Positions 1 through 52,329 of a DNA stretch of 52,329 bases are shown here, piece by piece. Source of the stretch: Escherichia phage Mangalitsa. Position 1 is the first letter of the stretch. Every line of letters begins with the position of its first letter. The translations under genes were made by a program, and so were the position numbers. The stretch is from the sequence record NC_048799.1. The stretch is one strand, 5' to 3'. A model generated the notes under the pieces. The model worked only from the letters and a program-made list of their open reading frames with translations. It was not told the DNA's origin and ran no database searches.

Positions 1-131
1 TTAAAATACGGTCCCTACCTCAACTTTTTCCTAGAGCCTATCGGCTTTCAATCAACACCAAGTTAGGCGCTTCGCTTATGAGTCAAGGTCAAAGGCAATC
101 AGAGCACGCTGTTGTAATGTGCTAGTCTCAC

Positions 132-150
132 CATTAGTTGGTTGTGATTA
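132..150 (+). promoter_or_regulatory. phage-RNAP-type promoter, variant class (CATTAGTTGGTTGTGATTA), upstream of the RNAP gene
   Basis: Member of a 10-copy motif family with core CATTAGT; closest match is the copy at 26372 upstream of terminase. Confidence 0.5.
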
Positions 151-210
151 TGAATAGGCTACGCAAGTCTAATCCGTTTCAGTTAAATCATAATCAATTG
201 GAGACTTATC

Positions 211-2325
211 ATGACTAACGAAGAATACCGTGCACTGGCTGCTGATGGCGCTCGCTTGAAAGAAGAAGGCCAAGGTTGGAAAGACGTGCTCGATACGATG
301 GACCGTTGCAACCAGATGGTAGATGAAATCACCTCCGCTACACAATCCGAAACTAAAACCGAAACTAAATTGGAGACTCGCAAAATGACAACTATCTCAA
401 CTCAAACTATCAAATCCGTTGTCCCTGCTATCACTGCCCTGGTATACCGTGCTAAAGAGAAACAGAATTACATGCAGCCTCAGACCTGTGCTATTGCTGC
501 TCTTGCAATCTTTAAGATGATGACCTCATTCACTCGTGATGATGTTGTTCCTGCAATGTCAATGGTTGAACTGGCTTCTGCTTCTATTGCTGATGCCAAC
601 CGTTACAACAACGACCTGAAAGCAATGCACTATGTTGACCCGGCTATCAACCTCATTGGTCTGGCTAAACACTTTGGCTTCATCACCATGAACGAAGACA
701 AGTCGTTCCAACAAACTGATGCATGGGTTGAGCTGGTTACTACCAAAGATACCTCAGTTCCATTTACTGAGCGTGTTACCACTGAATCTCGTCGCAAGCC
801 TTTCGTTAAAGGTGGCAAAGTTAAGCCATCCAAGACTCTGAAAGCTGCAATCGAATTCCTGCAAGATACTGAGTACCATGTGGAGACTGAGATGGTTCGC
901 GTCATCCAGTCTATGATTGAACAACGTACCTACGGTGGTTTGCAGGTGCCAGAAGCAATCCAGACTGAACTCCATGTTTGGAACAATGCTGTAGCAATGA
1001 TGACTCAGGACACTCTGTTCTCTGACTACTTTGCTGATAACCGTGGTCGTCTGTATCATGTAGCATGTGCTGGTCCTAACCCACAATCATCTGACTTTGC
1101 TCGTTGCTTGTATTCTCACAATGTTGAGAACATCGTTAAGAAGTTTAACGAAGATGGTTCTACTACCATTGCATACAACATGTTCATGGCAGAGCTGGAA
1201 GATATTTCCGGTGGTGAATGGTGTACTGCTAAGCGTTTAACTTATGTTGCTCAGAATCCAGCTGGTTCACTTGCTCGCATGATGAACATGGACAAATCTG
1301 AACGTCCTTCTAAGCCATTCACTTATGTTCGATTGGCTCTGGATTGGTTCAAGTTTGAGACTACAGGTGAGTGTGATTCTCGAGTAGGCTTTGGCTTAGA
1401 TGCTAAATGTTCTGGTACTCAATATCTGGCATTCATTGCTGGTAACATGGAGATGGCTCGTGCAACAGGTCTGGTTGATTCTGAGACTAAAGCATCTGAC
1501 CCATACCAGTTGAGTCTCCGTGAACTGTTGAAGCTACTGGATAAGTCTTCAATGAAACCATCTCCTGAAATTATGGATGAATTCTTGAATCCGAAAGCTG
1601 GTCGTAAGTTTATCAAAACTCCATACATGGCTATCCAATATGGTGGTGGTAAAGCTGCGTTAACTGGTTCTTCTGACTTTATCTCCTACATGACTGCATC
1701 TCTACAGATTCCAGTTGAGAAAGCAGAAGCATTTGCTGAACTGTGTGTGGAAGCAATCCATAACGCATTGGGTGCTAAGATTAACATGTTCATTGAGAAA
1801 GCTGCTGAAGCTGCATATAACCGTTGTGTTGAACTCAACAAAGAGTACATCACCTATAAGCACACTGATGGCCAAGTTGTAATGAAGCCTTGCTTCCCAT
1901 CTCGTGAAATCTGTGATGCATTCAGCATTCGTGTTGATTCTCAAACTCGTGTTATCTTTGGTCAGATTCAGGAAGAGAAACCTTGGACCATTCGTGAGTC
2001 CAATCCAACTAAGGAAGAATTCAAACGTACCTTCGTTGTTAACTACATTCAAGGTATTGATGCTCTGGTTGCTCGTACTGTTGCAGTTAAGGCTAAAGAA
2101 GCTGGTCTTCGTGGCTTTACTCCAATCCATGATTGTTTCCGTTGCTGTTTGGCTGATGCTCCACGCATGATGGAAGTTATTCGTGCAGCATATGTTGAAA
2201 TCTTTGTAACCAACAATCAATTCGAGAATCTGTCTAAGCAACTTGGTGGCATCAAGATGTATCACGAGAACATCGTAACCGAAGAGCTTCTGATGAGCGA
2301 ACACGCTTACTACTTCTGTCAATAA
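211..2325 (+). CDS. single-subunit DNA-dependent RNA polymerase, T7-like but compact (704 aa)
   Basis: Palm motifs readable in the translation: motif A DAKCSGTQYLA, motif B KFIKTPYMAIQYGGG, motif C IHDCF; RBS GGAGA before the ATG. Confidence 0.85.
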   Translation: MTNEEYRALAADGARLKEEGQGWKDVLDTMDRCNQMVDEITSATQSETKTETKLETRKMTTISTQTIKSVVPAITALVYRAKEKQNYMQPQTCAIAALAIFKMMTSFTRDDVVPAMSMVELASASIADANRYNNDLKAMHYVDPAINLIGLAKHFGFITMNEDKSFQQTDAWVELVTTKDTSVPFTERVTTESRRKPFVKGGKVKPSKTLKAAIEFLQDTEYHVETEMVRVIQSMIEQRTYGGLQVPEAIQTELHVWNNAVAMMTQDTLFSDYFADNRGRLYHVACAGPNPQSSDFARCLYSHNVENIVKKFNEDGSTTIAYNMFMAELEDISGGEWCTAKRLTYVAQNPAGSLARMMNMDKSERPSKPFTYVRLALDWFKFETTGECDSRVGFGLDAKCSGTQYLAFIAGNMEMARATGLVDSETKASDPYQLSLRELLKLLDKSSMKPSPEIMDEFLNPKAGRKFIKTPYMAIQYGGGKAALTGSSDFISYMTASLQIPVEKAEAFAELCVEAIHNALGAKINMFIEKAAEAAYNRCVELNKEYITYKHTDGQVVMKPCFPSREICDAFSIRVDSQTRVIFGQIQEEKPWTIRESNPTKEEFKRTFVVNYIQGIDALVARTVAVKAKEAGLRGFTPIHDCFRCCLADAPRMMEVIRAAYVEIFVTNNQFENLSKQLGGIKMYHENIVTEELLMSEHAYYFCQ

Positions 2326-2367
2326 CATTAATTGGTCAAGGATGACCACAACTACTTGGAGACTACA

Positions 2368-2568
2368 ATGAATACCATGCAAATCAAACAAATCGAAAAC
2401 TGTTTCAATCCTCACCACACTTGCAGCATGACTGATTTATCTCGTCCTACAGTGGAGGAGACTAAAGACTTCTTAGAATTGTTGTCAGAATATAAACAAG
2501 AATCGCATGTATTATTGCATGCATATTTACACAACTCTGGATACTTTGATACAGAGATACCGTTCTGA
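2368..2568 (+). CDS. hypothetical early protein (66 aa) ending in DTEIPF
   Basis: ORF-track frame 2332..2568 begins at TTG; the internal ATG at 2368 has a GGAGA RBS. C-terminus ...SGYFDTEIPF. Confidence 0.45.
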   Translation: MNTMQIKQIENCFNPHHTCSMTDLSRPTVEETKDFLELLSEYKQESHVLLHAYLHNSGYFDTEIPF

Positions 2569-2573
2569 TACTC

Positions 2574-2598
2574 GGGAGCTTCGGCTCCCTTTTCTTGT
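2574..2598 (+). terminator. intrinsic terminator, GGGAGC-UUCG-GCUCCC hairpin plus U-tract
   Basis: Perfect 6-bp GC stem with UUCG tetraloop followed by TTTTCTTGTTT, directly after the RNAP operon. Confidence 0.6.
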
Positions 2599-2620
2599 TT
2601 CAACTAATCTAAAGATGTAG

Positions 2621-2640
2621 CATTAGTTGCATGTGAATAA
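2621..2640 (+). promoter_or_regulatory. phage-RNAP-type promoter CATTAGTTGCATGTGAATAA
   Basis: Identical 20-mer recurs at 3749; family consensus CATTAGTTGR-ATGTGAA. Confidence 0.6.
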
Positions 2641-2660
2641 CAAACAATTTGGAGCATATC

Positions 2661-2825
2661 ATGTTCACAGTACATTACATAAACAAGAACTTATCCGAAG
2701 GTGTTTACAAGTGCGACACACTCAAAGAGGCAAGAGCGTTCGCCAGAAGCTTGAGAGAAGTAATATCTGTTGAAATCACAGATGGCGATAAAGAGTACGA
2801 TGTAGTTAAGCCTGAACTCCACTGA
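2661..2825 (+). CDS. hypothetical small protein (54 aa)
   Basis: ATG 21 nt after the promoter with GGAGCA RBS; below the 60-aa cutoff of the ORF track. Confidence 0.4.
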   Translation: MFTVHYINKNLSEGVYKCDTLKEARAFARSLREVISVEITDGDKEYDVVKPELH

Positions 2826-2838
2826 TTCCCAATATTCA

Positions 2839-2865
2839 GACAATATTGCTGCATGTAATATTGTC
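2839..2865. repeat. inverted repeat GACAATATT-N9-AATATTGTC
   Basis: Perfect 9-bp arms; belongs to the AATATTG..CAATATT family also at 3289, 3538 and the right end. Confidence 0.6.
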
Positions 2866-2876
2866 TCGATATTCGA

Positions 2877-2896
2877 CATTAGTTGGATGTGAAGTA
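2877..2896 (+). promoter_or_regulatory. phage-RNAP-type promoter CATTAGTTGGATGTGAAGTA
   Basis: Motif family member; the prefix GATATTCGACATTAGTTGG is shared with the copy at 10780. Confidence 0.55.
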
Positions 2897-3288
2897 ACAG
2901 AATACGGAGAAGTATTACTCACGTTGTTCGTGGGTTTCCGCATGTCATGTTGAAATCATTCTAGAAACATTTCAGCATGTCAACTAAACATACAGTGTTG
3001 TAATGATGTGGCAATCATTGAACTCCCTGTCTTTGGCCAGACAAAGTTCCAACAACCATGTGTGAAGTAGGATTATTATTCGAAACTGTTCTTCAACTAA
3101 GGCATGTTCACTTGTTTCAATATTGCTTCATCTCCTATTATCAAGGCCCACCCACAAGCCGGGAGATAACTTTGGCAAGACTGGAACTTTTGGACATGCT
3201 TCTTTCTTTCAATCAGAATTCGAAAGAAGAGAAGAGTCGGAGCAAAGTGGCATTACGAATCCCGTAGCCCGCCCCGATTTTGAGCAAC

Positions 3289-3306
3289 AAATATTGTGAC
3301 AATATT
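3289..3306. repeat. inverted-repeat 18-mer AATATTGTGACAATATTG, copy 1
   Basis: Exact duplicate at 3538..3555; imperfect palindrome. Confidence 0.65.
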
Positions 3307-3537
3307 GTCGCAGTATGGCATGTAAATATTGCTACAAATTGGCATGTTAGAATGTGGCAGAATTGTTAGAGGACTAATCACCTCGAAGATACAATTGTCT
3401 ACCAATCCGGCATGTTAATTTTGTAACAGTATTTGTGCCAAATTCGCATGTATTAGCTGTATCAGTATTAACCCAATATTCTTGCAACCCGCATGAATAC
3501 TGGCTTCCAGCCAAGCGAAGGCTTTATCATCGCATGT

Positions 3538-3555
3538 AATATTGTGACAATATTG
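3538..3555. repeat. inverted-repeat 18-mer AATATTGTGACAATATTG, copy 2
   Basis: Exact duplicate of 3289..3306. Confidence 0.65.
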
Positions 3556-3748
3556 GGATAAAACCCTTTATTTAATTAGTTTTATTATGCTGTACATGGT
3601 CGGTTTTCCGTACCTGCTGCGCCACTTCTTGATGTGCCAAATACATTCCAAGATAGGAGCAAACCTGTAATTAATGATGCATGTTTAGTTGTGACAAAAT
3701 TCGTCTATTTGGCAGATGAATTAGTTGCAATTAAGCATGTCCATTTAT

Positions 3749-3768
3749 CATTAGTTGCATGTGAATAA
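3749..3768 (+). promoter_or_regulatory. phage-RNAP-type promoter CATTAGTTGCATGTGAATAA, preceded by a partial copy at 3721..3734
   Basis: Identical to the 2621 copy; tandem partial motif TTAGTTGCAATTAA lies 28 nt upstream. Confidence 0.6.
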
Positions 3769-3869
3769 GACCAAATCTCTGTAAATTCTGCTGAAATTGT
3801 GTGGCAGATTTTAGAGAGATTATGTCTCCAAGCTAATCATTGTAGTTTTCGGCACTTCATGTGTCACAT

Positions 3870-3933
3870 ACTCCCTACAACTTTAAGGTGGATTGAGGTA
3901 AGACAAGACCTCCACAATCGTTCTGTAGGGAGT
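3870..3933 (+). other. structured 5' leader hairpin upstream of gene 3959
   Basis: 10-bp perfect long-range stem ACTCCCTACA / TGTAGGGAGT enclosing an inner GAGGT/ACCTC hairpin; sits between promoter 3749 and the RBS at 3948. Confidence 0.4.
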
Positions 3934-3958
3934 TTTCTTTTAACTTTGGAGAATAAAA

Positions 3959-4207
3959 ATGGATACTGTAATTAAAGCTGCTTGTTTCAAAGACCTGCAA
4001 GATGGTCAAATCTTCACTGTTCGTTCTGTGAAGTGGATTAAAGTAAATGAATCAGATAAGTACAATGCTGTAAAGTTCTTTGATTCAAGTAAGGCATGTA
4101 CTTTTAGCGACAATATTGTTGTCAATATTGAAGTCGAATTAACTCCTGAAGACGAAGATATTGAAGTGGCTCTTCGTAAAACTGCTGGATATAACGAGGG
4201 ATTCTAA
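3959..4207 (+). CDS. hypothetical early protein
   Basis: ORF with GGAGAA RBS; no recognisable motif. Confidence 0.5.
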   Translation: MDTVIKAACFKDLQDGQIFTVRSVKWIKVNESDKYNAVKFFDSSKACTFSDNIVVNIEVELTPEDEDIEVALRKTAGYNEGF

Positions 4208-4444
4208 ATGAATTATGCTTTATATCAATACATTAATCGTGATGGTGTTGTTGCTCACGCCTTAGTCAATACTAAGACAAAAGATGTAATGCTGGCTGAC
4301 ACAGTGATTTACTTCGAAAGAGGAAATCTGGTTTGGAAACCTGCTGCACATCCTGAATACGTTTGGCTTGCAATTCAAAATGACAAACATCACAAAATTG
4401 TAGCAATGGCCACGCACCCTCATTTCATTAAAGCAAGAGGTTAA
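4208..4444 (+). CDS. hypothetical early protein
   Basis: ORF tightly packed against neighbours. Confidence 0.5.
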   Translation: MNYALYQYINRDGVVAHALVNTKTKDVMLADTVIYFERGNLVWKPAAHPEYVWLAIQNDKHHKIVAMATHPHFIKARG

Positions 4445-4445
4445 T

Positions 4446-4634
4446 ATGGACTTCATCGTCTTCTTCAAATTAAATGATGTAGAGCAAAGGTTATACTTCA
4501 ATTCTTTATTTCGTTTACAGGAGTGGGCGGAGAAGTTTGTTGGTTACGACTTTGAATACATCAATGCATGTACAACTGACGAACATGAGGAAATCGTGTT
4601 CAGTTCTTTAAATCAAATTCTGGAGGCCAAATGA
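4446..4634 (+). CDS. hypothetical early protein
   Basis: ORF tightly packed against neighbours. Confidence 0.45.
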   Translation: MDFIVFFKLNDVEQRLYFNSLFRLQEWAEKFVGYDFEYINACTTDEHEEIVFSSLNQILEAK

Positions 4635-4876
4635 GCCAGTTTAAGTTAAAAGCAGATTTAATCGAATTGGCCTCTTATGAAGAGAAGGTCGAATTCATTC
4701 AGGAGCGTCTTGTTGTTAACTATGGTGGTTGGTGGGATATTGCAACAGATGAGCTAGTCACCATTGTTAAGGAAGAATTCGGCATTGAGCTGACCAATAA
4801 GCAATTTCTTGATGATGTTCTCACAGATAAAGTCGTTAAAGAAATTACAACCAATTTCATGACAAGTGTTCAGTAG
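4631..4876 (+). CDS. hypothetical early protein
   Basis: ATGA overlap with the upstream gene. Confidence 0.5.
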   Translation: MSQFKLKADLIELASYEEKVEFIQERLVVNYGGWWDIATDELVTIVKEEFGIELTNKQFLDDVLTDKVVKEITTNFMTSVQ

Positions 4877-4885
4877 GAGTATTAA

Positions 4886-5059
4886 ATGAACGACCAGCAA
4901 TTCAACACATTCATGCAGCAGATTAATCATCAAGAACTGATGGATGCCATCAAAGGCAAGAAGCCAGTCGAACGTCAATATCGTAAAATTGATAATTATA
5001 TGCCAACAATCATTGCATGTGTTGGTGTTGCTATTGTTCTCTACTTCCTGGTGAAATAA
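4886..5059 (+). CDS. hypothetical small membrane protein (57 aa)
   Basis: TAGGAGT RBS; hydrophobic C-terminal segment TIIACVGVAIVLYFLV; below ORF-track cutoff. Confidence 0.4.
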   Translation: MNDQQFNTFMQQINHQELMDAIKGKKPVERQYRKIDNYMPTIIACVGVAIVLYFLVK

Positions 5060-5154
5060 TGGACATTGTTAAGAAATTAGTGTTCTGCATTCTAATGTTC
5101 CCTCTGGTGCTGCTCGTTGTGGGCAGCTTCTTAATCTTTTAATAAGGTAATTCA

Positions 5155-5451
5155 ATGTCAATTCAGAAATTCCTTGATGTAGCAAACGTTGCTAAGAATT
5201 CGATTCCAAGCAATCCCGATATTCTCACCTCAATGCGTGTTGATGTTGCAATTCTGGCTTTGGCTGGTGAGCACATCAATGTACTTGAGAAGCAAGTTTC
5301 AGATTGTAAAAGTGAAATAATCACTTTGCGTGACCAGGTTGCCAGCCAAGAAGCGGCATATTCTGACCTCATGGATGCGAAAAACCATTTGCAACAACGG
5401 CTTGCAGATGCACTTGAAGAAATCGAAAGGTTAACACCTCCAACCAAATAA
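5155..5451 (+). CDS. hypothetical protein, coiled-coil-like
   Basis: ORF; heptad-like charged sequence. Confidence 0.5.
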   Translation: MSIQKFLDVANVAKNSIPSNPDILTSMRVDVAILALAGEHINVLEKQVSDCKSEIITLRDQVASQEAAYSDLMDAKNHLQQRLADALEEIERLTPPTK

Positions 5452-5466
5452 CAATTGGGAGTTATT

Positions 5467-5730
5467 ATGGCTACTAAGACTGGAATGATGATTGTCCCAA
5501 GCCGTAATAACTCTTTAAGCGGCTTTACTCCATATAAAATCTATGAAGTAATTTCTGGCACTGGTGAAGCAAACCTGTCAGAAGTTGCTTTGAAGCTAGG
5601 TAGGATGGTCCACTCCGACATTTCCTGTAACGTAGTTGATGATGAAGGTAAAATCCGTTTTGTAACAATGGATTTCTTTCGTGAATTTAATCTTAAATCT
5701 GAAATCGGTGTTTTATATCATGAAATTTAA
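5467..5730 (+). CDS. hypothetical protein
   Basis: ORF-track frame 5455 begins at TTG; first ATG at 5467. Confidence 0.5.
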   Translation: MATKTGMMIVPSRNNSLSGFTPYKIYEVISGTGEANLSEVALKLGRMVHSDISCNVVDDEGKIRFVTMDFFREFNLKSEIGVLYHEI

Positions 5731-5947
5731 ATGTGTTGCTTCAACCAAAGATTATGTTCCAGTTGGCTTCATCGTTGAAGGTGAAGCTATCTCACCTTTG
5801 GAATTTAAAGTGACCAAATCGGCTGAGGATGTTTCTCCAGCATTTCGTAAAGGTGCTGTCGTTCCTATGAATGGTGTATTCTGGACATGGCAGCGTGACC
5901 ATGAAGCAGAATTTGCAGATATTTGTGAACAAGGGTTATTGCAATGA
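5720..5947 (+). CDS. hypothetical protein, tandem paralog A
   Basis: Starts MKFKCVASTKDY..., contains VFWTW; resembles the next gene. Confidence 0.5.
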   Translation: MKFKCVASTKDYVPVGFIVEGEAISPLEFKVTKSAEDVSPAFRKGAVVPMNGVFWTWQRDHEAEFADICEQGLLQ

Positions 5948-6174
5948 CAAAGTTTAAATGTGTGAAATCGACCTCTTCATCTGAGTATTCTCCGAAGGTT
6001 GGAGATATTATTGAGGGAGAGCTTGTAACTATTAAAGACGAGGATGGAGTGCAGACTCGCATAAACATCACAGAAGACAGTGACCGCAGAACTTCCTATG
6101 GCGCCCCATATTGGTCTGCGGGAGAGAGTGTTCCCTTGGAAGGCAGTGTCTGGACTTGGGAAGAAGTTAAATAA
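5944..6174 (+). CDS. hypothetical protein, tandem paralog B
   Basis: Starts MTKFKCVKSTSS..., contains SVWTW. Confidence 0.5.
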   Translation: MTKFKCVKSTSSSEYSPKVGDIIEGELVTIKDEDGVQTRINITEDSDRRTSYGAPYWSAGESVPLEGSVWTWEEVK

Positions 6175-6237
6175 TTTCCTCAACCGCTTTTGTAATGAGA
6201 GTGGTTGCTGAATATTATTAATTAACTTGGAGCATTT

Positions 6238-6525
6238 ATGAAACAGCGTACTCGTTTACAACGTGACCCAGCCACAGGCCGCTTGTTACCAGCATATTTG
6301 AAGGTTGGTGACTTAGTTTACACTCGTGACTTTGCTTTTGATATTTGCCCAAGCAAAGTTTATGTTGTTCTGGCTACCAGCTTGTCAAAACCTAAAGTGC
6401 TGTTTGGTGCACTTGAACCAATTCAATTAACCGGAACTCAATTTGTCATCAAAGATGAATCTGGTTGTAACCGAATCTTCAGTCTTGGAGGTGGACTATC
6501 TAAGTGGGAGAAAGTGAGGAAATGA
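6238..6525 (+). CDS. hypothetical protein
   Basis: ORF with GGAGCA RBS. Confidence 0.5.
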   Translation: MKQRTRLQRDPATGRLLPAYLKVGDLVYTRDFAFDICPSKVYVVLATSLSKPKVLFGALEPIQLTGTQFVIKDESGCNRIFSLGGGLSKWEKVRK

Positions 6526-6809
6526 ATAAGAATTCAATCGTTAAATATGTTGGTGAAACAAATTCCAGCTTCACCAAAGGCAAGAAGTACAAAATCGTCG
6601 CAGGTCGTGGTGACGGAGTTCCTCGAAACAGCGGTACATTAGGTGCGTATATTCAATCTCCTTTGGGTTTTGTCGTTATTGATGATAACAACGTTCTACT
6701 CTATCGTTCATTCACCAATTTGTGGGAGTTGGTGAAAGATTCTGGCGAAGTAAGTTGGTATAAACCTGAATCAAACATCGACCCGATTCCTATTTCAAAG
6801 GTGATGTAA
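6522..6809 (+). CDS. hypothetical protein
   Basis: ATG with GAGGAA RBS, ATGA overlap with upstream stop. Confidence 0.5.
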   Translation: MNKNSIVKYVGETNSSFTKGKKYKIVAGRGDGVPRNSGTLGAYIQSPLGFVVIDDNNVLLYRSFTNLWELVKDSGEVSWYKPESNIDPIPISKVM

Positions 6810-6850
6810 ATTAACAAGGGGCATTCATTGAGTGTTCCTGATTAATTCAA

Positions 6851-6870
6851 CATTAGTTGGATGTGAGAGA
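6851..6870 (+). promoter_or_regulatory. phage-RNAP-type promoter CATTAGTTGGATGTGAGAGA
   Basis: Motif family member, 70 nt upstream of the SSB-tail gene. Confidence 0.55.
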
Positions 6871-6938
6871 CAAAGCTATTCCGTGGTTAGCAATGTCGCT
6901 GAAACTTAAACTGTAATTAACTTAAAGAGAATTTAATC

Positions 6939-7313
6939 ATGGCACAATTTAACGATTTAAACACTGGTATTCTGGGTTCCAATGGCTTCAAGAAAGCTGA
7001 AAATCATCCAGACGTTCGTGGTCGCATTAACGTAGAAGGTATTTGGTATTGGGTGTCTGGCTGGAATAAGAAAGCTGGCAACACCGAATTTACCTCATTG
7101 GCACTCACCATCATGACTCAGGAACAGGTTGATGAAATGATGCGTAAGCGTGAAGAGAAGGCTAAAGCCAAAGCTCAACCTCAAGCTGCCGCTCAACAGC
7201 AACAGCCACGCCAGCAGCCAACTCAGCAACAGCAAGCTCCTGCTCAACAACAACAGCAGAGCAATTATAACCCGAACGAGCCGAAAGACTTCGACGACGA
7301 CATTCCATTCTAA
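6939..7313 (+). CDS. mini SSB-like protein: short N-domain, Gln/Pro-rich linker and a C-terminal tip identical to E. coli SSB (DFDDDIPF)
   Basis: C-terminus ...NPNEPKDFDDDIPF; low-complexity linker QPQAAAQQQQPRQQPTQQQQAPAQQQQQ; N-terminal 70 aa is too short for a canonical OB-fold SSB. Confidence 0.55.
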   Translation: MAQFNDLNTGILGSNGFKKAENHPDVRGRINVEGIWYWVSGWNKKAGNTEFTSLALTIMTQEQVDEMMRKREEKAKAKAQPQAAAQQQQPRQQPTQQQQAPAQQQQQSNYNPNEPKDFDDDIPF

Positions 7314-7326
7314 TTGGAGATGCCCT

Positions 7327-7446
7327 ATGAAAATTTTATGTTTTATAGGGCTACATAATTGGGAGATTTCTCATACAAACGATTATGTAACCTTTTGGGT
7401 GTGTAAGCACTGCTCAGAAATGCGTGAGGAGTATCATGGACAATAA
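7327..7446 (+). CDS. hypothetical small Cys/His-containing peptide (39 aa)
   Basis: GGAGA RBS; MKILCFIGLHNWEISHTNDYVTFWVCKHC...; below ORF-track cutoff. Confidence 0.3.
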   Translation: MKILCFIGLHNWEISHTNDYVTFWVCKHCSEMREEYHGQ

Positions 7447-7912
7447 GTTTGTCGAAATACCTGCCAACTTGGTTAAAGCTGGCGACGTATTAGTATATAG
7501 CAACAGAGAATATTTAATTGTAAAAGTTCTGCGATTTAGTTCTGTAGTTCAACTCCAATATTCCGGAGGATACTACAATTTTGAGTTTGGGCGCATAGTC
7601 AAAGTGTTGGACAGGCCACCAGCTTCAGGAACCTCAACAATTGAATTCCCAAACCAAATAAATCCAGTATTCCTTCCTGTGGAGAATAACATGGAAACAT
7701 TAAATATTCAAAATGCAATCGAAGCACAACGCATTCTTCTGCAAAAGTTGGAGCAAATGTTGGAATTAACCCAGCTTACACCAACAAAAGATGGCAAGAT
7801 TGCAATTGGCAACTGTAACATTCGCGTGGACAAGGCATCAATCACTAAAGCCGTACGAGATGAAATGAAAGCTGCCGCAAGCAAATCCGCAGAGCTTATC
7901 AAGAAGCTGTAA
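7436..7912 (+). CDS. hypothetical protein
   Basis: ATG 7436 with GAGGAG RBS (ORF-track frame begins earlier at 7424). Confidence 0.5.
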   Translation: MDNKFVEIPANLVKAGDVLVYSNREYLIVKVLRFSSVVQLQYSGGYYNFEFGRIVKVLDRPPASGTSTIEFPNQINPVFLPVENNMETLNIQNAIEAQRILLQKLEQMLELTQLTPTKDGKIAIGNCNIRVDKASITKAVRDEMKAAASKSAELIKKL

Positions 7913-7964
7913 TTAACAGAGGTCATTCCACTTCGAGTGGCCTCGATTAATTATTGGAGGTTAC

Positions 7965-8096
7965 ATGTGGGATATTTATCTTGAAGGTGTTGACGAGCCA
8001 ATTTCAACACTTAACACACAATTTGTTACGGTTGGGTGTGCAATCCTCTACAAAGGTAGGTTGTACACCGTATCTAAAATCGTTCAGAGGTTTTAA
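7965..8096 (+). CDS. hypothetical small protein (43 aa)
   Basis: GGAGG RBS 4 nt upstream; stop overlaps the ATG of the next gene. Confidence 0.3.
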   Translation: MWDIYLEGVDEPISTLNTQFVTVGCAILYKGRLYTVSKIVQRF

Positions 8097-8437
8097 TGAA
8101 AACATTTTACATCTTCTTAGTTATTCTTTTCGGCGTCTTAACCTTTAAATCTGAAGCCAAACAGGTTAAATTTGGTTGCGACGGCTTTGATGTAACTTTA
8201 GACCAGTTTGAAAACAGACCAATCGTAGCATCAATCACATTTGAACCAGGTACTTGGGTTGAAGTTCCAGAAAGCGGAGATTCAAACACCATTCACCTAT
8301 TCAATATAGTCAATAGCAAACTTGCAGTTATGGGTATGGACCATCATGGCTCACTGTTTCTGCAAATTTATCGCGATTATGATTTCTATCAGGCCCACCA
8401 GCCTCAACATAGTTTAAGATGTTTGGAGAGAAAATGA
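8096..8437 (+). CDS. hypothetical exported protein (N-terminal signal peptide)
   Basis: MKTFYIFLVILFGVLTFKSEA-KQ: hydrophobic leader with an A-X-A-like cleavage context. Confidence 0.5.
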   Translation: MKTFYIFLVILFGVLTFKSEAKQVKFGCDGFDVTLDQFENRPIVASITFEPGTWVEVPESGDSNTIHLFNIVNSKLAVMGMDHHGSLFLQIYRDYDFYQAHQPQHSLRCLERK

Positions 8438-8661
8438 CGTCAGCCGAATTTACCATTGATGGAGTACCATACTTACTAGAATCCAATTGCGAATACCGCC
8501 ATTGGTCAGTAATTCACGACCGAGTTGTAAAATACTTGGAACGTGTAGGGAGAGCAACCGCAGTATTGTTTGAAGCAACCGTTGAAGGTAGTACATCAAT
8601 CAATAAAGAGTGTGTTGCTTTTAAATTAACCATCAACCCACAAGGTAATAACTTCCGATGA
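8434..8661 (+). CDS. hypothetical protein
   Basis: ATG 8434 with GGAGAG RBS, overlaps upstream stop. Confidence 0.45.
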   Translation: MTSAEFTIDGVPYLLESNCEYRHWSVIHDRVVKYLERVGRATAVLFEATVEGSTSINKECVAFKLTINPQGNNFR

Positions 8662-8924
8662 AAGTTGAAGAACTTGCAGACCGCTTGGCGGCAGCAAAGA
8701 AAGAGCTTGCAACACATGCTACACGTGTTAATTCTCTTAAAGCACTCCCTTCTGGTGAGGAAATCTCACTATTCACAGACAATATTTGGTTTTCAATGAA
8801 TCGTGCACAATTTATTGAGATTCAGGACCAACGTTTGGCTGAACTGGAGCAGAAAGTTGCCAGTTATGAGGGTTTACTGCAAACTTTACAAGCAACACTG
8901 GACCAGGAGCTGGGAAATGTCTAA
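8658..8924 (+). CDS. hypothetical coiled-coil protein
   Basis: ORF; Leu/Glu/Ala-rich heptads. Confidence 0.5.
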   Translation: MKVEELADRLAAAKKELATHATRVNSLKALPSGEEISLFTDNIWFSMNRAQFIEIQDQRLAELEQKVASYEGLLQTLQATLDQELGNV

Positions 8925-9315
8925 TGTTAAGTTGGGCCAACGCTCACTTGACCGACTCAAGGGTGTAAATCCCTCATTAGTGGCAGTTTTCAAGCGTGCA
9001 TGTGAAACAATGCCGTTTGATGTAACTGTTCTTGAAGGATTGCGCACTTATGAGCGCCAACAAGAGCTTTTAAAGCAGGGTGCAACCAAAGTTTCAGTTA
9101 GCCGACACATGTCAGGCAATGCTTTAGACATTGCACCATATCCAATTGACTGGAATGACCTCGAACGATTCCAAATTGTAGCTGAACACATGTTCAAAGC
9201 CGCAGAAGAGCTTGGAATTGTCATTCGTTGGGGCGGAACATGGGAGCGTTCATTCACTAAGCCAGTGAAATGGGCTAAATTCCTAGACGCACCACACTTC
9301 GAACTTCCAGCATAA
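8917..9315 (+). CDS. peptidase M15 family, T5 Lys-like L-alanyl-D-glutamate endopeptidase (endolysin candidate)
   Basis: SRHMSGNALDIAPYPIDWNDLERF, IRWGGTW and PHFEL match the zinc-peptidase signature of T5-type endolysins as recalled; ATG 8917 overlaps upstream stop. Confidence 0.7.
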   Translation: MSNVKLGQRSLDRLKGVNPSLVAVFKRACETMPFDVTVLEGLRTYERQQELLKQGATKVSVSRHMSGNALDIAPYPIDWNDLERFQIVAEHMFKAAEELGIVIRWGGTWERSFTKPVKWAKFLDAPHFELPA

Positions 9316-9335
9316 CTTCATCAATGGAGCATCCG

Positions 9336-9614
9336 ATGAATTACGAAGATATCCCAAGAGAGTTGAATGCACTAGAGTCAAGAGCCATCCGTGCAGAGAA
9401 TATTCTCCACCAGCACCTATCAATTAACGTAGGTGATGAAAAGAAGATGCAGTACACTATGGAACTTGACGATGTAGTCTACACTGTCAGTTACAACGAG
9501 AAGGCTGCTATCCTCAGTGCACTTATCAAAGGTGGAAATGAGCGAATCAATCAACTTAAGATTCTGGACACAGAATTGAGAGGCACTTGGGAGAAACTAA
9601 ATGCAAAACGATAA
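9336..9614 (+). CDS. hypothetical protein
   Basis: ATG 9336 with GGAGC RBS (alternative ATG at 9324). Confidence 0.45.
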   Translation: MNYEDIPRELNALESRAIRAENILHQHLSINVGDEKKMQYTMELDDVVYTVSYNEKAAILSALIKGGNERINQLKILDTELRGTWEKLNAKR

Positions 9615-10149
9615 CATTACTCAAGCAGTAGAACAGCTAAAGTCCTGGCGTAGAGATGAAACCTTATTGGTTCGTTTCTACACAGGCGAAACTAATTCTG
9701 AATTTGTAGATGCGTGGATTGATGGCCTGTCTTGGCGTCACTATGATTTCAACATGCGGGACTATTTGCATGAAGAATATGGCATTGAATATCCAGAAGA
9801 CGGTACATATGACGTAATTGAATCAAACGAAGAAGATGTTACCGAAGTTTGCTTTGCCAATGGGCTATTCAGCATTCGTAAATATGATAAGTTCAATGGG
9901 CTGCTTGTTGACACCGATTTGGATGTAATTCTTGCAGCATTCCGCAGTGGTGAGATTGATATTTTCACTGTGGATGATTTGAACGACATGTTCATCACAC
10001 GTTGCGACTCAATTACAGAATATTTGAAGCAAAGTGAGGCACTGGATATTCCAGACCGCCTTGCACCATATATTGATTGGGATGCAATAACCAGAGATTA
10101 TGGAAGTGACTACATTTTCTCTGAGGGAATATTATTCTTAAATGCGTGA
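9601..10149 (+). CDS. acidic protein, candidate ArdA-like DNA-mimic anti-restriction protein
   Basis: Strongly acidic 182 aa; segments FYTGETNSEFVDAWIDGL and YIDWDAITRDYGSDYIFSEGILF resemble ArdA N- and C-terminal signatures as I recall them; not search-verified. Confidence 0.4.
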   Translation: MQNDNITQAVEQLKSWRRDETLLVRFYTGETNSEFVDAWIDGLSWRHYDFNMRDYLHEEYGIEYPEDGTYDVIESNEEDVTEVCFANGLFSIRKYDKFNGLLVDTDLDVILAAFRSGEIDIFTVDDLNDMFITRCDSITEYLKQSEALDIPDRLAPYIDWDAITRDYGSDYIFSEGILFLNA

Positions 10150-10381
10150 TTTAAATATTGCTGAACTTGAGGCTGGATTGATTGTTCACCACCAGCCTCG
10201 AAACACTTTCTATCGTATTCTTGGGCCTACAAAGATTAAAACTCACTCCGGAGATTGGGTAGATGGGTTTGCTTACCAGGAAGTGAAGAAATACGGGAAT
10301 CATACTTTCTTGAGTATTGATTCTTCTACTATCTACACACGACCGAAAGAGCTATTTGACTCAGATTGGAAAACACTATAG
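10142..10381 (+). CDS. hypothetical protein
   Basis: ORF overlapping upstream stop. Confidence 0.45.
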   Translation: MRDLNIAELEAGLIVHHQPRNTFYRILGPTKIKTHSGDWVDGFAYQEVKKYGNHTFLSIDSSTIYTRPKELFDSDWKTL

Positions 10382-10591
10382 TTCCAGGCGGTTTCTTCGA
10401 AGTGCCAAGCGGGTTTGTTGCTCGCATTGGCCTTCGGCATTCTTCTGGGGCATTAGTGGGATTTGATTCTGACCTCTTAGGGAAGAAAGGCATTATACAC
10501 TTATCGCCAAATAGGTGTCAAGCACTTTCTTCATTTATTTTAATTTATTCTTATTATTCTTTTTGTTTGGAATATTGGAATAATTCTTAAA

Positions 10592-10610
10592 CATTAGTTG
10601 GAATTGAAAT
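10592..10610 (+). promoter_or_regulatory. phage-RNAP-type promoter CATTAGTTGGAATTGAAAT
   Basis: Motif family member, ending 1 nt before the ATG at 10609. Confidence 0.5.
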
Positions 10611-10785
10611 GATTAAAGTCCTGGAAAAAGATAATGTAACCTTCACACGCCAATGCCAGTTGTGTGCCTCTGTTGTGTCTTATGAATTCTCTGACTTAAA
10701 GATGCGCACAGGAAAGAATGACCGAGGATACTTCGCATACAGATTTATTCCTTGTCCTGTTTGTAAGAAAGATATTCGACATTAG
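10609..10785 (+). CDS. hypothetical zinc-ribbon protein (58 aa)
   Basis: CQLC ... CPVC pairs; stop codon lies inside the next promoter motif; below ORF-track cutoff. Confidence 0.45.
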   Translation: MIKVLEKDNVTFTRQCQLCASVVSYEFSDLKMRTGKNDRGYFAYRFIPCPVCKKDIRH

Positions 10786-10799
10786 TTGGAATTGGAGAA
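10780..10799 (+). promoter_or_regulatory. phage-RNAP-type promoter CATTAGTTGGAATTGGAGAA
   Basis: Motif family member; transcription would enter the GC-rich 10800..11434 leader. Confidence 0.5.
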
Positions 10800-11434
10800 A
10801 CAACATCAGATAATAACTTTGTAACTCGGTAGACCGTTGCGGCCGCATCGTGAGAGAATGTTCGACTCATTCTGCAAAGTTATTTTCGATGGAATGTTTC
10901 CATCACATACATTTATCTTTTAACATAGGCCAAAGGGCCGGAATACTTCTTCGCAGAAAAGCTATTCACTTGTTATAGGCGATGTATTGGGATGAATTGG
11001 AACTAAATAAGCAAGCTGTTAGGGCTGAATAATTAGAGGGTAGTGCCTCATGCTTATGTTAGTCATTCGAAAATAGGTTTGTGCCACAAGCTGCTGGTGC
11101 TCTGAGGAAGTCGGACAAACAGGGCTTAGAGTGGCATAATCCGCACAAAACCTCGCCACCAGCTATGCCAAAGCAGGTGGATTGGGTGAATGTATTGGGA
11201 AGGGTTGCAAAGCCTCTGTGACACGCCTGAGCCGCAAGGCGACGACACTCATGTGATTAGCGTATCGCACCCCTAACGGGAGTAACCCTTCACCAATGCA
11301 GTTATCCAGAATTGACACAAACGGTAGGCAGCGGCCCGATTTTCGGCCTTCCTGCGCTGCCCTGTGGCCTGTTTCCTGGGCCAAAAGATGAGAAGAGAAG
11401 TCACAAACACTGAATCGAAAATTGGAGAGTTCCT

Positions 11435-11749
11435 ATGATTCGTAAGCATTCTGCCAAAGTTTTGACATTGAGAAATGTCCTCATGCCATTAACAGGAAAA
11501 GAGGAAGAAACAATCCACTTCGTCCTGATTGGTGGACGTTGGTACTATAATGGGACAAACGCCTTCGAAGTTACCAAGTCCCTCAAAGACGGGTTCTGGA
11601 AGAACAATATTAAAGAAGTTCTTTCGGTTAGTGCAAACTACACCCTCGGAGAAGTTAAAAGATTCTTCTACCATGGCCCAAACAAGTCCATGCAAATTGC
11701 AATGCGCGAGTGGACAACAAACCAACCAATTTACGGAGTACCATTTTAA
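11435..11749 (+). CDS. hypothetical protein ending in YGVPF
   Basis: GGAGAG RBS; C-terminal hydrophobic-Pro-Phe. Confidence 0.5.
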   Translation: MIRKHSAKVLTLRNVLMPLTGKEEETIHFVLIGGRWYYNGTNAFEVTKSLKDGFWKNNIKEVLSVSANYTLGEVKRFFYHGPNKSMQIAMREWTTNQPIYGVPF

Positions 11750-12057
11750 TGGCTCGCAAAACATTGAAGCAAAAACTTCGAAAACAGATTCGTGAAATCA
11801 AATCTGCTGCCGACCAGGAACATGAGTTGGCTGGCATCACAATTAACTTTGAACTCCAGGCAATGCAAGCTGTTGCTTTAGGTCATGGCCTTATGACCAC
11901 ACTCATTCATGCCAAGAATGTGTTGGGAGTAAACAACGAAGATTACCAAACCATCGAGAAAGTGGCGCAAGAGCGTATTTCGCAGTGCTTGGTGAAATTA
12001 GTTGATATGGGAATTCCTGCTGAAGAAGCAAATCACCGAATCTTACAAGGCCATTAA
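11749..12057 (+). CDS. hypothetical protein
   Basis: ATG overlaps upstream TAA (TAATG); ORF-track frame begins at 11710. Confidence 0.5.
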   Translation: MARKTLKQKLRKQIREIKSAADQEHELAGITINFELQAMQAVALGHGLMTTLIHAKNVLGVNNEDYQTIEKVAQERISQCLVKLVDMGIPAEEANHRILQGH

Positions 12058-12059
12058 TA

Positions 12060-12734
12060 ATGTCTTATCATGATGACGACAAAGAAATTGCACTTTCTAC
12101 GTGCAAGCAATGGCTCAATGATAATGATGCCGTCTATCTTGCCAAGGAAGATGTTATCATCATGTGGGTCCATTTTAATCCAGAATCTAAACGCGGTGAG
12201 TGGCAACGCTACAAAATGAAAGAGGCTTGCCGAATCATTAAAGCCACTCGCGCTGGCTTCTCTGCGATGAAGTATATCAAACCAGAGATGCTCATGCTTG
12301 CTGCACAAGAAGAAGAACGTGCTTACAAGCAAGCTGTTAAATCTCGCTCAACTGTTCCTCCAGAGTTCTTTAATCTGGAGCGCGCTGGACACTTCAACAA
12401 TTTAGAAATGTTGACATTGTGCATGTTGCAAGAATTAGTTGGAAGAGGAATGAACATTGAAGCTGTTTGCCTTGGGGAACTCATGAAAGAGTTGTTCTTG
12501 ACAAAGGGCTTTGCTGTGCCTAATCGCACGCTTCGTTGGAAACTGCTTCGTGCTGTTGAAGGTGAAGCTGGTGTGATTATCCGTGACCGAACCAACCGCA
12601 TGACTGTAACAGGTGTGGGACGTTTTGTTGCGATTCAAATCGAGGGCATTGACGACTCGATTACAACTGAACTCACTGTCGCCGAGACAAAGGATTTAGT
12701 GATTAAATCAATCGAACGATTCAATATGTATTGA
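12060..12734 (+). CDS. hypothetical protein (224 aa)
   Basis: Long ORF, no recognisable motif. Confidence 0.55.
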   Translation: MSYHDDDKEIALSTCKQWLNDNDAVYLAKEDVIIMWVHFNPESKRGEWQRYKMKEACRIIKATRAGFSAMKYIKPEMLMLAAQEEERAYKQAVKSRSTVPPEFFNLERAGHFNNLEMLTLCMLQELVGRGMNIEAVCLGELMKELFLTKGFAVPNRTLRWKLLRAVEGEAGVIIRDRTNRMTVTGVGRFVAIQIEGIDDSITTELTVAETKDLVIKSIERFNMY

Positions 12735-12764
12735 GTCGTTTGTTAAATCAGAGCAGTTCTGAAA

Positions 12765-12784
12765 CATTAGTTGAATGTGAAAAG
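12765..12784 (+). promoter_or_regulatory. phage-RNAP-type promoter CATTAGTTGAATGTGAAAAG
   Basis: Motif family member upstream of the acidic protein gene. Confidence 0.55.
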
Positions 12785-12857
12785 AGAAAGGCTCTTTAAT
12801 TTTATCTAAGTCACGCCACCGTGGCGTGCAAAACTATTTAACATAAGGTATATACAA

Positions 12858-13196
12858 ATGGCTAAGATTGTAACCGTAACTCAGTATGAAGCTAACGATG
12901 GTTCCCTGTTCCTGAGCGAAGCAGAATGTAACGCACACGATTTTAAACTGGAAAACGGTGCTAAAATCGACGCAGCTGTTGAAGCGTTCGCCAACACCAT
13001 GAAACTGGTTGACCGTTCTCGCTCCATGCAGAGCAACACTGTTGCATCCTTCCTGGCATTCTACCTGCCGTGGGTTGAAGCTGGTTGCCCGGAAGTTGAA
13101 CGTGTTGCGTTCGACACTCCGAAAGAAGTCAAAGTTGCCGAAGCAGAAGTAGTTGAAGCTGTTGAAGCTGCTGTGGAAGAAGCTCCGGTATTCTAA
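12858..13196 (+). CDS. small acidic protein with acidic tail ending in PVF; candidate DNA mimic or replisome-docking protein
   Basis: About 20 Asp/Glu against 9 Lys/Arg; tail VAEAEVVEAVEAAVEEAPVF; codon usage typical of highly expressed enterobacterial genes (CTG, CCG, CGT, GAA). Confidence 0.55.
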   Translation: MAKIVTVTQYEANDGSLFLSEAECNAHDFKLENGAKIDAAVEAFANTMKLVDRSRSMQSNTVASFLAFYLPWVEAGCPEVERVAFDTPKEVKVAEAEVVEAVEAAVEEAPVF

Positions 13197-14041
13197 GTTG
13201 CCAAGGGCAAACTTGAGAAGCTAAGCTAATTCGATCTGGCACGCACTGGAAGATTTCCGGTGCTGCCTTGAACCCATTCCGGCGTGAGTGGGCTTCAATG
13301 AGCATTCTTGTGATTAGAGTTGGGAGGTAGGCCGATGCCCAATCTCGTGGCCCAGACAAGAGTGTTCATTGAAGTTATTTCAATATGGATGTACAGTAGG
13401 ATGAGAAGCTTCTCCGATAAGAGGAGTGAAAGTAGCTGGAAGGACATGCCCACAGAACTGACCGAGACCATTACAGTAGTAGCGATTCACTACCGCGAAA
13501 CAGTATTGAAATTGGCAACGGTTCATGCGGAAGGGCATCAGTGAAATCTACGTTCAGTGCGCGTGGTGAAATGAAGGAGTAGTGTCCTGAGAATTAGCCC
13601 TGTCTGGTTAAATGCCAGAGTCCATATTAAAGTAACTGGAAACTATTCCTGTCAGGTACTCCTATAATGTCTGAAACGGAGTCAGGTCGCACCTGGTAGC
13701 CGAGGCTATTTACCTACAGATGGATACCTGACAGAAGTAGTTTTCTGAGTCTTACGACGGGCCTAAACTGCCTGGAGTTATTGCGACTGTTTTATTCATT
13801 TAAAATAAATGCAAATGATTCTGAAATGCGAGTTGCGGCTTAATTAAATTTGAGTCCTCTCCGTGGTCTTCCAATCCCATGTAACCAAATTTGGCGCATT
13901 GTGGCTTCGAGATGTGATTAATAAATCGGAGCAATAATTAATTTGTATTCTGCGATGCAGGGCAGGCTTAAGTCCCTCAGTGCGCGTAGGGATGTGATAG
14001 AGTACAAACTTAATTATTAACCTAACCTATAGAGAAACATT

Positions 14042-14296
14042 ATGGAAAGCATTGCCGTATTAATTGTTGGTGTTCTGTTGTTTGCTGCATACATGATTCC
14101 AACTCTCATTGCATTTAGTCGTGGTCATGCTTCCAAGTGGGGCATTTTCATTACAAATCTGTTACTAGGTTTAACAGGAATCTTTTGGGTTGCTGCATTA
14201 ATCTGGTCGCTGTCCAATAAAGGTCAGCAACAATCTCTTGTTGTAAATGTTGGCAGTAATAATGTCAGCAATGTATCACAAAAGGATTCGCTTTAA
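14042..14296 (+). CDS. superinfection-immunity-like small membrane protein
   Basis: Two predicted TM helices; MIPTLIAFSRGHASKWGIFITNLLLGLTGIFWVAALIWSL fits the A..R.H....I..N.LLG.T.I.W..A.IW pattern I recall for this family. Confidence 0.5.
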   Translation: MESIAVLIVGVLLFAAYMIPTLIAFSRGHASKWGIFITNLLLGLTGIFWVAALIWSLSNKGQQQSLVVNVGSNNVSNVSQKDSL

Positions 14297-14543
14297 GTGA
14301 ATTGCCCTGAGCATGGAAATAAACTGCTCTAACCGATGGTATCTACAAAGGTAGATTAAATCAGGTTGCCTGTTGGTACTTGGGTTCAACACCTGCTTGC
14401 ACTCGCAAAGTAGTGCCTTGTACCTGAGATGAAGTGAGTCGGGACCATCAATCCCACGTTATGTCAAAACACAGTAGGCGACTCACAGATTCTACAAGCC
14501 TCGCAGTTTGGGAAAACCTGCGTTACCAAAACCCACCTCATTC

Positions 14544-14639
14544 GGACGAGTAGCTCAGAAGGTCTGCTCCAGAGCTTAGTCAGGTAGAGCAATCTGTTCG
14601 ACAGATGTGTCGTTGGTTCGAATCCAACCTTGTCCACCA
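14544..14639 (+). tRNA. tRNA-like gene with an expanded D region; candidate anticodon UCG (Arg) if the anticodon loop is GTTCGAC
   Basis: 7-bp acceptor stem GGACGAG/CTTGTCC, canonical T-arm GTTGG-TTCGAAT-CCAAC, discriminator A and encoded CCA; D-arm-like GCTT-AGTCAGGTA-GAGC preceded by about 20 extra nt; 93 nt before CCA. Confidence 0.4.
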
Positions 14640-14669
14640 GCTTTAATAACCCGCAACACTGGAGTCCTT

Positions 14670-14810
14670 ATGGATTTTGATGCACTTGATAACTTAGACT
14701 TCGGTGCTGCCGAAGAAGCAATTGAAGAACTGAAGAAGAAACAGGACGAAGAAGCAATCGTTCCTGGTGCTGGCGACAACGACTGCTCAAGTGGTGCGTG
14801 CGCCATCTAA
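14670..14810 (+). CDS. hypothetical small acidic peptide (46 aa) with Cys-containing C-terminus
   Basis: GGAG RBS; MDFDALDNLDFGAAEE...GAGDNDCSSGACAI. Confidence 0.35.
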   Translation: MDFDALDNLDFGAAEEAIEELKKKQDEEAIVPGAGDNDCSSGACAI

Positions 14811-14818
14811 GGTGAATC

Positions 14819-15055
14819 ATGCAACAGCTTAAGTCAATCTTTCTTGGCGTCTTGACTGCATTGGGTATTCTCCTTGCAGTGTTCCTCAAAGGCAAAAGCT
14901 CAGGCAAAGCCGAGGAGCGCCAGGAAGCCAAAGAGAAGCAATTCGATTCCATTAAAGAATCTATCGAGATTAAAACGCATGTTCAGAAAGAAGTGTCTAG
15001 CAGTTCTGATAGCAATGTCGATAGTGAGTTGCTCTCAAAGTGGGTTCGTAAGTGA
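14819..15055 (+). CDS. small membrane-anchored protein, possible i-spanin-like
   Basis: N-terminal TM IFLGVLTALGILLAVFL followed by a charged helical region; AAGGTG RBS. Confidence 0.4.
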   Translation: MQQLKSIFLGVLTALGILLAVFLKGKSSGKAEERQEAKEKQFDSIKESIEIKTHVQKEVSSSSDSNVDSELLSKWVRK

Positions 15056-15188
15056 TTACTGCATGATTGCACAACCAATATATTTGGATGTTGCAGAAGT
15101 GAAAGTTTTGTCACGCGAAACCAAAACACAGATTTTAGTCCACAATGAAACGTGGGCACAAAAGTGTTCGAAACTTACCCGACAGTGA
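14979..15188 (+). CDS. possible o-spanin-like lipoprotein overlapping the preceding gene in the +1 frame
   Basis: MFRKKCLAVLIAMSIVSC: positive n-region, hydrophobic core and lipobox-like IVSC; starts inside 14819..15055 and extends past it; rare codons weaken the call. Confidence 0.3.
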   Translation: MFRKKCLAVLIAMSIVSCSQSGFVSDYCMIAQPIYLDVAEVKVLSRETKTQILVHNETWAQKCSKLTRQ

Positions 15189-16085
15189 GTGAACAAGACG
15201 GACGTCTATAACTTCCCACATAAAGTCGAGGGAGTGCGCGACTTTAAATAACGAGACTCTAGCCACTTGTGGTATGGCAGGTGTAATTCCTGCAAGTTGC
15301 TCTGGGCATAACAATTGAAATTGCTGCCTCGCATTGAACGCGAAAAAGTTCAGGTAGTCACTTCCTAGAACAGTGGCCGGGAACAGACCTAGACAAAAGT
15401 GCTTGAGAACGTTAGCTCTGTCTTGCCAGCATTAATGGCACGTTGGCCGCGTAAAGGCCACAGCGTCTGACCAACGTATCGGTCAACCAAATTCAACGGA
15501 TTCGTAGAGTTAATGAAACCTGCACGATGGGATAGGGATGAAGCATCCGAGGCCGACTGTGTAATTGTGAACGCGGAGTTCACCGAATCCACCAAATCAA
15601 TGGGCTAGTGCAAATGTCAGTCACTAGAAGATGTGTTGCAAAACGTCTTCCATGATGTGCAAAGTGTCAGTCACGTGCCCACCACTTTCCTAACAGTTAT
15701 GCCTCTGTTCAAAAGGCTCATGCGAGCGTCTGGCATACCGTAGCGATACGGCTTAGTTGCGCTGATTGTGTTGTGTCGAAAGAAAGTTCAGGCTTTCGTT
15801 TGAGTTCCTCCTCATCTCGAAGTTAGCTGGATTCAAAATCCAGACTATGTTCCTATTCACATGAAATATGCAAGTCGAGGGTTCTTAATATCTGACATAG
15901 GTATTAAGCGGGTTTATACTTTTCCCCGATGGTCCCCATAAACAAGGTTGATTCACTTGGGCGGTTCGAATCAAATTTAATAAGTGTCTTGGCCGCAGTG
16001 GAAACATCATTTAAGCCAATTTATTGTAATGTTCGTAATAGTCCACGTCAGGGCACTTACTTAAATTTTATCTAGAGAGAGAAAC

Positions 16086-16307
16086 ATGAAAACTGCTGAA
16101 ATTGCCGAAGAGATTTATATGGCCTTAATTGCCAACCAAATTACAAGTGAAGTCCTGCACATGGATATTGAAGAAGTTCGCAAGGCCTTTGGTGGTTTTG
16201 CAATCTTGTCAATCGAAGCTGCGGAAGCACTGACAAACACGTACAACCATCGTGAATACGAGAAGCGGTCTGTACTAAATGCGTCGCTTCAAGCGTCATT
16301 AAAATAA
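16086..16307 (+). CDS. hypothetical protein
   Basis: ORF with GAGAGAGA RBS. Confidence 0.45.
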   Translation: MKTAEIAEEIYMALIANQITSEVLHMDIEEVRKAFGGFAILSIEAAEALTNTYNHREYEKRSVLNASLQASLK

Positions 16308-16363
16308 TACCATTATCATGGTGCGGAGCTAATTAATCTCCCACCATATGAACCGGAGAGCAA

Positions 16364-17014
16364 ATGATTACTGCTACACTCGTTGACCACATGGGAAGCG
16401 ACCTCACAACTGTTAACGCTGCACGAGCATCTTATGCAGCAGAATCTTATGTGCTGTCTGAGCGAGACGTTCGTCTGATTCGATTCCTCGCAGAACACAA
16501 GCATATTACGCCGTTTCGTCATGCACAGGTAACTCTTCGTTGCAGTGCTCCAATCTTCATTGCACGTCAACTTGGTAAACACCAGGCTGGCTTTAGTTGG
16601 AACGAAGTTAGCCGTCGCTACAAGGATGGCAAAGATGTTGAAATCAAGTGCTTTGTTCCAGAAACTGTGTTTGGTCGTCCTGAGAAGTTAATGACTCAGG
16701 CTGCACAACCACTGCCAAAAGACTTTGCTGACGATATTCAGTATCGTATGGAAGCGCATAACAAGGCTTGCATTGCAGAGTATGAAACATTACTTGGATT
16801 GGGGATTGCTCCAGAGCAAGCTCGCATGGTACTGCCACAATCCATGATGACCACTTGGATTTGGACTGGCTCACTTTATGGCTGGGCATCCATGTATAAT
16901 CAGCGCTCTTCTGAACATGCACAATACGAATCTCGCTTGTTTGCGGAAGAAGTAAATAAAATTATGTTGGAACTATTCCCAATTTGCTGGAAGGGTCTGA
17001 CCACTCAGGAATAA
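16364..17014 (+). CDS. thyX: flavin-dependent thymidylate synthase (ThyX)-like protein with a non-canonical active-site motif
   Basis: Blocks LVDHMGSDLTTVNAARASY, SAPIFIARQL and FSWNEVSRRY align to ThyX as recalled, but the position of the canonical RHR motif reads KHQ. Confidence 0.65.
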   Translation: MITATLVDHMGSDLTTVNAARASYAAESYVLSERDVRLIRFLAEHKHITPFRHAQVTLRCSAPIFIARQLGKHQAGFSWNEVSRRYKDGKDVEIKCFVPETVFGRPEKLMTQAAQPLPKDFADDIQYRMEAHNKACIAEYETLLGLGIAPEQARMVLPQSMMTTWIWTGSLYGWASMYNQRSSEHAQYESRLFAEEVNKIMLELFPICWKGLTTQE

Positions 17015-17019
17015 AATAA

Positions 17020-18783
17020 ATGAACGTCAAGCAATGTGTTGCCAAGATTAAGCACGATGTACCAGACTGTAAATCCACATCTGGCAAGTCTTTACAGGTT
17101 TGGTTGAATGTCGATGAAGCTGGTAATAAGAACTTCTCTGGTTACTGCTTTGCATGTGGCGTTCTCGTTCCGAATCCGTACGGCAATAATCCGGAGAATA
17201 TTCCGGAAATTAAAGTCAAGACTCCAGAAGAAATTCAGGAAGAAATTGACGAAGTAACCTCGTGCCCTCCGTTTGATTTAGACCATCGCAGCATTGAACC
17301 AGAATTCTGGAAAGCTGCTGGTGTTCGCCTACTCTACTCAGAGTTTGATGGCAAAACTCCAAATGCTTTGGCGCATGGGTATACCAAGAATGGCAAACTT
17401 GTTCGTTGGAAGATTAAACTTCTGAACAAGAAAGTCATGTGGTCTGTTGGCGATACTCAGGGTAATGACCCGTATAACTGGATGGCTGCAAAAGCAATTG
17501 GCGGTAAGACACTGTTCATCACAGAAGGTGAAGAAGATTGTATCGCATTGCGTCAAATCCTCAAGACTATGAACCGTGGTGGTGCATATGAAGATTTGGA
17601 TTTTGCTGTAATTAGTTTGAGTGATGGAAGTGATTCCGTACATAAATGTTTGTCACCAGTTGCAGAAGAAATTAAGCAACGTTGGGAGCAGGTTGTTATC
17701 GTATTTGATGATGATGAACCTGGTCGTAAAGCTGCTAAGGAAGCATGTCGTTTGTTGCCTGGTGCAATGATTGCAACACTTCCAGCTAACGATGCCAACG
17801 ATTGTCTGAAGCGTGGTTTGCTCAAAGCCACTCAGTCTGCTGTTGTATTCCGTGCTGCCCGTCCTCTCCCCACAGCACTCGTCAATAAAGAGCTTCTTAT
17901 GGAAGAGCTTGATGATGAAGTTGAACAGGGTGTGGACTATCCTTGGCCTAAGTTAACCGACTTAATGTTTGGTCAGCGTCGTGCCGAAGTTATCTCAATT
18001 GGTGGTGCAGAAGGTGGTGGTAAAACCACACTGTCACGACAGATTGTGCATCACAACATTGTTCAGCATGATTGGGGAGTGTTTACTGCATACATGGAGG
18101 AAACTCCAGCAGAAACATTACGCCGTATGGCTGGCCTTAATGACAATTTGCCATATTGGGAACCTGCGTTTACACGCGAAGACCCTCGATATGATGAAGC
18201 TAAGTTCCGTCAAACTGCTGCGAAGATGCTTCGTAACATGGAGATTTGGGACCGCAAGCAAGCTGGAGAAGACCCTTATGAAACTTGGGATGGGTTAAAG
18301 ACGATTCTTCGTCAGATTGGTCCAGACATTGATATGTTTGTTCTTGATAACTTAACCTATTTATCGGAAGGGATTTCTGCGTCAGAGAAGAACGACTTTC
18401 TGGGCAAGCTGTATGCAGACATTACAAAGTTAGCAGACCAGTACCAGTTCCACGTTAATATTCTGTCGCACCTTAACCCTGTGGCAAAAGGGCAACGACC
18501 TCATGAAGATGGTGGACGTATCAAGAAGTCAGACTTTACTGGCTCTCGTGCTGCTGCTAAATATTCTCATGGTATGTTTGGTTTTGAGCGTAATAGTCAG
18601 GCAGTAGACCCAAACTGTTCTATTATTCGTTCCATCAAAGCTCGTAAGAGTGGTAAAACAGAAGGCTTCAAGACGTACTATGATACAGACTCAGGTCGAA
18701 TCATTCAACGTTCTTGGGAAGATTCACTGTTTGAAACTAAAGAGATTGTTCAACTTACTAAGAAGAACGGTCCACACCAATAA
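17020..18783 (+). CDS. bifunctional primase-helicase (T7 gp4-like)
   Basis: N-terminal Cys pair, TOPRIM-like ITEGEEDC and VFDDDEPG, helicase Walker A GGAEGGGKTT and Walker B FVLDNL. Confidence 0.8.
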   Translation: MNVKQCVAKIKHDVPDCKSTSGKSLQVWLNVDEAGNKNFSGYCFACGVLVPNPYGNNPENIPEIKVKTPEEIQEEIDEVTSCPPFDLDHRSIEPEFWKAAGVRLLYSEFDGKTPNALAHGYTKNGKLVRWKIKLLNKKVMWSVGDTQGNDPYNWMAAKAIGGKTLFITEGEEDCIALRQILKTMNRGGAYEDLDFAVISLSDGSDSVHKCLSPVAEEIKQRWEQVVIVFDDDEPGRKAAKEACRLLPGAMIATLPANDANDCLKRGLLKATQSAVVFRAARPLPTALVNKELLMEELDDEVEQGVDYPWPKLTDLMFGQRRAEVISIGGAEGGGKTTLSRQIVHHNIVQHDWGVFTAYMEETPAETLRRMAGLNDNLPYWEPAFTREDPRYDEAKFRQTAAKMLRNMEIWDRKQAGEDPYETWDGLKTILRQIGPDIDMFVLDNLTYLSEGISASEKNDFLGKLYADITKLADQYQFHVNILSHLNPVAKGQRPHEDGGRIKKSDFTGSRAAAKYSHGMFGFERNSQAVDPNCSIIRSIKARKSGKTEGFKTYYDTDSGRIIQRSWEDSLFETKEIVQLTKKNGPHQ

Positions 18784-18870
18784 CAGAGCTGCTGCGCTGC
18801 ATGGTTCGCCCACCAGCGCGGCCCTCCCTAAATCCATTGGAGCCATACTGTGTTGTATCCTTGGGAAAAT

Positions 18871-20784
18871 ATGTATGCCAGTGACATTGAAACAACTGGT
18901 TTGTTGGAGCAGATGAAGAAACAGGCTGCACCACGTCTTCACAACATTGGATACATTGATGTTCAAACTCGTGAAGAAACTGTAATTGAGTGGACGCAAC
19001 GAAAATCCATTCAAGACTTTCTGGACACAGGTCCAACACTAATCATGCACAACGGCGCAACCTTTGACTTCGAAGCATTGAAGTTCCTTGGTTATGACGT
19101 TTCAAAATGTACTCTGATTGATACACTATTTATCAGTTGGTATCTCCAACCTCGTCGTGTTAAGCACGGACTTGAAGGTTATGGTGAAGAGTTTGGTGTG
19201 CCTAAACCAATCATTGATGATTGGGAAAACCAAACACAAGAAGAGTACAACCATCGTGTACTGGAAGACTGTAAGATTCAGCACAAGTTGTGGGAACAGC
19301 AGTATATCCAGTTACTCAAGATTTATAAGACTCCATCTGAAGTAAGACGCTTTGTTGAATACTTGATGACCAAAGCTCGCCAACAGGTTATTCAGCAACG
19401 TACTCGTTGGAAGTTGAACATTGAGAAGGCATTGGCATTTAAGGCCAAGCTGGAACCAATGATTAAAGAGAAGACCGACGCATTAGAAGCATCAATGCCG
19501 AGTATTCCAGAATATGCAATCAAAACTCGTCCAGCCAAATGCCACAAGCTAAATGGGCAGTTGTCTGCCACTGGACTTAAGTGGAAAGCTGTTTGTGATG
19601 CAAACGGTTTAGACTGGAAAGACCCAGACTTGGCTATCAAAGTTCTAAAGGGTTATAAAAAGCCAAACGCTGGTTCTCATGTACAAATTAAAGATTGGCT
19701 ATTCAGCTTAGGCTGGGAGCCAGAAACATTTAAGTTTGACCGTAATAAGGAAACAGGCGAGACTCGCCAGATTCCTCAAATTACTGTAAAGGATGAAGAT
19801 GGCAATCCTGAAATCTGTCCGAGCTTGCATAAGCTGGCAGAAAGAAACCCCGACTCCGGTATTCAACACCTTATTGGTATGGGCGTGTATAAACATCGTC
19901 TGTCTGTTGTTAATGGTTTCCTTCGCGACGTCGATGAAGATGGATTCCTTACTGCGCGATGCGGTGGTCTTACCAATACTTTACGTCTTAAACACCGCGA
20001 ACTTGTTAACCTCCCTTCTATTCGCGTATTTGGCGGTGAAGAGCTTCGTTCAATGTTGGAAGCGTGGCGCGAAGACTACGAACAGTTAGGCTCTGACTTG
20101 TGTTCACTGGAAGACCGCTGTAAGCACCACTTCCAATGGATGTATGACCCTGAATATGTTAAGAAGCAGTTGGCACCAGACTATGATGCTCACCTTGCAA
20201 TTGGCGTAATCGGTGGGTTCATCACTGAGAAAGAATCTCAGGACCATAAGGATGGAATACAGAAATGTAAGCAACGTCCAATGTTTAAGACCACTAACTA
20301 TGCTTGTCAATATGGTGCTGGCATTCCAACTGTTGCTCGTTCTGCCGACTGTGACCAAGCAACGGCTGCGCGTCTACATAAAGCATATTGGGACTTGAAC
20401 TGGTCCATCAAAGAGATTGCTGCTAACACTAAAGTAATTACAGTTGATGGTCAGATGTGGCAACAGAATCCAGTAAACAAATTCTGGTATTCGTTGCGTA
20501 CAGAGAAAGACCGATTCTCAACACTGTGTCAGGGCACTGGTGCATATGTGTTTGACATTTGGTGTAACAACATTATTGCAATTTGTAACGAACGTTGGGG
20601 ATGTGACCCGCTTCTGTCTGGACAATTCCATGATGAATTGATTCTCCAGGTTAAGAAAGGCTTCCGCGATTTGTGGACGGACTTGCTTAATGAAGCAATG
20701 GACCGAACCAACAAAGAACTTAAACTTAACCGTGATTGTGCATGTGATGTGCAGTTCGGTGATAACTACGCAGAGATTCACTAA
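18871..20784 (+). CDS. family A DNA polymerase with 3'-5' exonuclease domain
   Basis: Exo I motif ASDIETTGL; Pol A motif B-like KTTNYACQYGAG; C-terminal His. Start uncertain (ATG 18871 or GTG 18850). Confidence 0.8.
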   Translation: MYASDIETTGLLEQMKKQAAPRLHNIGYIDVQTREETVIEWTQRKSIQDFLDTGPTLIMHNGATFDFEALKFLGYDVSKCTLIDTLFISWYLQPRRVKHGLEGYGEEFGVPKPIIDDWENQTQEEYNHRVLEDCKIQHKLWEQQYIQLLKIYKTPSEVRRFVEYLMTKARQQVIQQRTRWKLNIEKALAFKAKLEPMIKEKTDALEASMPSIPEYAIKTRPAKCHKLNGQLSATGLKWKAVCDANGLDWKDPDLAIKVLKGYKKPNAGSHVQIKDWLFSLGWEPETFKFDRNKETGETRQIPQITVKDEDGNPEICPSLHKLAERNPDSGIQHLIGMGVYKHRLSVVNGFLRDVDEDGFLTARCGGLTNTLRLKHRELVNLPSIRVFGGEELRSMLEAWREDYEQLGSDLCSLEDRCKHHFQWMYDPEYVKKQLAPDYDAHLAIGVIGGFITEKESQDHKDGIQKCKQRPMFKTTNYACQYGAGIPTVARSADCDQATAARLHKAYWDLNWSIKEIAANTKVITVDGQMWQQNPVNKFWYSLRTEKDRFSTLCQGTGAYVFDIWCNNIIAICNERWGCDPLLSGQFHDELILQVKKGFRDLWTDLLNEAMDRTNKELKLNRDCACDVQFGDNYAEIH

Positions 20785-21056
20785 TGAAAACTGTATACTC
20801 TATTTTCGATATGCAGGAGTTAGAGCATCATATGTTTGCTACTGATTCCGAAGTTCTCGCAAAAGACGCCGTAATGGCGTTTCTTGAAAAGATTAAGGGC
20901 AACGTATTCGCTTCGTCCGACCCACAGTCTCAAGCACTTAACGATGAGACATTTAAAAGCCTCCAATCTTTAATCTCGGCAACGACTTCAATTGAAGAGC
21001 TGTCCGAAGCATTAGTTGGATACGACTTCCGTCTTGCAACATTGCAAGTCGATTAA
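20784..21056 (+). CDS. hypothetical protein
   Basis: ATG overlaps DNAP stop. Confidence 0.5.
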   Translation: MKTVYSIFDMQELEHHMFATDSEVLAKDAVMAFLEKIKGNVFASSDPQSQALNDETFKSLQSLISATTSIEELSEALVGYDFRLATLQVD

Positions 21057-21084
21057 CCTAAACTGAAACTTAAAGGTACTCAAA

Positions 21085-21951
21085 ATGGCATTTGCTGCTC
21101 CTACCCTGGCCTCGAACAAGACTCCTTCTGCTGCACCATTACTGGAAGCGGGTGGTTATCCTGCTCGTGTTTGCCGTATTATCGACCTGGGCCTACAGCC
21201 TGGTTCTGCTAAATATCCTACCCCGTCTCTGAAACTTCTGGTTTCTTTCGAACTTCTCGACGAGTACATGAAAGAAGTTGATGGCGAAGGTAAAATGGTC
21301 ATGGTCCAAGACCCGGACGAAGATGACGGCGTAATGATGGCGAAGAATCTTGAAGACAAGCCGCGTTGGTTTGACTTTGAGTTTACCTACAACGCTGACG
21401 GCTTCATGGGTGACAACTCCCACATCTACAAATTCGCTAAAGCGATTGATGCTCTGGAAGTTAAACAGAATCTGGAACAAGGCATTCAGGGCCATCCTGC
21501 CAAGAACCTGCCAGATTGGTTGGGCGAACCTCTGATTGTTGGCATTGTTCAGTATACCAAGCAGTCCGGTAAGAATGCTGGCCAGGTTGCAAACAAAGTT
21601 GCTACCTTCTCTCCGATGAAATCTAAGGAGAAGAAAGAAGCTAAAGCTCTGGTTAACCCGACTGTCTTCTTTGACATGTCTGAGCCGGACCTGGAAGTAT
21701 TCAACAAACTGCCAGGTGGCGAATCTCCGTATGCAATCAAGAACCGTATTACTTCCGGTGTTGATTTCTACAAGACTAAGCTGTCTGCACTATTAGGCGG
21801 TAAGCCTGCCGATGAAGGCGCTGTACCGAATCAGGCTTCTGATGAAGAAGTTGATGCAGCTATGAAAGCTGAACTGGAAGCACAGGCTGCTGCAAAAGCA
21901 CAGCGTGAAGCGGAAGGTGGTGCTGCTGGCGGTACTGGAATGCCCTTTTAA
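21085..21951 (+). CDS. candidate ssDNA-binding or annealing protein with flexible tail ending in GMPF
   Basis: Sits immediately after DNAP; high-expression codon usage; Ala/Gly/Glu-rich C-terminal region ending ...GGTGMPF, reminiscent of gp2.5 or SSB tails. Confidence 0.35.
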   Translation: MAFAAPTLASNKTPSAAPLLEAGGYPARVCRIIDLGLQPGSAKYPTPSLKLLVSFELLDEYMKEVDGEGKMVMVQDPDEDDGVMMAKNLEDKPRWFDFEFTYNADGFMGDNSHIYKFAKAIDALEVKQNLEQGIQGHPAKNLPDWLGEPLIVGIVQYTKQSGKNAGQVANKVATFSPMKSKEKKEAKALVNPTVFFDMSEPDLEVFNKLPGGESPYAIKNRITSGVDFYKTKLSALLGGKPADEGAVPNQASDEEVDAAMKAELEAQAAAKAQREAEGGAAGGTGMPF

Positions 21952-21959
21952 TCATAATT

Positions 21960-21982
21960 GGCTCCTTCGGGAGCCTTTAATT
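21960..21982 (+). terminator. intrinsic terminator, GGCUCC-UUCG-GGAGCC hairpin plus U-rich tract
   Basis: Perfect 6-bp stem with UUCG tetraloop then TTTAATTT. Confidence 0.6.
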
Positions 21983-21992
21983 TGGAATTCAA

Positions 21993-22421
21993 ATGAAAGT
22001 TTGTAGTTCATGTAAAACACCAAAGCCTTTATCTGAATTCTATAAATGGAAGTTGGGTAAAGATGGGCATCGAGCAAGCTGCAAGTTTTGTGTAAACAAA
22101 CAAAACAACAGCAGCATAAGCAAGAACCCAGAGGCCAAACTTCGAGCAAACCGTAAGTATAAGAAAGTTAATATCGACAAAGTTCGAGAGCAAACTTCTT
22201 TGTACAGAAACTCAAACCCAATAAAACGTGCAGCACATGTTGCAGTCCAAATAGCTCTTAGAGAGCACAGACTTGTAAAAGGTGCTTGCGAATGTTGTGG
22301 AGATACTAATTCAGTAGCTCACCACGACGACTATTCCAAGCCTCTGGATGTGAGGTGGTTGTGCAACTTCCACCACAAACAGTGGCACACCAAGAACGGA
22401 GAAGGACTTAATGGTAAGTAA
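21993..22421 (+). CDS. HNH endonuclease
   Basis: N-terminal CxxC pairs; C-terminal AHHDDY...WLCNFHH HNH-like motif. Confidence 0.5.
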   Translation: MKVCSSCKTPKPLSEFYKWKLGKDGHRASCKFCVNKQNNSSISKNPEAKLRANRKYKKVNIDKVREQTSLYRNSNPIKRAAHVAVQIALREHRLVKGACECCGDTNSVAHHDDYSKPLDVRWLCNFHHKQWHTKNGEGLNGK

Positions 22422-23436
22422 GAAGCGCGTCCTGCTTCTCGTTGATGCAGATATGGTTGCATTTTCCCACTGCGCGGCAGAAGAATATGGGAAAGAGCCA
22501 GGAGATATAAACTTCGCCAAGATTCAAATGTCCATAGACTCCAAGATGGAGTTCCTTGCCAAGCGTTCTGGAGCCACGGAGATTATGAGTTTTGTATCCC
22601 CGTCTGAAACTATGAGACATGTCTTTGCTCCTGACTACAAGGGCAACCGTGATAACGTATGGCGTCCAGAAAACCTTAAGAATGCGAAAGCACATCTCAT
22701 GGTTGCATGGAATGGAATGTGGATGAAGGGTCTGGAAGCAGATGACCTTCTGGCTGTATTCGCTCGACATGAATACGAAGCAACAATGGGTAAACGTAAT
22801 GAGATTAAGAGCCTCAAGCGCATTGGTCCGTGCACATATGATGAAGTCTGGATTGCATCGTTGGACAAAGACTTGCGTCAAATCGGGCAGAACGGTGGTG
22901 TTGGTCCAGTAATCAAGCACTACCAGTGGGAACGCGAAACCCAGGGCATTGGTGAGAAAATCGTAATCCCGAAAGATTATGGTGAACTCAAACTAATCAT
23001 CAAGGACAATGGTAAAACGAAGAAGAAAGAAGTTAAAGGCAATGGTCCCAAATTCTTCTTGCATCAATTGCTTATTGGCGACTCAACGGATAACGTTATG
23101 GGTTGCGGAGTTCTTGAAGAAAGAATCTACAAAACTGGTGCCAAAGCCGGAGAAACTTATTTCCGTCGTGATGGCATTGGTGCAGTTGCTTCATTCGAAA
23201 TGCTGGATGGTACAACCTCCTATGCAGAAGGTTTGAAGAAAGTTATTGGTGCATATATTGTGCGCTTCGGAGATGGTTGGGAACAAGAGCTGCTCAAAGT
23301 GGGCCGTCTTGTTTACATGCACCATCAAATTGAAAAGGGTAATTGTGTTCGCTTGTGGCATTACAAGAACATTAACGAATACTTTGACCTTAAAGAGAAT
23401 CGTATCCTCACTCAAGAAGAGTACCTCCAGAAATAA
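22411..23436 (+). CDS. 5'-3' exonuclease / flap endonuclease (T7 gp6-like)
   Basis: LLVDADMVAF, PDYKGNR, EADDLLAV and SLDKDL match the T7 gene 6 pattern as recalled. Confidence 0.75.
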   Translation: MVSKKRVLLLVDADMVAFSHCAAEEYGKEPGDINFAKIQMSIDSKMEFLAKRSGATEIMSFVSPSETMRHVFAPDYKGNRDNVWRPENLKNAKAHLMVAWNGMWMKGLEADDLLAVFARHEYEATMGKRNEIKSLKRIGPCTYDEVWIASLDKDLRQIGQNGGVGPVIKHYQWERETQGIGEKIVIPKDYGELKLIIKDNGKTKKKEVKGNGPKFFLHQLLIGDSTDNVMGCGVLEERIYKTGAKAGETYFRRDGIGAVASFEMLDGTTSYAEGLKKVIGAYIVRFGDGWEQELLKVGRLVYMHHQIEKGNCVRLWHYKNINEYFDLKENRILTQEEYLQK

Positions 23437-23447
23437 TTGGAGTTGGA

Positions 23448-23972
23448 ATGGCTTACGGTTATTGTGGAACGGAAGCCAAGTTTGTATCTTGGCTCCAATC
23501 TGCTATTCGAAGTGTTTGGTCTAAACACCCAAGCAAACTTGCGCTGATACAATCTCGACGCATTGCATTGAGGGTCGGTGACTCAAAGAAACCAATCTTC
23601 CACATTCAATGCTACCATTGCAAGAAGTTGTATAAGCTCAAAGAGATTGAAGTAAACCACAAAGTTCAGGTTGGTGGCCTCCTTAAATTGGAAGACCTGC
23701 ACCGCTTTGTGGACAACCTTCTACTGGTTCAGCCAGAAGATTTGGAATTGCTGTGTAAAGATTGTCACGGCATTATTACATACATGGAACGATATGGTGT
23801 ATCACGACGTGATGCAGTCATTGAGAAGAAGTGTATCGCATTTGCCAAATTATCTGACGAAGAGCAAATTGCCAAGTGCAATCTTGCTAAAATAGAGCCA
23901 GTTCCTAAAACCAAAATCGGACGCAAGAATGCTGTCCGAGAATACCTGAGAAAGAATCTTAATGTCTATTAA
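23448..23972 (+). CDS. HNH endonuclease
   Basis: CYHCKK...EVNHK...CKDCH arrangement (Cys pair, His, Asn, Cys-x2-Cys-His). Confidence 0.5.
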   Translation: MAYGYCGTEAKFVSWLQSAIRSVWSKHPSKLALIQSRRIALRVGDSKKPIFHIQCYHCKKLYKLKEIEVNHKVQVGGLLKLEDLHRFVDNLLLVQPEDLELLCKDCHGIITYMERYGVSRRDAVIEKKCIAFAKLSDEEQIAKCNLAKIEPVPKTKIGRKNAVREYLRKNLNVY

Positions 23973-24717
23973 GCTCCTCGATGATGGTACAAAATACACA
24001 AAGGCTCACGCACATGATTGGGAAGACCCAGACTGCCGTATCAAAGGGCGCTGTGAACTCTTCATCAAGATTGACGGAATTCGAGCTATCCGTAATAAAT
24101 CAGGTAGTGTCTGGAGTCGTAATTCCAAACCCCTACCTCATTTGGACCACTTACAGTTCAGAGATGCTGAGATATTCCGTAATAGTTGGAATGAGACTTC
24201 TAGCATCCTCGGACGTATTGACCCGCCAAGCATTCCACTAACCCAAGACAATGTGTATGAGTTGAGCGATGGTGCTGTTGACCCACGCCTGTACATCGGC
24301 TGGTGCAAGGACCCAAGCAATGAGAACCTTAAGGCATTGATGGATAAATACTTGGCGCTTGGTCATGAAGGTATTATTGTCCGTGATGCAAAAGGTAAAT
24401 GGTGGAAAATTGTACCATACAAATACGCCGATGTAAAAATTACTGGTATGAAAGAGGGTACTGGTGCTCTTAAAGGTATGTGTGGTTCTATTTCCTCGAA
24501 CTACGGCAGTGCTGGCTCAATGGTGAAAGATTGTCTGGCAGACCACGGTATTCCTGAATCTAACACATTGATTCGTAAGTGGTTGTGGGAACACCGTCAC
24601 GAGCTAATTGGTTCGATTATGCAAGTTCGGTATCGTGAGAAAACAGAAGCTGGTAAGTTCCGGTTCCCGTCACTCGTTCGTTTACGTGCAGACAAGAGTG
24701 AGGAAAGTTTTGATTAA
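23962..24717 (+). CDS. ATP-dependent DNA ligase
   Basis: Adenylation motif I KIDGIR in FIKIDGIRAI. Confidence 0.7.
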   Translation: MSIKLLDDGTKYTKAHAHDWEDPDCRIKGRCELFIKIDGIRAIRNKSGSVWSRNSKPLPHLDHLQFRDAEIFRNSWNETSSILGRIDPPSIPLTQDNVYELSDGAVDPRLYIGWCKDPSNENLKALMDKYLALGHEGIIVRDAKGKWWKIVPYKYADVKITGMKEGTGALKGMCGSISSNYGSAGSMVKDCLADHGIPESNTLIRKWLWEHRHELIGSIMQVRYREKTEAGKFRFPSLVRLRADKSEESFD

Positions 24718-25336
24718 GCGACTAGCTGTTATTCTTAATGGACCTCCTGGCTGCGGTAAAGACACTATTGCCAATAAGATTATTGCTGCTGAGGAATCCT
24801 ACTTCCTCGGTAGGCGCAAATTCATTAAACATCAGTTTAAGGATGCACTGTATGAGCATACTGCCAAACACTTTCAAGTTGATGTGGACAAGTTTATTCA
24901 CTATGCTTCGGACCGTGACCTCAAAGACTCTATCTCCCTTGCAGGTCTTGGTGGCAGAACACCTCGTCAAGCTCTTATTCATGTTAGTGAAGACATATAT
25001 AAGCCTCGCCACGGACAAGACTATTTTGGTCAAGTTGAAGCGGCTCGTGTTAAAGAACTCACGGGGCGTATGGGTGGCGTTGTTAATGTCATTTATCCCG
25101 ATGGCGGTTTTGGCGATGAAGTCGTTGCCATTGAGTCTGCTTATGATTTTGTCATCATTGTGCGTTTGCATCGTGGTGGTTATGATTTCAAAGGCGATTC
25201 TCGCAGATACATCGAACTCCCAAACACACCTACCCGCGTAACAGTGGATGAACATCTAATTGATGGTAAAGTGGGTGATGCTGTATTCAAAGTGTTCAAC
25301 TGGATTGAGCGCGTAACTCATCAAGTAGAGAAATAA
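24710..25336 (+). CDS. P-loop kinase, candidate deoxynucleoside monophosphate kinase (T4 gp1-like)
   Basis: Walker A LNGPPGCGKDT; start uncertain (TTG 24710 or GTG 24698); the ORF-track frame overlaps the ligase. Confidence 0.5.
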   Translation: MIKRLAVILNGPPGCGKDTIANKIIAAEESYFLGRRKFIKHQFKDALYEHTAKHFQVDVDKFIHYASDRDLKDSISLAGLGGRTPRQALIHVSEDIYKPRHGQDYFGQVEAARVKELTGRMGGVVNVIYPDGGFGDEVVAIESAYDFVIIVRLHRGGYDFKGDSRRYIELPNTPTRVTVDEHLIDGKVGDAVFKVFNWIERVTHQVEK

Positions 25337-25338
25337 TC

Positions 25339-25791
25339 ATGTCTTGTATGACTCAAGTTGTTGCTGTAAAGCGAGTGCATCCTAATGCGAAATTACCTGT
25401 GTACGCTACTGCTGGCGCTGCTGCTGCTGACGTTTGCACTATCTCCGATAGCACTGTTGTTATCAATCCCGGCTGCTCTGCTGTTTTCGATACTGGCCTC
25501 CAGTTCGAGATTCCAATTGGATACGAACTCAAAGTGCATAGCCGTTCTGGTCACGGCTTTAAGTCTGGCATTCGCCTGGCAAACTGCACAGGAATTCTGG
25601 ACTCCGATTATCGTGGCAATCTTATGGTTAAGTTGCACAACGATTCGGACACAGCCTTTGTGGTTCAGCCAGGTGAACGTATTTGTCAGGTGCAAGTTAG
25701 TAAAGCTACTCAACACCATTTCGTTGAAGTTGACCTCTTAAATTCCACTGTTCGTGGTGAAGGTGGGTTTGGTTCAACTGGACGAGTTTAG
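25339..25791 (+). CDS. dut: dUTP pyrophosphatase (dUTPase)
   Basis: All five dUTPase motifs: AGAAAADV, HSRSGHG, GILDSDYRGNL, RICQVQV, RGEGGFGSTGR. Confidence 0.85.
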   Translation: MSCMTQVVAVKRVHPNAKLPVYATAGAAAADVCTISDSTVVINPGCSAVFDTGLQFEIPIGYELKVHSRSGHGFKSGIRLANCTGILDSDYRGNLMVKLHNDSDTAFVVQPGERICQVQVSKATQHHFVEVDLLNSTVRGEGGFGSTGRV

Positions 25792-25821
25792 TAATTAGTA
25801 ACTAATTGGAACCTATCTGAA

Positions 25822-26151
25822 ATGAAACTGTCCTCACCTGTTGTAGTAAATAGTCGCAAAGTTAAATTTGCATACCTCAAGTCTAATGTCACCTCCACTG
25901 GTGGTGGGACTTATCTCACCCGTGCACTTGCAGTTCGCAACGAAACAGGTGCGGATGTCATCGTTTTCATGCTTCCTCATGGTGAAAACACAATCAAGAA
26001 CGTCGAACGTATCAAGCGTGGGCGCGAAGATTTAATGTCGGCTGTTAAGCCGCTAATACTGCCATTTAAGATTGTGGTGGTTGTTGGTTCTACCCAAGCA
26101 TATCTTGAAGATTTCTATAAAGATATGGCCTGGAGCGATATTAAATATTAA
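25822..26151 (+). CDS. hypothetical protein
   Basis: ORF between dut and the terminase region. Confidence 0.45.
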   Translation: MKLSSPVVVNSRKVKFAYLKSNVTSTGGGTYLTRALAVRNETGADVIVFMLPHGENTIKNVERIKRGREDLMSAVKPLILPFKIVVVVGSTQAYLEDFYKDMAWSDIKY

Positions 26152-26167
26152 GCGGCACGCATAATAG

Positions 26168-26194
26168 GGAGGCTATCTGGCCTCCTATCTTATT
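26168..26194 (+). terminator. candidate intrinsic terminator
   Basis: GGAGGC / GCCTCC stem with 6-nt loop, followed by TATCTTATT. Confidence 0.4.
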
Positions 26195-26205
26195 CGGAGT
26201 CGCTT

Positions 26206-26391
26206 ATGCGCACAATACAATGTCCCAACTGTCATTATGAAATTGCTGAAGATGATTTCATAACGCAACAATGTCCTATCTGTGATTCATACATGCCGCT
26301 AAACCGCCTATACTTAAAGGCTGATTCTGGTTTGGGCAGCATCATTCGCATTAATCCCGTGCAAACTTTGCCATTAGTGGATTGTGATTAA
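26206..26391 (+). CDS. hypothetical zinc-ribbon protein (61 aa)
   Basis: CPNC ... CPIC pairs. Confidence 0.45.
   Translation: MRTIQCPNCHYEIAEDDFITQQCPICDSYMPLNRLYLKADSGLGSIIRINPVQTLPLVDCD
26372..26390 (+). promoter_or_regulatory. phage-RNAP-type promoter, variant class (CATTAGTGGATTGTGATTA), upstream of terminase
   Basis: 17 of 19 positions identical to the copy at 132; overlaps the end of the zinc-ribbon gene. Confidence 0.5.
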
Positions 26392-26410
26392 AACCAAAGA
26401 GAACGAATCA

Positions 26411-28429
26411 ATGTCAAAGACTGATGACCTCGGACCAGAGTTTAACGATACAGTTGCCAGCTATCTCGTTAAGAACTATGGTGACGTTTTAAAAGTCTCA
26501 AGAGAGAGATTCTGTATTCTATCTTTGCCATTGCTCCGTCGATATATTTCAGAAAATACTGCAATAGTTGACAGCTATGAAGAACAAATTCAAGCAGAGT
26601 TAGAAGGCCAGGGTCTGGAAAACGATGCGGTTCTTCGTTCCGTTTTCAAAGCACAACTTGAGCGTCTTCGCTCTGGCGATAAGAAAGACTCAACTGCCTA
26701 TGCAGACGAGTTGAAGAAAGGTATCCAAGCAGGTGTTACTGACCGTGTTGCAGGTTCCACTTTAGAGGAGCCAAACGCTGAACACGATAACACCGAAGAA
26801 CTTGTAGACAAGATTCTGCATGACCCACATAACGTGGACCCAACTGTAATCCCTGCCAAGGTTGCAGAACGTGTTCGCAAAATCTTGATGAAGAGTTTCG
26901 AAGCCTTTGGTAAGTGGCAGTTCCACATTCAGATGGGATTCCCATTCCAGGCACAAGACTTTCACGATGTAATATTCAGTGTTGGTCAGAAGGTTGTTGA
27001 TGGCGAGATTGACCGCTTAATAGTTACCATTCCTCCACGACACTCTAAGACTCAGCTTATGAGTATTGCATTGCCCTTGTATTCATTTTGCCACAATGAA
27101 TCAAGCCATAACATTATCACCTCGTATGCAGAAGACGTTGTTCTTGAATCAAGTGGTTACATCCGTGCAGTAATGATGGACCCACTATTCCAACGCATAT
27201 TCCCGAAGGTGAGAATAGACCCGAACAAACGTTCTCTTGAGCGTTGGGGTACGACCAAAGCTGGCGTAATGCACGCTGTTCCTACTGGTGGTAAGCTAAC
27301 TGGTAAGGGTGCTGGCCTGTTGGTTGCAAACTATTCCGGCTGCTTTGTGGTCGATGACGTAATCAAGCCTAAAGATGCCTATTCAGACACAGTTCGAGCG
27401 GAGATTAACGACCGATTCGATAACACCTTTATGTCCCGTCTTGCAAATGATGGTTGCATAACCGACTCTCGTGGCAATCAAATCAAGTGTGCTCGTACAC
27501 CAATGGTTATCATTATGCAGAGGGTGCATGACCAAGATTTAGTTGGATATATACTTCGTGGTGGCTCGTCTGATAAGTACCATTACCTAAACATCCCAGC
27601 CATTATTGAGAAAGGTGTGGGAAGTGCTGAATGGTATGACAAGTTAATTAAGAAGCAGAACTACACTCATGCTATTCCGATTCTTTACAATTTGAACAGG
27701 AAGGAAGAGAAGTCTGCATTGTGGCCTTCACGTAAGAGTTTAGATTCTCTGGAGGCAATGAAAGAGTCCAACCCATATACATACAATTCACAGTATGCTG
27801 GCGACCCATCTGCACAAGGCCATGGCCTCGTTAAAGAAGATTGGTGGCAGGAATATGAACCGGATGCTTTCGACAGAAGTCGCATAGTTAGAAGTTTTAT
27901 CACTGCTGATACGGCATCAACTGCCAAGTCATATTCTGACTATTCGGTCCTGAAGCATTGGGGCGTGACTAAAGAGCGAGATGTCTATTGTTTAGATATC
28001 ATGCTTGGTAAGTTTGAAACTCCAGAACTCAAGACTGCTATCATCGACTTCTGGAACAAATGCAACAAGTTGGACTTGAAAGCTGTAGGCTGTATTCCTC
28101 GTGCATTGTACATGGAAGACAAGTCTGCTGGACAATTCTTGAACCAACAATTTATTAGAGATGGGAGTGTCCGAGTCTTACCTCTGCCCCGTGATGGTGT
28201 GAATGGTAACGACAAGGTAACTCGATTCCTTAACGCAATCCCATATTTCTCACAAAAGAGAATATTCTTCCCTGCTGGTCATGAACACATCGACCACGTT
28301 AGACGTGAAATACTTGGATTCACTTCTTTGGGTAGCGGTACTGGACACGACGATTGTGTCGATAACGTCTCAGATATGGTTGCAATCGAATTCTCCGGCC
28401 CAAGTGCCAACTACTCGGCATGGATGTAA
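26411..28429 (+). CDS. terminase large subunit
   Basis: Large ORF immediately upstream of portal; ATPase-like segment DRLIVTIPPRHSKTQ and acidic C-terminal nuclease-like region; start ATG 26411 or GTG 26384. Confidence 0.65.
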   Translation: MSKTDDLGPEFNDTVASYLVKNYGDVLKVSRERFCILSLPLLRRYISENTAIVDSYEEQIQAELEGQGLENDAVLRSVFKAQLERLRSGDKKDSTAYADELKKGIQAGVTDRVAGSTLEEPNAEHDNTEELVDKILHDPHNVDPTVIPAKVAERVRKILMKSFEAFGKWQFHIQMGFPFQAQDFHDVIFSVGQKVVDGEIDRLIVTIPPRHSKTQLMSIALPLYSFCHNESSHNIITSYAEDVVLESSGYIRAVMMDPLFQRIFPKVRIDPNKRSLERWGTTKAGVMHAVPTGGKLTGKGAGLLVANYSGCFVVDDVIKPKDAYSDTVRAEINDRFDNTFMSRLANDGCITDSRGNQIKCARTPMVIIMQRVHDQDLVGYILRGGSSDKYHYLNIPAIIEKGVGSAEWYDKLIKKQNYTHAIPILYNLNRKEEKSALWPSRKSLDSLEAMKESNPYTYNSQYAGDPSAQGHGLVKEDWWQEYEPDAFDRSRIVRSFITADTASTAKSYSDYSVLKHWGVTKERDVYCLDIMLGKFETPELKTAIIDFWNKCNKLDLKAVGCIPRALYMEDKSAGQFLNQQFIRDGSVRVLPLPRDGVNGNDKVTRFLNAIPYFSQKRIFFPAGHEHIDHVRREILGFTSLGSGTGHDDCVDNVSDMVAIEFSGPSANYSAWM

Positions 28430-28430
28430 T

Positions 28431-28643
28431 ATGGCGGTTATCACTCGCTTAGATGCCCGCTCACGTAAGAACAACTCCCTCCAGATTCAAGATTTGGATG
28501 GCAACATTCTCTGCGTGGTTGAGGCTGTATCAACCGTGGAAAACGATTGTGTTAAATTGAAACACGAATCTAATCTGCGTCTCCATACCTCCGACAAGAT
28601 TCAAATTGTTAAAGGTAACGGAACAATCTTAAGGAAGAAATAA
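28431..28643 (+). CDS. hypothetical protein
   Basis: ATG right after terminase stop; ORF-track frame extends upstream inside terminase. Confidence 0.4.
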   Translation: MAVITRLDARSRKNNSLQIQDLDGNILCVVEAVSTVENDCVKLKHESNLRLHTSDKIQIVKGNGTILRKK

Positions 28644-29962
28644 TGGCTTCCAAAGATAAAAAGAACAATTTAGCCGTAAAGGTTACAGACGGCCTTGAGA
28701 ACCTTGTAACAGGTTTAGGAGGCCAAGCGGATAAGTCTACTTTTAACCAGTGGACTTTCTCAAATAAGAACGCGAACTATCGCGAACTGATGAACCGCTT
28801 CCGTGAGGATTGGGTAAGCCAGAAGGTTTGCACTGTAATACCTCAAGATATGACGCGTAAGTGGCGGCATATTGATACTGAAGAGGGACGTAAAGCGGAT
28901 AAGAAACTTCGAATCCGTAAACTGTTCCGTGAAGCATATCAATGGGCCAGGCTGTACGGGACTTCATTTGTTCTGCTCGACCTGAAAGGGACGGGCAAAC
29001 TTGATACGCCATTACGTCTGGATAACTTGAAGACTGGATGTATTAAATCCATGAGAGTTATTGACCGCTCACGCTTATTTGCCGCAGGAACTATGGTTCT
29101 GGACCCTTTGAGTCCTCACTATGGTTTGCCAGAGTATTACACTTTGGCTGGATATCCCGGCTATATCCACTACACTCGTTTTCTTCGATTCGAGGGTACT
29201 GAACTCCCACTGTTCGAATTCCAACGTAACATGTGGTACTCTGATTCGGTACTTATTCCGTTGCTGAAAACGATTGACCAGTTTTACACAACTGCCGCTG
29301 CTGCTGCCAGCCTTGCTCAAGAGGCCACAATTGATGTGGTAACTGTCGAAGGTTTACAATCTCTGCTTACATCACCGGAAGGTGAAGCTGCTGTGATGAA
29401 ACGCTTCAAACTCATGAAGCTGGCAAAAAGTATTTATAATGTTTTAATTCTCGACAACACTGAGAAATATGACACCAAATCAATTGCACTATCTGGTGTG
29501 AAGGACTTGATTTGGGAATACTTGAAGATTGTAGCTGCTGCTGTAGGTATTCCGGCAACACGTTTCCTTTCTGCATCTCCAGACGGTATGAATGCTACGG
29601 GCGAATCTGACCTCGTAAACTATATCGACTTGTTGACTGGCTTGCAAACATCTGTCTTCGACCCTCGTTTAGATGTGGTAGACAAGATTGTTCAGGCGCA
29701 CTTTGGCATTGAAGAATACGACTATGAATGGTTGGACATCTTCCCTGAATCCAATGTTGAGAAAGCGAAGCGAGCCAAAGATTTGGCATTCGCTGTTGAC
29801 CTGTTGGTTAATAACGGAACCATAACAACCGAAGTTGCAAACGATGTAATGTTCCATGCAGGAGTGTTCGGAACATGTGACCTTGGTAAGCCAAATCCCA
29901 AACCACCAAACATTCAAAAGGGTAACGCAAGTGAAGCAAAGCCAAAACCTGGTTCAGCTTAA
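28643..29962 (+). CDS. portal protein
   Basis: 439-aa ORF between terminase and scaffold/capsid genes; call is positional. Confidence 0.6.
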   Translation: MASKDKKNNLAVKVTDGLENLVTGLGGQADKSTFNQWTFSNKNANYRELMNRFREDWVSQKVCTVIPQDMTRKWRHIDTEEGRKADKKLRIRKLFREAYQWARLYGTSFVLLDLKGTGKLDTPLRLDNLKTGCIKSMRVIDRSRLFAAGTMVLDPLSPHYGLPEYYTLAGYPGYIHYTRFLRFEGTELPLFEFQRNMWYSDSVLIPLLKTIDQFYTTAAAAASLAQEATIDVVTVEGLQSLLTSPEGEAAVMKRFKLMKLAKSIYNVLILDNTEKYDTKSIALSGVKDLIWEYLKIVAAAVGIPATRFLSASPDGMNATGESDLVNYIDLLTGLQTSVFDPRLDVVDKIVQAHFGIEEYDYEWLDIFPESNVEKAKRAKDLAFAVDLLVNNGTITTEVANDVMFHAGVFGTCDLGKPNPKPPNIQKGNASEAKPKPGSA

Positions 29963-30995
29963 CGACGAAGATACCGTAAGTGAAGTTGTCCTGTTAACGG
30001 ATAAAGCCACACTTACGACTCGTCGTTTACGTGACTCTGGTGAAATGATTGCAGAATGCACCATTGCTCGTACTGGCATCATGCTGTACAAAGCAAAAGA
30101 ATTAGGTGACATTGCCAAGCATTTGGACCCAGAATCTATTTGCCGTGTTCGCACCAAGCCGGAAGTATTATTTGATGAAGCAACCATCGAAGGTTGTCGC
30201 TCAATTCCGGTAACTATCGGTCATCCGAAAGATGATGTGAACATTAAGAACAACAAAGAGTTGCAGAAAGGCTTTATCGAAGGTCGTCCAGTTGCTGACG
30301 GTTCTTTCTTGGCTGCATCAATCGTTTTAAATGACGAGCAAGCCATTCGATTAGTTGATTCTGGCGTTGACCAAATCTCTTTAGGGCACAATGCAGAACT
30401 GGCAGTAAGCCAAGATGCAGATGCAGACTTTGATAAAGTTCGCATCATTCCTAACCACGCTGCTATTGTAGTTCGTGGTCGTGCTCAAACAACTCGTATC
30501 GGCGACTCTGGTGAAGAGATTGCCATCGTAGATAAAGCCACGTTTGATGTAGTTGAAGCAGAACGTGATGCTGCAATTGACAAGGTTGCTGTACTTGAGC
30601 AGAAACTAGCAGATGCTGAATCTGCACGCCTATCCGATGAAGCTATTCAGGCTGAGGTAGACAAGCGTGTGGTTGCTCGTACTGCACTGTTAATTGATGT
30701 TGCTCGCCTGGGTGACGAATTCTCACAACTGGACTTTGCTGGAAAGACTGATGCACAAGTTAAGTTGGCTGTAGTTAATAAGTTGCATGACAAGGACTTC
30801 AGCGATAAGAGTGAAGATTATATCTCTGCTCGTTTCGATGCAGCACTTGAAGACTGCGATTCCATTACTCTGGGTGATGCCCTGAACCAGTCTATGCAGT
30901 TCTCTGCTAAGAAGGCTGCTGAAGATAGCAAACCTAAAGTATCTATTTCAGACGAAGCAAACAAACGTCGTTTAGAACGCTTCAACTCTTTATAA
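29931..30995 (+). CDS. putative capsid scaffolding protein
   Basis: Position between portal and capsid genes; Ala/Glu-rich coiled-coil C-terminal half; start uncertain (GTG 29931 with AAAGGG RBS). Confidence 0.4.
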   Translation: MKQSQNLVQLNDEDTVSEVVLLTDKATLTTRRLRDSGEMIAECTIARTGIMLYKAKELGDIAKHLDPESICRVRTKPEVLFDEATIEGCRSIPVTIGHPKDDVNIKNNKELQKGFIEGRPVADGSFLAASIVLNDEQAIRLVDSGVDQISLGHNAELAVSQDADADFDKVRIIPNHAAIVVRGRAQTTRIGDSGEEIAIVDKATFDVVEAERDAAIDKVAVLEQKLADAESARLSDEAIQAEVDKRVVARTALLIDVARLGDEFSQLDFAGKTDAQVKLAVVNKLHDKDFSDKSEDYISARFDAALEDCDSITLGDALNQSMQFSAKKAAEDSKPKVSISDEANKRRLERFNSL

Positions 30996-31004
30996 GGTAA
31001 TACA

Positions 31005-31478
31005 ATGCCAAAACAAGATTGGTCTATCAACACTGGTGCAGCTTACGCAGGTGAGCAGTACGGTCTTGCTACCACTAACTCCCAGCGTCTGACCTACAAT
31101 GCCGAAGAAGAAATGGCAAACTTTGGTCTGGCCGTTATTCAAGGTACTGCTGACAATCAGGTTAAACCTGGTATTGAATCTGATGGTACTGTTCTGGGCA
31201 TTACTATGCGCCAGATTAACATCGAATCTGCTACCCGTCCTGGTGATGGCACTGTCGCTATCAAAGCTGGCTGGCCTCTGGGCGTTATGCTGTCTGGCCC
31301 AATCATGGTCAAACTGGTAACTGCAATCACCGATAAAGACATTGGTGTATCTGCCACTGGTCAATTTGGTGGTGTTGGCGCTGGTTATACTGCCGCTACC
31401 AACCTGACTGCACTTCGTTACCCTGCTTCCGCTGGTGATGTTATTCCGGTCATGGTTAACGTAGTCCCAAAGCCGTAA
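31005..31478 (+). CDS. putative head decoration or capsid accessory protein
   Basis: 157-aa, highly expressed codon usage, directly upstream of the major capsid gene in the lambda gpD position. Confidence 0.5.
   Translation: MPKQDWSINTGAAYAGEQYGLATTNSQRLTYNAEEEMANFGLAVIQGTADNQVKPGIESDGTVLGITMRQINIESATRPGDGTVAIKAGWPLGVMLSGPIMVKLVTAITDKDIGVSATGQFGGVGAGYTAATNLTALRYPASAGDVIPVMVNVVPKP
31466..31472 (+). other. -1 programmed ribosomal frameshift slippery heptamer C-CCA-AAG
   Basis: X-XXY-YYZ heptamer two codons before the stop of 31005..31478; the -1 frame is open from here to 31771. Confidence 0.5.
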
Positions 31479-31771
31479 CGCCACCTCCAGCACCTACAGT
31501 ATCTGCTGTAGCTGCGATTGTAACTGCGGACGCATCTTCTTCTGATGCCACCGTGACTGTAGATAAGCTGTTTACATTCGGCAACTCTACAGCAACGGAT
31601 TATGATTTCGCTGTTACTCCCGCTGTGACTGGTGTTTCTGTGGCGGCAAACGGCACTGTGACTGTCCTGAACGAAACAACCACTGCCATCTCTGCGACAA
31701 TTACGGCAACGAACAAGACAACCCCTAGCGTAACTGCAACTAAAGAAATCGCTATTACGCCGAAGCCTTAA
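31472..31771 (+). CDS. -1 frame extension encoding a Pro/Ala linker plus bacterial Ig-like (Big_2-like) domain
   Basis: -1 frame reads AVTPPPAPTVSAVAAIVTADASSSDATVTVDKLFTFGNSTATDYDFAVTPAVTGVSVAANGTVTV...; the ORF-track piece 31553..31771 has only a GTG start. Confidence 0.5.
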   Translation, partial: AVTPPPAPTVSAVAAIVTADASSSDATVTVDKLFTFGNSTATDYDFAVTPAVTGVSVAANGTVTVLNETTTAISATITATNKTTPSVTATKEIAITPKP

Positions 31772-31778
31772 TTGTACT

Positions 31779-31799
31779 GGCGCAATTAATAGTTGCGCC
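31779..31799 (+). other. hairpin GGCGCAA-N7-TTGCGCC between decoration and capsid genes
   Basis: Perfect 7-bp stem, no U-tract. Confidence 0.3.
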
Positions 31800-31825
31800 T
31801 AACCAAATAAAACGGATTAAATTAC

Positions 31826-32833
31826 ATGCCAAAGATGATTAAACTGGCCGACGGTTCTGAATTCGAACTGAACGACGCCATCGCTCGTATTCAGGATTCT
31901 GGTACTGTTCCCCTGAACGACGACGACGCAGTATTCTTCCAACGTCAGCTTGAGTTCATTGAAGCTCAAACTTACGACACCCTGTATCCTGAACTGGAAG
32001 CTCGTGCAGCTTTCGGCGTAGATACGACTGGCGGCCCTGGTGTTAACACCCTGACCTACCGTTCATACAACCATGTTGGTAAAGCACAGGTAATCAACGC
32101 TCGTGCAACCGACCTGCCGAAGTCCAGCATTTCTGGTAAAGAATACAGCGTAACTGTTAAGTCAGTTGGTACTGCATTCGACTACGACATTGACGAAGTT
32201 GCCGCTGCTGCTGTAACTGGTCTGCCGCTGGAAACTCGTAAAGCAAACGCTGCTATCCGTGGTTACGAGCAGTATGTAAACTCTGCTGCATGGTACGGCG
32301 ATGCTGCTAACGGCTTCGTTGGCTTCTTCGAAAACCCAGACATCACCAAAGCAACTGTTGCTCAGGGTGCTGGCGGTTCTACCGAGTGGGCCGAGAAGAC
32401 TCCGACCGAAGTTATTGCTGACCTGACTGCTGCTGTGTCTGCAATGTATGCTTCTACTCTGAAAATCATGCGCCCGGATGAAATCTGGATGCCTGTTGAG
32501 CATGAGCAGTACATCTTCAACACTGCACGTTCTGAGCAGTCTGACAAGACGATTGGTCAGTTCTTCATTGACAACAACCAGTTCATCAACTCCCGCGATA
32601 AAATCAAGGGTCTGAACGCAATCAAAGGTCACGGCGATGCTGGTTCTGATTGCTTCGTTGTTGTTTGCCGCAATGCAATGGGCAACCGTACTTTCCGTCT
32701 GCGTGAACCTCTGCCGCTGACCTGGCAACCGGTACAGCTTCATGGCCTGATTTATGAAGTACCTGGCCGTGGTCGTTTCGCTGGCTTCCAGACTATGTAT
32801 CCGGCTGCAATCAGCATCAACTCCGGCATCTAA
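31826..32833 (+). CDS. major capsid protein (lambda gpE-like)
   Basis: 335 aa, highly expressed codon usage, GGSTEW segment as in lambda E as recalled; position after the decoration gene. Confidence 0.65.
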   Translation: MPKMIKLADGSEFELNDAIARIQDSGTVPLNDDDAVFFQRQLEFIEAQTYDTLYPELEARAAFGVDTTGGPGVNTLTYRSYNHVGKAQVINARATDLPKSSISGKEYSVTVKSVGTAFDYDIDEVAAAAVTGLPLETRKANAAIRGYEQYVNSAAWYGDAANGFVGFFENPDITKATVAQGAGGSTEWAEKTPTEVIADLTAAVSAMYASTLKIMRPDEIWMPVEHEQYIFNTARSEQSDKTIGQFFIDNNQFINSRDKIKGLNAIKGHGDAGSDCFVVVCRNAMGNRTFRLREPLPLTWQPVQLHGLIYEVPGRGRFAGFQTMYPAAISINSGI

Positions 32834-32840
32834 TAAATCA

Positions 32841-32860
32841 GGGCGGGAGCAATCTCGCCC
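32841..32860 (+). other. hairpin after the capsid gene
   Basis: GGGCGGG-AGCAAT-CTCGCCC, 7 bp with one G-U pair. Confidence 0.3.
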
Positions 32861-32881
32861 ACAACTCTAAGAGAAATATTA

Positions 32882-33322
32882 ATGCAGATTAAGAACAACG
32901 AAACACGTAACCTTCAATTCTTCTTCTACAAGAAAGACAAGGCTGGCCAGGCTGTGTTGGATTTTGTACACATTCCTGGTGGCGCTACTGTAGAACTGGA
33001 TGACTCAGTGTATAAAGCACTGACCTCTTCTGTAACTGAAGTTGAAGTAATGCGTGAAGAAGTAGTTCCGCTGGATGACTCCAACATCGGTGCTGATGTT
33101 AAGACTGGTAAAGAAGCTCTTGTAATCAAAGAGTATTACAACACTGGTGAAACTCGTAAAGTAAACCTGGTCCTCGAAGCAATCAAGAAAGGTACTCTTT
33201 CTATTGTTGAGCGTGTTAAAGTTGGTATGCCAGAAGTTGAGAAAGTTCTCGCTGCAAATGGTATTGCAACCAAAGACATGTCCGACGATGCTAAGCTGGC
33301 CCTCTACGATAAGTTGGCGTAA
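32882..33322 (+). CDS. hypothetical head/neck protein
   Basis: Position between capsid and tail genes. Confidence 0.45.
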   Translation: MQIKNNETRNLQFFFYKKDKAGQAVLDFVHIPGGATVELDDSVYKALTSSVTEVEVMREEVVPLDDSNIGADVKTGKEALVIKEYYNTGETRKVNLVLEAIKKGTLSIVERVKVGMPEVEKVLAANGIATKDMSDDAKLALYDKLA

Positions 33323-33712
33323 ATGATAACACTAACCGATTTGGTTAAGCGTTATCCGGCAATGGCTGACATGACCCAAGGCCGTTTTGATATCTTAGTT
33401 GAAGATGCAAAACTTCTAATGGGTACAATCGAATCGCGTTGGTGTGGGTTTTATGACCCTGCAATGGCATCACTGGTAGCGCATTGGTCTGCAACAATTG
33501 ATGACCTAATGCCTGGTGATGCTGCTATGCCAGCAATGCCTGTAAGTCGTACAGATGTTGACGATGTACAGGTAGAATTTAGCGACCGAATCATTTCAAC
33601 GATTCCGTATGTTGAAGCAGATTTCATGTCAACTGTCTACGGACAACGTTACATTCAATGGCGGCGTATGGCATTTGCTGGGCCGAGGGTTTCTCCTGGG
33701 TTCCAGTTTTGA
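33323..33712 (+). CDS. hypothetical head-tail joining protein
   Basis: Positional; 3' end overlaps the next ORF by 55 nt. Confidence 0.45.
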   Translation: MITLTDLVKRYPAMADMTQGRFDILVEDAKLLMGTIESRWCGFYDPAMASLVAHWSATIDDLMPGDAAMPAMPVSRTDVDDVQVEFSDRIISTIPYVEADFMSTVYGQRYIQWRRMAFAGPRVSPGFQF

Positions 33713-34071
33713 TTAACCAACGTCGAGCATTTAATCGCTACACAACAACACGAATGCTTCTCGAAGTTTATCAAGAGGGGCATTACGACGATAAGAATAA
33801 TTGGGTAGGAGATACTTTTGCACCTGCCAAACCAATCCGATGTACTCCCATACCTTACGGCGACCGTGATTCTGGGGTAAGTGGTCAAACATTGAAGGCC
33901 ACGGAAATTGGTGAACGCCAACCAGCATTCATGCAAGTACATTCCCGAACCGAAATGCCGATGAAGTCTGTGTTGATTATCTACGGCATACGCTACAAAG
34001 TTGTCTCAGTCTCTGACTATAATGCTGCTGGCTTCTATGAAGTAATTGCTGCCAAGGAGTTAGAGAAATGA
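33658..34071 (+). CDS. hypothetical head-tail joining protein
   Basis: Positional; start uncertain because of the long overlap. Confidence 0.4.
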   Translation: MAAYGICWAEGFSWVPVLINQRRAFNRYTTTRMLLEVYQEGHYDDKNNWVGDTFAPAKPIRCTPIPYGDRDSGVSGQTLKATEIGERQPAFMQVHSRTEMPMKSVLIIYGIRYKVVSVSDYNAAGFYEVIAAKELEK

Positions 34072-34580
34072 TTTATGACGACGACATTCAGGCAATGAAA
34101 GATATTGTGGATGTTTGCGTTGGCATTCCACGCTTCTCTTATGAGATGCAATTAAACGCACCTCGACCTGCTGATAACTATGCCGCAATTAAATGTGCGT
34201 CATCTGTTAATCCTGGCTTCGATGAAACTCGTATCGAAGTTCGTAATGGCGAGGAAGTATTTGTAACAAGAGGAATTCGAATACTGACTTTCTATATTCT
34301 CTTCTCGCGTCGCGGGAGTGAGTATGTGAAGTTTGATAATTCCTTCTTCCGTCCTGATGTACTGGCCGTGCTTAAGAGCAAAGGCTTTGCTGCACTGGAC
34401 AAAACCCAATTGAATCTTGCCTCGACAACACTTGAAACGAATTGGGAATTCCGTGAAGGAATCCAAATGAAATTTAATGTTCTTCGTGAAGATGTTATGC
34501 CAATCGGTACAATGTCTGATGCCAGTGTTGGCGGCATATTCTATGATGGCAACGAACCCATCCTCATAAAGGGAATCTAA
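34068..34580 (+). CDS. hypothetical tail completion protein
   Basis: Positional. Confidence 0.45.
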   Translation: MIYDDDIQAMKDIVDVCVGIPRFSYEMQLNAPRPADNYAAIKCASSVNPGFDETRIEVRNGEEVFVTRGIRILTFYILFSRRGSEYVKFDNSFFRPDVLAVLKSKGFAALDKTQLNLASTTLETNWEFREGIQMKFNVLREDVMPIGTMSDASVGGIFYDGNEPILIKGI

Positions 34581-36029
34581 ATGGCAATTCCAATTTCCGA
34601 CATCATCCAGGTAAACATCGCGGTTAGTCCGAACGCTGTTGCTGTGGAAGGTTTTGGTCCTTTACTCTTTCTCTCTAAAGAGTTTACACCGACTGCTGCT
34701 GAAGTAGTTCCTGTTCGTCAATATACGAGCATGGCTGCGGTGTCTGCTGATTTCCCGTCTGGTGAAATCTACAATGCAGCTTTGGCATGGTATTCTCAGA
34801 AACCTACTCCGAAGTATTTCTTGGTTGGTGCAATCACCCATGAAGACGTAGTTCCTGCAACTGCTGGTACTGTCACTGCTTCTACTGCTGCAAACCTGGA
34901 CGACATTAAAGATGTAACTTCTGGTGTTATCTCCATCAACATCAATGGCGTTGATATGCACACTGACGCTATCAACTTCTCTACCGTAACAGACTTCGCT
35001 GGTGCTGCTGCTACAATGACTGCTGCATTTGTAACTGCTAATATCCCGGCAACCGTCTCTCAGACCACTGGTGTGTTTAAAATCACTACCAACCTGACTG
35101 GTGACACTGCTGTTATCGGTGATGTTTACGGTACTGCTGCAAGTGCTTTCAAGCTGGATGCAAACTCAAGTCCTGTATTTGTCCAGGGCAACGATGAACA
35201 GTCTATCGGCTCTGACTTGTCTGCAATCCTGAACTCCACTTACAACTTCTTCTTCGTTGCGATTGACCGTGAGTATCGTGGTGGCGCTGCTGGTGATAAC
35301 CAGATGACTGTTGCTAAGTGGGCAGAAGCAAACGAGAAAGTATTTGGCTGGGCAGACTCTGACCCTCAGATTCTGGTTGTTGGTGCTGAATCTAGCTTCA
35401 AGCGTGCCAAAGAACAGAACCTCCAGCGTACTTTGCTGGTGTATGATGCGTCTGATAATGGCGACGAATATCCAGAAATCTCTATCCTGGGTCGTGCATC
35501 AACTGTCAACTTCAACGTTGCAAACTCTGCGCTTGTTCTGGCATTCAAACAAGGTCCGGCTATCAAGACTGCTGACCTGTCTCCGAACCAGCTTGCTGCT
35601 CTCGAACGTGTAAATGGTAACGCATTCATCAACGTTGGTGGGAACACTATGTTCTACAACGGCAAGATGGCTGACGGTACTTGGTTCGATACTGTTCAGG
35701 GTGTGTCTTGGTTAACCTCCAAGATTCGCGCGAACGTGTTCAACCTGTTCTACACTTCCACTACCAAGATTCCTTGGACGGACACTGGCGTTGCTCTGGT
35801 CAACCAGCAAGTAACTCTGGCACTGGAACTGGCTGTAACCAATGGCTTAATCGCTCCAGGTTATGACAACGAAGGAACCTTCTACGCAGATGGTTATAAA
35901 GTATTGTCTACCGACTTGGCACTGATGCAGTCGCAGAAAGGTGCTCGAATCTGGGAAGGTACTTCCTTCATTGCAATTGGCTCTGGCGCATTGCAGGGTG
36001 CAGTTATCTCCGGCAACTTCGTTCAGTAA
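34581..36029 (+). CDS. putative contractile tail sheath protein
   Basis: 482-aa ORF directly upstream of a 151-aa tube-sized ORF, chaperone pair and tape measure; highly expressed codon usage. Confidence 0.45.
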   Translation: MAIPISDIIQVNIAVSPNAVAVEGFGPLLFLSKEFTPTAAEVVPVRQYTSMAAVSADFPSGEIYNAALAWYSQKPTPKYFLVGAITHEDVVPATAGTVTASTAANLDDIKDVTSGVISININGVDMHTDAINFSTVTDFAGAAATMTAAFVTANIPATVSQTTGVFKITTNLTGDTAVIGDVYGTAASAFKLDANSSPVFVQGNDEQSIGSDLSAILNSTYNFFFVAIDREYRGGAAGDNQMTVAKWAEANEKVFGWADSDPQILVVGAESSFKRAKEQNLQRTLLVYDASDNGDEYPEISILGRASTVNFNVANSALVLAFKQGPAIKTADLSPNQLAALERVNGNAFINVGGNTMFYNGKMADGTWFDTVQGVSWLTSKIRANVFNLFYTSTTKIPWTDTGVALVNQQVTLALELAVTNGLIAPGYDNEGTFYADGYKVLSTDLALMQSQKGARIWEGTSFIAIGSGALQGAVISGNFVQ

Positions 36030-36040
36030 GGGTGCGATAA

Positions 36041-36496
36041 GTGAAACAATATTCTTTCTATAATACCGACCTCATTATCGACGGTGCTCGTGTAGATGGT
36101 TTTACTTCTGGTAACGCCATCATCACTGCTCGTCGTAACGCACCTCAACACCTGCCAGTGATTGACGCATATGGTAAGTTGGCTGTGGCTACCACGGCTG
36201 ACTTGTCTGGTACTATCACGTTCCCGCTTCTGCAAACCGCAGACTGGAACGAGATTCTGTACAACCGTGCTCAGCTCACTCAAGCAACTGGCTTGTCTGG
36301 CAACAAATCTCTTTGGACTCCGCTCCAGATTCAGATTGTTGACAAGATGGGTGATGTTCTTGTTAACGGTGTTAACGGCGCAATTCTGCAACAGCCCGCT
36401 ATCCAGCGTGGCGTTAGCTTCACGTCTAACGTGTGGGCTATCTTTGTAGAACGTCTTCAGATTAAGACTGGCTCTTATCCTGAAATTGGCGTTTAA
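36041..36496 (+). CDS. putative tail tube protein
   Basis: 151 aa, positional. Confidence 0.45.
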   Translation: MKQYSFYNTDLIIDGARVDGFTSGNAIITARRNAPQHLPVIDAYGKLAVATTADLSGTITFPLLQTADWNEILYNRAQLTQATGLSGNKSLWTPLQIQIVDKMGDVLVNGVNGAILQQPAIQRGVSFTSNVWAIFVERLQIKTGSYPEIGV

Positions 36497-36511
36497 TTAT
36501 TTGGAGTAATC

Positions 36512-36970
36512 ATGGCTTGTGAATTGCTACAACGTGAATTCACAAACTCCAAAGGTGAACCAGTGCTAGTCGTTGTTCGACAACTGTCGGCTTCGGCTGC
36601 ACTGTCTCTTCACGCGGAGTTGGTAAGCAAGATTGGCTCACGGGTATTTCCATTCATCGAAGGCAAATATAACTTCGCTGATATTATCTACCTGATGCAG
36701 CAAGTGGAGCATACCGTATTCACAGAACTATTCAAACGTGTTATCAGTATGCAGTCGTCTAAAGATGGTCAAGAAATCAAACCAGCTTTATATGATATGC
36801 AATTCAACGGCGAATTAATGTTATCTTGCCACGTCTTTGCATTTGTTCTTGAAGCAAACTTCCTTGATTTTTTCAAGCAAGGGCTCGAAATCAACGAACA
36901 GAGACGGTTGGAGGCGGAGGAAGCATCCAAGCTGGCAGAGCAGAAGAATTCGAGTCCGGAGACAGTTTAG
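36512..36970 (+). CDS. tail assembly chaperone (G-like)
   Basis: Immediately upstream of the tape measure gene; contains the slippery site T-TTT-TTC near its 3' end. Confidence 0.55.
   Translation: MACELLQREFTNSKGEPVLVVVRQLSASAALSLHAELVSKIGSRVFPFIEGKYNFADIIYLMQQVEHTVFTELFKRVISMQSSKDGQEIKPALYDMQFNGELMLSCHVFAFVLEANFLDFFKQGLEINEQRRLEAEEASKLAEQKNSSPETV
36868..36874 (+). other. -1 programmed frameshift slippery heptamer T-TTT-TTC
   Basis: Canonical X-XXY-YYZ in the chaperone frame; the -1 frame opens exactly here (stop TGA at 36865..36867) and runs to 37146. Confidence 0.55.
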
Positions 36971-37146
36971 TATCCCTGTTCCCAGACATAAAGTATTTTC
37001 TGCATCGTCCTATTATTGAAGATAGTTCCCTCTGTACTCTTCGTGAGTTGCAAGATGGAACTTATTCTTTAATAGATTTGTTGTTATTCCATGACATTCT
37101 CGATTTGCGTAAGAAACTCGAACCAGTAGAAGAAGACAATGGCTAA
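36874..37146 (+). CDS. -1 frame C-terminal extension of the tail assembly chaperone (GT-like fusion)
   Basis: Open -1 frame of about 90 codons with no start codon of its own, ending at TAA overlapping the tape-measure ATG. Confidence 0.5.
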   Translation, partial: QARARNQRTETVGGGGSIQAGRAEEFESGDSLVSLFPDIKYFLHRPIIEDSSLCTLRELQDGTYSLIDLLLFHDILDLRKKLEPVEEDNG

Positions 37147-40100
37147 TCAAAAAGATTTAATGAAGTTAGGCACTAGCGAGTTAATTGCTCTTGGTGCACA
37201 GAGCGGTCTGACTTTCCATGCTGGTATGAAGAAGTCGCACATGGTTCAACAACTTAGTGCGAGTGCTGCTTCTGGATGGATGGAAACAAATGCAGAATTA
37301 ATGGGTGGAACATTCGAAGATACTGGTGAAGTTTATACAGAATCTTTTGGGGATTCATCCATGATTTCAGACGCTGCTCATGTGGCTCAAATGCTCTCAG
37401 GAGCTGGTTACACAGAAGCGTTTCACAATGCAATGAACGGTCCACAACACCATGTAGAAGCAGTTCATGCATACATGGAAAGGCTCGGTGTCAACACAGA
37501 TGATGTGTGGATGCACATGCCGAAAGCCAATCCAAACTTGCCGCAGGGCAACTTCAATATGCTTAATGCCTATATGCGAGATACTTTGCAAGGGCATCAA
37601 GATATTATGCCGGAAATCCCAGGACATTACACTGGGGATATTATGGCAGAATACTCCACCAACCGTGGAAACATTGCTGACTCTTATAACTACATGGCCC
37701 ACATGTATGTTGACCGTGAGCAATATGCAAGTCATGAATTATACGCAAGAGACATTAGTCGAGTTGCCAAACGTCTGGAACAAGAGTTGCCTTCCTCCTT
37801 TAAGGAGATTGGGTATACCGCTGCCTCTAATGTAGGAAATAAATCGGCCCCACATATTTCATACATGGATGCACTTCCGCAAATTGGCTCTCCATCAATT
37901 GTTGCTGGCATTTCACATCCTCGCCAACCTCTTAATGCGTCTGGCTTACCACTTGGTTCTTATGGCTCTGGCATCAATCCAGAATATTCCCTCACTGCAT
38001 CATTAACTGGTGGCACTGGTTGGAGCGAACCAAGCAAGGCATTATATTCATCTATTAGCGAGGCTGTTAAGTCTGCTGCTAAAGTTTACTCTGGCAAAAC
38101 CGGAATGAACAACACGCGTCATGAAGTATCTGACCGTGACATGATTATGGATTCCGCTACTCGTTATGCTGATTTGGAAGAAGCTCGTAGTGGATATGCC
38201 AACCTTAAGTCAGAGCTTGCTGACGAACCTTCATATTCTGCATCAAGTGTTCGGGCAATTCTCGAAAACACTTATGACAAAATGGATGCTGAACCTATTC
38301 GCATTCCAGAAATGAAGTCTGCGTCACAGAAGATTGTTAAGGATTCACAATCAACTTCTACAGAGTTTACTGCACAACTTGGTGAAGCAACCAACTGGAA
38401 CTCTGCCAGAATGCGTCGTGAAGAACTTGCGATTGCAAACATGGATAGTGCAGGATTCAGGGATGTATCAGACTACGGAACTGGAAAGTCCGAGTCTCCA
38501 ATCAAGTTCCATGACCTTGAGCAAGGTAGTCAAGAGTGGTTAGACTTTCGTAAGCAGTACGACGTAACTGGTTCTACAGTTGGCACGTTCCTTGGTAACA
38601 ACGCATACACCCGACCTTGGGCTGGAATGGTTGACAAACTTGGAATATCCAGAAGTAAAGAGCCAAGCGATTTCACTAAGAAGATGTTCGCTGATGGTCA
38701 CAGAACGGAAGAAGAAGCACGCGCTCGCGTAAGTAAGGAATTTGGATTCAATATTGCTCAAACTGGCGCTATAACAAATGACAACTATCCCGCCTTTATG
38801 TATTCTCCTGACGGCCTTATTGGTGATGACGCCATTTGGGAGCATAAGAATCCGCAAAGGGCTGGTAAGTTTGCTGACCTTCTTAGTGGCGACCATCCAG
38901 ACTACATGGACCAAGTTCAATTTGGTATGCACGTATCTGGTCGTAACCGCGCTCTGTTCTCTCAAACTATCAACAACGAAACCCGTTCGCAATGGATTGA
39001 GAAGGACGAAGGATGGTACGAAAGAAACCGAAATCGTCTTGATTCTGTGCTTGGTCGTCTTGATGCTGGGCGAGAGTTTGTTAGAAACAATCCTTCACTA
39101 GACCGAGAAGAACTTGTCGCTGGTGCTCGTAGTGCAGTGGTGGGTGATGGCATCTGGAAGGATGTTAAGCAACGCTCTAATCGTGGGTTTAGTCCTGCTG
39201 CTGGTACGTCAGAAGACCCATTCATTGGTTCTCGTCCTTCTTTCGACCCAAATCCTGGCGGCACTTCTGACTACAAACCAAACTTTGTTATGCACGAGCA
39301 AAACTTCCCAGCTGTAGTTGGTGATGGAAGTAATGACTCAATGGCCCTTTCTGTTAAGCGTGGTATCTTAGCGGCACAGGAAGAAAACAAACAGAAAGGT
39401 ATCTCTGGTGTAGATGCCGATTTCGATGGCAAACAAGATTCCACTGTTGGTTGGAATCAGGAACGTTTCGATGCAGCAAATGGTGGCGGCAGTGGTGGCG
39501 GCGGTGGTCGAGGATATTTCTCGGCGGGTGGAAACTTTGGCGATGACTTTGGAAAGGCAGGTGGTGCACTTGCTTCTGGCATCGCTGGTGGTAGCTTATC
39601 TTCTGCATCAAACGGTGTGATGCAAGCACTGATGGCAACTCCTGCTGGACGTATGGCGGCAGTTGGTATTGGTGCAATTCAGATTGGTAACGAAGCTGCT
39701 GACTTCATGAATGATTACATTGGTCAATCTCTTGACGCTGGCGTAGCTAATCCAAATGAATACTCTTCCATGTCGCAAGGCTTGGAAATGTTGGGGCTAA
39801 ACTCCCAGCAAGCTAACCGTTTGAATCAAACCACACATAGTGCCTACAACACCATGCTTAACGGCGACCCCAGTGCCGCTGTGAACATTGTTCGTGGCAG
39901 TAGGGGATTGCTCACCATAGGTGATATTCGCTCGACTGGCGGCGACCCCGTGGCCTTAGCTCGCATTATGCAGGAAAGGGGCAAGGAACGTGGCTGGAGT
40001 CAGGCCCGTATCGCTGGTGCTGCCGAGATGGCTGGCCTACAGGGTATGGCGAGAGCATACGACCGCACGGAATACAGCCATGAGCGAGCAGGTTCGGTGG

Positions 40101-40858
40101 TAGAAAGCGGCAGAAACTCTGACTTTGCCGAAGGTATGGCCCAATCAGAAATGTTGCAGGTGGAGCGCGCACAGCTCCTGCCAGGGTATAACGTGCCACA
40201 AAGTGTGTTATCTCATGGTGCTGCACTGTTCGAAGCTGGAAGCACTGCTGCTGGTGCTGCTAACTCTGGATACAGCCAAGCCCGACAAGTTGCTGCAAAC
40301 GTTTATGATTTTATTGCTGGTGAAGAGTCTGGTGGCAGGGAATACAACAAGGATGGTACACGAGTTACAAGCCCAACTGGTGCTCGTGGAATCATGCAGG
40401 TTCTTCCTTCTACTGCTCGTGACCCAGGTTATGGAATCAAACCTTCTGATGGAAGTCCTGAAGATGATGCTCGTGTTGGTCGTGAATACTACGATGCGAT
40501 GTACAAACGATTCGGTGGCGACCATGAGAAAGCAATGGCTGCTTACACGGATGGTGCTGGAACTGTTGACAAGGCTGTCGATAAGTTTGGAATGGATTGG
40601 CTCAGTGCTGTTCCGGCTCAGGCTCAGAAGCGAGTTAAAGCGTATCGTGATTGGGCTAAGTCTTCCGAAGGCTTGGATGAAGGTGCGACTGGATTCACAC
40701 GGAATGGTATCTCCTATGGTCAAGCTCAAACCACTGTTAACGTGAAGATTGATGCGAAGGTTAATAACCAAACTGCATCTGCCACTGTAGCTGTTCCTGG
40801 CGGTCAGACTGTGACTCAGCAAATGAACATGCACAATGGTGCGCAACAAAGAAGATAA
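37139..40858 (+). CDS. tail tape measure protein with C-terminal soluble lytic transglycosylase domain
   Basis: 1239 aa; Gly-rich segments; transglycosylase signature GEESGGREYN...GARGIMQVLPSTARDPGYG. Confidence 0.75.
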   Translation: MANQKDLMKLGTSELIALGAQSGLTFHAGMKKSHMVQQLSASAASGWMETNAELMGGTFEDTGEVYTESFGDSSMISDAAHVAQMLSGAGYTEAFHNAMNGPQHHVEAVHAYMERLGVNTDDVWMHMPKANPNLPQGNFNMLNAYMRDTLQGHQDIMPEIPGHYTGDIMAEYSTNRGNIADSYNYMAHMYVDREQYASHELYARDISRVAKRLEQELPSSFKEIGYTAASNVGNKSAPHISYMDALPQIGSPSIVAGISHPRQPLNASGLPLGSYGSGINPEYSLTASLTGGTGWSEPSKALYSSISEAVKSAAKVYSGKTGMNNTRHEVSDRDMIMDSATRYADLEEARSGYANLKSELADEPSYSASSVRAILENTYDKMDAEPIRIPEMKSASQKIVKDSQSTSTEFTAQLGEATNWNSARMRREELAIANMDSAGFRDVSDYGTGKSESPIKFHDLEQGSQEWLDFRKQYDVTGSTVGTFLGNNAYTRPWAGMVDKLGISRSKEPSDFTKKMFADGHRTEEEARARVSKEFGFNIAQTGAITNDNYPAFMYSPDGLIGDDAIWEHKNPQRAGKFADLLSGDHPDYMDQVQFGMHVSGRNRALFSQTINNETRSQWIEKDEGWYERNRNRLDSVLGRLDAGREFVRNNPSLDREELVAGARSAVVGDGIWKDVKQRSNRGFSPAAGTSEDPFIGSRPSFDPNPGGTSDYKPNFVMHEQNFPAVVGDGSNDSMALSVKRGILAAQEENKQKGISGVDADFDGKQDSTVGWNQERFDAANGGGSGGGGGRGYFSAGGNFGDDFGKAGGALASGIAGGSLSSASNGVMQALMATPAGRMAAVGIGAIQIGNEAADFMNDYIGQSLDAGVANPNEYSSMSQGLEMLGLNSQQANRLNQTTHSAYNTMLNGDPSAAVNIVRGSRGLLTIGDIRSTGGDPVALARIMQERGKERGWSQARIAGAAEMAGLQGMARAYDRTEYSHERAGSVVESGRNSDFAEGMAQSEMLQVERAQLLPGYNVPQSVLSHGAALFEAGSTAAGAANSGYSQARQVAANVYDFIAGEESGGREYNKDGTRVTSPTGARGIMQVLPSTARDPGYGIKPSDGSPEDDARVGREYYDAMYKRFGGDHEKAMAAYTDGAGTVDKAVDKFGMDWLSAVPAQAQKRVKAYRDWAKSSEGLDEGATGFTRNGISYGQAQTTVNVKIDAKVNNQTASATVAVPGGQTVTQQMNMHNGAQQRR

Positions 40859-40863
40859 GGAGT

Positions 40864-40890
40864 TGGGGAGAAATCCCCAGCTTTCCTTTA
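40864..40890 (+). terminator. candidate intrinsic terminator
   Basis: TGGGGA-GAAA-TCCCCA hairpin followed by GCTTTCCTTTA. Confidence 0.5.
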
Positions 40891-40910
40891 CATTAGTTGA
40901 ACGTGTATTA
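40891..40910 (+). promoter_or_regulatory. phage-RNAP-type promoter CATTAGTTGAACGTGTATTA
   Basis: Motif family member after the tape-measure terminator, upstream of the baseplate genes. Confidence 0.5.
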
Positions 40911-40930
40911 ATTTCAATAGGTATATCGCA

Positions 40931-42025
40931 ATGCCGTGGATGCGCAGAGTTGAGATAATTGTTTCTCGTAAAGATGACCCAAGTGTGCAGACGATATTCA
41001 AATCACATCGAATTGATTTCGAAGTTCGTTCTACTGTTGGGTGGCCCGCCGATACGGCAAACGTAACTCTGTTCAACTTGTCTTTGGAAGAAGTTAAGTT
41101 CTTGCAGGATAAGTCCTACGGAGATATGTATATCGAAATTCGTGCAGGGTATGCGGAAGATGAACGTGGCGCTTCTTCTGGTGGCGTTAAGAACTACCGA
41201 AGGTCCGAATCTTCTAGCAATGTTATCGAAGTAAATACTTCACTACCTACGCTTTTCTCCGGGATAATTACGAACGCAGTTGGCTACAGAAAGCCTCCTG
41301 AACATGTTACGCAGCTATTCTGTATTTCGAAAGCGTATGGTGCATCAACCGACTTCTCCCAAATGAAAGCAATTCCTCCTGGGTCAACCTTGAAGGATGC
41401 TATTCGCTCTATGTGTTTGGATTATGGCTTTAATACCATTTCCACATTTGGCGTAGAAGATGAAGTAATGAATCAAGTTATGCCTCGTGGTCGTGTGTTC
41501 CACGATACATTCCTTATTGAGTTTCGTGCGATGTTGGGAGAATACAACCTCCTGTTCTCCGTAACCACTGGCGAGATTCAAATATTCCCAGATACCTTTG
41601 GGGATAAAGATGCAGTAAACAGAATGTCCAAAGACCGTGAACCAATCAAGTTGGATGCCAACTCTGTTATTGGGAACCCTGTTGCTGGAATCTGCACCTA
41701 CACACTTAGCACCTTCCTGAACCCAACATACCAACCAGGCATGATTCTGGATGTGTCACCACTCCTAGGAACACAACTTCTTGCAAATGGTGTGACTGCA
41801 ATACAAGGTGATGGTATTGTTCTTAATACTGACCAATCAGTATTTCGTTGGGCTGTTGAAGATAAATACTTCATCATGGAAGTTGTTCATAAAGGTTCTA
41901 CACACGCCATTGATTATAAGACTTCCATCACTGCAATCCTTGGTGGCAATACTATGATGGGTGGTAAAGAGGCTGCGTGGCAAGAGATGTATGCCAATAG
42001 TGGCATGGCTATGGAGTCATTCTAA
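40931..42025 (+). CDS. putative baseplate hub / tail protein
   Basis: Positional (first gene after tape measure). Confidence 0.35.
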   Translation: MPWMRRVEIIVSRKDDPSVQTIFKSHRIDFEVRSTVGWPADTANVTLFNLSLEEVKFLQDKSYGDMYIEIRAGYAEDERGASSGGVKNYRRSESSSNVIEVNTSLPTLFSGIITNAVGYRKPPEHVTQLFCISKAYGASTDFSQMKAIPPGSTLKDAIRSMCLDYGFNTISTFGVEDEVMNQVMPRGRVFHDTFLIEFRAMLGEYNLLFSVTTGEIQIFPDTFGDKDAVNRMSKDREPIKLDANSVIGNPVAGICTYTLSTFLNPTYQPGMILDVSPLLGTQLLANGVTAIQGDGIVLNTDQSVFRWAVEDKYFIMEVVHKGSTHAIDYKTSITAILGGNTMMGGKEAAWQEMYANSGMAMESF

Positions 42026-42927
42026 TGTCTATTTTCGATACAAACTTAATTGATAGTGCTGCTGGTGTTCTCAAGAACTTTAGTTATGGGCATCACCCTT
42101 CAATTGTTATGTGGTCCAACGGAGTAGTTGACCAAAAGGAAGATGATGACTCTTTCCTTGGTAGCATAACTGGTGGCATATCTCGTGCACTGGAAAGTAT
42201 TCCGCTTGTTGGCGATTCTCTTCCAGAAAGTTTTAGTTCTTTTAAATTTGATGCAATGGTTAGCGAGGAACACGAAGCCGCATCAACTGTAACCAAGTTC
42301 CCTGTAAGCTCTGGCTTTCTTGTAAGCGACCATGTTATTAACCAGAACCGAGTCTTGAAGCTGACTGCTGTTGCTGTCAACATGCAGAACTCCTCAATGT
42401 GGTCTGCTTCACTACAAGGCTTGTCTGTAGCAACTGGTGCAATCTTCAACTCCCCAGCTTTGTCTGTTATGGGAAGTGCAATTGGTGCTGTTGCTTCAAC
42501 ATTTGAAACAAGCAACCGAATTCAATCAACCTACGATTTGTTTAACAATTTCCGAACAACGGGAAAGAAGCTCTACATATCCACAATACTCGGCCCGTAC
42601 CTGAACTGTGTAGTGACGTCCATTAAGGCGAAGCACGACAAGAACACTTCAGCAATGCTGGCAGTTGAGATTCTGTTGGAAGAGCTTCAAACAATAGGCA
42701 CGGATGCCTTGGCGGTGGAGGCAAGAAAGGCAATGGAATCAATGTACGACTATTCCGACTTTGCTAAGACTGCAACAAACTTAGGGATGGGTGCGCTTGG
42801 TGGTGTTCCTCTTCCAGGATTAGGTGATGTATTTGGCGCATCTTCTGTAACACAACTTGCCAACCTTAAAGGCAAACTTGAGTTACTCAATTCTCCAGTA
42901 TCTTCTGTTAAGGGTGTTCTCCTGTGA
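42025..42927 (+). CDS. putative baseplate protein
   Basis: Positional; translationally coupled. Confidence 0.35.
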   Translation: MSIFDTNLIDSAAGVLKNFSYGHHPSIVMWSNGVVDQKEDDDSFLGSITGGISRALESIPLVGDSLPESFSSFKFDAMVSEEHEAASTVTKFPVSSGFLVSDHVINQNRVLKLTAVAVNMQNSSMWSASLQGLSVATGAIFNSPALSVMGSAIGAVASTFETSNRIQSTYDLFNNFRTTGKKLYISTILGPYLNCVVTSIKAKHDKNTSAMLAVEILLEELQTIGTDALAVEARKAMESMYDYSDFAKTATNLGMGALGGVPLPGLGDVFGASSVTQLANLKGKLELLNSPVSSVKGVLL

Positions 42928-43292
42928 CAAACGCTGAAACACAAGCACAGGCATTTAATGAAATCATTAGCCTACTTCCTACAGGCTATGTGAAGACTGT
43001 CCCGTTTGATGTTTCCAAGGATGTATCCTTCGAGTTCTCTGGCGTCACAGTTAAAATGTCTGCCCTTTATTTAAACTCGTACTTGAACTGCTACATGTTT
43101 GACCTGGCTTGGGGAGCAACGAATAAAATATTCGGAATCCCTATCCGTTGTGGTGTTGATATTCTTGAACAATACTCGACACCACTTCCAAACATGTATG
43201 CAACAAATACGGTATTCCCTGGACAAGAGGTTGTAAGCTACAAACAACTCTCACTGTTCGTTATTGATGCGAGTGTTCTTGAACGTGGCTAG
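42924..43292 (+). CDS. putative baseplate protein
   Basis: Positional. Confidence 0.35.
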   Translation: MTNAETQAQAFNEIISLLPTGYVKTVPFDVSKDVSFEFSGVTVKMSALYLNSYLNCYMFDLAWGATNKIFGIPIRCGVDILEQYSTPLPNMYATNTVFPGQEVVSYKQLSLFVIDASVLERG

Positions 43293-44079
43293 TCATAACA
43301 ACAATCAAAATGCTCCAGATATTAATACCAGTTATCCAGGGCATATCTACAATTTCGATGCCGTAACACAAACGTGTGAAGTGCAGCTTGCAATTGAAAA
43401 CTTATTTGTTGGTTATGCAGAAGCATATACATTACAACCTAAGCAAAGATTGCAGGGAGTTCCTGTTCAGTTTATTCAGGGTGGTGGCTGGAGTTTAACC
43501 CACCCTGTTCCTGATGGCACTCCATGTTATGTACACTTCTCACAACGTGGCATCGACCACTGGTTATCAGAGAACAAGGATGTTGCTGGCATGATTGGTT
43601 CAAGACCTTCACCAGCATTCAGTCAATTGTTCTCGCACAATGCTGCCGTATGCACAATTGGTACTCAGCCAATTCCAAAAGTTATTGCCGGATTTGCTGG
43701 CGAGGTTACAGAACTTCGTAACGCAGATAGAAGCCAGCGACTGACAATGCACTCAAGTGGTTTAATCGAAATCATTACGGGTGCTGCCAAGATTCAAATC
43801 ACGAAAGACTCGGAGATTTTAATTGAAGTTACGTCGCAAGCAACAGTTAAAGCGCCGCAGATTACACTGGACGGCGACACAACAGTCACCAAATCGTTAA
43901 CTGTTTTAGGTGGCATGGCTGTATCTGGAACCAAAGATGGTTCTACTGCAACGTTCACTGGCAACTTCAAGATGGACGGCAACATGGTTCAAACTGGCTC
44001 CCTCACCCTTAATGGTATTAAGGTTGATGGTCACACCCACACTAACCCAGAAGGCGGCGATGTTGGGCCGATGAAATAA
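43267..44079 (+). CDS. baseplate central spike protein (gpV-like)
   Basis: Position before a gp25/W-like gene; C-terminal beta-helix-like Gly/Thr-rich region ending GHTHTNPEGG (His-x-His tip). Confidence 0.5.
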   Translation: MRVFLNVASHNNNQNAPDINTSYPGHIYNFDAVTQTCEVQLAIENLFVGYAEAYTLQPKQRLQGVPVQFIQGGGWSLTHPVPDGTPCYVHFSQRGIDHWLSENKDVAGMIGSRPSPAFSQLFSHNAAVCTIGTQPIPKVIAGFAGEVTELRNADRSQRLTMHSSGLIEIITGAAKIQITKDSEILIEVTSQATVKAPQITLDGDTTVTKSLTVLGGMAVSGTKDGSTATFTGNFKMDGNMVQTGSLTLNGIKVDGHTHTNPEGGDVGPMK

Positions 44080-44450
44080 TGGCTGGTAATTTAGCTTTAG
44101 ATTCAAACCACGACATTATTATTGGGCGTGGTGCAACACGTATATCAGGGGCCACTCAGGTGGCTCAGCTGGTTAAGTGCAGACTGTTGACATTATTTGG
44201 CGAGTGGGCTTTGGATGATACTATTGGTCTTCCTTGGTATGAATCCATTTTCACTAAGCAGGTCCGTGTATCTGATATAGAGTCGGCAGTTGCAAACATT
44301 ATTCGTGGTACTGAGGGTGTTCAGCAACTCTTGTCTATTGACATTGATGCTGATTTCAGAACTCGCCAACTTAATATTTCATTCGTAGCCATCTCTGATT
44401 ATGGCGATATTTCGGAAACTGTAACATGGCTACAATACAATATGGTGTAA
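44079..44450 (+). CDS. baseplate wedge protein (gp25 / GPW-like)
   Basis: 123 aa; IIIGRGATRISGATQVAQLVKCRLLTLFGEWALDDTIGLPWY resembles the GPW/gp25 family; precedes a J-sized gene. Confidence 0.5.
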   Translation: MAGNLALDSNHDIIIGRGATRISGATQVAQLVKCRLLTLFGEWALDDTIGLPWYESIFTKQVRVSDIESAVANIIRGTEGVQQLLSIDIDADFRTRQLNISFVAISDYGDISETVTWLQYNMV

Positions 44451-45583
44451 CAGAAGACGGGTTCGTAAGAAAGCCCGTTACAGAAGTTGTTAAAAGCCTT
44501 AATAACAAATTCATTGCAGCGTTTGGTGCCAACTTCGATGTAAGTCCTGAGTCCCCAGATGGGCAGGTTATTGGAATAGTATCAGACGAGATTGCATCGT
44601 GTTGGGAACAGGCCCAGCAAGTGTTCAACGCATATCGACCTGGCGCTGTTGAAGGAGTCGGACTTGATAATGTTTGCGAACTTACCAATACTAAGCGATA
44701 TGTTAATAAACCATCCCAAGCAACTGTGTATTGCGATGGTACTGTTGGCACTCTGGTTCCTGCTGGCTCGCTTGTAAGTGATGGCAGTCGCCAATTCAGG
44801 CTGGATACTGATGTAACCTTACCTGGCGATGTTACTGCTATTGCAACCGAGCCTGGTGAATACTACATTGCTGCCGACACAATCATTAACATTCTAACTC
44901 CGATTTCTGGTTGGACGTCTGTAACCAACCCAACAATTGGTACAACTGGTGTTGACTATGAATCAGACCCAGAACTCCGAGCACGCCGTGACAAAACAAC
45001 GGCAGTCAATTCGGCCACAACGGCAGAAGCCATCTATGCTTCACTCGCTGACCTCGATATTGATTACATTCGTGTTCGTGATAATGATACCGATGCTGCT
45101 ATTGGCAGTCAGCCTCCAGGCACTGTCTTCGTTGTAGTTGATGGTGGCACGAGTAACGATATTGCTCGACGCATTTATAATGCCAAAACTGGTGGTGTTC
45201 CTACTTATGGTGACATTGAAATCACAATCAATGACTCTCGTGGCTACCCGCATCCAATCAAGTTTAGTCGTCCAGTTCGTACCCCAATCTTTGTCAAAGG
45301 TACTTTCCGTCGTCGCGCTTCTGCAAACATTAGTTCTAACGATGCTGCCGAAAGATTGCAGGAAGCTGCCATTGCATATTTAAACAGCTTACAACCTGGT
45401 GATGATGTAGTTTGGTCAAACATGTTCGGACCGATTATGTCTGCTGTACAGTATATCGAAGTTGATTCATTGTTCATTGGTTTGTCTTCAAACCCAACGA
45501 GCACTGCAACAATTGAACTAGACATTGATAAACGTGCACAAGGTCTGGAAGCTAACATTTCATTCACTGACGTAACGGTGTAA
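44426..45583 (+). CDS. baseplate J-like protein
   Basis: 385 aa following the W-like gene, overlapping start. Confidence 0.5.
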   Translation: MATIQYGVTEDGFVRKPVTEVVKSLNNKFIAAFGANFDVSPESPDGQVIGIVSDEIASCWEQAQQVFNAYRPGAVEGVGLDNVCELTNTKRYVNKPSQATVYCDGTVGTLVPAGSLVSDGSRQFRLDTDVTLPGDVTAIATEPGEYYIAADTIINILTPISGWTSVTNPTIGTTGVDYESDPELRARRDKTTAVNSATTAEAIYASLADLDIDYIRVRDNDTDAAIGSQPPGTVFVVVDGGTSNDIARRIYNAKTGGVPTYGDIEITINDSRGYPHPIKFSRPVRTPIFVKGTFRRRASANISSNDAAERLQEAAIAYLNSLQPGDDVVWSNMFGPIMSAVQYIEVDSLFIGLSSNPTSTATIELDIDKRAQGLEANISFTDVTV

Positions 45584-45584
45584 C

Positions 45585-46226
45585 ATGGCTACTAAACATG
45601 GCTTGGAGATGTTGTTATCTCAGTATTACAACTCGCCAAACTTAAAGAAGTACATTTCAATCTTCATTGAAGAGTTTGCTGAAGTTAAACAAGCCATGTC
45701 CGACTCTGTAAAGTATCGTTACCTTGCAGATTCCTTTGGCGTCATGGTTGATGACATTGCCTACATTGTTGGCACTGAACGTACAATTATTGGCGCTGAA
45801 GCTATCGGATACTTTGGCTTCTATCGTGACCCGTCTGCATACCCAGCAGGTGATGACAACGACCCAGATGTTGGTGGCATACTTAAGTCAGATTATGACA
45901 AAGACTCCGGTGACTTCGTTCGTACCGATGAGCAACTTAAGAATGCTATTCGTGCCAGGATTACCAAAATCACTGGCAACTGTAACATCGAACAAATCAT
46001 TACATACCTTGAACTTGTAATTGGACGAGACTTAGACCTTGAAATTAGAGAAGGGTTTAAGCGAATGGATTATATTGTCCATGAGAGTTTATCTGTTGCA
46101 GACAAGGTTATGCTGGCTCACATGATTCCACGATTTAAACCTGTTGGAATCACTGTAACACTTGAAGATAATAATGGCGTTATCGACCTGGTGTTCAGTT
46201 CTAAAGACTTCCCGCCGGAGACATAA
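45585..46226 (+). CDS. putative baseplate/tail protein (gpI-like position)
   Basis: Positional. Confidence 0.4.
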   Translation: MATKHGLEMLLSQYYNSPNLKKYISIFIEEFAEVKQAMSDSVKYRYLADSFGVMVDDIAYIVGTERTIIGAEAIGYFGFYRDPSAYPAGDDNDPDVGGILKSDYDKDSGDFVRTDEQLKNAIRARITKITGNCNIEQIITYLELVIGRDLDLEIREGFKRMDYIVHESLSVADKVMLAHMIPRFKPVGITVTLEDNNGVIDLVFSSKDFPPET

Positions 46227-47371
46227 TGACTAATCGTTTAACTTTCCAATTTCCCTGGGCGCAAGATGGTGAAGTTGCTGACCCAGACTTAGACACAACC
46301 AACCCAAGTTACGTTGCAAACCGATATGCAGACATGGGATGGGAAGCTGAGAAGCCTCCAAACGAATGGCAGAACTTCTTAACACAGATTAGCGATTTAA
46401 AGATTATGTCTTTACTCTTCTCTGGTGTGGCAGAGTTTGATAGCAGTGTTACATATCAAACTGGTGCAGTGTCTGTCCTTAATGGTGTTGTGCAAATTAA
46501 GGTTGCCTCCGGTTGGGAACAAATCCTGGACATGAAGACTGTCGATTATTTAAATGATGTTGCAGCATTGAAACTCATTTATGATAATCACATGGCAGCA
46601 ACCAACCCTCACCAAGATACAGTTGAGACACTTACAGATAAGAGTCGCACCAAAGAGTATCTGGATGCTGCATTCGGAAGTCCTACCGACCCACAAACAA
46701 TTGTTTATCATAAATTGCAACAAGGTCGTGTTCACCAGGAAACTCCAGAGCAGGTTGGGACTCTTCCAATATCTGGTGGTACATTCACTGGTCCTGTGTC
46801 ATTCCTTGCTGGGATGGGGTTTGCAACAAACAACACTGTCAGTATGAACGGTGCAACAGGTCGTTTGGAACTTCGTAGTGGTAATCGTATTCTGTCTATT
46901 GATGCTCTAGGAAATGTTATCTGGAGCATAGTTGGTGGTGAAGAATATCCCGTGATGACGGAGCTGAATTACTCAGAGTTTCAAATCCGTTGGGGAAACA
47001 GATTTGCACTCCCAACACCATACTTGAGCATGAACCTATCTGCCAGTATTAATGATGCTTGCTCTGTTCGTGGTTGGAAGATTTCAACAACGGGAACACC
47101 AGCATTTCACCCTATGGGTGGGTTGAAGATTGATGACAATACTGTAACCTTCTCCGGATTTGATGTTTCTTGTCCAACCACAATAGTGGCCTTTACAAGA
47201 AATGCTTCCGGTACTCTTGGGAGAGGTAACTCTGATGCTCCGTCTGGTGGGTATACAAGCCTTAACACACTCCTTACGAACCTTGGAATAGTTGATGCTG
47301 CTTACATCGTAAGTATCACTTGCTACCCAACGTTAACCGCTTATCAGAAATCAATGTTAGTGAGGCCATAA
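46226..47371 (+). CDS. putative tail fiber protein
   Basis: Contains NPHQDT fiber-repeat-like segment. Confidence 0.45.
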   Translation: MTNRLTFQFPWAQDGEVADPDLDTTNPSYVANRYADMGWEAEKPPNEWQNFLTQISDLKIMSLLFSGVAEFDSSVTYQTGAVSVLNGVVQIKVASGWEQILDMKTVDYLNDVAALKLIYDNHMAATNPHQDTVETLTDKSRTKEYLDAAFGSPTDPQTIVYHKLQQGRVHQETPEQVGTLPISGGTFTGPVSFLAGMGFATNNTVSMNGATGRLELRSGNRILSIDALGNVIWSIVGGEEYPVMTELNYSEFQIRWGNRFALPTPYLSMNLSASINDACSVRGWKISTTGTPAFHPMGGLKIDDNTVTFSGFDVSCPTTIVAFTRNASGTLGRGNSDAPSGGYTSLNTLLTNLGIVDAAYIVSITCYPTLTAYQKSMLVRP

Positions 47372-48765
47372 TGGCGCTTCGTCCTGAATTAAACCGCGTC
47401 TGGACTTCAAACAACTCTGTTGCCAGACGTGACCCAGGGGATGCAAAGTATCTCCAAGGTTGGGTTGCTGAGATACCAACCTATCAAGTTTTAAACTATT
47501 TGCAGTACAAAGTTGATACCACAATGCTTGCTCAGGCGGAACGTGGAATCTTCGAGTGGGGTGGTGATGTTTCTTATGGTGTTGGCAGTTTGGCTTGGGA
47601 CGAAACAAACAAAACTATTTATGTTTGTACTGTAACAAACCCAAGCAAGACTTTAGCACCAAGTGTCAACCCTTCTCAATGGAGTCCGAGCGCCATTCAG
47701 GTATCTCGTGCAAATTATGACTCTGTTGTGTCTGCAATCAATAACCACATTGCAAACCGAGCAAACCCACACCAAGTAACTGCTGCACAGGTTGGTACAT
47801 ATAACCGTGCTGAAATGGATGCGCTTGTTTCAAACTACCGTGCAATGGTGTTGGCCCACGCCTCAGACTACAACAACCCACACAACTTAACTGCTGTTCA
47901 AGTTGGTGCTGTTCCTGTAACTGGTGGTGAGTATACTGGTCAGGTTACTATGCCAACTGCATACTTCAATGAGTCCAAAACTGCACAACTGTTGCAAGAC
48001 AATGGACTATGGTTGAAGAATGGCAACTACTTACTAGGTATTAACGGTACGACAGGGAATCCCGAAGCAGGAACTGCTGCAAGCAAGTCCCGGATAGTCA
48101 CAGAACTTATCTTCCCAGACTTGAAAGCTGCACAAGAGTCTGAATATGCAGTAGAAGCGCCATACTATGAAATGGCACTAATAGGTTCTGTAAACATACT
48201 TCGTGGCACAGGAACATTCAGTACCGGGAACTCCGAGCCTATGTACTTGGCATCATCTGGTGGTGCTCTAACATTCGACAGCTCACCAACCAGCCCATCA
48301 CAGTCATTCAACGCTTCTTCACAACTCCCTGCTGGCCCAAGTATGACGGTCTGTGCCGATGTTATGAGGGTGTCACAGTCTGATACAAGTGATGGCAACT
48401 GGCAGCTAAGTTTCGGCACCGCAGATTTCAATATCACCATTGGGTACAATGGGTATACTACCATTAGGTACAGGAGCCTAGCAGGAAGTATTGCTGTAAT
48501 ATTGCAGGGTGTAATCTCCCAAGATTTGAAAACCGTAGGTGTGTGGAACAGGGTGTCGGCAACACTTTCTGGAAGCACTATGAAGGTGTTTGTAAACGGT
48601 GCACTGCTATTCTACAAAGAGCAAGAAGTTGGTGTTGCAGTGGAGAGAGCGCCATTTATAACTAAATGGGCTATGGTTGGGGCTACCACAAACTCTAGAA
48701 TGTCTATTAGGGCTTTTAGGTTGTGGGACTCGGCACTAACAGATAAACAAATCTCAACCTTATAG
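47371..48765 (+). CDS. putative tail fiber protein
   Basis: Repeated NPHQVTAAQVG / NPHNLTAVQVGA fiber-repeat motifs; ATG 47371 with GAGG RBS. Confidence 0.5.
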   Translation: MALRPELNRVWTSNNSVARRDPGDAKYLQGWVAEIPTYQVLNYLQYKVDTTMLAQAERGIFEWGGDVSYGVGSLAWDETNKTIYVCTVTNPSKTLAPSVNPSQWSPSAIQVSRANYDSVVSAINNHIANRANPHQVTAAQVGTYNRAEMDALVSNYRAMVLAHASDYNNPHNLTAVQVGAVPVTGGEYTGQVTMPTAYFNESKTAQLLQDNGLWLKNGNYLLGINGTTGNPEAGTAASKSRIVTELIFPDLKAAQESEYAVEAPYYEMALIGSVNILRGTGTFSTGNSEPMYLASSGGALTFDSSPTSPSQSFNASSQLPAGPSMTVCADVMRVSQSDTSDGNWQLSFGTADFNITIGYNGYTTIRYRSLAGSIAVILQGVISQDLKTVGVWNRVSATLSGSTMKVFVNGALLFYKEQEVGVAVERAPFITKWAMVGATTNSRMSIRAFRLWDSALTDKQISTL

Positions 48766-48773
48766 GATTCAAA

Positions 48774-49859
48774 ATGGCTAAAGGCTATTCTTTAGACGCG
48801 TTGGTGCAAGAGCACTATATGAAGTCTAGTACCAACCTGGATAATATAAATATCGACACCCTTACAGGAATGGATAGTGTTGGAGTGTATTACCAGTCAT
48901 ACAACGCTTATGCCATACTTGCAAATAATTACCCTCCAGGTGCGCAAGCAGGTACTTTGGAGGTTATTCCAACAAACGTAGGCTCTGCGGGTCGTGTGAC
49001 ACAAAGATATACAAACTGGCAAGACCTTCGTATGTGGGTGCGCGGCCAAAGTGGAAGCACGACGGCGGCCGATTTAAGTTTTAGCCCGTGGGTGGAGTTT
49101 ATAAATGCCAACAACATTTATAATGCCATCTATCCGATTGGTATTGTTCTCAAGTTTGATAACGCCACCAACCCAAACAACTCCTTCACAGGAACTGTGT
49201 GGCAACAAATCACAGATGGTCGTGCTGTTCGTGCTGCAACTTCTGCTGTGGCTGGAGCTACCGATGGACAGATTGGTTCTGTAGCTGGCAGTGATTCTGC
49301 ATCAATCGCTGTAGCCAACCTCCCATCACACACCCACAACATGCGTAACCATACCCACTCTATTGCGTCCCACACGCACACTATGGCCCATACGCACTCA
49401 ATAAACCACGACCACGGTGCGGTAACATCGAGTTCGGCTGGTGCTCACACACACAGCTTGAGTGGCACTGCTGCTTCTGCTGGGAACCACAACCACAACC
49501 AGGGCGTTGCATGGGAGCATGGTGGCGACACGCAGTATGGCTCTGTTACTGTTGGTAACAAGTCGCGTCGCCAGGACTGGCTTGATGGTGGTAACAACCA
49601 GTATCCTAAGACTTCAACCAACGGTGCTCACACACATAGTGTTAGTGGTACTGCAAACTCTGCTGGCGCTCACACGCACTCTGTAGACCTGCCTAACTTC
49701 ACAGGCACAAGTGGTGGCTCCAGTGCTGCTAACACAGGCGGTACTGCCCTGACGACTGGTGCACCTAGCTCCAACGAATCGGATGCAACTGGCGGCGGTA
49801 CTGCCTTAACCGTCCGTAACTCATCTCACTACTATGCCCTCTGGAAACGAGTGGCTTAA
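48774..49859 (+). CDS. tail fiber distal protein with His-x-His repeats
   Basis: HTHNMRNHTHSIASHTHTMAHTHSINHDHG and two further GAHTHS repeats, resembling metal-coordinating HxH motifs of myovirus fiber tips. Confidence 0.55.
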   Translation: MAKGYSLDALVQEHYMKSSTNLDNINIDTLTGMDSVGVYYQSYNAYAILANNYPPGAQAGTLEVIPTNVGSAGRVTQRYTNWQDLRMWVRGQSGSTTAADLSFSPWVEFINANNIYNAIYPIGIVLKFDNATNPNNSFTGTVWQQITDGRAVRAATSAVAGATDGQIGSVAGSDSASIAVANLPSHTHNMRNHTHSIASHTHTMAHTHSINHDHGAVTSSSAGAHTHSLSGTAASAGNHNHNQGVAWEHGGDTQYGSVTVGNKSRRQDWLDGGNNQYPKTSTNGAHTHSVSGTANSAGAHTHSVDLPNFTGTSGGSSAANTGGTALTTGAPSSNESDATGGGTALTVRNSSHYYALWKRVA

Positions 49860-49866
49860 GGAAATC

Positions 49867-50208
49867 ATGGAACGCTTATCCATTCAGATGTTTCTCGACC
49901 TCATGCACCAATACGGCGTTTGGCATGGATTGCTGGCTGGCCTGACGGCTCTAATCCGTGGGGCATACGAGAGTGAGGGTTTAAGCAAGGCGTTGCTGGA
50001 TGCGACGCTATGCAGCTTAATCGGCCTGTTTGCATTTCAGGTCGCTGGCACATTTGAGACTTTCACGACTAACGTCACTATGCAGTTAGTTCTTGCGATT
50101 GTTATCGGTGTGATTGGTGCAAACCTCATTATCACAACTGTCAGGGAAAGTTTCTCTGGCGCAATCAAACAACTTAATCCTTTGACGTGGTTCAAGAAGG
50201 CACGATGA
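49867..50208 (+). CDS. putative holin
   Basis: Three predicted TM segments, basic C-terminus, AAGGAA RBS; immediately upstream of a cell-wall hydrolase. Confidence 0.45.
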   Translation: MERLSIQMFLDLMHQYGVWHGLLAGLTALIRGAYESEGLSKALLDATLCSLIGLFAFQVAGTFETFTTNVTMQLVLAIVIGVIGANLIITTVRESFSGAIKQLNPLTWFKKAR

Positions 50209-50225
50209 AATGATAAGGAACTCGA

Positions 50226-50780
50226 ATGCTATCATTCAAAGTTCTTGCACTTCTGACAGCTTTAGTTCACATCAACGCCCCAGCTTCGGTTGGGGCAGTG
50301 AATTCTGCTATTACAGATTTTGCAAGTCATTCCTATTTAAATGGAAGTCTGAAACTATCTTCTTCACAACGCAAAGAGCTAGAATGCTATACTAAAGTAA
50401 TCTGGTACGAAGCTCGTGGTGAAGATAAACATGGAAAGATTCTGGTAGCTAATGTCGTCCGTAATAGAACAGAGTTCGGGAAGCCATTCGCTAACACCGT
50501 TTGTAATGTTGTCTACCAACGCAATCAATTTGCATGGACACGAGAAGCAAAGAAGAAGAATGCTCAATGGAAGCATGTAGCAAAGATTAATTATGCCACA
50601 GAACAACAACAAGTTCTGGACACCATTAATGTTGCAATCTCTTTTGTACTATTTAATCAACCCTCTATCACCAAAGCAACTCACTTTTGTACAGCATCGG
50701 AGAAGTGCAACTTCAAGAATGTCAAAGGTCTGGGCCGCTATGGTGGACATAAATTCTATGAGTATCTAGGAAATCTGTAA
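50226..50780 (+). CDS. SleB-type cell wall hydrolase with N-terminal signal or signal-anchor sequence
   Basis: [29 protein letters not shown]...[17 protein letters not shown] matches the SleB/CwlJ catalytic-domain pattern; hydrophobic N-terminus [24 protein letters not shown]. Confidence 0.65.
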
Positions 50781-51880
50781 TGGCTTACACTACCTTTTCA
50801 CAAACCAAGAATAACCAACTACTAGAGCCAATGTTCTTTGGTCAGAACGTTAACGTTGCTCGATATGACCAACAGAAGTACAGCATCTTCGAGAAGTTAA
50901 TCGAGAAGCAGTTATCATTCTTTTGGCGACCTGAAGAGGTTGATGTTAGCCAGGACCGAATTGACTATGCCAGTCTGCCTGAATGCGAGAAGCACATCTT
51001 CACAAGCAACTTGCGTTACCAAATCCTGCTTGATTCCATTCAGGGACGTGGGCCAACCACAGTTCTGCTACCAATTGTGAGCATTCCTGAACTGGAAACT
51101 TGGATTGAAACTTGGTCTTTCTCTGAGACAATTCATTCCCGTTCTTACACTCATATTATTCGTAATATTGTCACCGACCCAAGTGTAATCTTTGATGAAA
51201 TTGTGGAGAATGAGCATATTAAAATGCGTGCAATTGGCATCTCTCAATATTATGATGAGCTTCAGCATCTCACTTCCATGTGGCATCTGCATGAAGATGA
51301 AGTAGACCTCCGTGAACTTAAGAAGAAGCTGTATTTATGCCTCATGTCCATCAATGCACTGGAAGCAATTCGCTTCTATGTTAGCTTTGCTTGCTCATTT
51401 GCCTTCGCTGAACGTAAGTTAATGGAAGGAAATGCCAAGATTATTCGCTTAATTGCTCGTGATGAAGCACTCCATTTGACCGGAACTCAACACATGTTGA
51501 ACCTACTTGCAAGTGGTGTTGATGACCCAGAAATGGCCGAAATTGCCAAAGAATGCCGTCAAGAATGCCAAGAAATGTTCGAAAATGTGGCCCAACAAGA
51601 GAAAGATTGGGCTGATTATTTGTTCAAAGATGGCTCAATGATTGGCTTAAATAAGCAAATTCTGTGCGGATATGTGGAATATATCACGAATATTCGTATG
51701 CAAGCAGTTGGATTGGATGCTCCATTCAAAGGTGCAACTAACCCGATTCCATGGATTAATGCATGGTTGAATTCGGATGCTGTACAAGTTGCTCCACAGG
51801 AAACGGAGATTAGTTCGTACCTTGTCGGGCAGATTGACTCCGAAGTTGACACCAATGCTCTGGGCGGATTTGAATTATGA
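50780..51880 (+). CDS. nrdB: ribonucleotide reductase class Ia small subunit (NrdB)
   Basis: Near-identical over long stretches to E. coli NrdB as recalled ([11 protein letters not shown]..., [16 protein letters not shown]..., C-terminal [13 protein letters not shown]). Confidence 0.9.
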
Positions 51881-51997
51881 TTGGTTACGGTGAAGGCTGA
51901 CGTTTGTCAGTTAATATGTGAGAAGAGATTCGATGCGTTAGCGTCGTTTCTCTTTGAGCTAGAATAAAACAAGTAAATTAAATATTTATTTATTCCC

Positions 51998-52014
51998 AAT
52001 ATTGCTACAATATT
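51998..52014. repeat. AATATTGCTACAATATT site (related copies at 3325 and 52184)
   Basis: Same family as the AATATTGTGACAATATT inverted repeats of the early intergenic region. Confidence 0.5.
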
Positions 52015-52056
52015 AAGAGTAATATTAGGAATGCGTAAAGTTCAAAACCAAATGGT

Positions 52057-52109
52057 ACATGGTCGGTCAACTGCACCTGCTTCAATCTTCGTTCATGGTC
52101 GGTCGACTG
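52057..52109. repeat. direct repeat ACATGGTCGGTC(A/G)ACTG, two copies 37 nt apart
   Basis: Copies at 52057..52073 and 52094..52109; a third partial copy ACATGGTCGGTT at 3594..3605. Confidence 0.5.
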
Positions 52110-52150
52110 TATCTCGCCGAAATTTGTTCGAACAGAAGTCCGACTATGAA

Positions 52151-52183
52151 ATAATTTTTTTTTTATAATTTTTTTTTATTTTT
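52151..52183. repeat. AT-rich tract with T10 and T9 homopolymer runs
   Basis: ATAATTTTTTTTTTATAATTTTTTTTTATTTT. Confidence 0.5.
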
Positions 52184-52204
52184 CAATATTGCTACAGAAT
52201 TAAT

Positions 52205-52260
52205 GAGACTAGAATTGTTACGATATTGGAGACTCGAATTTGTTCGATATTAACGAGACT
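52205..52260. repeat. three GAGACT-containing direct repeats with about 25-bp period
   Basis: GAGACT at 52205, 52229 and 52255 in similar contexts, followed by TGTGACAATATT at 52268. Confidence 0.4.
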
Positions 52261-52329
52261 CAATCTGTGACAATATTATAATTTTATTTTTGGGCCAGCG
52301 GGGAGGGGAAGCCCAACGTCCTATCGGAC

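Follow-up and report, generated by a model that had tools for sequence, protein, structure and literature searches.

The gene at positions 12858-13196 is genuine and conserved, and its features are those of a very highly expressed gene. Downstream of it, at 13737-13935, lies an RNA element that on the grounds of its sequence and covariation is tmRNA-like, with a message part and a pseudoknot and without a detected tRNA-like domain. This widespread RNA is a more surprising object than the protein encoded before it. Positions refer to the window, that is, the whole 52,329-nucleotide stretch of Escherichia phage Mangalitsa that was analysed (NC_048799.1). All features described below are on the plus strand, which carries all convincing genes of the window. 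The phage is a phiEcoM-GJ1-like myovirus of the genus Carltongylesvirus, family Chaseviridae, and its closest records are approximately 90% identical. It encodes a T7-type single-subunit RNA polymerase (211-2325), an SSB-like protein with the C-terminal end DFDDDIPF (6939-7313, phrog_7364), a primase-helicase (17020-18783), a family A DNA polymerase (18871-20784) and the major capsid protein (31826-32833).

The open reading frame 12858-13196 starts with ATG and encodes 112 amino acids. Its homologues are gp29 of phiEcoM-GJ1, ORF32 of ST32, SA91KD_34 and ORF034 of PYps3T, all annotated as hypothetical. The product belongs to phrog_17419 and is referred to here as gp29. The sequence-only reading had assigned to this gene a phage promoter of its own, a strong ribosome-binding site and codon usage similar to that of the most highly expressed genes, and all three assignments hold. 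The putative promoter, GAAACATTAGTTGAATGTGA at 12761-12780, is of the single-subunit RNA polymerase type. Its core, CATTAGTTGNATGTGA, has exact copies at five plus-strand sites in the window against zero expected, and the 20-mer has six matches with at most three mismatches, compared with none in shuffled sequences. The equivalent site is annotated as a putative phage promoter, which is a prediction rather than a mapped start, in the RefSeq record of phiEcoM-GJ1 and in SA91KD. The 5'-untranslated region contains a hairpin, CACGCCA-CCG-TGGCGTG (12812-12828), present both in the minimum free energy fold and in the centroid fold. Its counterpart in PYps3T is CACGTCATGATGGCGTG, with the pairing preserved. 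Taken over its full length, the untranslated region is no more stably folded than shuffles (z=-0.04). The Shine-Dalgarno box TAAGG (12844-12848), read from the sequence, is situated 9 nt upstream of the ATG, and the ST32 gene table gives the same box for the homologous gene, ATAAGGTatatacaaATG (PMC6266442).

The codon adaptation index (CAI) of the gp29 gene, computed with the weights of Sharp and Li, equals 0.771. This is the first rank among approximately 85 ORFs, the value for the major capsid protein being 0.668. Resampling of synonymous codons from the phage's own long genes produced an index of 0.414 ± 0.041 with a maximum of 0.563, which places the gp29 gene at z=8.7. Preferred codons account for 89 of 108, and one codon is rare. 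Orthologous genes in other chaseviruses have indices between 0.53 and 0.72. This is the gene with the strongest translational optimisation in the 52-kb phage. No functional data on gp29 were found in the literature on phiEcoM-GJ1, on transcriptomics of the Chaseviridae and on YebG.

The 840 bp following the gene had been described as structured non-coding sequence. This is right insofar as there is no conserved protein-coding ORF and the region 13190-13330 folds better than shuffles (z=-3.14). However, the region is not a mere spacer: a conserved tag-encoding RNA element within it had been overlooked. Three hairpins, 13191-13219, 13238-13267 and 13268-13298, extend across and after the gp29 stop codon. 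They are candidate terminator, RNA-processing or mRNA-stabilising structures. The middle one is annotated as a terminator in SA91KD, and there is no U-run after it. In a comparison of four chaseviruses, two blocks, 13197-13305 and 13735-14015, show hardly any change and are conserved above the level of the coding sequence. The variable segment between them (13306-13736) is replaced or deleted in relatives, and phage 4HA13 has an HNH endonuclease gene at the corresponding place, between gp29 and the gene that follows. The ORF 13335-13544 in this segment has a CAI of 0.19 and lacks conservation. The 3' part of the second block, 13936-14015, is conserved among chaseviruses only.

Neither the phage promoter motif nor a plus-strand site of the sigma-70 type was found between the gp29 gene and the RNA element in chaseviruses. 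Hence co-transcription from the gp29 promoter is the simplest explanation, and this promoter most likely drives the tmRNA-like RNA as well. The sequence TTGACA-N17/18-TAGATT occurs just upstream of the RNA element in two loci from other phages (alignment A6). In many contigs of 40-50 kb, the module ACAACAGGTAAGAGCATTG follows the element directly on its 3' side. The same module is present in phage lambda at position 44788, between Q and S. One contig with ACAACAGGTAAGAGCATTG carries the lambda CIII thermoregulator.

The core of the RNA element, approximately 190 nt long (13737-13935), combines a 5' AGTTTTC motif and an A/U-rich leader with a tag frame, a hairpin and an H-type pseudoknot. The candidate tag frame (13811-13843), preceded by an A/U-rich stretch (..AAAATAAAT), reads GCA AAT GAT TCT GAA ATG CGA GTT GCG GCT TAA and would encode ANDSEMRVAA followed by a stop; the SsrA tag of E. 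coli is ANDENYALAA. Across about 130 loci the frame always has ten codons and a stop. There are 22 peptide variants, among them ANDDVVLMAA, ANEEMYLAVA, ANDEQFLAVA, ANDDLMLMAA and ANDNYALAAA. All DNA variants inside each peptide class are synonymous, ANDSEMRVAA having six different encodings. The last alanine uses all four GCN codons, and the stop, which may be TAA, TGA or TAG, is fixed at codon 11. An alternative frame in +1, an AUG-initiated ORF (MQMILKCELRLN in the window), was discarded, as neither its length nor its sequence is conserved across groups.

The hairpin 3' of the tag, CGTGG-(TCTTCCAATC)-CCATG (13862-13881), has a 5-bp stem and a conserved loop of 10 nt. The stem occurs in 14 variants, almost all of them fully paired, with compensatory changes in three of the five pairs. 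It is followed by the pseudoknot (13895-13932), in which stem S1 is formed by 13895-13900 and 13911-13916, stem S2 by 13904-13910 and 13926-13932, while the loop ATTAATAA does not vary. The one base pair of S1 that varies is C-G in 89 sequences, U-A in 25 and G-C in 14, and thus remains paired in all 128. Of the 13 variants of stem S2, 11 are Watson-Crick complementary; the other two, each seen in a single locus, keep the stem by means of one G-U pair. In alignment A7, 99.5% of cells are paired, compared to 87.5% in shuffles, none of the 500 shuffles reaching the observed value; this confirms S1. Slid controls on the same alignment gave 30-58% of paired cells. Both stems of this single pseudoknot on the 3' side of the tag show covariation; no counterpart of PK1 was established upstream of the tag.

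A sensitive DNA search showed that the window region of approximately 13800-13935 is conserved in unrelated phages, namely Ackermannviridae, 45-50-kb phages of Klebsiella and Acinetobacter, and Erwinia chaseviruses. A pattern scan of IMG/VR produced at least 120 contigs. BLAST against GenBank phages found the element in 702 records, including 248 from Salmonella, 228 from Escherichia, 90 from Klebsiella, 34 from Shigella and 29 from Erwinia. The records comprise chaseviruses, phiEcoM-GJ1 among them, Ackermannviridae of about 157 kb, phages of about 86-88 kb (some named Felixounavirus), phages of 45-50 kb and at least one lambdoid contig. Almost all of the 702 records have no annotation at this site. 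As far as searched, the element is found in phages only.

The Rfam models of permuted tmRNA produce sub-threshold matches in the same place in six loci, with 12-27 bits (18-27 in related loci) against cut-offs of 47-84. No tmRNA match was obtained at the gathering score, and no Rfam tmRNA or tRNA match at the cut-off overlaps the core. ARAGORN was negative at its default, 90% and 80% thresholds. At 70% it called a permuted tmRNA with this very tag, but among ten obvious false positives, so that we treat the call as noise. Local alignment of the element to ssrA of E. coli is no better than that of shuffles. Neither ARAGORN, nor Rfam, nor inspection of the flanks, which differ from one phage group to another, revealed a tRNA-like domain, an acceptor stem with alanine identity (G3:U70), a T-arm or a 3' CCA. 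A search of conserved chasevirus blocks, flanks in the other groups and nearby tRNA-like genes yielded no tRNA-like domain common to all groups. The tRNA-like gene 14544-14639 was considered as the missing acceptor piece and rejected, as it has A3:U70 and is self-contained.

One possibility, which has a fair deal in its favour and still falls short of being probable, is that the strong gp29 promoter unit is also an RNA cassette for an unrecognised tmRNA-like class, with a resume codon and a tag of the proteolysis type. Ribosomes would read the frame with the help of a tRNA-like piece supplied in trans or through some other mode of entry. Trans-translation is a universal bacterial quality-control system, and phages could use such an RNA to impose or divert the tagging of stalled proteins, whether of the host or of the phage; an accessory role restricted to chaseviruses might fall to gp29. 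The phage tmRNAs named in an earlier survey are of other kinds. That exhaustive survey of ssrA in RefSeq viruses, from 2014, detected tmRNA in mycobacteriophages alone; its authors added Bacillus phage G and DS6A from outside the RefSeq set, and the phage tmRNAs listed were either complete (mycobacteriophages, Bacillus phage G) or reduced to the tRNA domain (DS6A) (PMC4131195). A tmRNA database of 2025 contains 79 phage sequences (PMC11915505). The tag peptides reported here are absent from the main text of the papers retrieved in the literature search. We take phiEcoM-GJ1, sequenced around 2008, to have been already in the RefSeq set of the 2014 survey. Set against that survey, a tag-encoding relative devoid of the tRNA domain in hundreds of well-used enterobacterial phages would be new biology, if it is not among the 79 database entries. 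If this is true, the annotation of approximately 700 genomes should be corrected, as the region is now blank or filled with tiny spurious ORFs.

We now turn to the protein. Clustering of the gp29 family gives about 67 groups at 90% identity; at 50% there are 19 representatives. Its members are found mostly in phage contigs of 50-55 kb. Two members seem to be chromosomal, and in both cases a chasevirus-like gene set, with a T7-type RNA polymerase, ArdA, pentapeptide-repeat proteins, a primase-helicase and a polymerase, lies near the contig end. The architecture is common to the clusters: a conserved N-domain of 89 residues, a variable disordered acidic linker and an invariant phenylalanine near the C-terminus. 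In the window protein these correspond to residues 1-89, residues 90-109 and the tip P-V-F. The invariant residues of the N-domain are D14, G15, F18, D52, R53, R55, E81, R82, F85, D86 and K89. No match was found for the window protein in the curated families of Pfam (zero families at E up to 10), NCBIfam and PADLOC. Sequence searches of PDB with the window protein alone and with the family profile gave no usable match, and fold searches with the N-domain produced no significant structural neighbours.

The protein is acidic, as had been claimed, with pI 4.36 and 20 D/E against 9 K/R. The AlphaFold model (AF2, alignment of 31 sequences, pLDDT 72.6) consists of short strands at residues 10-18, approximately, forming a beta-hairpin, and helices 21-47 and 52-74. 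Past residue 74 it has no regular structure, pLDDT dropping below 50 at 93-105. The segment past residue 90 or so is about 17-35 residues long across the family and variable in sequence, being rich in A, E, V, T, D and G and often in P. The acidic helix that had been proposed near the C-terminus is therefore not supported. The folded domain has a net charge of -5 and the disordered tail has seven acidic residues against one basic, in a medium-confidence monomer model that does not resolve charge geometry or dimerisation.

The reported PVF end stands in part. The tip phenylalanine is invariant in all 31 close members and is the terminal residue, F112, in the window protein. However, PVF is not a conserved unit. 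What is conserved is a hydrophobic residue followed by phenylalanine, the penultimate position being usually V, L, M or I, with A or K in single members. The window tip is E-E-A-P-V-F, and proline at position -3 is found only in some members. Distant members (30-45% identity) end in EDDLF, EEDMF, EDELF, EGELF or DSLFL. Some relatives have one or two residues beyond the phenylalanine (ELFAA, ELFPQ, DSLFL), and therefore a free carboxylate on it cannot be a universal requirement. The likeness to an SSB tail, also suggested before, similarly holds for the general layout of globular domain, acidic flexible linker and terminal phenylalanine, but not for the details: the penultimate proline and the aspartate run of D-D-D-I-P-F are absent from the tip. 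Moreover, gp29 has no SSB family match, and its model, a beta-hairpin with two helices, is not an OB fold. The correct description of gp29 is a folded N-domain, a disordered acidic linker and a phenylalanine tip, rather than an acidic helix plus PVF.

The gp28 gene (12060-12734, 224 amino acids), upstream of gp29, co-occurs with it. The C-terminal half of gp28 is predicted to form a helical lid and a winged helix. In fold searches the model resembles the lid and winged-helix region of ORC/Cdc6, a likeness that is generic for winged-helix domains, and Pfam and PDB sequence searches gave no match. Counterparts of gp28 accompany gp29 relatives far beyond the genus. They adjoin the gp29 relative in loci L005 and L006 (37% identity), L011 (25%), L010 and L007, and are located 3.6 kb upstream of it in L012 and L013. 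Distant gp29 homologues (32-39% identity) precede, by one to three genes, either a DnaB-like helicase or a primase-helicase with a family A polymerase. In L009 the order is the gp29-like gene, two ORFs and the DnaB-like helicase. In L012 the gp29-like gene is followed by one ORF, the primase-helicase and the family A polymerase, with a 5'-3' exonuclease and a ligase further downstream; in this locus it holds the place of T7 gene 2.5 relative to the primase-helicase and polymerase. In the window, RNA genes and an Imm gene are situated between the gp29 gene and the replication genes.

From this architecture and neighbourhood we infer, tentatively, that gp29 may be a replication-linked docking or adaptor protein that places its acidic, phenylalanine-ended tail on a partner and acts together with gp28. 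It would be a very abundantly made protein of the middle class. Its N-domain would act together with gp28, the winged-helix protein inherited along with it, or with complexes bound to DNA, and the acidic tail with its terminal phenylalanine would plug into a basic or hydrophobic pocket of the partner. The partner could be one of two phage proteins, the DNA polymerase or the primase-helicase, or else a host protein able to read tails of this kind. This docking would be analogous to that of the acidic phenylalanine-ended tails of T7 gp2.5, T7 gp4 and bacterial SSB. As far as gene order can tell, the docking role is consistent with the pairing with gp28 and with the position upstream of the primase-helicase and polymerase in distant phages. 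Several observations point in the other direction: the residues beyond the phenylalanine in some relatives, the generic nature of the gp28 fold match, the lack of a significant structural neighbour for the N-domain, and the distance of 3-4 kb between the gene in the window and the replication genes. The main difficulty is the extreme codon bias. As it exceeds the bias of the capsid gene, it suggests that gp29 is made in stoichiometric amounts, and these would be unusual in a loader or an adaptor. The conserved phenylalanine-ended tail offers a simple handle for finding what gp29 binds.

Stoichiometric amounts fit better with a competitor that saturates host pockets for SSB tails or clamp-binding motifs. 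In such a scheme gp29 would be a host-takeover decoy: the abundant acidic tail would compete with the tail of host SSB or with clamp-binding motifs of the ...LF type, so that the pockets of host replication and repair proteins are occupied and host DNA transactions are shut down or nucleases blocked. The very high predicted expression agrees with this, as do the tips EDDLF, EEDMF, EDELF and EGELF of the distant members. The SSB-like protein of the phage, which has the exact E. coli tip DFDDDIPF, indicates that the phage uses host pockets that read such tails. Clamp-type pockets tolerate residues beyond the motif, as would be needed for the gp29 tips with extra residues. On the other hand, the gp29 tip has neither the Pro-Phe and DDD of the SSB tail nor the glutamine of the clamp motif, and a decoy leaves the conserved N-domain and the linkage with gp28 unexplained. 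We consider this role rather doubtful.

It is unlikely that gp29 is a phage version of the SOS-induced protein YebG, acting in the DNA-damage response or at DNA ends. The Pfam family YebG (PF07130) has sub-threshold matches in nine of 31 gp29 members, the best with E=0.0079, and the hhalign comparison of the gp29 family with a YebG alignment, which is shallow (sequences at least 76% identical), gave a probability of 56.9% and a pairwise E of 1.1e-4 over 54 N-terminal columns only, covering the beta-hairpin and helix 1. One gp29 member is named in JGI 'dsDNA-binding SOS-regulon protein', the name used for YebG, and the two proteins are alike in size and in the acidic C-terminus. However, the window protein itself has no YebG match at E up to 10, and neither it nor the relatives tested reach the gathering threshold of PF07130. 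The YebG-family structure 3ERM was not recovered with the family profile and is also absent from the results of fold searches with the gp29 model. Besides, the function of YebG itself is unknown, so this reading explains little. YebG (E. coli b1848) is similar to gp29 in having about 100 amino acids, an N-terminal beta-hairpin of the form '..Y....DG..F.s..EA.a.D..L' followed by helices, and an acidic C-terminus, whereas the conserved motifs DRSR and ERTVFDTPK, as well as the phenylalanine at the end, are missing from it. Judging by these alignments, the likeness reflects possible remote homology of the beta-hairpin and first helix rather than family membership. gp29 represents an uncharacterised family with a remote YebG flavour.

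A DNA mimic or anti-restriction protein of the Ocr or ArdA kind, an Ocr-like role having been proposed earlier, is very unlikely. Nothing beyond size, charge and expression speaks for it: like T7 Ocr (gp0.3), gp29 is a small acidic protein (pI 4.36) that is expressed strongly and ahead of replication. However, there is no sequence or fold match to Ocr or any other known mimic, and the charge density of gp29 is moderate, being lower than that of Ocr and concentrated in the variable disordered tail.

Finally, it is most improbable that gp29 is the protein partner of the RNA made from the same transcript, be it a chaperone, a substitute for SmpB or a ribosome-directed factor. In favour of this, every chasevirus examined has gp29 followed by the RNA, the interval between the two carries no promoter motif of its own, and in L005 the tag is identical while gp29 is only 58% identical. 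Against it, in all other phage groups with the RNA the stored flanks contain no gp29, distant homologues of gp29 are found where the RNA is absent, and gp29 is acidic, unlike SmpB. The presence of each without the other makes such a role unlikely.

Among known systems, the docking role has its closest models in phage T7. There, gp2.5 and gp4 bind T7 DNA polymerase through acidic tails that end in phenylalanine. The tail of gp29 is likewise acidic and ends in an aromatic residue, and the set of transcription and replication genes in its phage is T7-like. However, gp29 has no sequence or fold relation to gp2.5, and binding of single-stranded DNA is not expected from its helical acidic domain. 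The second model is the pair G38P/G39P of SPP1. G39P has a small helical domain and an unfolded C-terminal half, and it loads the helicase beside an origin-binding protein. The two pairs are alike: in each, a DNA-binding protein goes with a small acidic protein whose N-half is folded and helical and whose C-half is unfolded, and the genes stand directly ahead of the replicative helicase. In the window, however, gp28/gp29 are 4 kb away from the helicase gene; no homology was detected, and the expression of gp29 seems to be far above the needs of a loader. Bacterial SSB, with its DDDIPF tip, shares with gp29 the globular domain, the low-complexity acidic linker and the conserved terminal phenylalanine. 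It differs in its OB fold, absent in gp29, and in the tip, which in gp29 is P-V-F or an acidic residue followed by L-F rather than I-P-F; the true E. coli SSB tip belongs to the separate SSB-like protein of this phage.

The RNA element is comparable to tmRNA (SsrA; RF00023, RF01849-51, RF04321) in several respects: a tag frame of ten codons with a GCA alanine start after an A/U-rich stretch and a fixed stop, a tag peptide of the AND...AA type, and a hairpin and pseudoknot 3' of the tag. It differs from tmRNA in its length of only about 190 nt, in having one pseudoknot, and in that no tRNA-like domain was found. Another phage-borne partial tmRNA-like gene is the one of mycobacteriophage DS6A, which consists of the tRNA-like domain only (PMC4131195, PMC11915505). 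DS6A keeps the tRNA-like domain without a tag; the element described here is the reverse, a phage RNA that keeps the tag and the pseudoknot without the tRNA-like domain.

An unannotated tmRNA-like RNA was found at window 13737-13935, downstream of the gene for the acidic protein gp29. It contains a tag frame of ten codons (13811-13843, ANDSEMRVAA-stop), an H-type pseudoknot and a hairpin with covariation. This RNA has matches in some 700 phage records, which come from several groups not related to one another. A tRNA-like domain was not detected, and the RNA was called neither by ARAGORN nor by Rfam at the gathering score.

A long-stem module, GAGCATTCTTGT...ACAAGAGTGTTC around GGGAGGTAGGCCGATGCCC...GTGGCCCAGACA, occupies window 13296-13375. 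It is located 5' of the tmRNA-like core in the window and 3' of the core in Erwinia phage Faunus (L029). Stems of a similar kind, GAGCATTG...CAGTGCTC, surround variable inserts in other phages, and a T-arm-like GGTTCGAATCC is present in some of these inserts. The long-stem modules may be processing or tRNA-like modules.

A tRNA-like gene was observed at 14544-14639 (GGACGAG...CTTGTCC-ACCA, T-arm GTTGGTTCGAATCCAAC), its acceptor stem and D-arm being separated by an insertion of about 20 nt. In the window it was called neither by ARAGORN at default settings nor by Rfam at the gathering score, the Rfam tRNA score of 27.9 bits being below the cut-off of 29. The homologue in phiEcoM-GJ1 is annotated as 'tRNA-Arg, may contain an intron', and the copies in relatives are identified by ARAGORN as tRNA-Leu or tRNA-Ser.

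Four stretches of 0.6-1 kb each in the early and middle region (2879-3959, 10785-11435, 14296-14979 and 15188-16086) are devoid of convincing ORFs, and might contain further RNA genes. Similar annotation gaps are seen in relatives, e.g. one of 1.4 kb in SA91KD. The region 14042-14296 encodes an 84-aa membrane protein with a superinfection immunity domain (PF14373, E 1.4e-17; phrog_1039), and in relatives this slot is occupied by different genes. The IMG/VR contig L136 encodes gp28, the predicted winged-helix protein co-occurring with gp29, and gp29 itself, both identical to those of the window. The TH53 record is also 52,329 bp long, yet is only about 90% identical to the window.

The SSB-like protein encoded at 6939-7313 (phrog_7364) has the C-terminus DFDDDIPF, the same as the tip of E. 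coli SSB. Three further ORFs, 2368-2568, 11435-11749 and 21085-21951, end in ..EIPF, ..GVPF and ..GMPF, respectively. The last of these encodes 288 aa with CAI 0.53, and the promoter-like motif at 21010 belongs with it. The four look like a set of Pro-Phe-ended proteins.

In many contigs of 40-50 kb (IMG/VR loci, e.g. L083, L098, L102) the tmRNA-like core is directly followed by ACAACAGGTAAGAGCATTG. In phage lambda (L146) ACAACAGGTAAGAGCATTG is found at 44788-44806, between Q and S. One contig in which the core is followed by ACAACAGGTAAGAGCATTG, L030, is lambdoid, judging by its CIII thermoregulator. Thus, in lambdoid phages, the tmRNA-like element may be located in the leader of the late operon.

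Follow-up and report, generated by a model that had tools for sequence, protein, structure and literature searches.

A Large Modular RNA of Escherichia Phage Mangalitsa, a Probable Relative of the Message Half of tmRNA

tmRNA and Other Large Phage RNAs

tmRNA (SsrA; RF00023, clan CL00001) is viewed as an indivisible molecule, in which the tRNA half brings alanine and the message half gives the tag, and we know of no mechanism by which an mRNA-like domain is decoded unless a tRNA-like domain is linked to it. A two-piece permuted form exists in Alphaproteobacteria, some Betaproteobacteria and Cyanobacteria (RF01849, RF01850, RF01851, RF04321). Among phages, ssrA-type genes have been reported in 402 of 18,146 genomes (PMC9004378), eight mycobacteriophages and phage G carry tmRNA (PMC4131195), and prophages integrating at ssrA are known to carry fragments of that gene (PMC9004378). 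The literature searched for phage tmRNA-like, ssrA-like and late-leader RNAs returned canonical phage tmRNAs only, and the tag strings described below were not found in it. GOLLD and ROOL are phage-encoded RNAs of several hundred nucleotides comprising many hairpin-closed domains and often lying beside, or containing, tRNA genes; to our knowledge, neither has a tmRNA-like tag frame.

The region considered here, positions 13197-14041 in Escherichia phage Mangalitsa (NC_048799.1), was analysed within a stretch of 52,329 nucleotides, hereafter the window. Its RNA shares the size, the many hairpin-closed domains, the phage origin and the frequent neighbourhood of tRNA genes with GOLLD and ROOL, but matches them neither in sequence nor in structure, even at E≤10. 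In common with tmRNA, the phage RNA displays (i) an A/U-rich resume context followed by GCA, (ii) a start-codon-less tag of 10 codons, AN[DE]...[hydrophobic]-A/V-A, (iii) a stop codon embedded in a hairpin (helix 5) with, downstream of it, H-type pseudoknots at the PK2 and PK3 positions, and (iv) in most phage families, a putative pseudoknot at the PK1 position as well. Unlike in tmRNA, an acceptor stem bearing G3-U70, a terminal CCA and a P2 helix between the halves could not be found, long hairpin-closed cassettes replace PK4, and no smpB accompanies it. The two-piece tmRNAs provide its best Rfam alignments, and its lineage-dependent module order is reminiscent of their gene permutation; nevertheless, neither upstream nor downstream was an acceptor piece (T arm, acceptor 3' strand, CCA) found, and the shuffling of modules resembles an exchange of cassettes at shared CTTCAAT...ATTGAAG flanks. 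The phage tmRNAs that ARAGORN can detect (mycobacteriophage Bxz1 group, Bacillus phage G, Melnitz-type marine myophages) are complete, whereas the present RNA corresponds to the message half; the RNA of mycobacteriophage DS6A comprises the tRNA-like domain only, the opposite half to the one kept by this family, and demonstrates that one half of tmRNA can be retained alone in a phage.

Coding Content and Overall Fold of the Region

A preliminary description, made from the sequence alone, had placed the region between an acidic-protein gene and an immunity gene, close to a tRNA-like gene, and all three neighbours were recovered: the upstream gene spans 12858-13196 and has no Pfam match, the downstream gene (14042-14296) encodes an Imm_superinfect protein (PF14373, E 1.4e-17), and the tRNA-like gene at 14544-14639 scores 27.9 bits against the Rfam tRNA model, slightly below the gathering score of 29, and is not called by ARAGORN. 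The same description found no credible ORF in 13197-14041, in agreement with an ORF listing that returns short mechanical ORFs only, the longest of 74-76 aa (13320-13544 on the + strand; 13129-13359 on the - strand) and none of them conserved. As protein genes, the + strand ORF 13320-13544 was rejected for the non-triplet indels and compensatory pairs beneath it, and a 44-aa ORF on the - strand (13800-13934) for the stops and frameshifts that break it in other genera. Short hypothetical proteins are annotated at the homologous region in the records of some relatives.

A simple scan of 13197-14041 disclosed no sigma-70 promoter and no intrinsic terminator on the + strand, and one promoter-like match on the - strand (13219-13190, 9/12), which is below the shuffle expectation. 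Just past the stop codon of the upstream gene, the + strand sequence GGCACGCACTGGAA-GATT-TCCGGTGCTGCC (13238-13267) forms a stem-loop in both the MFE and the centroid folds; it is not called by the simple terminator scan of the window, and the homologous sequence of SA91KD is annotated as a rho-independent terminator. At the left edge of the RNA region, this stem-loop may serve in processing or termination.

The + strand folds at -270.6 kcal/mol (z -5.38, with 0/20 shuffles equally good) and the - strand at -223.2 kcal/mol (z -2.49), a strand-specific stability that favours an RNA read from the + strand. The 10-bp helix between CTGTCAGGTA (13649-13658) and TACCTGACAG (13725-13734), central to the preliminary description, sits at exactly those positions; by our own estimate, ~0.08 perfect inverted repeats of 10 nt with arms no more than 100 nt apart are expected in 845 nt. 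The helix extends to arms of 19 nt, 13640-13658 and 13725-13743, that are 89% complementary (inverted repeat I2), and two further long closing helices, additional to those originally listed, comprise 13293-13311 with 13356-13374 (I1) and 13373-13389 with 13621-13637 (I3). Concerning the repeated motifs, CAGTGCGCGT does occur twice, at 13555 and 13978 instead of 13553 and 13977, and heads a 28-nt direct repeat, D1, 79% identical between 13554-13581 and 13977-14004; the two copies of GTCAGGT are true but trivial. The small nested hairpins form in the MFE fold, but Faunus, the sole diverged homologue, has not retained them.

No Rfam family reaches its gathering score across the whole window. At E≤10 over 13100-16150, the GOLLD, ROOL, group I intron and riboswitch models give no match, and the matches obtained are sub-threshold ones of tmRNA or tRNA type only. 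The original reading, that of a large structured ncRNA beside a tRNA-like gene and not assignable to a known family, is supported by this absence of Rfam families, by the stability and the helices, and by covariation in module A (four genera), module B (five sequences) and two pseudoknots (54 sequences), all described below. It had missed the conserved core at 13734-14017 and the SsrA-like tag frame at 13811-13843, which tie the RNA to a known family, tmRNA.

Distribution and Genomic Settings

Of 50,697 phage records, 521 (~1%), spread over several families, contain a homologous core, as do more than 120 IMG/VR contigs. In 154 of 5426 complete E. coli genomes (~3%), such a core is located between lambdoid Q and the holin gene. 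No copy carries an annotation in any of these records. The family includes Ackermannviridae (e.g., CBA120), lambdoid prophages, and P1-like, Felix O1-like and N4-like phages. By blastn, the core of the window is 84% identical to VLCpiS13b over 69 nt (E 9e-12) and 71-72% identical to Ackermannviridae sequences over ~130 nt, and for Erwinia and Pantoea phages the identity of the core is 82-87%. A set of 54 diverse copies forms the basis for the pseudoknot covariation. The features of the family (alignment A1) are (i) the ATAAAT-GCA resume context, (ii) the 10-codon tag, (iii) PK2, (iv) PK3 with the invariant TGTGATTAATAA, and (v) a hairpin-closed GAGCATT...AGTGYTC module, every one of which is present in the window.

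In Sf16 and L056, the RNA constitutes its own transcription unit, with a sigma-70-like promoter ~50 nt before the resume codon and a tRNA gene on the 3' side; in Sf16, ~44 nt separate the promoter from that codon. In Sf16, SJ46, L007 and L056 it adjoins or wraps around tRNA genes, and the homologous region of the P1-like SJ46 contains tRNA-Asn and tRNA-Thr.

Architecture of the Conserved Core

The core (13734-14017) is 94-98% identical within the genus, compared with 84-93% for the adjacent protein gene. It begins with a leader at the PK1 position (13735-13810, + strand), containing AGTAGTTTTC, GCGACT and the A/U-rich resume context AAAATAAAT; the leader elements GTTTTC, GCGAyT and ATAAAT are common to all the other phage families. 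The PK1 stems of those families, GTTT(T)C/GAAAC and CTTTG/CAAAG, are 69-80% paired on alignment A1, and the Chaseviridae have no GAAAC segment. In the window, a putative PK1 could instead involve GTAGTTT/AAACTGC, an alternative pairing recognised by eye only.

The tag frame (13811-13843, + strand) has no start codon and reads GCA AAT GAT TCT GAA ATG CGA GTT GCG GCT TAA, that is, ANDSEMRVAA*, resembling the E. coli SsrA tag ANDENYALAA; ARAGORN run with a relaxed threshold selects the identical frame. Across the phage families, 34 distinct nucleotide versions encode 18 peptides, all of exactly 10 codons, beginning with AN[DE] and ending with [AV]A. The frame is present in all genera of the Chaseviridae, which are virulent phages, and five versions of ANDSEMRVAA found there differ synonymously only. 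The entropy of the third codon position is 1.08, as against 0.64 and 0.57 for the first and second positions, and synonymous differences amount to 26% in the tag frame versus 3% and 9% in the other two frames. In addition, 76 of 99 unique copies have a stop codon in the same frame 24 nt upstream of it, and the interval contains no start codon. Taken together, the sequence comparisons show that selection acts on the encoded peptide frame.

The stop codon lies in the hairpin GCTTAA-TTAAAT-TTGAGT (13838-13855, + strand, paired in the fold), the counterpart of tmRNA helix 5. Its stem changes compatibly within the Chaseviridae (CTTAA/TTGAG, CTTAA/TTAAG, CCTAA/TTAGG), and its outer stem is 84% paired in the other families, with both-side changes in 4/4 pairs. 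PK2 (13862-13894, + strand) comprises stem 1, CGTGG/CCATG, and stem 2, formed by CCAA in the loop with TTGG, and aligns with the PK2 end of the Rfam alpha_tmRNA model. Over the 54 sequences, stem 1 is 99.3% and stem 2 99.1% paired, with many both-side changes (CG in 32 and UA in 22; GC in 34 and AU in 20; AU in 41 and GC in 12). PK3 (13895-13932, + strand) is built from stem A, CGCATT/GATGTG, and stem B, GCTTCGA/TCGGAGC, joined by the invariant and partly palindromic segment GATTAATAA. Stem A is 100% paired, its variable pair being CG in 30, GC in 12 and UA in 12 sequences, and stem B occurs as eight different, fully complementary helices at the same position. The motif TGTGATTAATAA is invariant in 54/54 sequences, a count to be read with the caveat that it was part of the pattern used to collect them. 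Considered jointly, PK2 and PK3 have 89.3% of their cells paired, compared with 80.9% in shuffles (0/500) and 37-47% when the partners are slid, and the pairing of helix 5, PK2 and PK3 ranges from 84 to 100%, accompanied by compensatory changes.

The 3' tail (13933-14017, + strand) includes the second copy of the 28-nt repeat and the hairpin CCCT-CAGTGCGCGT-AGGG (13974-13991), paired in the fold. It is 92-96% identical across the genus, stops sharply at ~14017 and has no homologue that we could find beyond the genus. Conservation of the core ends right upstream of the ribosome-binding site of the immunity gene.

Accessory Modules Upstream of the Core

The 5' part of the region opens with the hairpin CCCATTC/GAGTGGG followed by the junction motif GGGCTTCAAT (13273-13292, + strand, paired in the fold); the stem is identical in Faunus, 4HA13, phiA050 and Fifi44, and the Fifi44 loop carries an insertion. 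Module A (13293-13374, + strand) is closed by a helix of 18-19 bp, CTTCAATGAGCATTCTTG/CAAGAGTGTTCATTGAAG, corresponding to inverted repeat I1, and displays a conserved, knot-like tip, GATTAG..GGGAGGTAGGCCGATGCCC..GGCCCAGA. In Carltongylesvirus, Sabourvirus, Faunusvirus and Loessnervirus, the closing helix occurs in covarying versions, GAGCATTCTTG/CAAGAGTGTTC, GAGTGTCTTAT/ATAGGGCACTC, GAGTGCATTG/CAGTGCATTC and GAGTTGCATATTG/CAATGTGCAAC. The position of the module also differs: Carltongylesvirus has it before the tag, and in 4HA13, Faunus, Fifi44 and SSEM1 it lies downstream of the tag region.

Module B (13373-13637, + strand) is a 265-nt accessory domain closed by TTTCAATATGGA/TCCATATTAAAG (inverted repeat I3), with a T-loop-like hairpin, TCTGG-TTAAATG-CCAGA (13603-13619), at its 3' end. 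It has relatives in TH53, phiA050 and two IMG/VR sequences only; RNAalifold on the five sequences yields 64 pairs, 16 of them with compensatory changes, and the indels measure 1, 2 and 5 nt. Module C (13640-13743, + strand) contains the long-range helix of the preliminary description, with 19 nt per arm (inverted repeat I2), closing a cassette of ~66 nt, and its 3' arm overlaps the conserved AGTAGTTTTC at the start of the core. The cassette is 99% identical in the Yersinia phages PYps3T/4T/16T and missing from TH53, GJ1, SA91KD, DE15 and PO103-1; in Faunus, the interior is 75% identical and a different helix closes the cassette. The helix on which the preliminary description relied is real, but it closes a dispensable cassette that few relatives carry.

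Among the sequences compared, cassette A is conserved in the family, and B and C are optional. A true circular permutation of the Carltongylesvirus gene was rejected in favour of cassette exchange, which is preferred because GJ1, PYps3T, SA91KD, PO103-1 and Pel53 display different inserts between identical flanks. The region is an insertion hotspot, with HNH endonuclease genes inserted in Pel53 and 4HA13.

Relationship to tmRNA and Search for a tRNA-like Domain

The Rfam models tmRNA_permuted, alpha_tmRNA and beta_tmRNA give sub-threshold but consistent matches to the window and to 12 independent loci, each time at the same place, with alignments over the resume context, the tag and PK2. The best scores are 30.7 bits (E 0.0098, locus L009) and 27.2 bits (E 3.7e-5), and the window scores 20.5 bits; no tmRNA model attains its gathering score in the window or the related loci, the values being 47 for RF04321 (20.5 in the window, 30.7 in L009) and 50 for RF01849 (27.2). 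By nhmmer, the tag aligns codon for codon with that of E. coli ssrA, ranking best of 501, at 6.1 bits and E 0.18 over the tag only. Pairwise local alignment with E. coli ssrA scores 33, within the shuffle range (mean 24.8, maximum 43), and blastn against 5,426 E. coli genomes gives no match to chromosomal ssrA.

With default settings, ARAGORN detects no tmRNA, standard or permuted, in the window and ~140 related loci, and recovers the E. coli ssrA used as positive control; a default call in L056 was dismissed as an artefact built on a genuine downstream tRNA-Met. Lowering the threshold to 80% or 60% recovers the tag, at 80% as a 'permuted tmRNA', amid many false calls, including a spurious 'permuted' call on E. 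coli ssrA itself, and these relaxed runs were therefore not used as evidence for a tRNA-like domain. Within 13197-14041, no Rfam tmRNA or tRNA match at E≤10 lies outside the tag region, and a manual hunt at tRNA geometry for a tRNA-like domain with G3-U70 and a free CCA found none. In modules A to C, no T arm leads into an acceptor strand and CCA, and tblastn detects no SmpB homologue in the window.

The candidates rejected as a tRNA-like domain comprise, in the window, (i) the 5' hairpin 13273-13292, (ii) module A, (iii) the T-loop-like hairpin 13603-13619, and (iv) the gene 14544-14639; in other families, (v) the T-arm modules AAGAGCATT...AGTGCTCTTTCC; and (vi) the 3' domain TGTGGTG...CACCACA. 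The T-arm modules of other families display, by eye, A-U or G-C at the third acceptor pair, not G-U, and no free CCA. In Sf16, the terminal helix has ~17 bp, longer than an acceptor stem would be, and this minimal copy measures at most ~227 nt from promoter to next tRNA, with 67 nt after PK3, a size too small to accommodate both halves of a tRNA-like domain.

Proposed Function and Alternative Readings

The region is structured and covaries, its tag frame is devoid of a start codon, and its homologues are widely distributed. We consider that 13197-14041 is probably the main part of a + strand gene for a large modular ncRNA, a phage tagging-template RNA derived from tmRNA. Transcription would probably start at a phage-polymerase promoter at 12762, with the RNA then cut out of the transcript. 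The core 13734-14017 would be the essential part, homologous to the mRNA-like half of tmRNA but diverged from it, and would act as a template from which ribosomes add an SsrA-type degradation tag ending in a hydrophobic residue followed by Ala-Ala. The frame is predicted to be decoded by a resume event like that of trans-translation, and the encoded tag to direct proteolysis, so that ribosome rescue and the disposal of truncated proteins would keep running during infection. Either a phage tRNA-like RNA or host tmRNA-SmpB might provide the tRNA-like half in trans, or that half might not be needed.

The alternative that survives best, although we regard it as unlikely, is an untranslated structured RNA, serving either as a decoy or sponge for tmRNA-binding factors (S1, RNase R, ribosome) or as a scaffold or processing platform for the neighbouring tRNA or tRNA-like genes, its tag-like sequence being kept for binding. 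The lack of a detectable tRNA-like domain and the constant position beside or around tRNA genes in Sf16, SJ46, L007 and L056 fit such a role, the invariant, partly palindromic PK3 segment suggests a binding or kissing site, and the optional cassettes recall other large ornate phage RNAs. Nevertheless, a pure binding role predicts neither the third-position variation nor the fixed 10 codons, the kept stop and the Ala-Ala or Val-Ala end in 34 versions.

Selection on the peptide together with the missing start codon and tRNA-like domain would also agree with translation of the frame alone, through a pseudoknot-driven start at GCA, the free 10-residue peptide competing for ClpXP, ClpAP and SspB and thereby protecting phage or tagged proteins. 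Most families do display a structured element directly before the alanine codon; however, PK1 is weak or missing in the Chaseviridae, we know of no native bacterial or phage RNA with pseudoknot-driven initiation at GCA, and this wholly inferential reading appears improbable to us.

A decaying host ssrA fragment, gained by recombination and persisting without function in a variable non-coding spacer, is largely refuted by the conservation and covariation, and we give it very little credence. Such fragments are known in prophages at ssrA (PMC9004378), and the region is prone to insertions; but the tags differ from the enterobacterial ANDENYALAA, there is no DNA-level match to E. coli ssrA, and the core outconserves the neighbouring genes, covaries and is common to unrelated phage families. 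Moreover, the Chaseviridae are virulent, and the piece corresponds to the middle of tmRNA, not to the 3' end that bears the attachment site. Finally, that the region encodes small proteins (the annotated ones or the 44-aa - strand ORF) or is a mere leader of the immunity gene is scarcely credible, despite the hypothetical proteins in some records and the end of core conservation before the ribosome-binding site, since the - strand ORF is disrupted in other genera, the annotated ORFs are unconserved between records, the indels are not multiples of three, and the same core elsewhere precedes tRNAs, holin genes or tail genes instead of an immunity gene.

Returning to the tagging template, a family that keeps the message half only, under clear selection on the peptide, is hard to square with the view of tmRNA as indivisible, and would imply either an unrecognised partner or loading mechanism or a second use for the tag sequence. 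A bolder proposition, possible but in our judgement doubtful, is that these RNAs form a widespread phage class, consisting of the message half only and decoded without a covalently linked tRNA-like domain. Decoding could then proceed by (i) cooperation in trans, the partner being host tmRNA-SmpB or a phage tRNA-like RNA, (ii) threading into the empty mRNA channel of a stalled ribosome, with ordinary Ala-tRNA reading GCA, or (iii) pseudoknot-driven internal initiation, releasing a free degron peptide. If true, this would represent a new viral takeover of ribosome rescue or proteolytic tagging, and the presence of well-studied phage groups in the family makes the hypothesis directly testable in standard E. 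coli systems.

The family accounts for many long "gene-free" gaps in phage annotations, and tmRNA finders that require a tRNA-like domain overlook this whole class of relatives. The published surveys of phage tmRNA missed it, though the phiEcoM-GJ1 sequence was public in 2008, before the survey of 2014.

Architecture of the non-coding region

The 13197-14041 region (+ strand) of this phiEcoM-GJ1-like myovirus (Chaseviridae, Carltongylesvirus) lies between the genes of an acidic 112-aa protein (12858-13196) and a superinfection-immunity protein (14042-14296; PF14373, E 1.4e-17), in a neighbourhood oriented left to right; the Mangalitsa genome paper reports a coding density of 89.66% and 0 tRNAs (PMC6753284). 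The preliminary description had proposed a large structured ncRNA, and the sequence features that it listed are all present in the DNA: the 10-bp helix is real, its arms lengthening to 19 nt (13640-13658/13725-13743), and the decamer does occur twice, although its copies start at 13555 and 13978, slightly off the positions first assigned. The remark that no credible ORF exists holds as well, the mechanical ORFs being unconserved among relatives. Two further long inverted repeats enclose 13293-13374 and 13373-13637. The proposed structured ncRNA is supported and sharpened by strand-specific folding (-270.6 kcal/mol, z -5.4, for the + strand versus -223.2 kcal/mol, z -2.5, for the - strand), covariation, and a tmRNA-like core at 13734-14017.

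The tag frame

A permissive Rfam scan of the window returned a weak permuted-tmRNA match with an alignment spanning AUAAAUGCAAAUGAU...GCGGCUUAA, and the frame at 13811-13843 (GCA AAT GAT TCT GAA ATG CGA GTT GCG GCT TAA) reads ANDSEMRVAA*, to be compared with the E. coli tag ANDENYALAA. The 3' half of the core has blastn matches in unrelated phages, where the same kind of frame is found, including (i) ANDDVVLMAA in DS8-type siphoviruses and Taipeivirus (Klebsiella phage Magnus, Ackermannviridae), (ii) ANDSEVLMAA in Ackermannviridae (PC3), (iii) ANEEVYLAVA in a Klebsiella siphovirus, (iv) ANDDVILMAA in N4-like PGN829.1, (v) ANDNVFLAVA in Felix O1-like Sf16, (vi) ANDDLMMVAA in P1-like SJ46, and (vii) ANDNAFRVAA in phage 7-11. 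At the tag position, all of these loci match tmRNA_permuted, alpha_tmRNA or beta_tmRNA below threshold, and the Rfam tmRNA-type alignments continue through the pseudoknot 3' of the tag.

Across 99 unique cores the frame occurs in 34 nucleotide versions encoding 18 peptides, always of 10 codons and of the form AN[D/E]...[A/V]A. Codon-position entropy is 1.08 bits at the third position versus 0.64 at the first and 0.57 at the second, and synonymous changes account for 26% of the codon differences in this frame, the alternative frames giving 3% and 9%; ANDSEMRVAA alone has five nucleotide spellings within Chaseviridae. An in-frame stop precedes the tag by eight codons in 76 of the 99 copies (nine codons in 4HA13), with no intervening ATG, GTG or TTG in those 76, which excludes ordinary initiation for most members.

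Stop hairpin and pseudoknots

The window contains a stop-codon hairpin (13838-13855), PK2 (13862-13894) and PK3 (13895-13932). In an alignment of 54 diverse cores (pairwise identity <93%), RNAalifold recovers the first PK2 stem and one PK3 stem, and with the pseudoknots imposed 89.3% of the cells are paired, versus 80.9% after shuffling (0/500) and 37-47% when partners are slid. Stems 1 and 2 of PK2 both reach 99% pairing, with frequent double changes. Pairing is complete (100%) in PK3 stem A, where one pair varies between C-G (30 sequences), G-C (12) and U-A (12), and stem B takes the form of eight different complementary helices, all at the same position. PK1 is recognisable in most families but weak on the alignment (69-80% paired), partly missing in Chaseviridae, and not claimed for the window. 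The segment TGTGATTAATAA is unchanged in all 54 sequences, but belongs to the pattern that collected most of them.

Between the PK3 stems, GATTAATAA (13917-13925) is invariant in 54/54, though it too lies within the collection pattern for most; its self-complementary hexamer ATTAAT could mediate loop-loop dimerization or the binding of a conserved partner.

The tRNA-like half

ARAGORN at default settings detected the E. coli ssrA control and no tmRNA in the window or any related locus, and a tRNA-like domain was likewise not found in these sequences; the window encodes no SmpB. In Sf16, a promoter-like TTGACA-17-TAAGAT ends 51 nt 5' of the resume codon and the next tRNA gene begins 67 nt 3' of PK3, a spacing that would limit the whole RNA to at most ~227 nt, comprising leader, tag, H5, PK2, PK3, and one long hairpin. 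Locus L056 shows the same promoter position, a 3' tRNA-Met, and a terminator.

Hairpin-closed modules of the form AAGAGCATT...AGTGCTCTTTCC occur in other families, and a canonical T arm GGCGGTTCGACTCCGC is present in some of them; these T-arm modules are internal and have neither G3-U70 nor CCA. Module A of the window has in common with them the GAGCATT/AGTGYTC helix and the GATTAG motif, with a knot-like tip where the others have the T arm, and is probably homologous. The homologous RNA region extends over 1-2 kb in P1-like phages (Salmonella phage SJ46, locus L143, 1490-2560) and Ackermannviridae (loci L005 and L006, ~2 kb), crowded with hairpin-closed modules bearing T-arm motifs; in SJ46 genuine tRNA-Asn and tRNA-Thr genes are embedded, a layout reminiscent of GOLLD RNAs.

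Interpretation and distribution

The case for decoding of the tag frame is decided by selection on the peptide, and we regard a phage tmRNA-derived template RNA as the probable identity of this element. The tag would add a ClpXP-type degron to truncated proteins, and the template would keep ribosome rescue going during infection. Delivery of the ribosome to GCA might involve (i) a tRNA-like partner in trans, (ii) host tmRNA-SmpB, (iii) direct entry into stalled ribosomes, or (iv) internal initiation yielding a free degron peptide. The main rival, a decoy or scaffold RNA that is not translated, appears unlikely beside the codon-level pattern of the frame. An ssrA relic, a small-protein coding region, and a mere leader are all poorly supported.

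One survey of 18,146 phage genomes reported complete, ARAGORN-detectable tmRNA genes in 402 of them (PMC9004378), and in an exhaustive survey of 2014 the only viruses with ssrA were mycobacteriophages and Bacillus phage G, with a TLD-only RNA in DS6A (PMC4131195). The present family is missing from both; unlike those complete tmRNAs it escapes ARAGORN at default settings, and it is the converse of DS6A, having the message half only where DS6A has only the tRNA-like half. The tag sequences were not found in the searchable literature, which does not prove the family undescribed.

An IMG/VR pattern search gave at least 120 loci with the core, and a prophage version of the search finds it in 521 of 50,697 phage records. 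The same version gives 154 matches among 5,426 complete E. coli genomes, in which the core occupies an unannotated gap of 1,020 bp that separates the antitermination protein (Q) from the lambda-family holin. No record annotates an RNA at these phage or E. coli loci. The tmRNA-like feature is thus widespread, unannotated, and mechanistically puzzling, its interest centring on how ribosomes reach GCA.

Exchangeable cassettes

The core is 94-98% identical genus-wide, versus 84-93% for the adjoining protein gene, and 13783-13924 retains 82-87% identity as far as Erwinia and Pantoea phages. An IMG/VR contig (L053) is 100% identical to all window segments compared within 13197-14041. TH53 is the one relative that matches most of the region, but it lacks 13635-13733 and with it the 10-bp helix; other relatives align in two blocks around a phage-specific middle: (i) GJ1 and PYps3T replace 13300-13620/13733 by an unrelated 65-75 nt hairpin, (ii) SA91KD and DE15 retain 13293-13390 followed by a different 170-nt insert, (iii) PO103-1 joins 13375 almost directly to 13777, and (iv) in Pel53 and 4HA13 the junction holds a gene for an HNH endonuclease. 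Since the inverted motif CTTCAAT...ATTGAAG flanks every one of these variable inserts, the left two-thirds is a row of hairpin-closed cassettes that can be exchanged. Cassette A, whose closing helix covaries strongly, is present in four genera; it lies 3' of the core in Sabourvirus, Faunusvirus and Loessnervirus. Cassette B, found in five sequences, has indels that are not multiples of three and 16 compensatory pairs. Cassette C, closed by the 10-bp helix, is confined to the window, three Yersinia phages (at 99%) and Faunus, where another helix closes it.

The repeated decamer heads a 28-nt direct repeat (79% identical), with one copy inside the optional cassette B (13554-13581, TCAGTGCGCGTGGTGAAATGAAGGAGTA), lost in more distant homologues of that cassette, and the other in the conserved core tail (13977-14004, TCAGTGCGCGTAGGGATGTGATAGAGTA); the two copies may serve as a common site of binding or cleavage. 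Three phages (Pel53, locus L139, 736-1176; 4HA13, L015, 1720-2151; Sf16, L141, 1813-2160) have an HNH homing endonuclease gene inserted at or beside the tmRNA-like RNA, which suggests that homing is directed at the RNA gene or its junctions and that recombination is concentrated there. The Pel53 record (PP952070.1), ~92% identical to the coliphage window, is labelled 'Staphylococcus phage' with host Staphylococcus hyicus; such a host is implausible for Chaseviridae and may have been mis-assigned.

Transcription and neighbouring regions

Matches to the phiEcoM-GJ1 phage-polymerase consensus CATTAGTTGGATGTGAA (≤5 mismatches) occur at 129, 2618, 2874, 3746, 6848, 10589, 10777, 12430, 12762 and 16785. 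The one at 12762 is the closest to the RNA region, and none lies between 12782 and 16785 at this threshold, so the RNA and lysis-gene block seems to depend on the 12762 promoter or on read-through. Neither a sigma-70-like promoter nor an intrinsic terminator was found on the + strand of 13197-14041, its sole promoter-like match being on the - strand (13219-13190, 9/12), fewer than the shuffle expectation.

A tRNA-like gene at 14544-14639 comprises an acceptor GGACGAG/CTTGTCC, an encoded CCA, the T arm GTTGGTTCGAATCCAAC, an anticodon region TCG, and a ~20-nt D-region insertion that is different in the window, in GJ1 and in SA91KD. The gene reaches 27.9 bits with the Rfam tRNA model (gathering score 29) and is missed by ARAGORN, which calls the GJ1 version Leu and the SA91KD version Ser; in GJ1 it is annotated tRNA-Arg that 'may contain an intron'. 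A second ORF-free stretch (15189-16085, 897 bp) is conserved in Chaseviridae only (66 records), mostly unannotated, and present or absent block-wise like 13197-14041. It does not resemble the tmRNA-like family, and Rfam gives no match for it at E≤10; a second structured RNA may be encoded here. The spacer from the immunity gene to the tRNA-like gene (14297-14543) is also ORF-poor, with short blocks (14299-14329, the hairpin CTGAGCATGG...CTGCTC, and 14473-14534) conserved in Faunus, phiA050, Y2 and 4HA13. Because these blocks sit within the long RNA region in those four phages, the immunity gene may be an insertion into an ancestral cluster of RNAs.

Follow-up and report, generated by a model that had tools for sequence, protein, structure and literature searches.

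The window analysed here, that is, the whole stretch of 52,329 bp (G+C 44.01%), comes from the E. coli myophage Mangalitsa, which has been described previously (PMC6753284). The genome carries genes for a single-subunit RNA polymerase, a primase-helicase, a DNA polymerase, a terminase and a tail sheath, and the region of interest is approximately 90% identical to phages of the genus Carltongylesvirus (Chaseviridae), namely phiEcoM-GJ1, ST32, DE15, SA91KD, TH53 and the Yersinia PYps phages. A record labelled Staphylococcus phage Pel53 (PP952070.1; host S. hyicus) matches the E. coli members of this group at about 90% identity over the same region, and its host label looks doubtful. The gene under study, imm, is encoded on the + strand, as are all of the genes around it, in a neighbourhood of early/middle genes that precedes thyX, the primase-helicase and the DNA polymerase. 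Table 1 collects the features of the locus.

Table 1. Features at and around imm, in window coordinates.
Feature	Position	Strand	Basis or remark
phiEcoM-GJ1-class phage promoter motif ATTAGTTGAATGTGAA, the closest one upstream of imm	12766..12781	+	motif scan
tmRNA-like RNA core	13739..13933	+	BLAST, tag frame, covariation
Tag frame ANDSEMRVAA*	13811-13843	+	GCA AAT GAT TCT GAA ATG CGA GTT GCG GCT TAA
Hairpin A	13862-13866/13877-13881	+	covariation
Pseudoknot A	13871-13874/13891-13894	+	covariation
Pseudoknot B	13895-13899/13912-13916	+	covariation
Hairpin B	13904-13910/13926-13932	+	covariation
Genus-specific conserved non-coding spacer, RNA core to cassette	13934..14017	+	96-98% identical in relatives
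Left cassette junction CTTAATTAT	14008..14017	+	TAATT-type motif; also bounds the 186-bp cassette and the empty site
imm cassette, 277 bp (24-nt leader TAACCTAACCTATAGAGAAACATT plus ORF)	14018..14294	+	no counterpart in relatives
imm CDS, Imm_superinfect family	14042..14296 incl. stop	+	ATG start, 84 aa; ORF list and profiles
Predicted transmembrane helix 1	14045..14119 (aa 2-26)	+	invariant Y17, P20, A24
Short basic loop SRGHASK	14120..14134 (aa 26-32)	+	R27 invariant, = T4 R33
Predicted transmembrane helix 2	14135..14215 (aa 32-58)	+	L44 at T4 W50 position; W49, W55 invariant
C-terminal tail, polar, low-confidence	14216..14293 (aa 59-84)	+	common to N4-like homologues
Right junction region	14286-14303	window	conserved; takes in the end of imm
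Right-flank motif GCCCTGAGCATGGAAATAAACTGCTC	14304..14329	+	other genera of Chaseviridae (PM1, Faunus, phiA050) conserve it behind the cassette site
96-nt tRNA-like sequence	14544..14639	+	acceptor GGACGAG/CTTGTCC, T arm GTTGG-TTCGAAT-CCAAC, encoded ACCA
Rz-like i-spanin, next downstream protein gene of known function	14819..15055	+	ORF and similarity

The first-pass annotation had described an 84-residue open reading frame with two transmembrane segments. The frame is present exactly as described, and its hydrophobic segments appear both as two peaks of hydropathy (above 1.6 at residues 1-27 and 33-58; Kyte-Doolittle, 19-residue windows) and as the two helices of an AlphaFold2 model computed with 22 homologues (residues 2-26 and 32-58; mean pLDDT 69). 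In the same model residues 59-84 are disordered, and this tail is polar and nearly uncharged. Comparison of imm with seven orthologous copies from public assemblies gives dN/dS ratios of 0.05-0.12. Alleles with 92.5-93.7% DNA identity yield ratios of 0.09-0.12, and the most diverged allele, whose DNA is 79.8% identical (dS 1.4) between flanks that are 89-94% identical, yields 0.05. The frame is unbroken in every copy seen. Because dN/dS is confined to this low range, we treat imm as a working gene; the pattern of substitution indicates that the ORF is real and under selection, and more than a chance occurrence.

A search of profile collections for superinfection-immunity families, which had been suggested as one way to check this gene, is positive for two families. 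Pfam PF14373 (Imm_superinfect) matches Mangalitsa Imm with 63.8 bits (cut-off 27.9; E 1.4e-17), and the match runs from position 2 to the end of the 42-position profile; the match to PHROG 1039 ('immunity to superinfection') has an E-value of 3e-29. For comparison, T4 Imm (P08986, 83 aa; imm sequence from NC_000866), with which the family was founded, scores 58.2 bits on the same Pfam model, and when the two proteins are aligned directly they are 34% identical across 77 residues (E 6e-12). The proposed family match is therefore borne out, and on the evidence of these alignments Mangalitsa Imm belongs to the T4 Imm family of small membrane proteins.

The features of PF14373, that is, a small protein of about 60-100 aa with two helices joined by a short basic loop, are all found in Mangalitsa Imm, and the conserved core residues that it keeps include R27, which corresponds to T4 R33. 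Across 22 homologues, T4 included, the residues Y17, P20, A24, R27, I35, W49 and W55 are invariant. Mangalitsa Imm and T4 Imm thus share membership of PF14373, a similar length, two hydrophobic helices around a short basic loop, the Y..P...A..RG motif and the two tryptophans of helix 2, and both are encoded by phages amid early genes. They differ in that identity is only 34%, and in that the loop residue W50 of T4 Imm is a leucine in Mangalitsa: all seven Carltongylesvirus alleles have L44 at the aligned position, and each of the 15 other sequences aligned has tryptophan there. The tryptophan at this position is a functional residue of T4 Imm and is no criterion of membership in PF14373. A further difference is that T4 Imm is paired with the periplasmic protein Spackle.

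Homologues belonging to PF14373 occur in 830 phage records, which include siphoviruses, podoviruses and myoviruses. The closest outside the genus are encoded by N4-like phages of Gamaleyavirus and Moovirus, with 61-66% identity over 95-99% of the protein and 69-76% DNA identity in the core; as best matches in the phage collection described below, such genes span 60-68%. These N4-like proteins (G7C gp27.1, Shigella virus Moo19 gp41, that of Bp4, and others) share with Mangalitsa Imm the tail VNVGS.N..NVSQ, and each is encoded by a stand-alone small early/middle gene near thyX. They differ in having tryptophan at the T4 W50 position, in belonging to podoviruses, and in being annotated by similarity only; our literature search found no functional test of any of them. 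No protein at least 80% identical to Mangalitsa Imm is encoded in a collection of 50,697 phage records, and nine clusters with 80-98% identity are present in a large protein database, one of them on 22 contigs. Searches of PADLOC, which holds no model for the family, of NCBIfam and of PDB sequences returned nothing useful for Mangalitsa Imm, and a literature search found no paper on PF14373.

We now consider the DNA in which imm sits. The cassette is missing from all five relatives inspected, and the sequences on its two sides are 96-98% (13734-14017) and 92-95% (14295-15000) identical among them; TH53 (MT446419), for example, is approximately 91% identical to Mangalitsa and is without imm. 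At the same site GJ1, DE15, TH53 and PYps16N carry an unrelated segment of 186 bp, and in SA91KD the site is empty. Among metagenome and Logan assemblies, L012 has imm alone, as Mangalitsa does; in L006, L009 and L010 imm comes after the 186-bp segment. One site thus occurs in four states, namely empty, with the 186-bp non-coding cassette, with imm alone, and with both (L001, L003, L004, L005, L006 and L012), and dozens of metagenome-assembled relatives carry imm at this very position. The states share a TAATT-type junction motif, which reads CTTAATTAT, CCTAATTC or CCT(C/T)ATT(G/A)TTAACCT, and on the other side the last codons of imm, GAT TCG CTT TAA, run into the conserved right junction. The imm cassette is optional in Carltongylesvirus genomes, where it has a single fixed position. 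In the Aeromonas phage phiA050 (L022 1927-2196) the equivalent site holds an unrelated ORF.

Two other features of the cassette site were considered and set aside. The product gp30 (80 aa) of phiEcoM-GJ1 might have been a conserved protein at this site, but a 1-nt indel breaks its frame in Mangalitsa and in other relatives, and for this reason we treat the gp30 region as non-coding. A helix bridging the site (13955-13964 with 14304-14316) needs a GCAGG duplication that is found in Mangalitsa only, and is not kept in relatives.

The gene had also been said to be preceded by a promoter half-site, and this we could not uphold: between 12700 and 15300 a scan for sigma-70 promoters detects none on the + strand, and the 19-nt sequence upstream of the imm start occurs once in the window. 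A leader resembling T3 or SP6 promoters by eye (ATTAACC...CTATAGAGA) was rejected as a promoter of imm's own, since it is likewise unique in the window and unlike the annotated promoter class of the phage. The 24-nt leader is conserved along with the cassette and is unique in the genome, and the Shine-Dalgarno sequence, AGAGA, is weak. The phiEcoM-GJ1-type promoter motif ATTAGTTGGAnGnGnA, by contrast with the 2.95 matches expected, has 15 matches in the window when up to 3 mismatches are allowed. Almost all are on the + strand and in the early region (133, 2622, 2878, 3750, 6852, 10593, 10781, 12434 and 12766), and the last of these is the likely source of read-through transcription into imm.

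The flanks of imm had been described as structured and free of open reading frames. This description stands: there is no conserved ORF in 13197-14041 or in 14297-14606, the left flank contains four helices supported by covariation, two of which form pseudoknots, and the right flank contains a tRNA-like sequence. The left flank in particular resembles part of a tmRNA. The sequence AAAUAAAU stands directly before the tag frame, so that, as in tmRNA (SsrA), a resume-type AAUAAAU is followed by a 10-codon tag of the form AN(D/E)....(A/V)A; the tag of E. coli SsrA is ANDENYALAA. The likeness extends to a stop codon placed in a hairpin, and to pseudoknots downstream and probably one upstream. Two hairpins follow the tag, and the loop of each pairs with sequence close by to make a pseudoknot, downstream in one case and upstream in the other; the tag hairpin is supported by covariation as well. 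In an alignment of 33 diverse sequences, 96.6% of the cells in the four helices (18 pairs) are paired, against 29-47% for control helices slid along the alignment. Compensatory changes occur at 11 of the 18 pairs, and none of 500 shuffles attains the value observed.

Related cores are widespread. BLAST finds them with 71-87% identity in other genera of Chaseviridae and in phages unrelated to these, namely the Ackermannviridae PC3 and Magnus, Klebsiella phage S13b and Acinetobacter phage AB4P2, and they occur in 72-kb contigs, lambdoid prophages and P1-like plasmids too. A pattern scan of IMG/VR returned at least 120 stretches; among the matches listed, 56 have a 10-residue tag of the form AN[DE]...[AV]A, and the tags at these 56 loci vary synonymously at third positions. 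Among complete E. coli genomes, 656 of 5,426 contain a related core, which is always unannotated; among its locations are the late leaders of lambdoid prophages and, on P1-like plasmids, the interval between a Dam-family methyltransferase gene and tRNA-Asn.

The difference from tmRNA lies in the tRNA-like domain. Neither ARAGORN at default settings nor Rfam at gathering thresholds reports a tmRNA in the window; the Rfam tmRNA models, all of them below threshold, score 15-27 bits on the left-flank RNA against cut-offs of 47-84. A tRNA-like domain with alanine identity (an acceptor stem with G3:U70, a T arm and CCA) was not found with either program, and we therefore call the RNA tmRNA-like, and not tmRNA. 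The possibility of a canonical or permuted tmRNA was rejected: relaxed ARAGORN gives the right tag, but places the tRNA domain at inconsistent, non-homologous spots and yields many false positives. Homology of the full flank to E. coli ssrA, drawn from a by-eye alignment, was rejected also, as BLAST gives E >0.7 and the tag region alone aligns. No paper on these tag peptides, or on a phage element described as 'tmRNA-like', turned up in our literature search.

Several hairpins accompany this core. In comparison with SA91KD and phiA050, Mangalitsa has a 105-nt insertion at 13635-13739, between AAGTA direct repeats, which folds into a hairpin whose 10-bp stem is perfect (13649-13658/13725-13734), directly 5' of the core, and which may be a processing site. 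Further upstream, at 13262-13300 in the ORF-free stretch that follows a 112-aa ORF, the hairpin TTGAACCCA...TGGGCTTCAA is conserved in Erwinia phage Faunus, Aeromonas phage phiA050 and Pectobacterium phage PM1. Long hairpins of the form CACAACAGGTAAGAGCA...TGCTCTTTCCGTTGTG flank the core and the adjacent tRNA genes in several phage groups (lambdoid L046, L069 and L097; P1-like plasmid L145, at 2660-2760 and 3115-3130; L017, L018 and L019), and have the look of RNase III sites or of boundaries between modules; a hairpin of this type is presumably present in the late leader of phage lambda as well. In a group of 45-48 kb phages that have an AB4P2-like core, this core is preceded on the same strand, at a distance of 1.3-1.8 kb, by an Imm_superinfect gene (L025 7413-7619, L054 10516-10722, L059 1551-1865, L055, L057 and L116). 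The proteins are 33-40% identical to Mangalitsa Imm, and this is a second, independent case of proximity between imm and a tmRNA-like core, making two unrelated groups in all.

On the right flank, the tRNA-like sequence has a 7-bp acceptor stem, a canonical T arm and some 21 extra nucleotides after the 5' strand of the D-stem, and its homologue in phiEcoM-GJ1 is annotated in GenBank as 'tRNA-Arg, may contain an intron'. ARAGORN finds no tRNA in the whole window; in some relatives its call for the homologous place is tRNA-Leu(cag) or tRNA-Ser(gct). The Rfam tRNA model scores 27.9 bits here, just below its cut-off of 29, and 41.8-45.6 bits in relatives. The 'tRNA island' of the first-pass annotation is thus overstated, being a single tRNA-like sequence. 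Beyond it, a lipoprotein-type o-spanin frame embedded in the i-spanin gene extends to 15188.

The wider stretch of 10-16 kb had been proposed as an accessory island for exclusion and host interaction. It is indeed mosaic and rich in indels (85-90% coverage in an 8-kb comparison), and its variability comprises insertions of HNH endonucleases, the cassette states and the 105-nt hairpin insertion. To call it accessory and variable is reasonable. An assignment to exclusion or host interaction applies to two genes at most: the stretch contains an anti-restriction gene, Rz-like spanin genes and four conserved ORFs without known function, and the bulk of it is non-coding RNA, not exclusion genes.

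We turn to the function of imm. In T4, Imm is made early, sits in the inner membrane and prevents the translocation of genomes; it acts on T-even relatives of T4. By analogy, we favour the reading that the product of imm is a superinfection exclusion protein of the T4 Imm type, acting at the inner membrane, and we assign to this reading a rough probability of 60%. An infecting Mangalitsa phage would produce, early and probably by read-through from the promoter at 12766, an 84-residue protein whose predicted two helices would place it in the inner membrane. There Imm would bar the genome of a later-arriving phage from crossing the cytoplasmic membrane, and it might do so by engaging the membrane-inserting ejection protein or tape-measure protein of the incoming virion, as proposed for T4.

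The T4 protein provides the detail on which this analogy rests, and functional testing within PF14373 is confined to it. According to a preprint of 2026, T4 Imm co-purifies with the tape measure gp29 and binds its helical-bundle domain, and the substitutions R33A and W50A lower exclusion, R33A with loss of activity and W50A with a weakening of it, W50 being a loop residue that faces the tape measure (bioRxiv 10.64898/2026.03.06.709160). Binding to gp29 is so far a property reported for T4 Imm, and thus a point of difference from the Mangalitsa protein (bioRxiv 10.64898/2026.03.06.709160). A similar mode of action is proposed for HK97 gp15 and other exclusion proteins that target the tape measure, for which the preprint cites an inner-membrane block of genome translocation via the incoming tape measure; HK97 gp15 differs in being encoded by a prophage, and we liken it to Imm by proposed action, claiming no relationship of sequence.

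Mangalitsa has a contractile tail: after the tail sheath gene, at 34581, comes a gene (37139-40858) for a virion protein of 1239 aa that has a lytic domain, and because of these features a T4-like step of membrane penetration exists to be blocked. The polymorphism of presence and absence at one site fits a dispensable competition gene. Several observations weigh against the exclusion reading. According to the alignment, the contact residue W50 of T4 is replaced by L44 throughout the Carltongylesvirus alleles. No promoter of imm's own was found, and its Shine-Dalgarno sequence is weak. Finally, the T4 mechanism of tape-measure binding may not transfer to Mangalitsa, because the closest homologues are those of N4-like podophages, which are without the tape measure of a contractile tail.

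The same substitution at the W50 position lends some weight to another reading, in which the fold is that of T4 Imm and the job is a different one. Imm might guard the membrane of the infected cell against pore-forming colicins or tailocins, against lysis from without or against a membrane effector of host abortive infection, or it might alter a component of the host inner membrane. PF14373 is a large and mostly uncharacterised family, spread across phages of all three tail types in 830 records, T4 Imm alone has been tested, and the authors of the T4 study themselves compare Imm to colicin immunity proteins (bioRxiv 10.64898/2026.03.06.709160). Against this, homology to T4 Imm covers the whole membrane core, including the tested position R33, and the locus offers no pointer to another target. 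We therefore regard a different job as unlikely, at perhaps one chance in a handful.

Exclusion by Imm might instead be aimed at heterologous competitors, such as N4-like phages or other gut coliphages, and not at sister phages of Carltongylesvirus. The nearest homologues in Gamaleyavirus and Moovirus, the lineage-specific L44 substitution and the lack of imm in most Carltongylesvirus genomes would all agree with such a choice of target. T4 Imm, however, acts on T-even relatives, and T4 is the sole member of the family for which there are data on specificity; a heterologous target is, in our judgement, distinctly improbable.

A small protein with two transmembrane segments, encoded 520 nt upstream of Rz-like spanin genes, could in principle be a lysis-timing protein, that is, a class II holin or an antiholin. 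But the strong family match is to Imm and to no holin family, most relatives are lytic phages and yet do without imm, the tail of the protein is polar and almost without charge, and a tRNA-like gene and another ORF separate imm from the spanins, so that we give this reading very little credence. That imm is a decaying or chance ORF without function might be suggested by its being optional, without its own promoter and with a weak ribosome-binding site, but this is refuted by dN/dS of 0.05-0.12, even for the allele with dS 1.4, by the profile match at E 1.4e-17 and by the intact frame.

Exclusion of the T4 type, then, is the reading of the protein that we prefer. As for the locus, we suggest tentatively, and at odds somewhat worse than even, that imm occupies a cassette-exchange site within a composite non-coding RNA locus, whose core would be the tmRNA-like RNA, and in which small ORFs would be swapped at TAATT-type junctions and carried on the same transcript.

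By itself, imm is a gene of an ordinary kind from a family that is already known. Its presence adds the Chaseviridae, which are therapeutic-candidate coliphages, to the hosts of T4-type exclusion proteins, and the natural series of sites that are empty or hold the alternative cassette, imm or both could be used to probe what Imm homologues exclude. The series comes with a natural change from tryptophan to leucine at the very position for which, in T4, contact with the tape measure is reported. Where only some strains in a genus carry an exclusion gene, this also bears directly on how phages are mixed in cocktails. The neighbouring tmRNA-like RNA, being widespread, structured and unannotated, is the more novel lead. 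If the view of a composite RNA locus is true, phage RNAs would have gained a new class, one whose members mimic trans-translation or hijack it, and the tmRNA-like RNA could make interference by phages with ribosome rescue testable.

Follow-up and report, generated by a model that had tools for sequence, protein, structure and literature searches.

A conserved tRNA-derived element of Escherichia phage Mangalitsa that may act as a non-decoding tRNA-like RNA

The tRNA cluster of phage T4 includes two small stable RNAs, species 1 and species 2 (rnaC, rnaD), whose stability was shown experimentally. They are co-transcribed and co-processed with the tRNAs and carry tRNA-like ends, with no decoding role and no known function. 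The t-elements of plant mitochondria reportedly go back to the work of Hanic-Joyce in 1990 and Forner in 2007. These non-canonical tRNA-like sequences direct RNase P/Z cleavage of mRNAs (PMC1920247). RNase P cleaves the YrlA RNA of M. smegmatis, and CCA is added to it (PMC4201824). The locus described here lies in Escherichia phage Mangalitsa (NC_048799.1), whose 52,329-nt sequence was analysed as a whole and is called the window below. The phage is a Carltongylesvirus (Chaseviridae) of the phiEcoM-GJ1 type with E. coli as host. Since 2008 the locus has been given conflicting labels in the relatives: tRNA-Arg with an intron, tRNA-Arg without an intron, Arg or Leu, and no tRNA. The wording "may contain an intron" is a GenBank note on phiEcoM-GJ1, tRNAscan-SE gives tRNA-Arg for the locus in relatives (PMC6266442; records of the relatives), and a 2026 paper still gives it as plain tRNA-Arg. 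The parts of the element in the window are as follows.

14544-14639, plus strand: tRNA-like element with acceptor, T-arm, D-arm, discriminator A and CCA, and about 21 extra bases after U8-A9
14544-14550, plus strand: 5' strand of the acceptor stem, GGACGAG, partner of 14629-14635; invariant in 24 relatives
14551-14562, plus strand: U8-A9 and the first D-arm-like half, GCTC AGAAGG; 0 of 12 sites variable among relatives
14551-14552, plus strand: U8-A9 of the element, as read from the sequence
14553-14573, plus strand: extra segment GCTCAGAAGGTCTGCTCCAGA between U8-A9 and the canonical D-arm
14563-14573, plus strand: variable 3' part of the insert, TCTGCTCCAGA; pi=0.21
14574-14590, plus strand: D-arm that is canonical by descent, GCTT-AGTCAGGTA-GAGC; fits the D-arm positions of the Rfam tRNA model
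14592-14606, plus strand: anticodon-arm remnant ATCTG-TTCGA-CAGAT, with a 5-bp stem and a 5-nt loop
14607-14611, plus strand: short type I variable loop GTGTC; invariant among relatives
14612-14628, plus strand: T-arm GTTGG-TTCGAAT-CCAAC, with a 5-bp stem and a 7-nt TPsiC-type loop; aligned to Rfam with high posterior probability
14629-14635, plus strand: 3' strand of the acceptor stem, CTTGTCC; 7 bp with GGACGAG, including one G.U
14636 and 14637-14639, plus strand: discriminator A followed by the encoded CCA; found in the window, not constant among relatives

The acceptor, T-arm, discriminator and encoded CCA named in the preliminary description, which had been made from the sequence of the window, could all be read directly in 14544-14639, and the 7-bp acceptor pairing was found in 100% of haplotypes. 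The roughly 20 extra nucleotides that it placed in the D region correspond to 14553-14573, and deletion of about 21 nt turns the element into an ARAGORN tRNA call. The partial duplication of the D-arm that it suspected is also seen, as GCTCAG at 14553 and GCTTAG at 14574 with a spacing of 21 nt. The half at 14551-14562 holds the equivalents of A14, G15, G18 and G19. GAGC at 14587-14590 finds a pairing partner in its GCTC in 100% of haplotypes, and equally in GCTT, which leaves two alternative D-stems. The same anatomy may also be described as a D-loop of about 30 nt, instead of 20-21 nt ahead of a D-arm. To obtain the proposed anticodon loop GTTCGAC, the closing G-C pair has to open, with a 4-bp stem left; otherwise the loop has 5 nt. 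The observation of a real tRNA-derived gene at 14544-14639 is confirmed.

ARAGORN, which had been put forward as a check, reported 0 genes in the window and left the intact element uncalled. A tRNA-Arg(tcg) was called once about 21 nt were deleted in silico, almost anywhere in 14551-14580. The Rfam tRNA model (RF00005) matched locally with 27.9 bits (E=6.8e-4 in a 361-nt search), which is below the cutoff of 29 bits; the match spans model positions 9-63 only, from D-arm to T-arm, and two anticodon-loop positions of the model are absent from the element. A scan for a 7-bp acceptor adjoining a T-arm found 1 match in the gap that holds the element, compared with 0.13 in shuffles. The element is thus more than a chance similarity to tRNA. 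As in a canonical tRNA, there is a 7-bp acceptor with discriminator and CCA, and the T-arm has a 5-bp stem and a 7-nt loop. A canonical tRNA has a single D-arm directly after positions 8-9, where 20-21 extra nt intervene here, and a 7-nt anticodon loop, where the element has 5 nt on a 5-bp stem. It also keeps its anticodon constant among orthologues, where UCG, UAG, AAG or CGA is read here, and either attains the curated score of the family or is called by a tRNA finder, where we obtained 27.9 against 29 bits and no call from ARAGORN.

The tRNA origin suggested in the preliminary description is borne out by modules that match ordinary phage tRNAs. GTGTC with the T-arm is the same as in ordinary phage tRNA-Phe, tRNA-Met and tRNA-Asn genes, and the D-arm is near-identical to that of an ordinary phage tRNA-Phe of L024, TAGCTCAGTCAGGTAGAGCA. 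The acceptor with the start of the D-arm, GGACGAGTAGCTCAG, is frequent in phage tRNAs (21/40 for Arg(TCT), also Lys, Val, Phe and Met). The element derives from a phage tRNA of the ordinary type I. That this ancestor resembled tRNA-Arg(UCG) is plausible, since TTCGA is what remains of the canonical loop CUUCGAA once the two outer bases are removed. The element carries two lesions, one being an insertion or partial duplication of 20-21 nt in the D region, the other an anticodon hairpin that is 2 nt too short, with a loop that now drifts freely. A metagenome scan with the upstream block for an insert-free ancestor at the locus returned 2 loci only, both with the insert, and viral-contig scans with the acceptor or the T-arm gave generic phage tRNAs only.

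Element haplotypes from 24 relatives were used to count conservation, and near-invariance was found for the acceptor and T-arm, for the hairpin stem and for the elbow nucleotides. Variable sites made up 3/76 of the structural positions in the alignment, as against 12/20 of the non-structural positions of the element (p=7e-8) and 25/41 of the adjoining positions, within 10-31 nt either side (p=9e-12). The one variable site in the 3' strand of the acceptor changes G-C to G.U with pairing kept, and the one in the T-arm is T-loop position 60. The 3' part of the insert, 14563-14573, occurs as two very different haplotypes, TCTGCTCCAGA and TTTGCATT-GT. Tail and discriminator read ACCC in most relatives and ACCA, GCCA or GCTC in the others; the encoded CCA is present in the window but not conserved, being found in only about half of the relatives. 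In phage SA91KD the D-arm is short by 6 bases. In PYps3T, 4T and 16T, of a Yersinia phage lineage, the element is cleanly deleted (sequence comparison; PMC8762354), and it is dispensable. Double-sided covariation within the genus was not found for the element by RNAalifold and pair counts, because there is too little diversity, and its helices therefore rest on conservation and on descent from tRNA. Since the relatives are close, part of the conservation could be due to recent shared ancestry or cassette recombination. An antisense ORF annotated in EcoM1 and FXie-2024a was rejected: the stretch is stop-free, but it measures anywhere from 47 to 84 aa, its frame is shifted by a 1-nt indel that separates the insert variants, its conservation tracks the RNA stems rather than codons, and all phage genes are on the plus strand.

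The hairpin stem ATCTG/CAGAT is invariant and carries four loop haplotypes, TTCGA, TTAGG, TAAGA and TCGAA; the substitutions in the hairpin, at least 7, are all in the loop (p=4.6e-4). Among phages that are about 90-95% identical the loop would read UCG, UAG, AAG or CGA, and A35 or G35 replaces C35 in 6/24 relatives with the rest of the molecule unchanged. Because the "anticodon" changes between close relatives, unlike decoding anticodons, the Arg(UCG) reading offered earlier is weak: the loop is 2 nt short, and the alternatives UAG, AAG and CGA stand on an unchanging stem. The motif ATCTGTT in the hairpin was considered as a T7 class II pause/termination signal and discarded, with 9 copies compared with 10.4 expected and a seventh base that differs among relatives.

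The surroundings of the element include the following features.

12762-12781, plus strand: nearest upstream promoter of the phage RNA polymerase, AAACATTAGTTGAATGTGAA; weight-matrix score 28.9
14496-14534, plus strand: conserved upstream block with hairpin CGCAG-N11-CTGCG; unique in the window, kept in all relatives
14670-14810, plus strand: conserved 46-aa ORF, the first gene downstream; from the ORF list, a CDS in many relatives
15498-15594, plus strand: second tRNA-like unit, TLE-B, found by the acceptor-plus-T-arm scan; fold z=-2.45

The promoter weight matrix was built from 9 phage promoters annotated in phiEcoM-GJ1. The next strong phage promoter downstream is at 21007, and the motifs predict that the element sits 1.8 kb into a long phage-polymerase transcript; no sigma-70-like promoter was found on the plus strand in 13000-15400. 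Like the t-elements, the element is placed between genes, with ORFs at 14042-14296 and 14670-14810 on either side. The 46-aa ORF is preceded by GGAG at 14661-14664, and spanin/lysis genes come next. The upstream block was rejected as a phage promoter (score 0.6 compared with 22-29 for real sites), and GCCTCGCA as a repeated signal was not significant (2 copies compared with 1.1 expected). Blocks homologous to 14496-14534 precede tRNA-like units in Faunus, PP101 and 4HA13; the block marks a slot for such units in several Chaseviridae genera.

TLE-B consists of GGATTCG, UA, a long central arm, GTGAAC-GCGGA-GTTCAC, CGAATCC and ACCA. GJ1, Ecp_YSF, Pel53, L108 and Erwinia phage Faunus all have it in conserved form: the CCA never varies, the hairpin loop does, and the central arm shows a compensatory replacement of C-G by U-A. 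A homologue of the 14544-14639 element was not found in Faunus, PP101 or PM1, where different units occupy the slot. In Faunus, PP101 and 4HA13 a different unit of 97-98 nt follows the homologous upstream block. Besides acceptor and T-arm, these units contain a D-like arm and a central arm incapable of decoding. Faunus has at least 6 of them (9 scan matches compared with 1.9 expected), and the second gap of PM1 holds a true tRNA-Cys. Most sister units end in NCCA at the 3' side. Compensatory changes in helices were seen in unit 1 between Faunus and phiA050, in unit 2 between Faunus and PP101, and in unit 4 between Faunus and 4HA13.

The explanation that we prefer, and to which we give about an even chance, is that the element is a tRNA-derived, non-decoding tRNA-like RNA. 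It is favoured because the anticodon reading is weak and the scaffold is conserved in a manner unlike decay. From the functional tRNA, the pseudogene and the tRNA-derived RNA that the preliminary description had left side by side, only the last is retained, as a non-decoding molecule; the functional tRNA is weak and the simple pseudogene a poor fit. Selection keeps the part that is read by tRNA-processing enzymes, that is, the 7-bp acceptor stacked on the T-arm, together with the elbow nucleotides U8, A14, G18 and G19, the G15-C48 pair and the T-loop, as well as the G1-C72 pair followed by the RCC(A) tail. The element would be transcribed within the long polycistronic RNA of the phage RNA polymerase, where host RNase P on the 5' side and the 3' tRNA-maturation enzymes most likely recognise and excise it. 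Excision would release a small stable tRNA-shaped RNA and would by itself break the transcript, separating the gp30-like gene from the 46-aa ORF and lysis cassette. The anatomy, descent, selection pattern, transcription-unit context and sister units are documented here, whereas expression, RNase P/Z cleavage and any benefit to the phage are inferred only.

Among the other explanations, a dead tRNA gene in plain decay is unlikely. Its RNA would be inert, and the conservation would reflect a young genus or hitch-hiking. The two disabling lesions, insertion and short loop, are what decay would leave, as are the variable tail and discriminator, the 6-nt deletion in SA91KD, the complete loss in PYps3T-type phages and the annotation pipelines that conflict or detect nothing. 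However, decay should strike stems as often as loops, and the contrast of 3/76 structural with 25/41 adjacent variable sites fits a simple decaying pseudogene poorly; substitutions in the hairpin are confined to its loop, the sole acceptor change preserves the pair, and unrelated units at the slot in other genera retain their helices through compensatory changes. We consider it less probable still that the element is a working atypical tRNA-Arg(UCG), in which the 21 nt loop out, the G-C pair opens into a 7-nt loop G-U-UCG-A-C, and ArgRS charges a molecule that reads CGA/CGG. The tRNA-Arg calls by tRNAscan-SE in relatives (PMC6266442) speak for such a decoder, and so do the unusual cloverleaves known in bacteria and phages (PMC5389517). 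All four loop variants keep U33 and a purine at position 37, and CGA makes up 15% of Arg codons in the phage (7.0 per 1000), so that a UCG decoder would be useful, a point against the non-decoding reading. The discriminator is A or G, both of which E. coli ArgRS accepts. The main identity element of ArgRS is C35, and A20 is the other main Arg determinant; yet C35 gives way to A35 or G35 in 6/24 relatives, and A20 is absent from both D-like loops as read from the sequence. Further points against the decoder are the anticodon arm short by 2 nt, the score under the Rfam cutoff, the silence of ARAGORN, and the clean loss in PYps3T, 4T and 16T.

A tRNA-shaped decoy or sponge, in which a processed CCA-ended minihelix absorbs factors that bind the tRNA end or elbow, is improbable in our estimate. 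It could act on tRNA-targeting defence toxins or compete for RNase P or the CCA-adding enzyme. In its favour, selection retains the top half and leaves the decoding part free, each genome has several units, mostly with an encoded CCA, and cassettes are exchanged between close relatives as arms-race loci would be; but no defence or counter-defence protein is linked to the locus, and only about half of the relatives have an encoded CCA in the element at 14544-14639. Far less probable is a type II tRNA-Leu(CAG), with GCTYA-GTCAGGT-AGAGC as anticodon arm and ATCTG-TTCGA-CAGAT as long variable arm. ARAGORN does call a tRNA-Leu(cag) of 95-97 nt in GJ1, DE15, Bp10, SKA49 and ST32, a variable arm could well consist of a 5-bp stem and a 5-nt loop whose sequence is free, and the total length fits a type II tRNA. 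The call is absent in the window and in most relatives, however, and the fold forms only 2/4 pairs in the D-stem and closes the anticodon stem with an A/A mismatch; the claimed anticodon arm is the D-arm by descent, and GTGTC with the T-arm is a type I variable region. We can hardly credit a tRNA with an intron, from which 21 nt would be spliced out to give a normal tRNA, as the GenBank note on phiEcoM-GJ1 has it and as the call obtained after removal of 21 nt in silico would allow. The introns of bacterial tRNAs belong to the self-splicing group I type, measure roughly 200 nt or more and lie in the anticodon loop, and E. coli is not known to have a bulge-helix-bulge splicing endonuclease. The insert here is 21 nt in the D region without self-splicing capacity, its removal leaves the anticodon arm 2 nt short, and the Rfam scan matched no intron family.

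We put forward only tentatively, as a possibility, that Chaseviridae keep, in large non-coding gaps within the middle transcription unit, mosaic arrays of tRNA-like RNAs that end in CCA and do not decode. Their dedicated role would be other than decoding, either the RNase P-dependent punctuation of transcripts made by the phage polymerase or that of a decoy, which would draw host factors away from the tRNA ends that they bind or attack. The element at 14544-14639 would then be the Carltongylesvirus occupant of one conserved slot, and each unit an acceptor/T-arm minihelix around a freely replaceable interior, excised by host enzymes. Tandem arrays as in Faunus exceed what simple punctuation needs.

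Since the molecule is very probably incapable of decoding, the tRNA-Arg label is no safe basis for arguments on codon usage or host range. The compact lytic genomes considered here (about 90% coding) reserve gaps of 0.4-1 kb for conserved tRNA-shaped RNAs, which standard tools miss. If such RNAs are excised by RNase P, they would provide a simple system for the punctuation of phage-polymerase transcripts or for phage tRNA mimicry, and natural phages with the element (PYps23T) and without it (PYps3T) exist.

Compared with the known systems, the element shares with tmRNA a CCA-ended acceptor/T-arm minihelix around non-tRNA sequence; unlike tmRNA it lacks pseudoknots and a reading frame for a tag, and its length is only 96 nt. 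No tmRNA was found at the locus by ARAGORN or Rfam, and weak sub-threshold tmRNA-type matches occur elsewhere, at 13736-13898. The YrlA Y RNAs likewise have a tRNA-like module of D-arm, T-arm and acceptor in a non-decoding RNA, but their ends form a Ro60-binding stem, the "acceptor" is an internal stem-loop and the gene adjoins that for Ro60 (rsr) (PMC4201824). In the phage element the RNA ends form the acceptor stem, and the Rfam scan gave no Y-RNA-type match to it. Like T4 species 1 and 2, the element would be a small phage-encoded RNA with tRNA-like ends and no decoding role, but it is a predicted RNA and has no detectable sequence relationship to them. Ordinary phage tRNAs share with it their descent, the acceptor GGACGAG, the D-arm TAGCTCAGTCAGGTAGAGCA and GTGTC with the T-arm, as well as the Arg label in several relatives; the element differs from them by the 21-nt insert in the D region, a 5-nt instead of a 7-nt loop and a shifting "anticodon". 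The t-elements do not decode; they are thought to serve RNase P/Z as signals for cleavage, and they can build up as small RNAs. Both they and the phage element are tRNA-derived; acceptor and T-arm are good in both (GGTTCRANYCC motif) and the remainder is non-canonical, and both lie between genes in long transcripts, predicted in the case of the phage, of a phage-type single-subunit RNA polymerase. Unlike the t-elements, the phage element belongs to a bacterial virus and would be cleaved by the bacterial RNase P of the host; the phage units often have an encoded CCA and stand in tandem mosaic arrays. If excision by RNase P takes place as predicted, the element would be the bacterial-virus counterpart of the mitochondrial t-elements.

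The tRNA-like element of the Mangalitsa genome (window 14544-14639, + strand) was divided into the following modules.

14544-14550, +, acceptor 5' strand GGACGAG
14551-14552, +, UA, positions 8-9
14553-14573, +, extra segment GCUCAGAAGG UCUGCUCCAGA
14574-14590, +, D-arm GCUU-AGUCAGGUA-GAGC
14591, +, A, position 26
14592-14606, +, anticodon-arm remnant AUCUG-UUCGA-CAGAU
14607-14611, +, variable loop GUGUC
14612-14628, +, T-arm GUUGG-UUCGAAU-CCAAC
14629-14635, +, acceptor 3' strand CUUGUCC
14636-14639, +, discriminator A and tail CCA

The preliminary description, a tRNA-like gene with clear acceptor and T-arm and about 20 extra nucleotides in the D region, is right overall, judging from this module reading, a local Rfam match and the behavior of ARAGORN upon deletions. 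Two amendments are needed: with a 5-bp stem and a 5-nt loop the anticodon hairpin lacks 2 nt, and outside this phage only a few relatives encode the CCA. ARAGORN made no tRNA call in the whole window, and Rfam at curated thresholds returned nothing. In a permissive search, Rfam matched its tRNA model locally at 27.9 bits (E=6.8e-4; cutoff 29), spanning only model positions 9-63, from D-arm to T-arm, with two anticodon-loop positions absent. The intact element became a tRNA-Arg(tcg) for ARAGORN when ~21 nt were removed in silico nearly anywhere in the D region, while restoring a 7-nt loop alone still gave no call. Two D-stems can be drawn, both using GAGC 14587-90, an outer with GCUC 14553-56 and an inner with GCUU 14574-77; they were not separated by the genus-wide pairing comparison, and in phage SA91KD the outer one alone is still intact.

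Exact-pattern scans of viral contigs found GTGTC plus the T-arm of the element also in ordinary phage tRNA-Phe, Met, and Asn genes, and the D-arm of one such tRNA-Phe (contig L024), TAGCTCAGTCAGGTAGAGCA, is essentially window 14574-14591. The start GGACGAG-TAGCTCAG opens many ordinary phage tRNAs (Arg(TCT), 21/40; also Lys, Val, Phe, and Met). Because its modules match those of ordinary phage tRNAs, the element is a type I tRNA by descent. The type II tRNA-Leu(CAG) which ARAGORN reports for five copies with insert variant B was rejected as an artefact on the same grounds; in that fold the D-arm serves as the anticodon arm, at the cost of an A/A mismatch, and the D-stem forms 2/4 pairs. A partial duplication of the D-arm, suspected from the start, agrees with the 21-nt spacing from GCTCAG (14553) to GCTTAG (14574), which would also fit an insertion into the D region. 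The present loop, TTCGA, may represent the canonical Arg(UCG) loop CTTCGAA minus its two outer bases. The same GTGTC and T-arm were observed in tRNA-like genes of four unrelated viral contigs (L029, L033, L036, L042); these genes bear 40-70 nt of inserted sequence following the D-arm or anticodon region, draw no ARAGORN calls and may be intron-containing or insertion-bearing tRNAs.

The window phage is a phiEcoM-GJ1-like myovirus (Chaseviridae, Cleopatravirinae, Carltongylesvirus), and TH53 is only ~95% identical to it over the region compared. Approximately 38 database records carry the element, and their annotations disagree. It is a 95-nt "tRNA-Arg, may contain an intron" in phiEcoM-GJ1, a 95-bp tRNA-Arg "without an intron" in ST32 (PMC6266442), a "tRNA for arginine or leucine" in a Yersinia phage group (PMC8762354), and Mangalitsa was reported with "0 tRNAs" (PMC6753284). 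In Ecp_YSF and Pel53 a 71-nt tRNAscan-SE tRNA-Arg starts 22 nt downstream and therefore lacks the true acceptor 5' strand. The plain tRNA-Arg label in some relatives is very probably wrong. Pel53 itself (L003, PP952070.1, "Staphylococcus phage Pel53"), labelled a Staphylococcus hyicus phage, is ~95% identical at the locus to E. coli Carltongylesvirus phages, and its host label looks doubtful.

Conservation was followed in 24 non-identical copies with flanks, giving 12 haplotypes of the element proper, all from one genus with limited divergence; a metagenome scan yielded only two more. No variation was seen in the acceptor 5' strand, in UA plus GCUCAGAAGG, in either hairpin-stem strand or in GUGUC; the T-arm varied at a single site (position 60, in the T-loop), and the one variable site of the acceptor 3' strand, G-C to G.U, kept the pair. 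Comparison with relatives thus gave a nearly invariant scaffold, with variation towards the 3' end of the insert (two haplotypes unrelated to each other, TCTGCTCCAGA and TTTGCATT-GT), in the hairpin loop (TTCGA, TTAGG, TAAGA, TCGAA) and in the discriminator and tail (ACCC, ACCA, GCCA, GCTC). Variable sites made up 3/76 structural against 12/20 non-structural positions (p=7e-8) and 25/41 positions in flanks of 10 nt (upstream) and 31 nt (downstream; p=9e-12). The hairpin substitutions, at least seven, all fell within the five loop positions (p=4.6e-4). No double-sided covariation was found within the genus.

An atypical tRNA, a pseudogene and a tRNA-derived RNA had been left as three options. 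The contrast between structural sites and flanks speaks against a pseudogene, and the drifting loop against a decoder, so that the variation is neither neutral-pseudogene-like nor decoding-tRNA-like. A real but odd tRNA-Arg(UCG) is unlikely. The window loop UUCGA does give UCG, U33 persists, as does a purine at position 37, and CGA makes up 15% of Arg codons; however, the arm is short, the loop variants would read as Arg UCG, Leu UAG, Leu AAG, and Ser CGA, including A35/G35 variants in relatives, and the body, with one acceptor in every copy, has neither A20 nor a type II arm. A tRNA-derived non-decoding element is favored. It is dispensable, since PYps3T-type phages have lost it by a clean deletion between short CCACC repeats (also PMC8762354) and a 6-nt deletion has shortened the D-arm of SA91KD. 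In Yersinia phage PYps3T (L022, ~1000-1060) the flanks are intact around the apparent CCACC deletion, making it a natural element-minus counterpart to PYps23T and PYps16N.

The surroundings of the element include three conserved or coding features.

14042-14296, gp30-like ORF, upstream
14496-14534, conserved block with CGCAG/CUGCG hairpin, directly upstream
14670-14810, conserved 46-aa ORF, downstream, ahead of the spanin genes

The nine annotated phage promoters of phiEcoM-GJ1 (consensus AACATTAGTTGGATGTGAA) were made into a weight matrix, which placed sites at 12762 and 21007, with just one weak site (16785) between; near the element, the + strand yielded no sigma-70-like promoter. From these positions the element would lie 1.8 kb into a long phage-polymerase unit, and any discrete RNA from it would have to be cut from the polycistronic transcript. 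The block at 14496-14534, single-copy in the window, was not a promoter by weight-matrix scoring. The non-coding stretch 14297-14543 (+) is conserved across genera throughout, which suggests further structured RNA; CCCTGAGCATGGAAATAAACTG at ~14305 and a hairpin GGGA-CCATCAA-TCCC at 14441-14455 also occur in PP101, 4HA13 or Faunus. Gaps at 13197-14041 (~0.85 kb) and 15190-16085 (~0.9 kb) are unusually long for a ~90% coding genome. Weak sub-threshold Rfam tmRNA-type matches lie at 13736-13898, and 13300-13360 is homologous to Faunus L110 1488-1550. The upstream gap is a hotspot for mobile insertions, because it holds HNH homing-endonuclease genes in DE15 (L013), Pel53 (L003), and 4HA13 (L114), and none in the window.

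In other Chaseviridae genera a homologous block precedes a different tRNA-like unit, GUCUGCU-GG-ACUCCG-AAUUGUAG-CGGAGG-U-[long central arm]-AUGUCA-CCGGG-UUCAAGU-CCCGG-AGCAGAC-ACC, in Erwinia phage Faunus (L110 1959-2055), 4HA13 (L114 1553-1649), and PP101 (L111 2639-2736). None of these copies has a 7-nt anticodon loop, and the central arm of PP101 is wholly different. Scanning for a 7-bp acceptor immediately beside a hairpin gave nine matches in 6.5 kb of Faunus (1.9 expected from shuffles), four with loops TTCGAAT, TTCAAGT or TTCGATT, and one in the target's gap (0.13 expected). The same scan also picked up a second unit in the window, 15498-15594 (+), which reads GGATTCG-UA-...-GTGAAC-GCGGA-GTTCAC-CGAATCC-ACCA; its 7-bp acceptor is perfect, its central arm long and its CCA encoded. 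Across six phages acceptor and CCA are invariant and the hairpin loop varies. It is conserved out to Faunus (L110 3413-3492), and both ARAGORN and Rfam miss it. Predicted unit helices are supported by compensatory changes across genera: unit 1 at acceptor position 6 and T-stem positions 2 and 3 (Faunus versus Aeromonas phiA050), unit 2 at acceptor position 7 (Faunus versus PP101), unit 4 at acceptor positions 4 and 6 (Faunus versus 4HA13), and 15498-15594 with C-G to U-A at the central-arm base (window versus Faunus). Most units end NCCA, neighboring modules are exchanged among close relatives, and the units carry no annotation; the 4HA13 paper reported no tRNA genes.

Further modules were noticed. 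Faunus L110 1597-2346 and 3413-3591 hold at least six unannotated units (acceptor and T-arm, mostly NCCA) with long irregular interiors; L110 1597-1680 exceeds the Rfam tRNA cutoff (31.1 bits) without an ARAGORN call, and unit 3 combines a tRNA-Ser-like D-arm with a long arm that terminates in a CUGAAAC loop. From the T-arm of unit 1 downstream, ~85 nt (L110 1659-1742, including the AACCGAAAGGTT hairpin) align at 77-89% with the tRNA regions of large, unrelated phages (Erwinia KEY "tRNA-OTHER", Serratia "tRNA-Phe", Klebsiella, Yersinia jumbo phages, Pantoea), and may be a widespread conserved element tied to tRNA clusters. In the window a third CCA-ended module, 15602-15684 (+), GGGCUAGUGCAAAUGUCAGUCAC...GUGCCC-ACCA, has an internal direct repeat GUGCAAAnUGUCAGUCAC flanking a variable hairpin; it recurs in another gap of Pectobacterium phage PP101 (L111 2858-2955), and Ecp_YSF and metagenome locus L108 carry another cassette in its place.

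The target thus appears as the most tRNA-like among tRNA-shaped, non-decoding modules in the gaps of one Chaseviridae transcription unit, a set which is undescribed. The conservation pattern indicates that selection keeps the acceptor/T-arm stack and the elbow together with G1-C72 and the RCC(A) tail, features which in bacterial tRNA maturation are read by RNase P, the CCA-adding enzyme and the enzymes of 3' processing. Anatomy, conservation and analogy make excision by host enzymes the most economical mechanism; besides freeing a small, stable RNA, it would sever the polycistronic transcript immediately ahead of the 46-aa ORF and lysis genes. The released RNA could have its own role, e.g., as decoy or sponge. 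Tandem arrays and the encoded CCA hint that punctuation is perhaps not the whole story. The most fitting label is probably that of a non-decoding, tRNA-like element with tRNA ancestry, a variant in phages of the t-element idea: plant mitochondrial t-elements (PMC1920247), also in a phage-type polymerase system, direct the same mode of transcript cutting that the phage element would use.

Follow-up and report, generated by a model that had tools for sequence, protein, structure and literature searches.

Two overlapping genes of Escherichia phage Mangalitsa (Chaseviridae, Carltongylesvirus) very probably encode the two-component spanin of this phage, organised in the overlapped architecture, with an inner-membrane component (i-spanin) of 78 amino acids and an outer-membrane component (o-spanin) of 69 amino acids. 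The window that was analysed is the whole stretch of 52,329 nucleotides (sequence record NC_048799.1), and all coordinates of Mangalitsa features refer to it. Both genes are real, co-conserved and dual-coding. Their function in spanin-mediated lysis is suggested by the localisation signals present in the two products, by the spanin-labelled families that they match and by the occurrence of distant family members in lysis cassettes. An earlier sequence-only reading had proposed an overlapped i-spanin/o-spanin pair at this place, and that proposal is supported here by matches to PHROG families, by homologues in lysis cassettes, by the catalogue of Kongari et al. 2018 (PMC6139136) and by a UniProt protein name.

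Annotation and earlier knowledge

The spanin pair of Mangalitsa is already known and ordinary, since it has been annotated in Mangalitsa itself and catalogued for relatives. The 69-aa product and the UniProt entry A0A5B9N711, which is named O-spanin (Escherichia phage Mangalitsa), have 100% sequence identity. Kongari et al. 2018 include the related phage phiEcoM-GJ1 in their catalogue, among the overlapped two-component spanins, with an i-spanin at 14724–14961 of that phage (78 aa, predicted coiled coil at residues 26–58), an o-spanin at 14884–15094 (69 aa) and an overlap of 77 nt (PMC6139136). There, the phiEcoM-GJ1 o-spanin is grouped with that of PM1, and the o-spanins of PY100, HK639, mEp390 and AF form a separate family (PMC6139136). 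Experimental work on spanins has been done essentially only with lambda Rz/Rz1, supplemented by complementation tests for the T4 pair and for T1 gp11 (PMC6139136).

Beyond correct annotation, the significance of the case is small. It illustrates two documented points, namely that gene callers routinely miss overlapped o-spanins and that spanins need not adjoin the holin. The pair would complete the lysis gene set (holin, hydrolase and spanin) of a phage family that is being considered for biocontrol.

Anatomy of the two reading frames

The following features make up the locus:

14809..14814, plus strand: Shine-Dalgarno sequence AAGGTG of the i-spanin gene, 4 nt 5′ of the ATG, read from the sequence
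14819..15055, plus strand: i-spanin gene, 78 aa, ATG start, from the ORF and sequence
14834..14887, plus strand: codons of the predicted i-spanin transmembrane segment SIFLGVLTALGILLAVFL, best 18-residue Kyte–Doolittle window
14979..15188, plus strand: o-spanin gene, 69 aa, ATG start, in the +1 frame relative to the i-spanin gene
[quoted passage not shown]
15021..15032, plus strand: o-spanin lipobox codons I-V-S-C, found by a pattern scan

The i-spanin begins with MQQLK, which is followed by a hydrophobic segment, SIFLGVLTALGILLAVFL, covering residues 6–23 with a mean Kyte–Doolittle value of 2.62; the 78-aa protein with an N-terminal membrane anchor that had been described from the sequence alone is thus present. 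The tail after this segment is 55 residues long and charged, contains neither Cys nor Pro, and carries at its C-terminal end the conserved motif VDxEL..W.R. Only one Lys (K5) precedes the transmembrane segment, while a conserved KGKSSGK and then a mixture of acidic and basic residues follow it. As the flanking charges are nearly balanced, the N-in/C-out orientation is ambiguous by charge. The N-terminal tail of the HK639 i-spanin homologue is net negative.

The second gene is the +1-frame, lipoprotein-like ORF that had been reported to overlap the first one and extend past it; it runs from 14979 to 15188 and reaches 133 nt beyond the i-spanin stop. The open frame that holds it extends over 14874–15188, and the ATG at 14979 is taken as the start. 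This ATG has no clear Shine-Dalgarno sequence, with only a GAGA at −15 as read from the sequence. The overlap contains the last 25 codons of the i-spanin and its stop, and on the other frame the signal peptide and the first mature residues of the o-spanin. The product begins MFRKKCLAVLIAMSIVSC, which comprises a basic n-region (MFRKK), a hydrophobic core and the lipobox IVSC, with Cys18 (15030–15032) as the predicted lipidation site and Ser at +2. The mature o-spanin has 52 residues, including two further Cys (C28 and C63) and one Pro.

Several caveats that accompanied the sequence-only reading concern these proteins, and each is correct as an observation without being an objection. The i-spanin is indeed short, yet the pair has 55 + 51 = 106 periplasmic residues in all, which lies within the 62–300 found for catalogued spanin pairs (PMC6139136). 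The o-spanin is not Pro-rich, its mature part having a single Pro, but the catalogue includes many o-spanins with predicted helices or strands (PMC6139136). The i-spanin has no periplasmic Cys and the o-spanin has two, and this is the commonest combination among spanins (PMC6139136). Rare codons, the third point, do occur in the overlapped third of the o-spanin gene: the low-usage codons AGA, CTA, ATA, TCG and GGG fall mostly in the part where the i-spanin frame limits the choice. Taken as a whole, the o-spanin gene has a CAI of 0.608, but the value of its o-only part, 0.669, falls inside the range of 0.64–0.82 seen for the long genes of the Mangalitsa genome.

AlphaFold2 models were produced for single chains from 14-sequence alignments of o-spanins and their partners. 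The i-spanin is modelled essentially as one long helix (residues 2–61 and 65–74), with pLDDT of 76–87 in the transmembrane segment and low confidence (about 55) outside it. The mature o-spanin is predicted to be a compact small helical domain, with pLDDT of 94–97 for residues 31–60. In BFVD, the o-spanin model matches only phage proteins that are labelled o-spanin or unnamed, and a Foldseek search of the same model against the PDB returned nothing, the best E-value being 4.2.

Conservation and selection in close relatives

Ten close relatives, 88–98% identical, were aligned with Mangalitsa: phiEcoM-GJ1, ST32, flopper, SKA49, MLP1, PO103-1, DE15, PYps23T, PYps3T and one metagenomic contig. Neither ORF is disrupted in any of the ten. 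Among the 11 genomes, none of the 77 sites of the overlap varies; variable sites make up 13–16% of the flanking coding DNA (25 of 160 in the i-only part, 15 of 112 in the o-only part and 19 of 140 in the upstream gene). The longest invariant run in the alignment of the 3.7-kb neighbourhood, 14976–15058, is the overlap itself.

According to the Nei–Gojobori method, pN/pS of the i-only part is 0.35 in the i-spanin frame versus 0.73 and 2.27 in the other frames, and that of the o-only part is 0.08 in the o-spanin frame versus 0.52 and 1.52 in the others. Stops are absent from the proposed frames of the relatives and numerous in the alternative ones. From the intact frames, their low pN/pS values and the lack of variation in the overlap, it follows that both frames encode proteins under purifying selection. 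The conservation of both frames in relatives had been named beforehand as a check on the proposal, and it holds.

Directly 3′ of the o-spanin stop, homology among the close relatives breaks into indels and unrelated sequence. Some relatives carry a 1-nt deletion that changes the C-terminus of the o-spanin, and in DE15 this end is altered beside an inserted HNH endonuclease gene. Such changes are what might be expected if the two genes were relics, still translated and no longer needed, in a phage that has the outer membrane broken otherwise, for instance through mechanical failure or the action of a disruptin-like peptide. The variants, however, touch only residues past the last conserved Cys, and relics would hardly show such strong purifying selection (pN/pS of 0.08 for the o-spanin), an invariant overlap and the conservation of the pair across six genera. 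We regard decay of this kind as very improbable, and a functional spanin remains the preferred reading.

Homologues and family assignment

The i-spanin matches the PHROG family phrog_1026 (Rz-like spanin) over residues 1–78 with an E-value of 7.6e-19, and the o-spanin matches phrog_1275 (also Rz-like spanin) over residues 1–67 with an E-value of 3.3e-18. Scans of both proteins against Pfam (E up to 1) and NCBIfam gave no spanin family, only sub-threshold noise. Since neither Pfam nor NCBIfam yields a match, the pair and lambda Rz/Rz1 are not related in sequence; the pair would be a functional analogue of Rz/Rz1 and not a member of their sequence families.

A search of 5.8 billion predicted proteins with the o-spanin retrieved just two near-identical entries, so the deep alignment was not based on a protein-database search; tblastn against phage genomes was used instead, and with the 69-aa o-spanin as a query it gave 103 phage records. 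In IMG/VR, a pattern scan recovered no more than five close relatives, the Mangalitsa genome itself among them. Several relatives annotate only the 78-aa ORF, and the i-spanin is labelled "endolysin" or "hypothetical" in several.

Within Chaseviridae, the pair is syntenic upstream of thyX (flavin-dependent thymidylate synthase) in six genera: Carltongylesvirus, Sabourvirus (4HA13), Faunusvirus, Suwonvirus (PM1), Loessnervirus (Y2, SSEM1) and Myducvirus. In 4HA13 and Faunus, the genes have the separated arrangement with a 4-nt overlap. The o-spanin is recognisable in 13 more distant phages, where the Cys of the lipobox, another two Cys and an HN motif do not vary. An alignment of 14 o-spanins (A1) has six invariant positions, C18, C28, I34, H55, N56 and C63, and none of the 14 has Asp at the +2 position after the lipobox Cys. 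The corresponding alignment of 14 partners (A2) shows an N-terminal transmembrane segment, a juxtamembrane G-x-S/K motif and the C-terminal VDxEL..W.R.

In six unrelated phages, a homologous overlapped +1 pair lies directly 3′ of the endolysin gene. The genes that precede it are holin–holin–endolysin in HK639 and mEp390, holin–endolysin in Fostie and Shy, endolysin in Pseudomonas phage AF and amidase–holin in Idiomarinaceae phage 1N2-2.

It might be supposed that only the 78-aa ORF is a gene and that the +1 lipobox ORF is a chance open frame. Gene callers skip this frame, and several relatives have just the 78-aa ORF annotated; it is represented by only two entries among the 5.8 billion predicted proteins, its ribosome-binding site is weak and its first third contains rare codons. 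Yet a chance frame would not be expected to combine a pN/pS of 0.08 (against 0.52 and 1.52 in the other frames) with a lack of stops in any relative, six positions that are invariant across 14 diverse phages, a phrog_1275 match at 3.3e-18 and an AlphaFold2 mature domain with pLDDT above 90. The under-calling of overlapped o-spanin genes is, moreover, documented, as 196 of 528 were missing from annotation (PMC6139136). Excluded by pN/pS and by conservation across families, the idea of a chance frame has next to no probability left, and the o-spanin is treated as a gene in what follows.

Genomic setting

The candidate lysis partners and the nearest upstream promoter match are located as follows:

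8917..9315, plus strand: M15 peptidase, early-region endolysin candidate (PF13539 Peptidase_M15_4, 5.7e-09; phrog_465 endolysin, 4e-55)
12762..12781, plus strand: nearest upstream match to a phage-RNA-polymerase promoter, 1 mismatch to the phiEcoM-GJ1 consensus
49834..50208, plus strand: holin (PF05106 Phage_holin_3_1, 5.6e-08; phrog_126 holin/anti-holin, 5.7e-18)
50226..50780, plus strand: cell-wall hydrolase, late endolysin candidate (PF07486 Hydrolase_2, 2.9e-15; phrog_938 endolysin; N-terminal signal-like segment)

The orthologue of the M15 peptidase in phiEcoM-GJ1 is gp21, annotated as endolysin. The late cassette consists of the holin and the Hydrolase_2 protein, followed directly by an nrd gene, which bears out the earlier remark that it offers no spanin candidate. 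The pair itself lies 35 kb from the holin and is therefore not genetically linked to the holin and endolysin here. Such linkage is typical of two-component spanins but not obligatory. The distance, likewise noted earlier, is real, but it is no objection because the T4 spanins are unlinked as well.

The pair sits in a block of early/middle-type genes, about 500 nt 3′ of a homologue of the superinfection-immunity family PF14373. The promoter consensus was derived from the nine promoters annotated in NC_010106 (phiEcoM-GJ1). On the plus strand between the promoter match at 12762 and the pair, there is no terminator-like site except a weak one at 14127, and the spanin pair is probably transcribed from the putative phage-type promoter at 12762. 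Scans of the flanks gave no noteworthy sigma-70 promoter or terminator, both counts being at or below the shuffle expectation.

Spanin candidates elsewhere in the genome would have spoken against the pair. A lipoprotein-signal scan with a PROSITE-like pattern, run from every ATG, GTG and TTG in six frames over the whole 52 kb window, gave two matches: the o-spanin ORF and a stretch inside the tape-measure gene, which was rejected because it is out of frame and has no hydrophobic core. The window thus contains no other credible ORF with a lipoprotein signal, and the same scan led to the rejection of two further ideas, a unimolecular spanin and a second lipoprotein at another place in the genome.

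The neighbourhood also suggests a different role for a real envelope-protein pair. In Chaseviridae, its main function might be non-lytic, the o-spanin-like protein being a superinfection-exclusion or receptor-masking lipoprotein (as Cor and Llp are) that acts with a membrane partner and is expressed together with the neighbouring Imm-like gene. The 35 kb that separate the pair from the holin/hydrolase cassette, the apparent sharing of a phage-promoter unit with the PF14373 homologue about 500 nt upstream, the modelled fold of the mature lipoprotein (compact and helical, not an extended chain rich in Pro) and a topology of the membrane partner that is not settled by charge would all suit such a role. 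However, in six unrelated phages homologues of both proteins stand where a lysis cassette carries its spanins, Mangalitsa offers no further candidate outer-membrane disruptor with a lipoprotein signal, and unlinked spanins have a precedent in T4. Besides, an exclusion lipoprotein needs no obligatorily co-conserved overlapping inner-membrane partner. A mainly non-lytic role is for these reasons considered unlikely, and the spanin assignment is retained.

In five genera, a conserved acidic protein of 46 aa, ending in D-C-x(2-4)-C-(K/A)-I, adjoins the i-spanin, with its stop either 8 nt before the i-spanin start or overlapping it; in Mangalitsa its ORF occupies 14670–14810. It is conceivable, though improbable, that in Chaseviridae the spanin pair left the lysis cassette and came to lie among envelope-related genes in a phage-promoter unit (the superinfection-immunity homologue and then a tRNA-like element), and that in these five genera it gained the 46-aa protein as a tightly coupled third partner, which could regulate spanin synthesis or activity. 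If this were true, the relocation and the 46-aa partner would amount to a novel means of setting the time of outer-membrane disruption without dependence on the holin.

Proposed mechanism

The mechanism outlined here is drawn from work on lambda and T4 as summarised in PMC6139136. The membrane topology, lipidation, complex formation, disulfides and outer-membrane disruption activity of the Mangalitsa pair are all what we infer by this analogy. The N-terminal helix of the 78-aa i-spanin would anchor it in the inner membrane, with the charged helix of 55 residues projecting into the periplasm. The 69-aa o-spanin would be exported and, after cleavage by signal peptidase II, lipidated on Cys18. 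By the +2 rule of the Lol pathway, Asp after the lipidated Cys causes retention in the inner membrane. Since no homologue has Asp after the lipid-modified Cys, sorting to the outer membrane is expected, and the o-spanin, with its Ser at +2, would be placed in the inner leaflet of this membrane.

In the helical domain of the o-spanin, the two conserved Cys probably form disulfides. [quoted passage not shown] At the time of lysis, the holin (49834–50208) would trigger, and the hydrolase (50226–50780 and/or 8917–9315) would remove the peptidoglycan. The spanin complexes thus freed could then gather in clusters and break the outer membrane, probably through its fusion with the inner one, so that lysis is completed. 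Given its compact, disulfide-capable helical o-spanin and very short i-spanin, the family would lend itself well, as a minimal system, to structural studies of spanins.

Comparison with known spanins

The closest counterpart is the pair of phiEcoM-GJ1, consisting of gp31 and an unannotated o-spanin, which has the same lengths (78 and 69 aa), the same 77-nt +1 overlap and the same position upstream of thyX. Its o-spanin is 96% identical to that of Mangalitsa, and the few substitutions make no substantive difference.

The homologues of HK639, mEp390, Fostie, AF, Shy and 1N2-2 are much more divergent, with 10–32% identity for the i-spanin and 29–41% for the o-spanin. These pairs also have a +1 overlap, of 77–92 nt, and share the lipobox, the two Cys, the HN motif and the C-terminal D/E-L..W.R of the i-spanin. 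Their i-spanins are mostly 82–94 aa long (69 aa in 1N2-2), compared with 78 aa in Mangalitsa. They also differ in location: these pairs are situated directly after the holin and endolysin, in the lysis cassette, whereas the Mangalitsa pair is 35 kb from its holin. P2 LysB/LysC, the experimentally tested prototype of the +1 overlapped architecture (PMC6139136), is found in the lysis cassette too; no sequence relationship between it and the Mangalitsa pair was detected.

T4 PseT.3/PseT.2 resembles the Mangalitsa pair in being unlinked from the holin and endolysin (PMC6139136). It also has no Cys in the i-spanin and two in the o-spanin, both of which are essential in PseT.2 (PMC6139136), and the T4 o-spanin, like that of Mangalitsa, is predicted to be helical (PMC6139136). 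The T4 genes, however, are separated rather than overlapped, and their products are larger (117 and 83 aa). No sequence match between the two pairs was seen, and the PHROG families matched are different ones.

Like the pair described here, lambda Rz/Rz1 combines two proteins: one belongs to the inner membrane and has its transmembrane segment at the N-terminus, followed by a periplasmic part that is helical, and the other is a lipoprotein of the outer membrane whose gene uses the +1 frame (PMC6139136). The mechanism proposed for it, in which periplasm-spanning complexes act after the removal of peptidoglycan (PMC6139136), is the one that would apply to Mangalitsa. In contrast to the Mangalitsa o-spanin, which is modelled as a folded helical domain, Rz1 is Pro-rich and unstructured, and its gene is fully embedded in Rz. 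Rz has 153 aa, two coiled coils and two Cys, and the Mangalitsa pair is about half the size of the lambda one.

Genes and elements around the spanin pair

The spanin pair lies about 500 nt downstream of a homologue of superinfection-immunity proteins, and the i-spanin ATG is located 8 nt beyond the end of a short acidic ORF. Two peptidoglycan hydrolases are encoded in the window, one in the early region and another, bearing a signal-like segment at its N-terminus, next to the holin.

Features of the window discussed in the text
8917-9315, peptidoglycan hydrolase, M15_4 peptidase, early region
14042-14296, plus strand, two-transmembrane protein of 84 aa, PF14373 Imm_superinfect (1.4e-17)
~14544-14639, plus strand, tRNA-like element, Rfam tRNA model, 27.9 bits
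14670-14810, plus strand, acidic ORF of 46 aa, product MDFDALDNLDFGAAEEAIEELKKKQDEEAIVPGAGDNDCSSGACAI
50226-50780, peptidoglycan hydrolase, Hydrolase_2 (SleB-like), adjoining the holin

The 84-aa protein also matches phrog_1039, "immunity to superinfection" (3.1e-29). The 46-aa ORF, with a pN/pS of 0.05 among the close relatives, has no match in Pfam, NCBIfam, or PHROG searches. Its homologues in Faunus, Myducvirus PA_03, Y2, and SSEM1 are situated immediately upstream of the i-spanin start or overlap it, and all of them carry D-C-x(2-4)-C-(K/A)-I as their C-terminal residues; no homologue has been seen upstream of the spanin pair in 4HA13, PM1, and the lambdoid phage HK639.

The tRNA-like element scores slightly below the gathering threshold of the Rfam tRNA model (29 bits), the match covers model positions 9-63 only, and ARAGORN finds no tRNA here. 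On visual inspection, GGACGAG/CTTGTCC forms an acceptor stem with ACCA after it, and an additional D-arm-like insert lies 3′ of the 5′ strand of this stem. The orthologue in the phiEcoM-GJ1 record is annotated as tRNA-Arg that "may contain an intron"; the Mangalitsa genome paper gives a tRNA count of 0. Further upstream, two apparently non-coding stretches, 13881-13957 (77 nt) and 14363-14452, are invariant and almost invariant, respectively, across the 11 aligned genomes, a conservation comparable to that of the spanin overlap. A weak tmRNA-like Rfam match near these stretches (13736-13843, E 0.23) is probably due to chance.

The o-spanin 3′ end and the downstream region

The o-spanin gene is immediately followed by an ORF-poor region of about 900 nt (15189-16085), where indels and unrelated inserts distinguish the close relatives. 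Short blocks in it, e.g., 15416-15459 and 15949-15987, are invariant. A search of this region against Rfam with E up to 1 gave no match. In DE15, an HNH endonuclease gene begins at the o-spanin 3′ end and alters the last codons of o-spanin, and in PM1 the equivalent gap includes tRNA-Cys. In three related records (loci L009, L019, and L022), a 1-nt deletion close to the o-spanin 3′ end (equivalent to window 15170-15188) converts the terminal KLTRQ to NLPDSE, altering the protein only beyond the last conserved Cys.

Annotation of relatives

The i-spanin is labelled "endolysin" in the public records of PYps23T and PO103-1, many records of relatives either leave the o-spanin uncalled or call it from an internal ATG, and a 73-aa ORF, the counterpart of window 16086-16307, carries the name "tail tape measure protein". 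These cases (in L002, L020, L019, and other records) are annotation errors. Among 5.8 billion predicted proteins, only two o-spanin entries are present.

Spanin architecture in other Chaseviridae

Homologous spanin pairs of two genera overlap by the 4-nt ATGA only, i.e., they have a separated architecture and a different frame offset, whereas in the remaining Chaseviridae genera the overlap amounts to 77-113 nt.

Homologous spanin pairs with the separated architecture
Sabourvirus, 4HA13 (L012), 2208-2692, 4-nt overlap
Faunusvirus, Faunus (L013), 1208-1701, 4-nt overlap

This spanin family covers two spanin architectures, as do other families described by Kongari et al. (PMC6139136).
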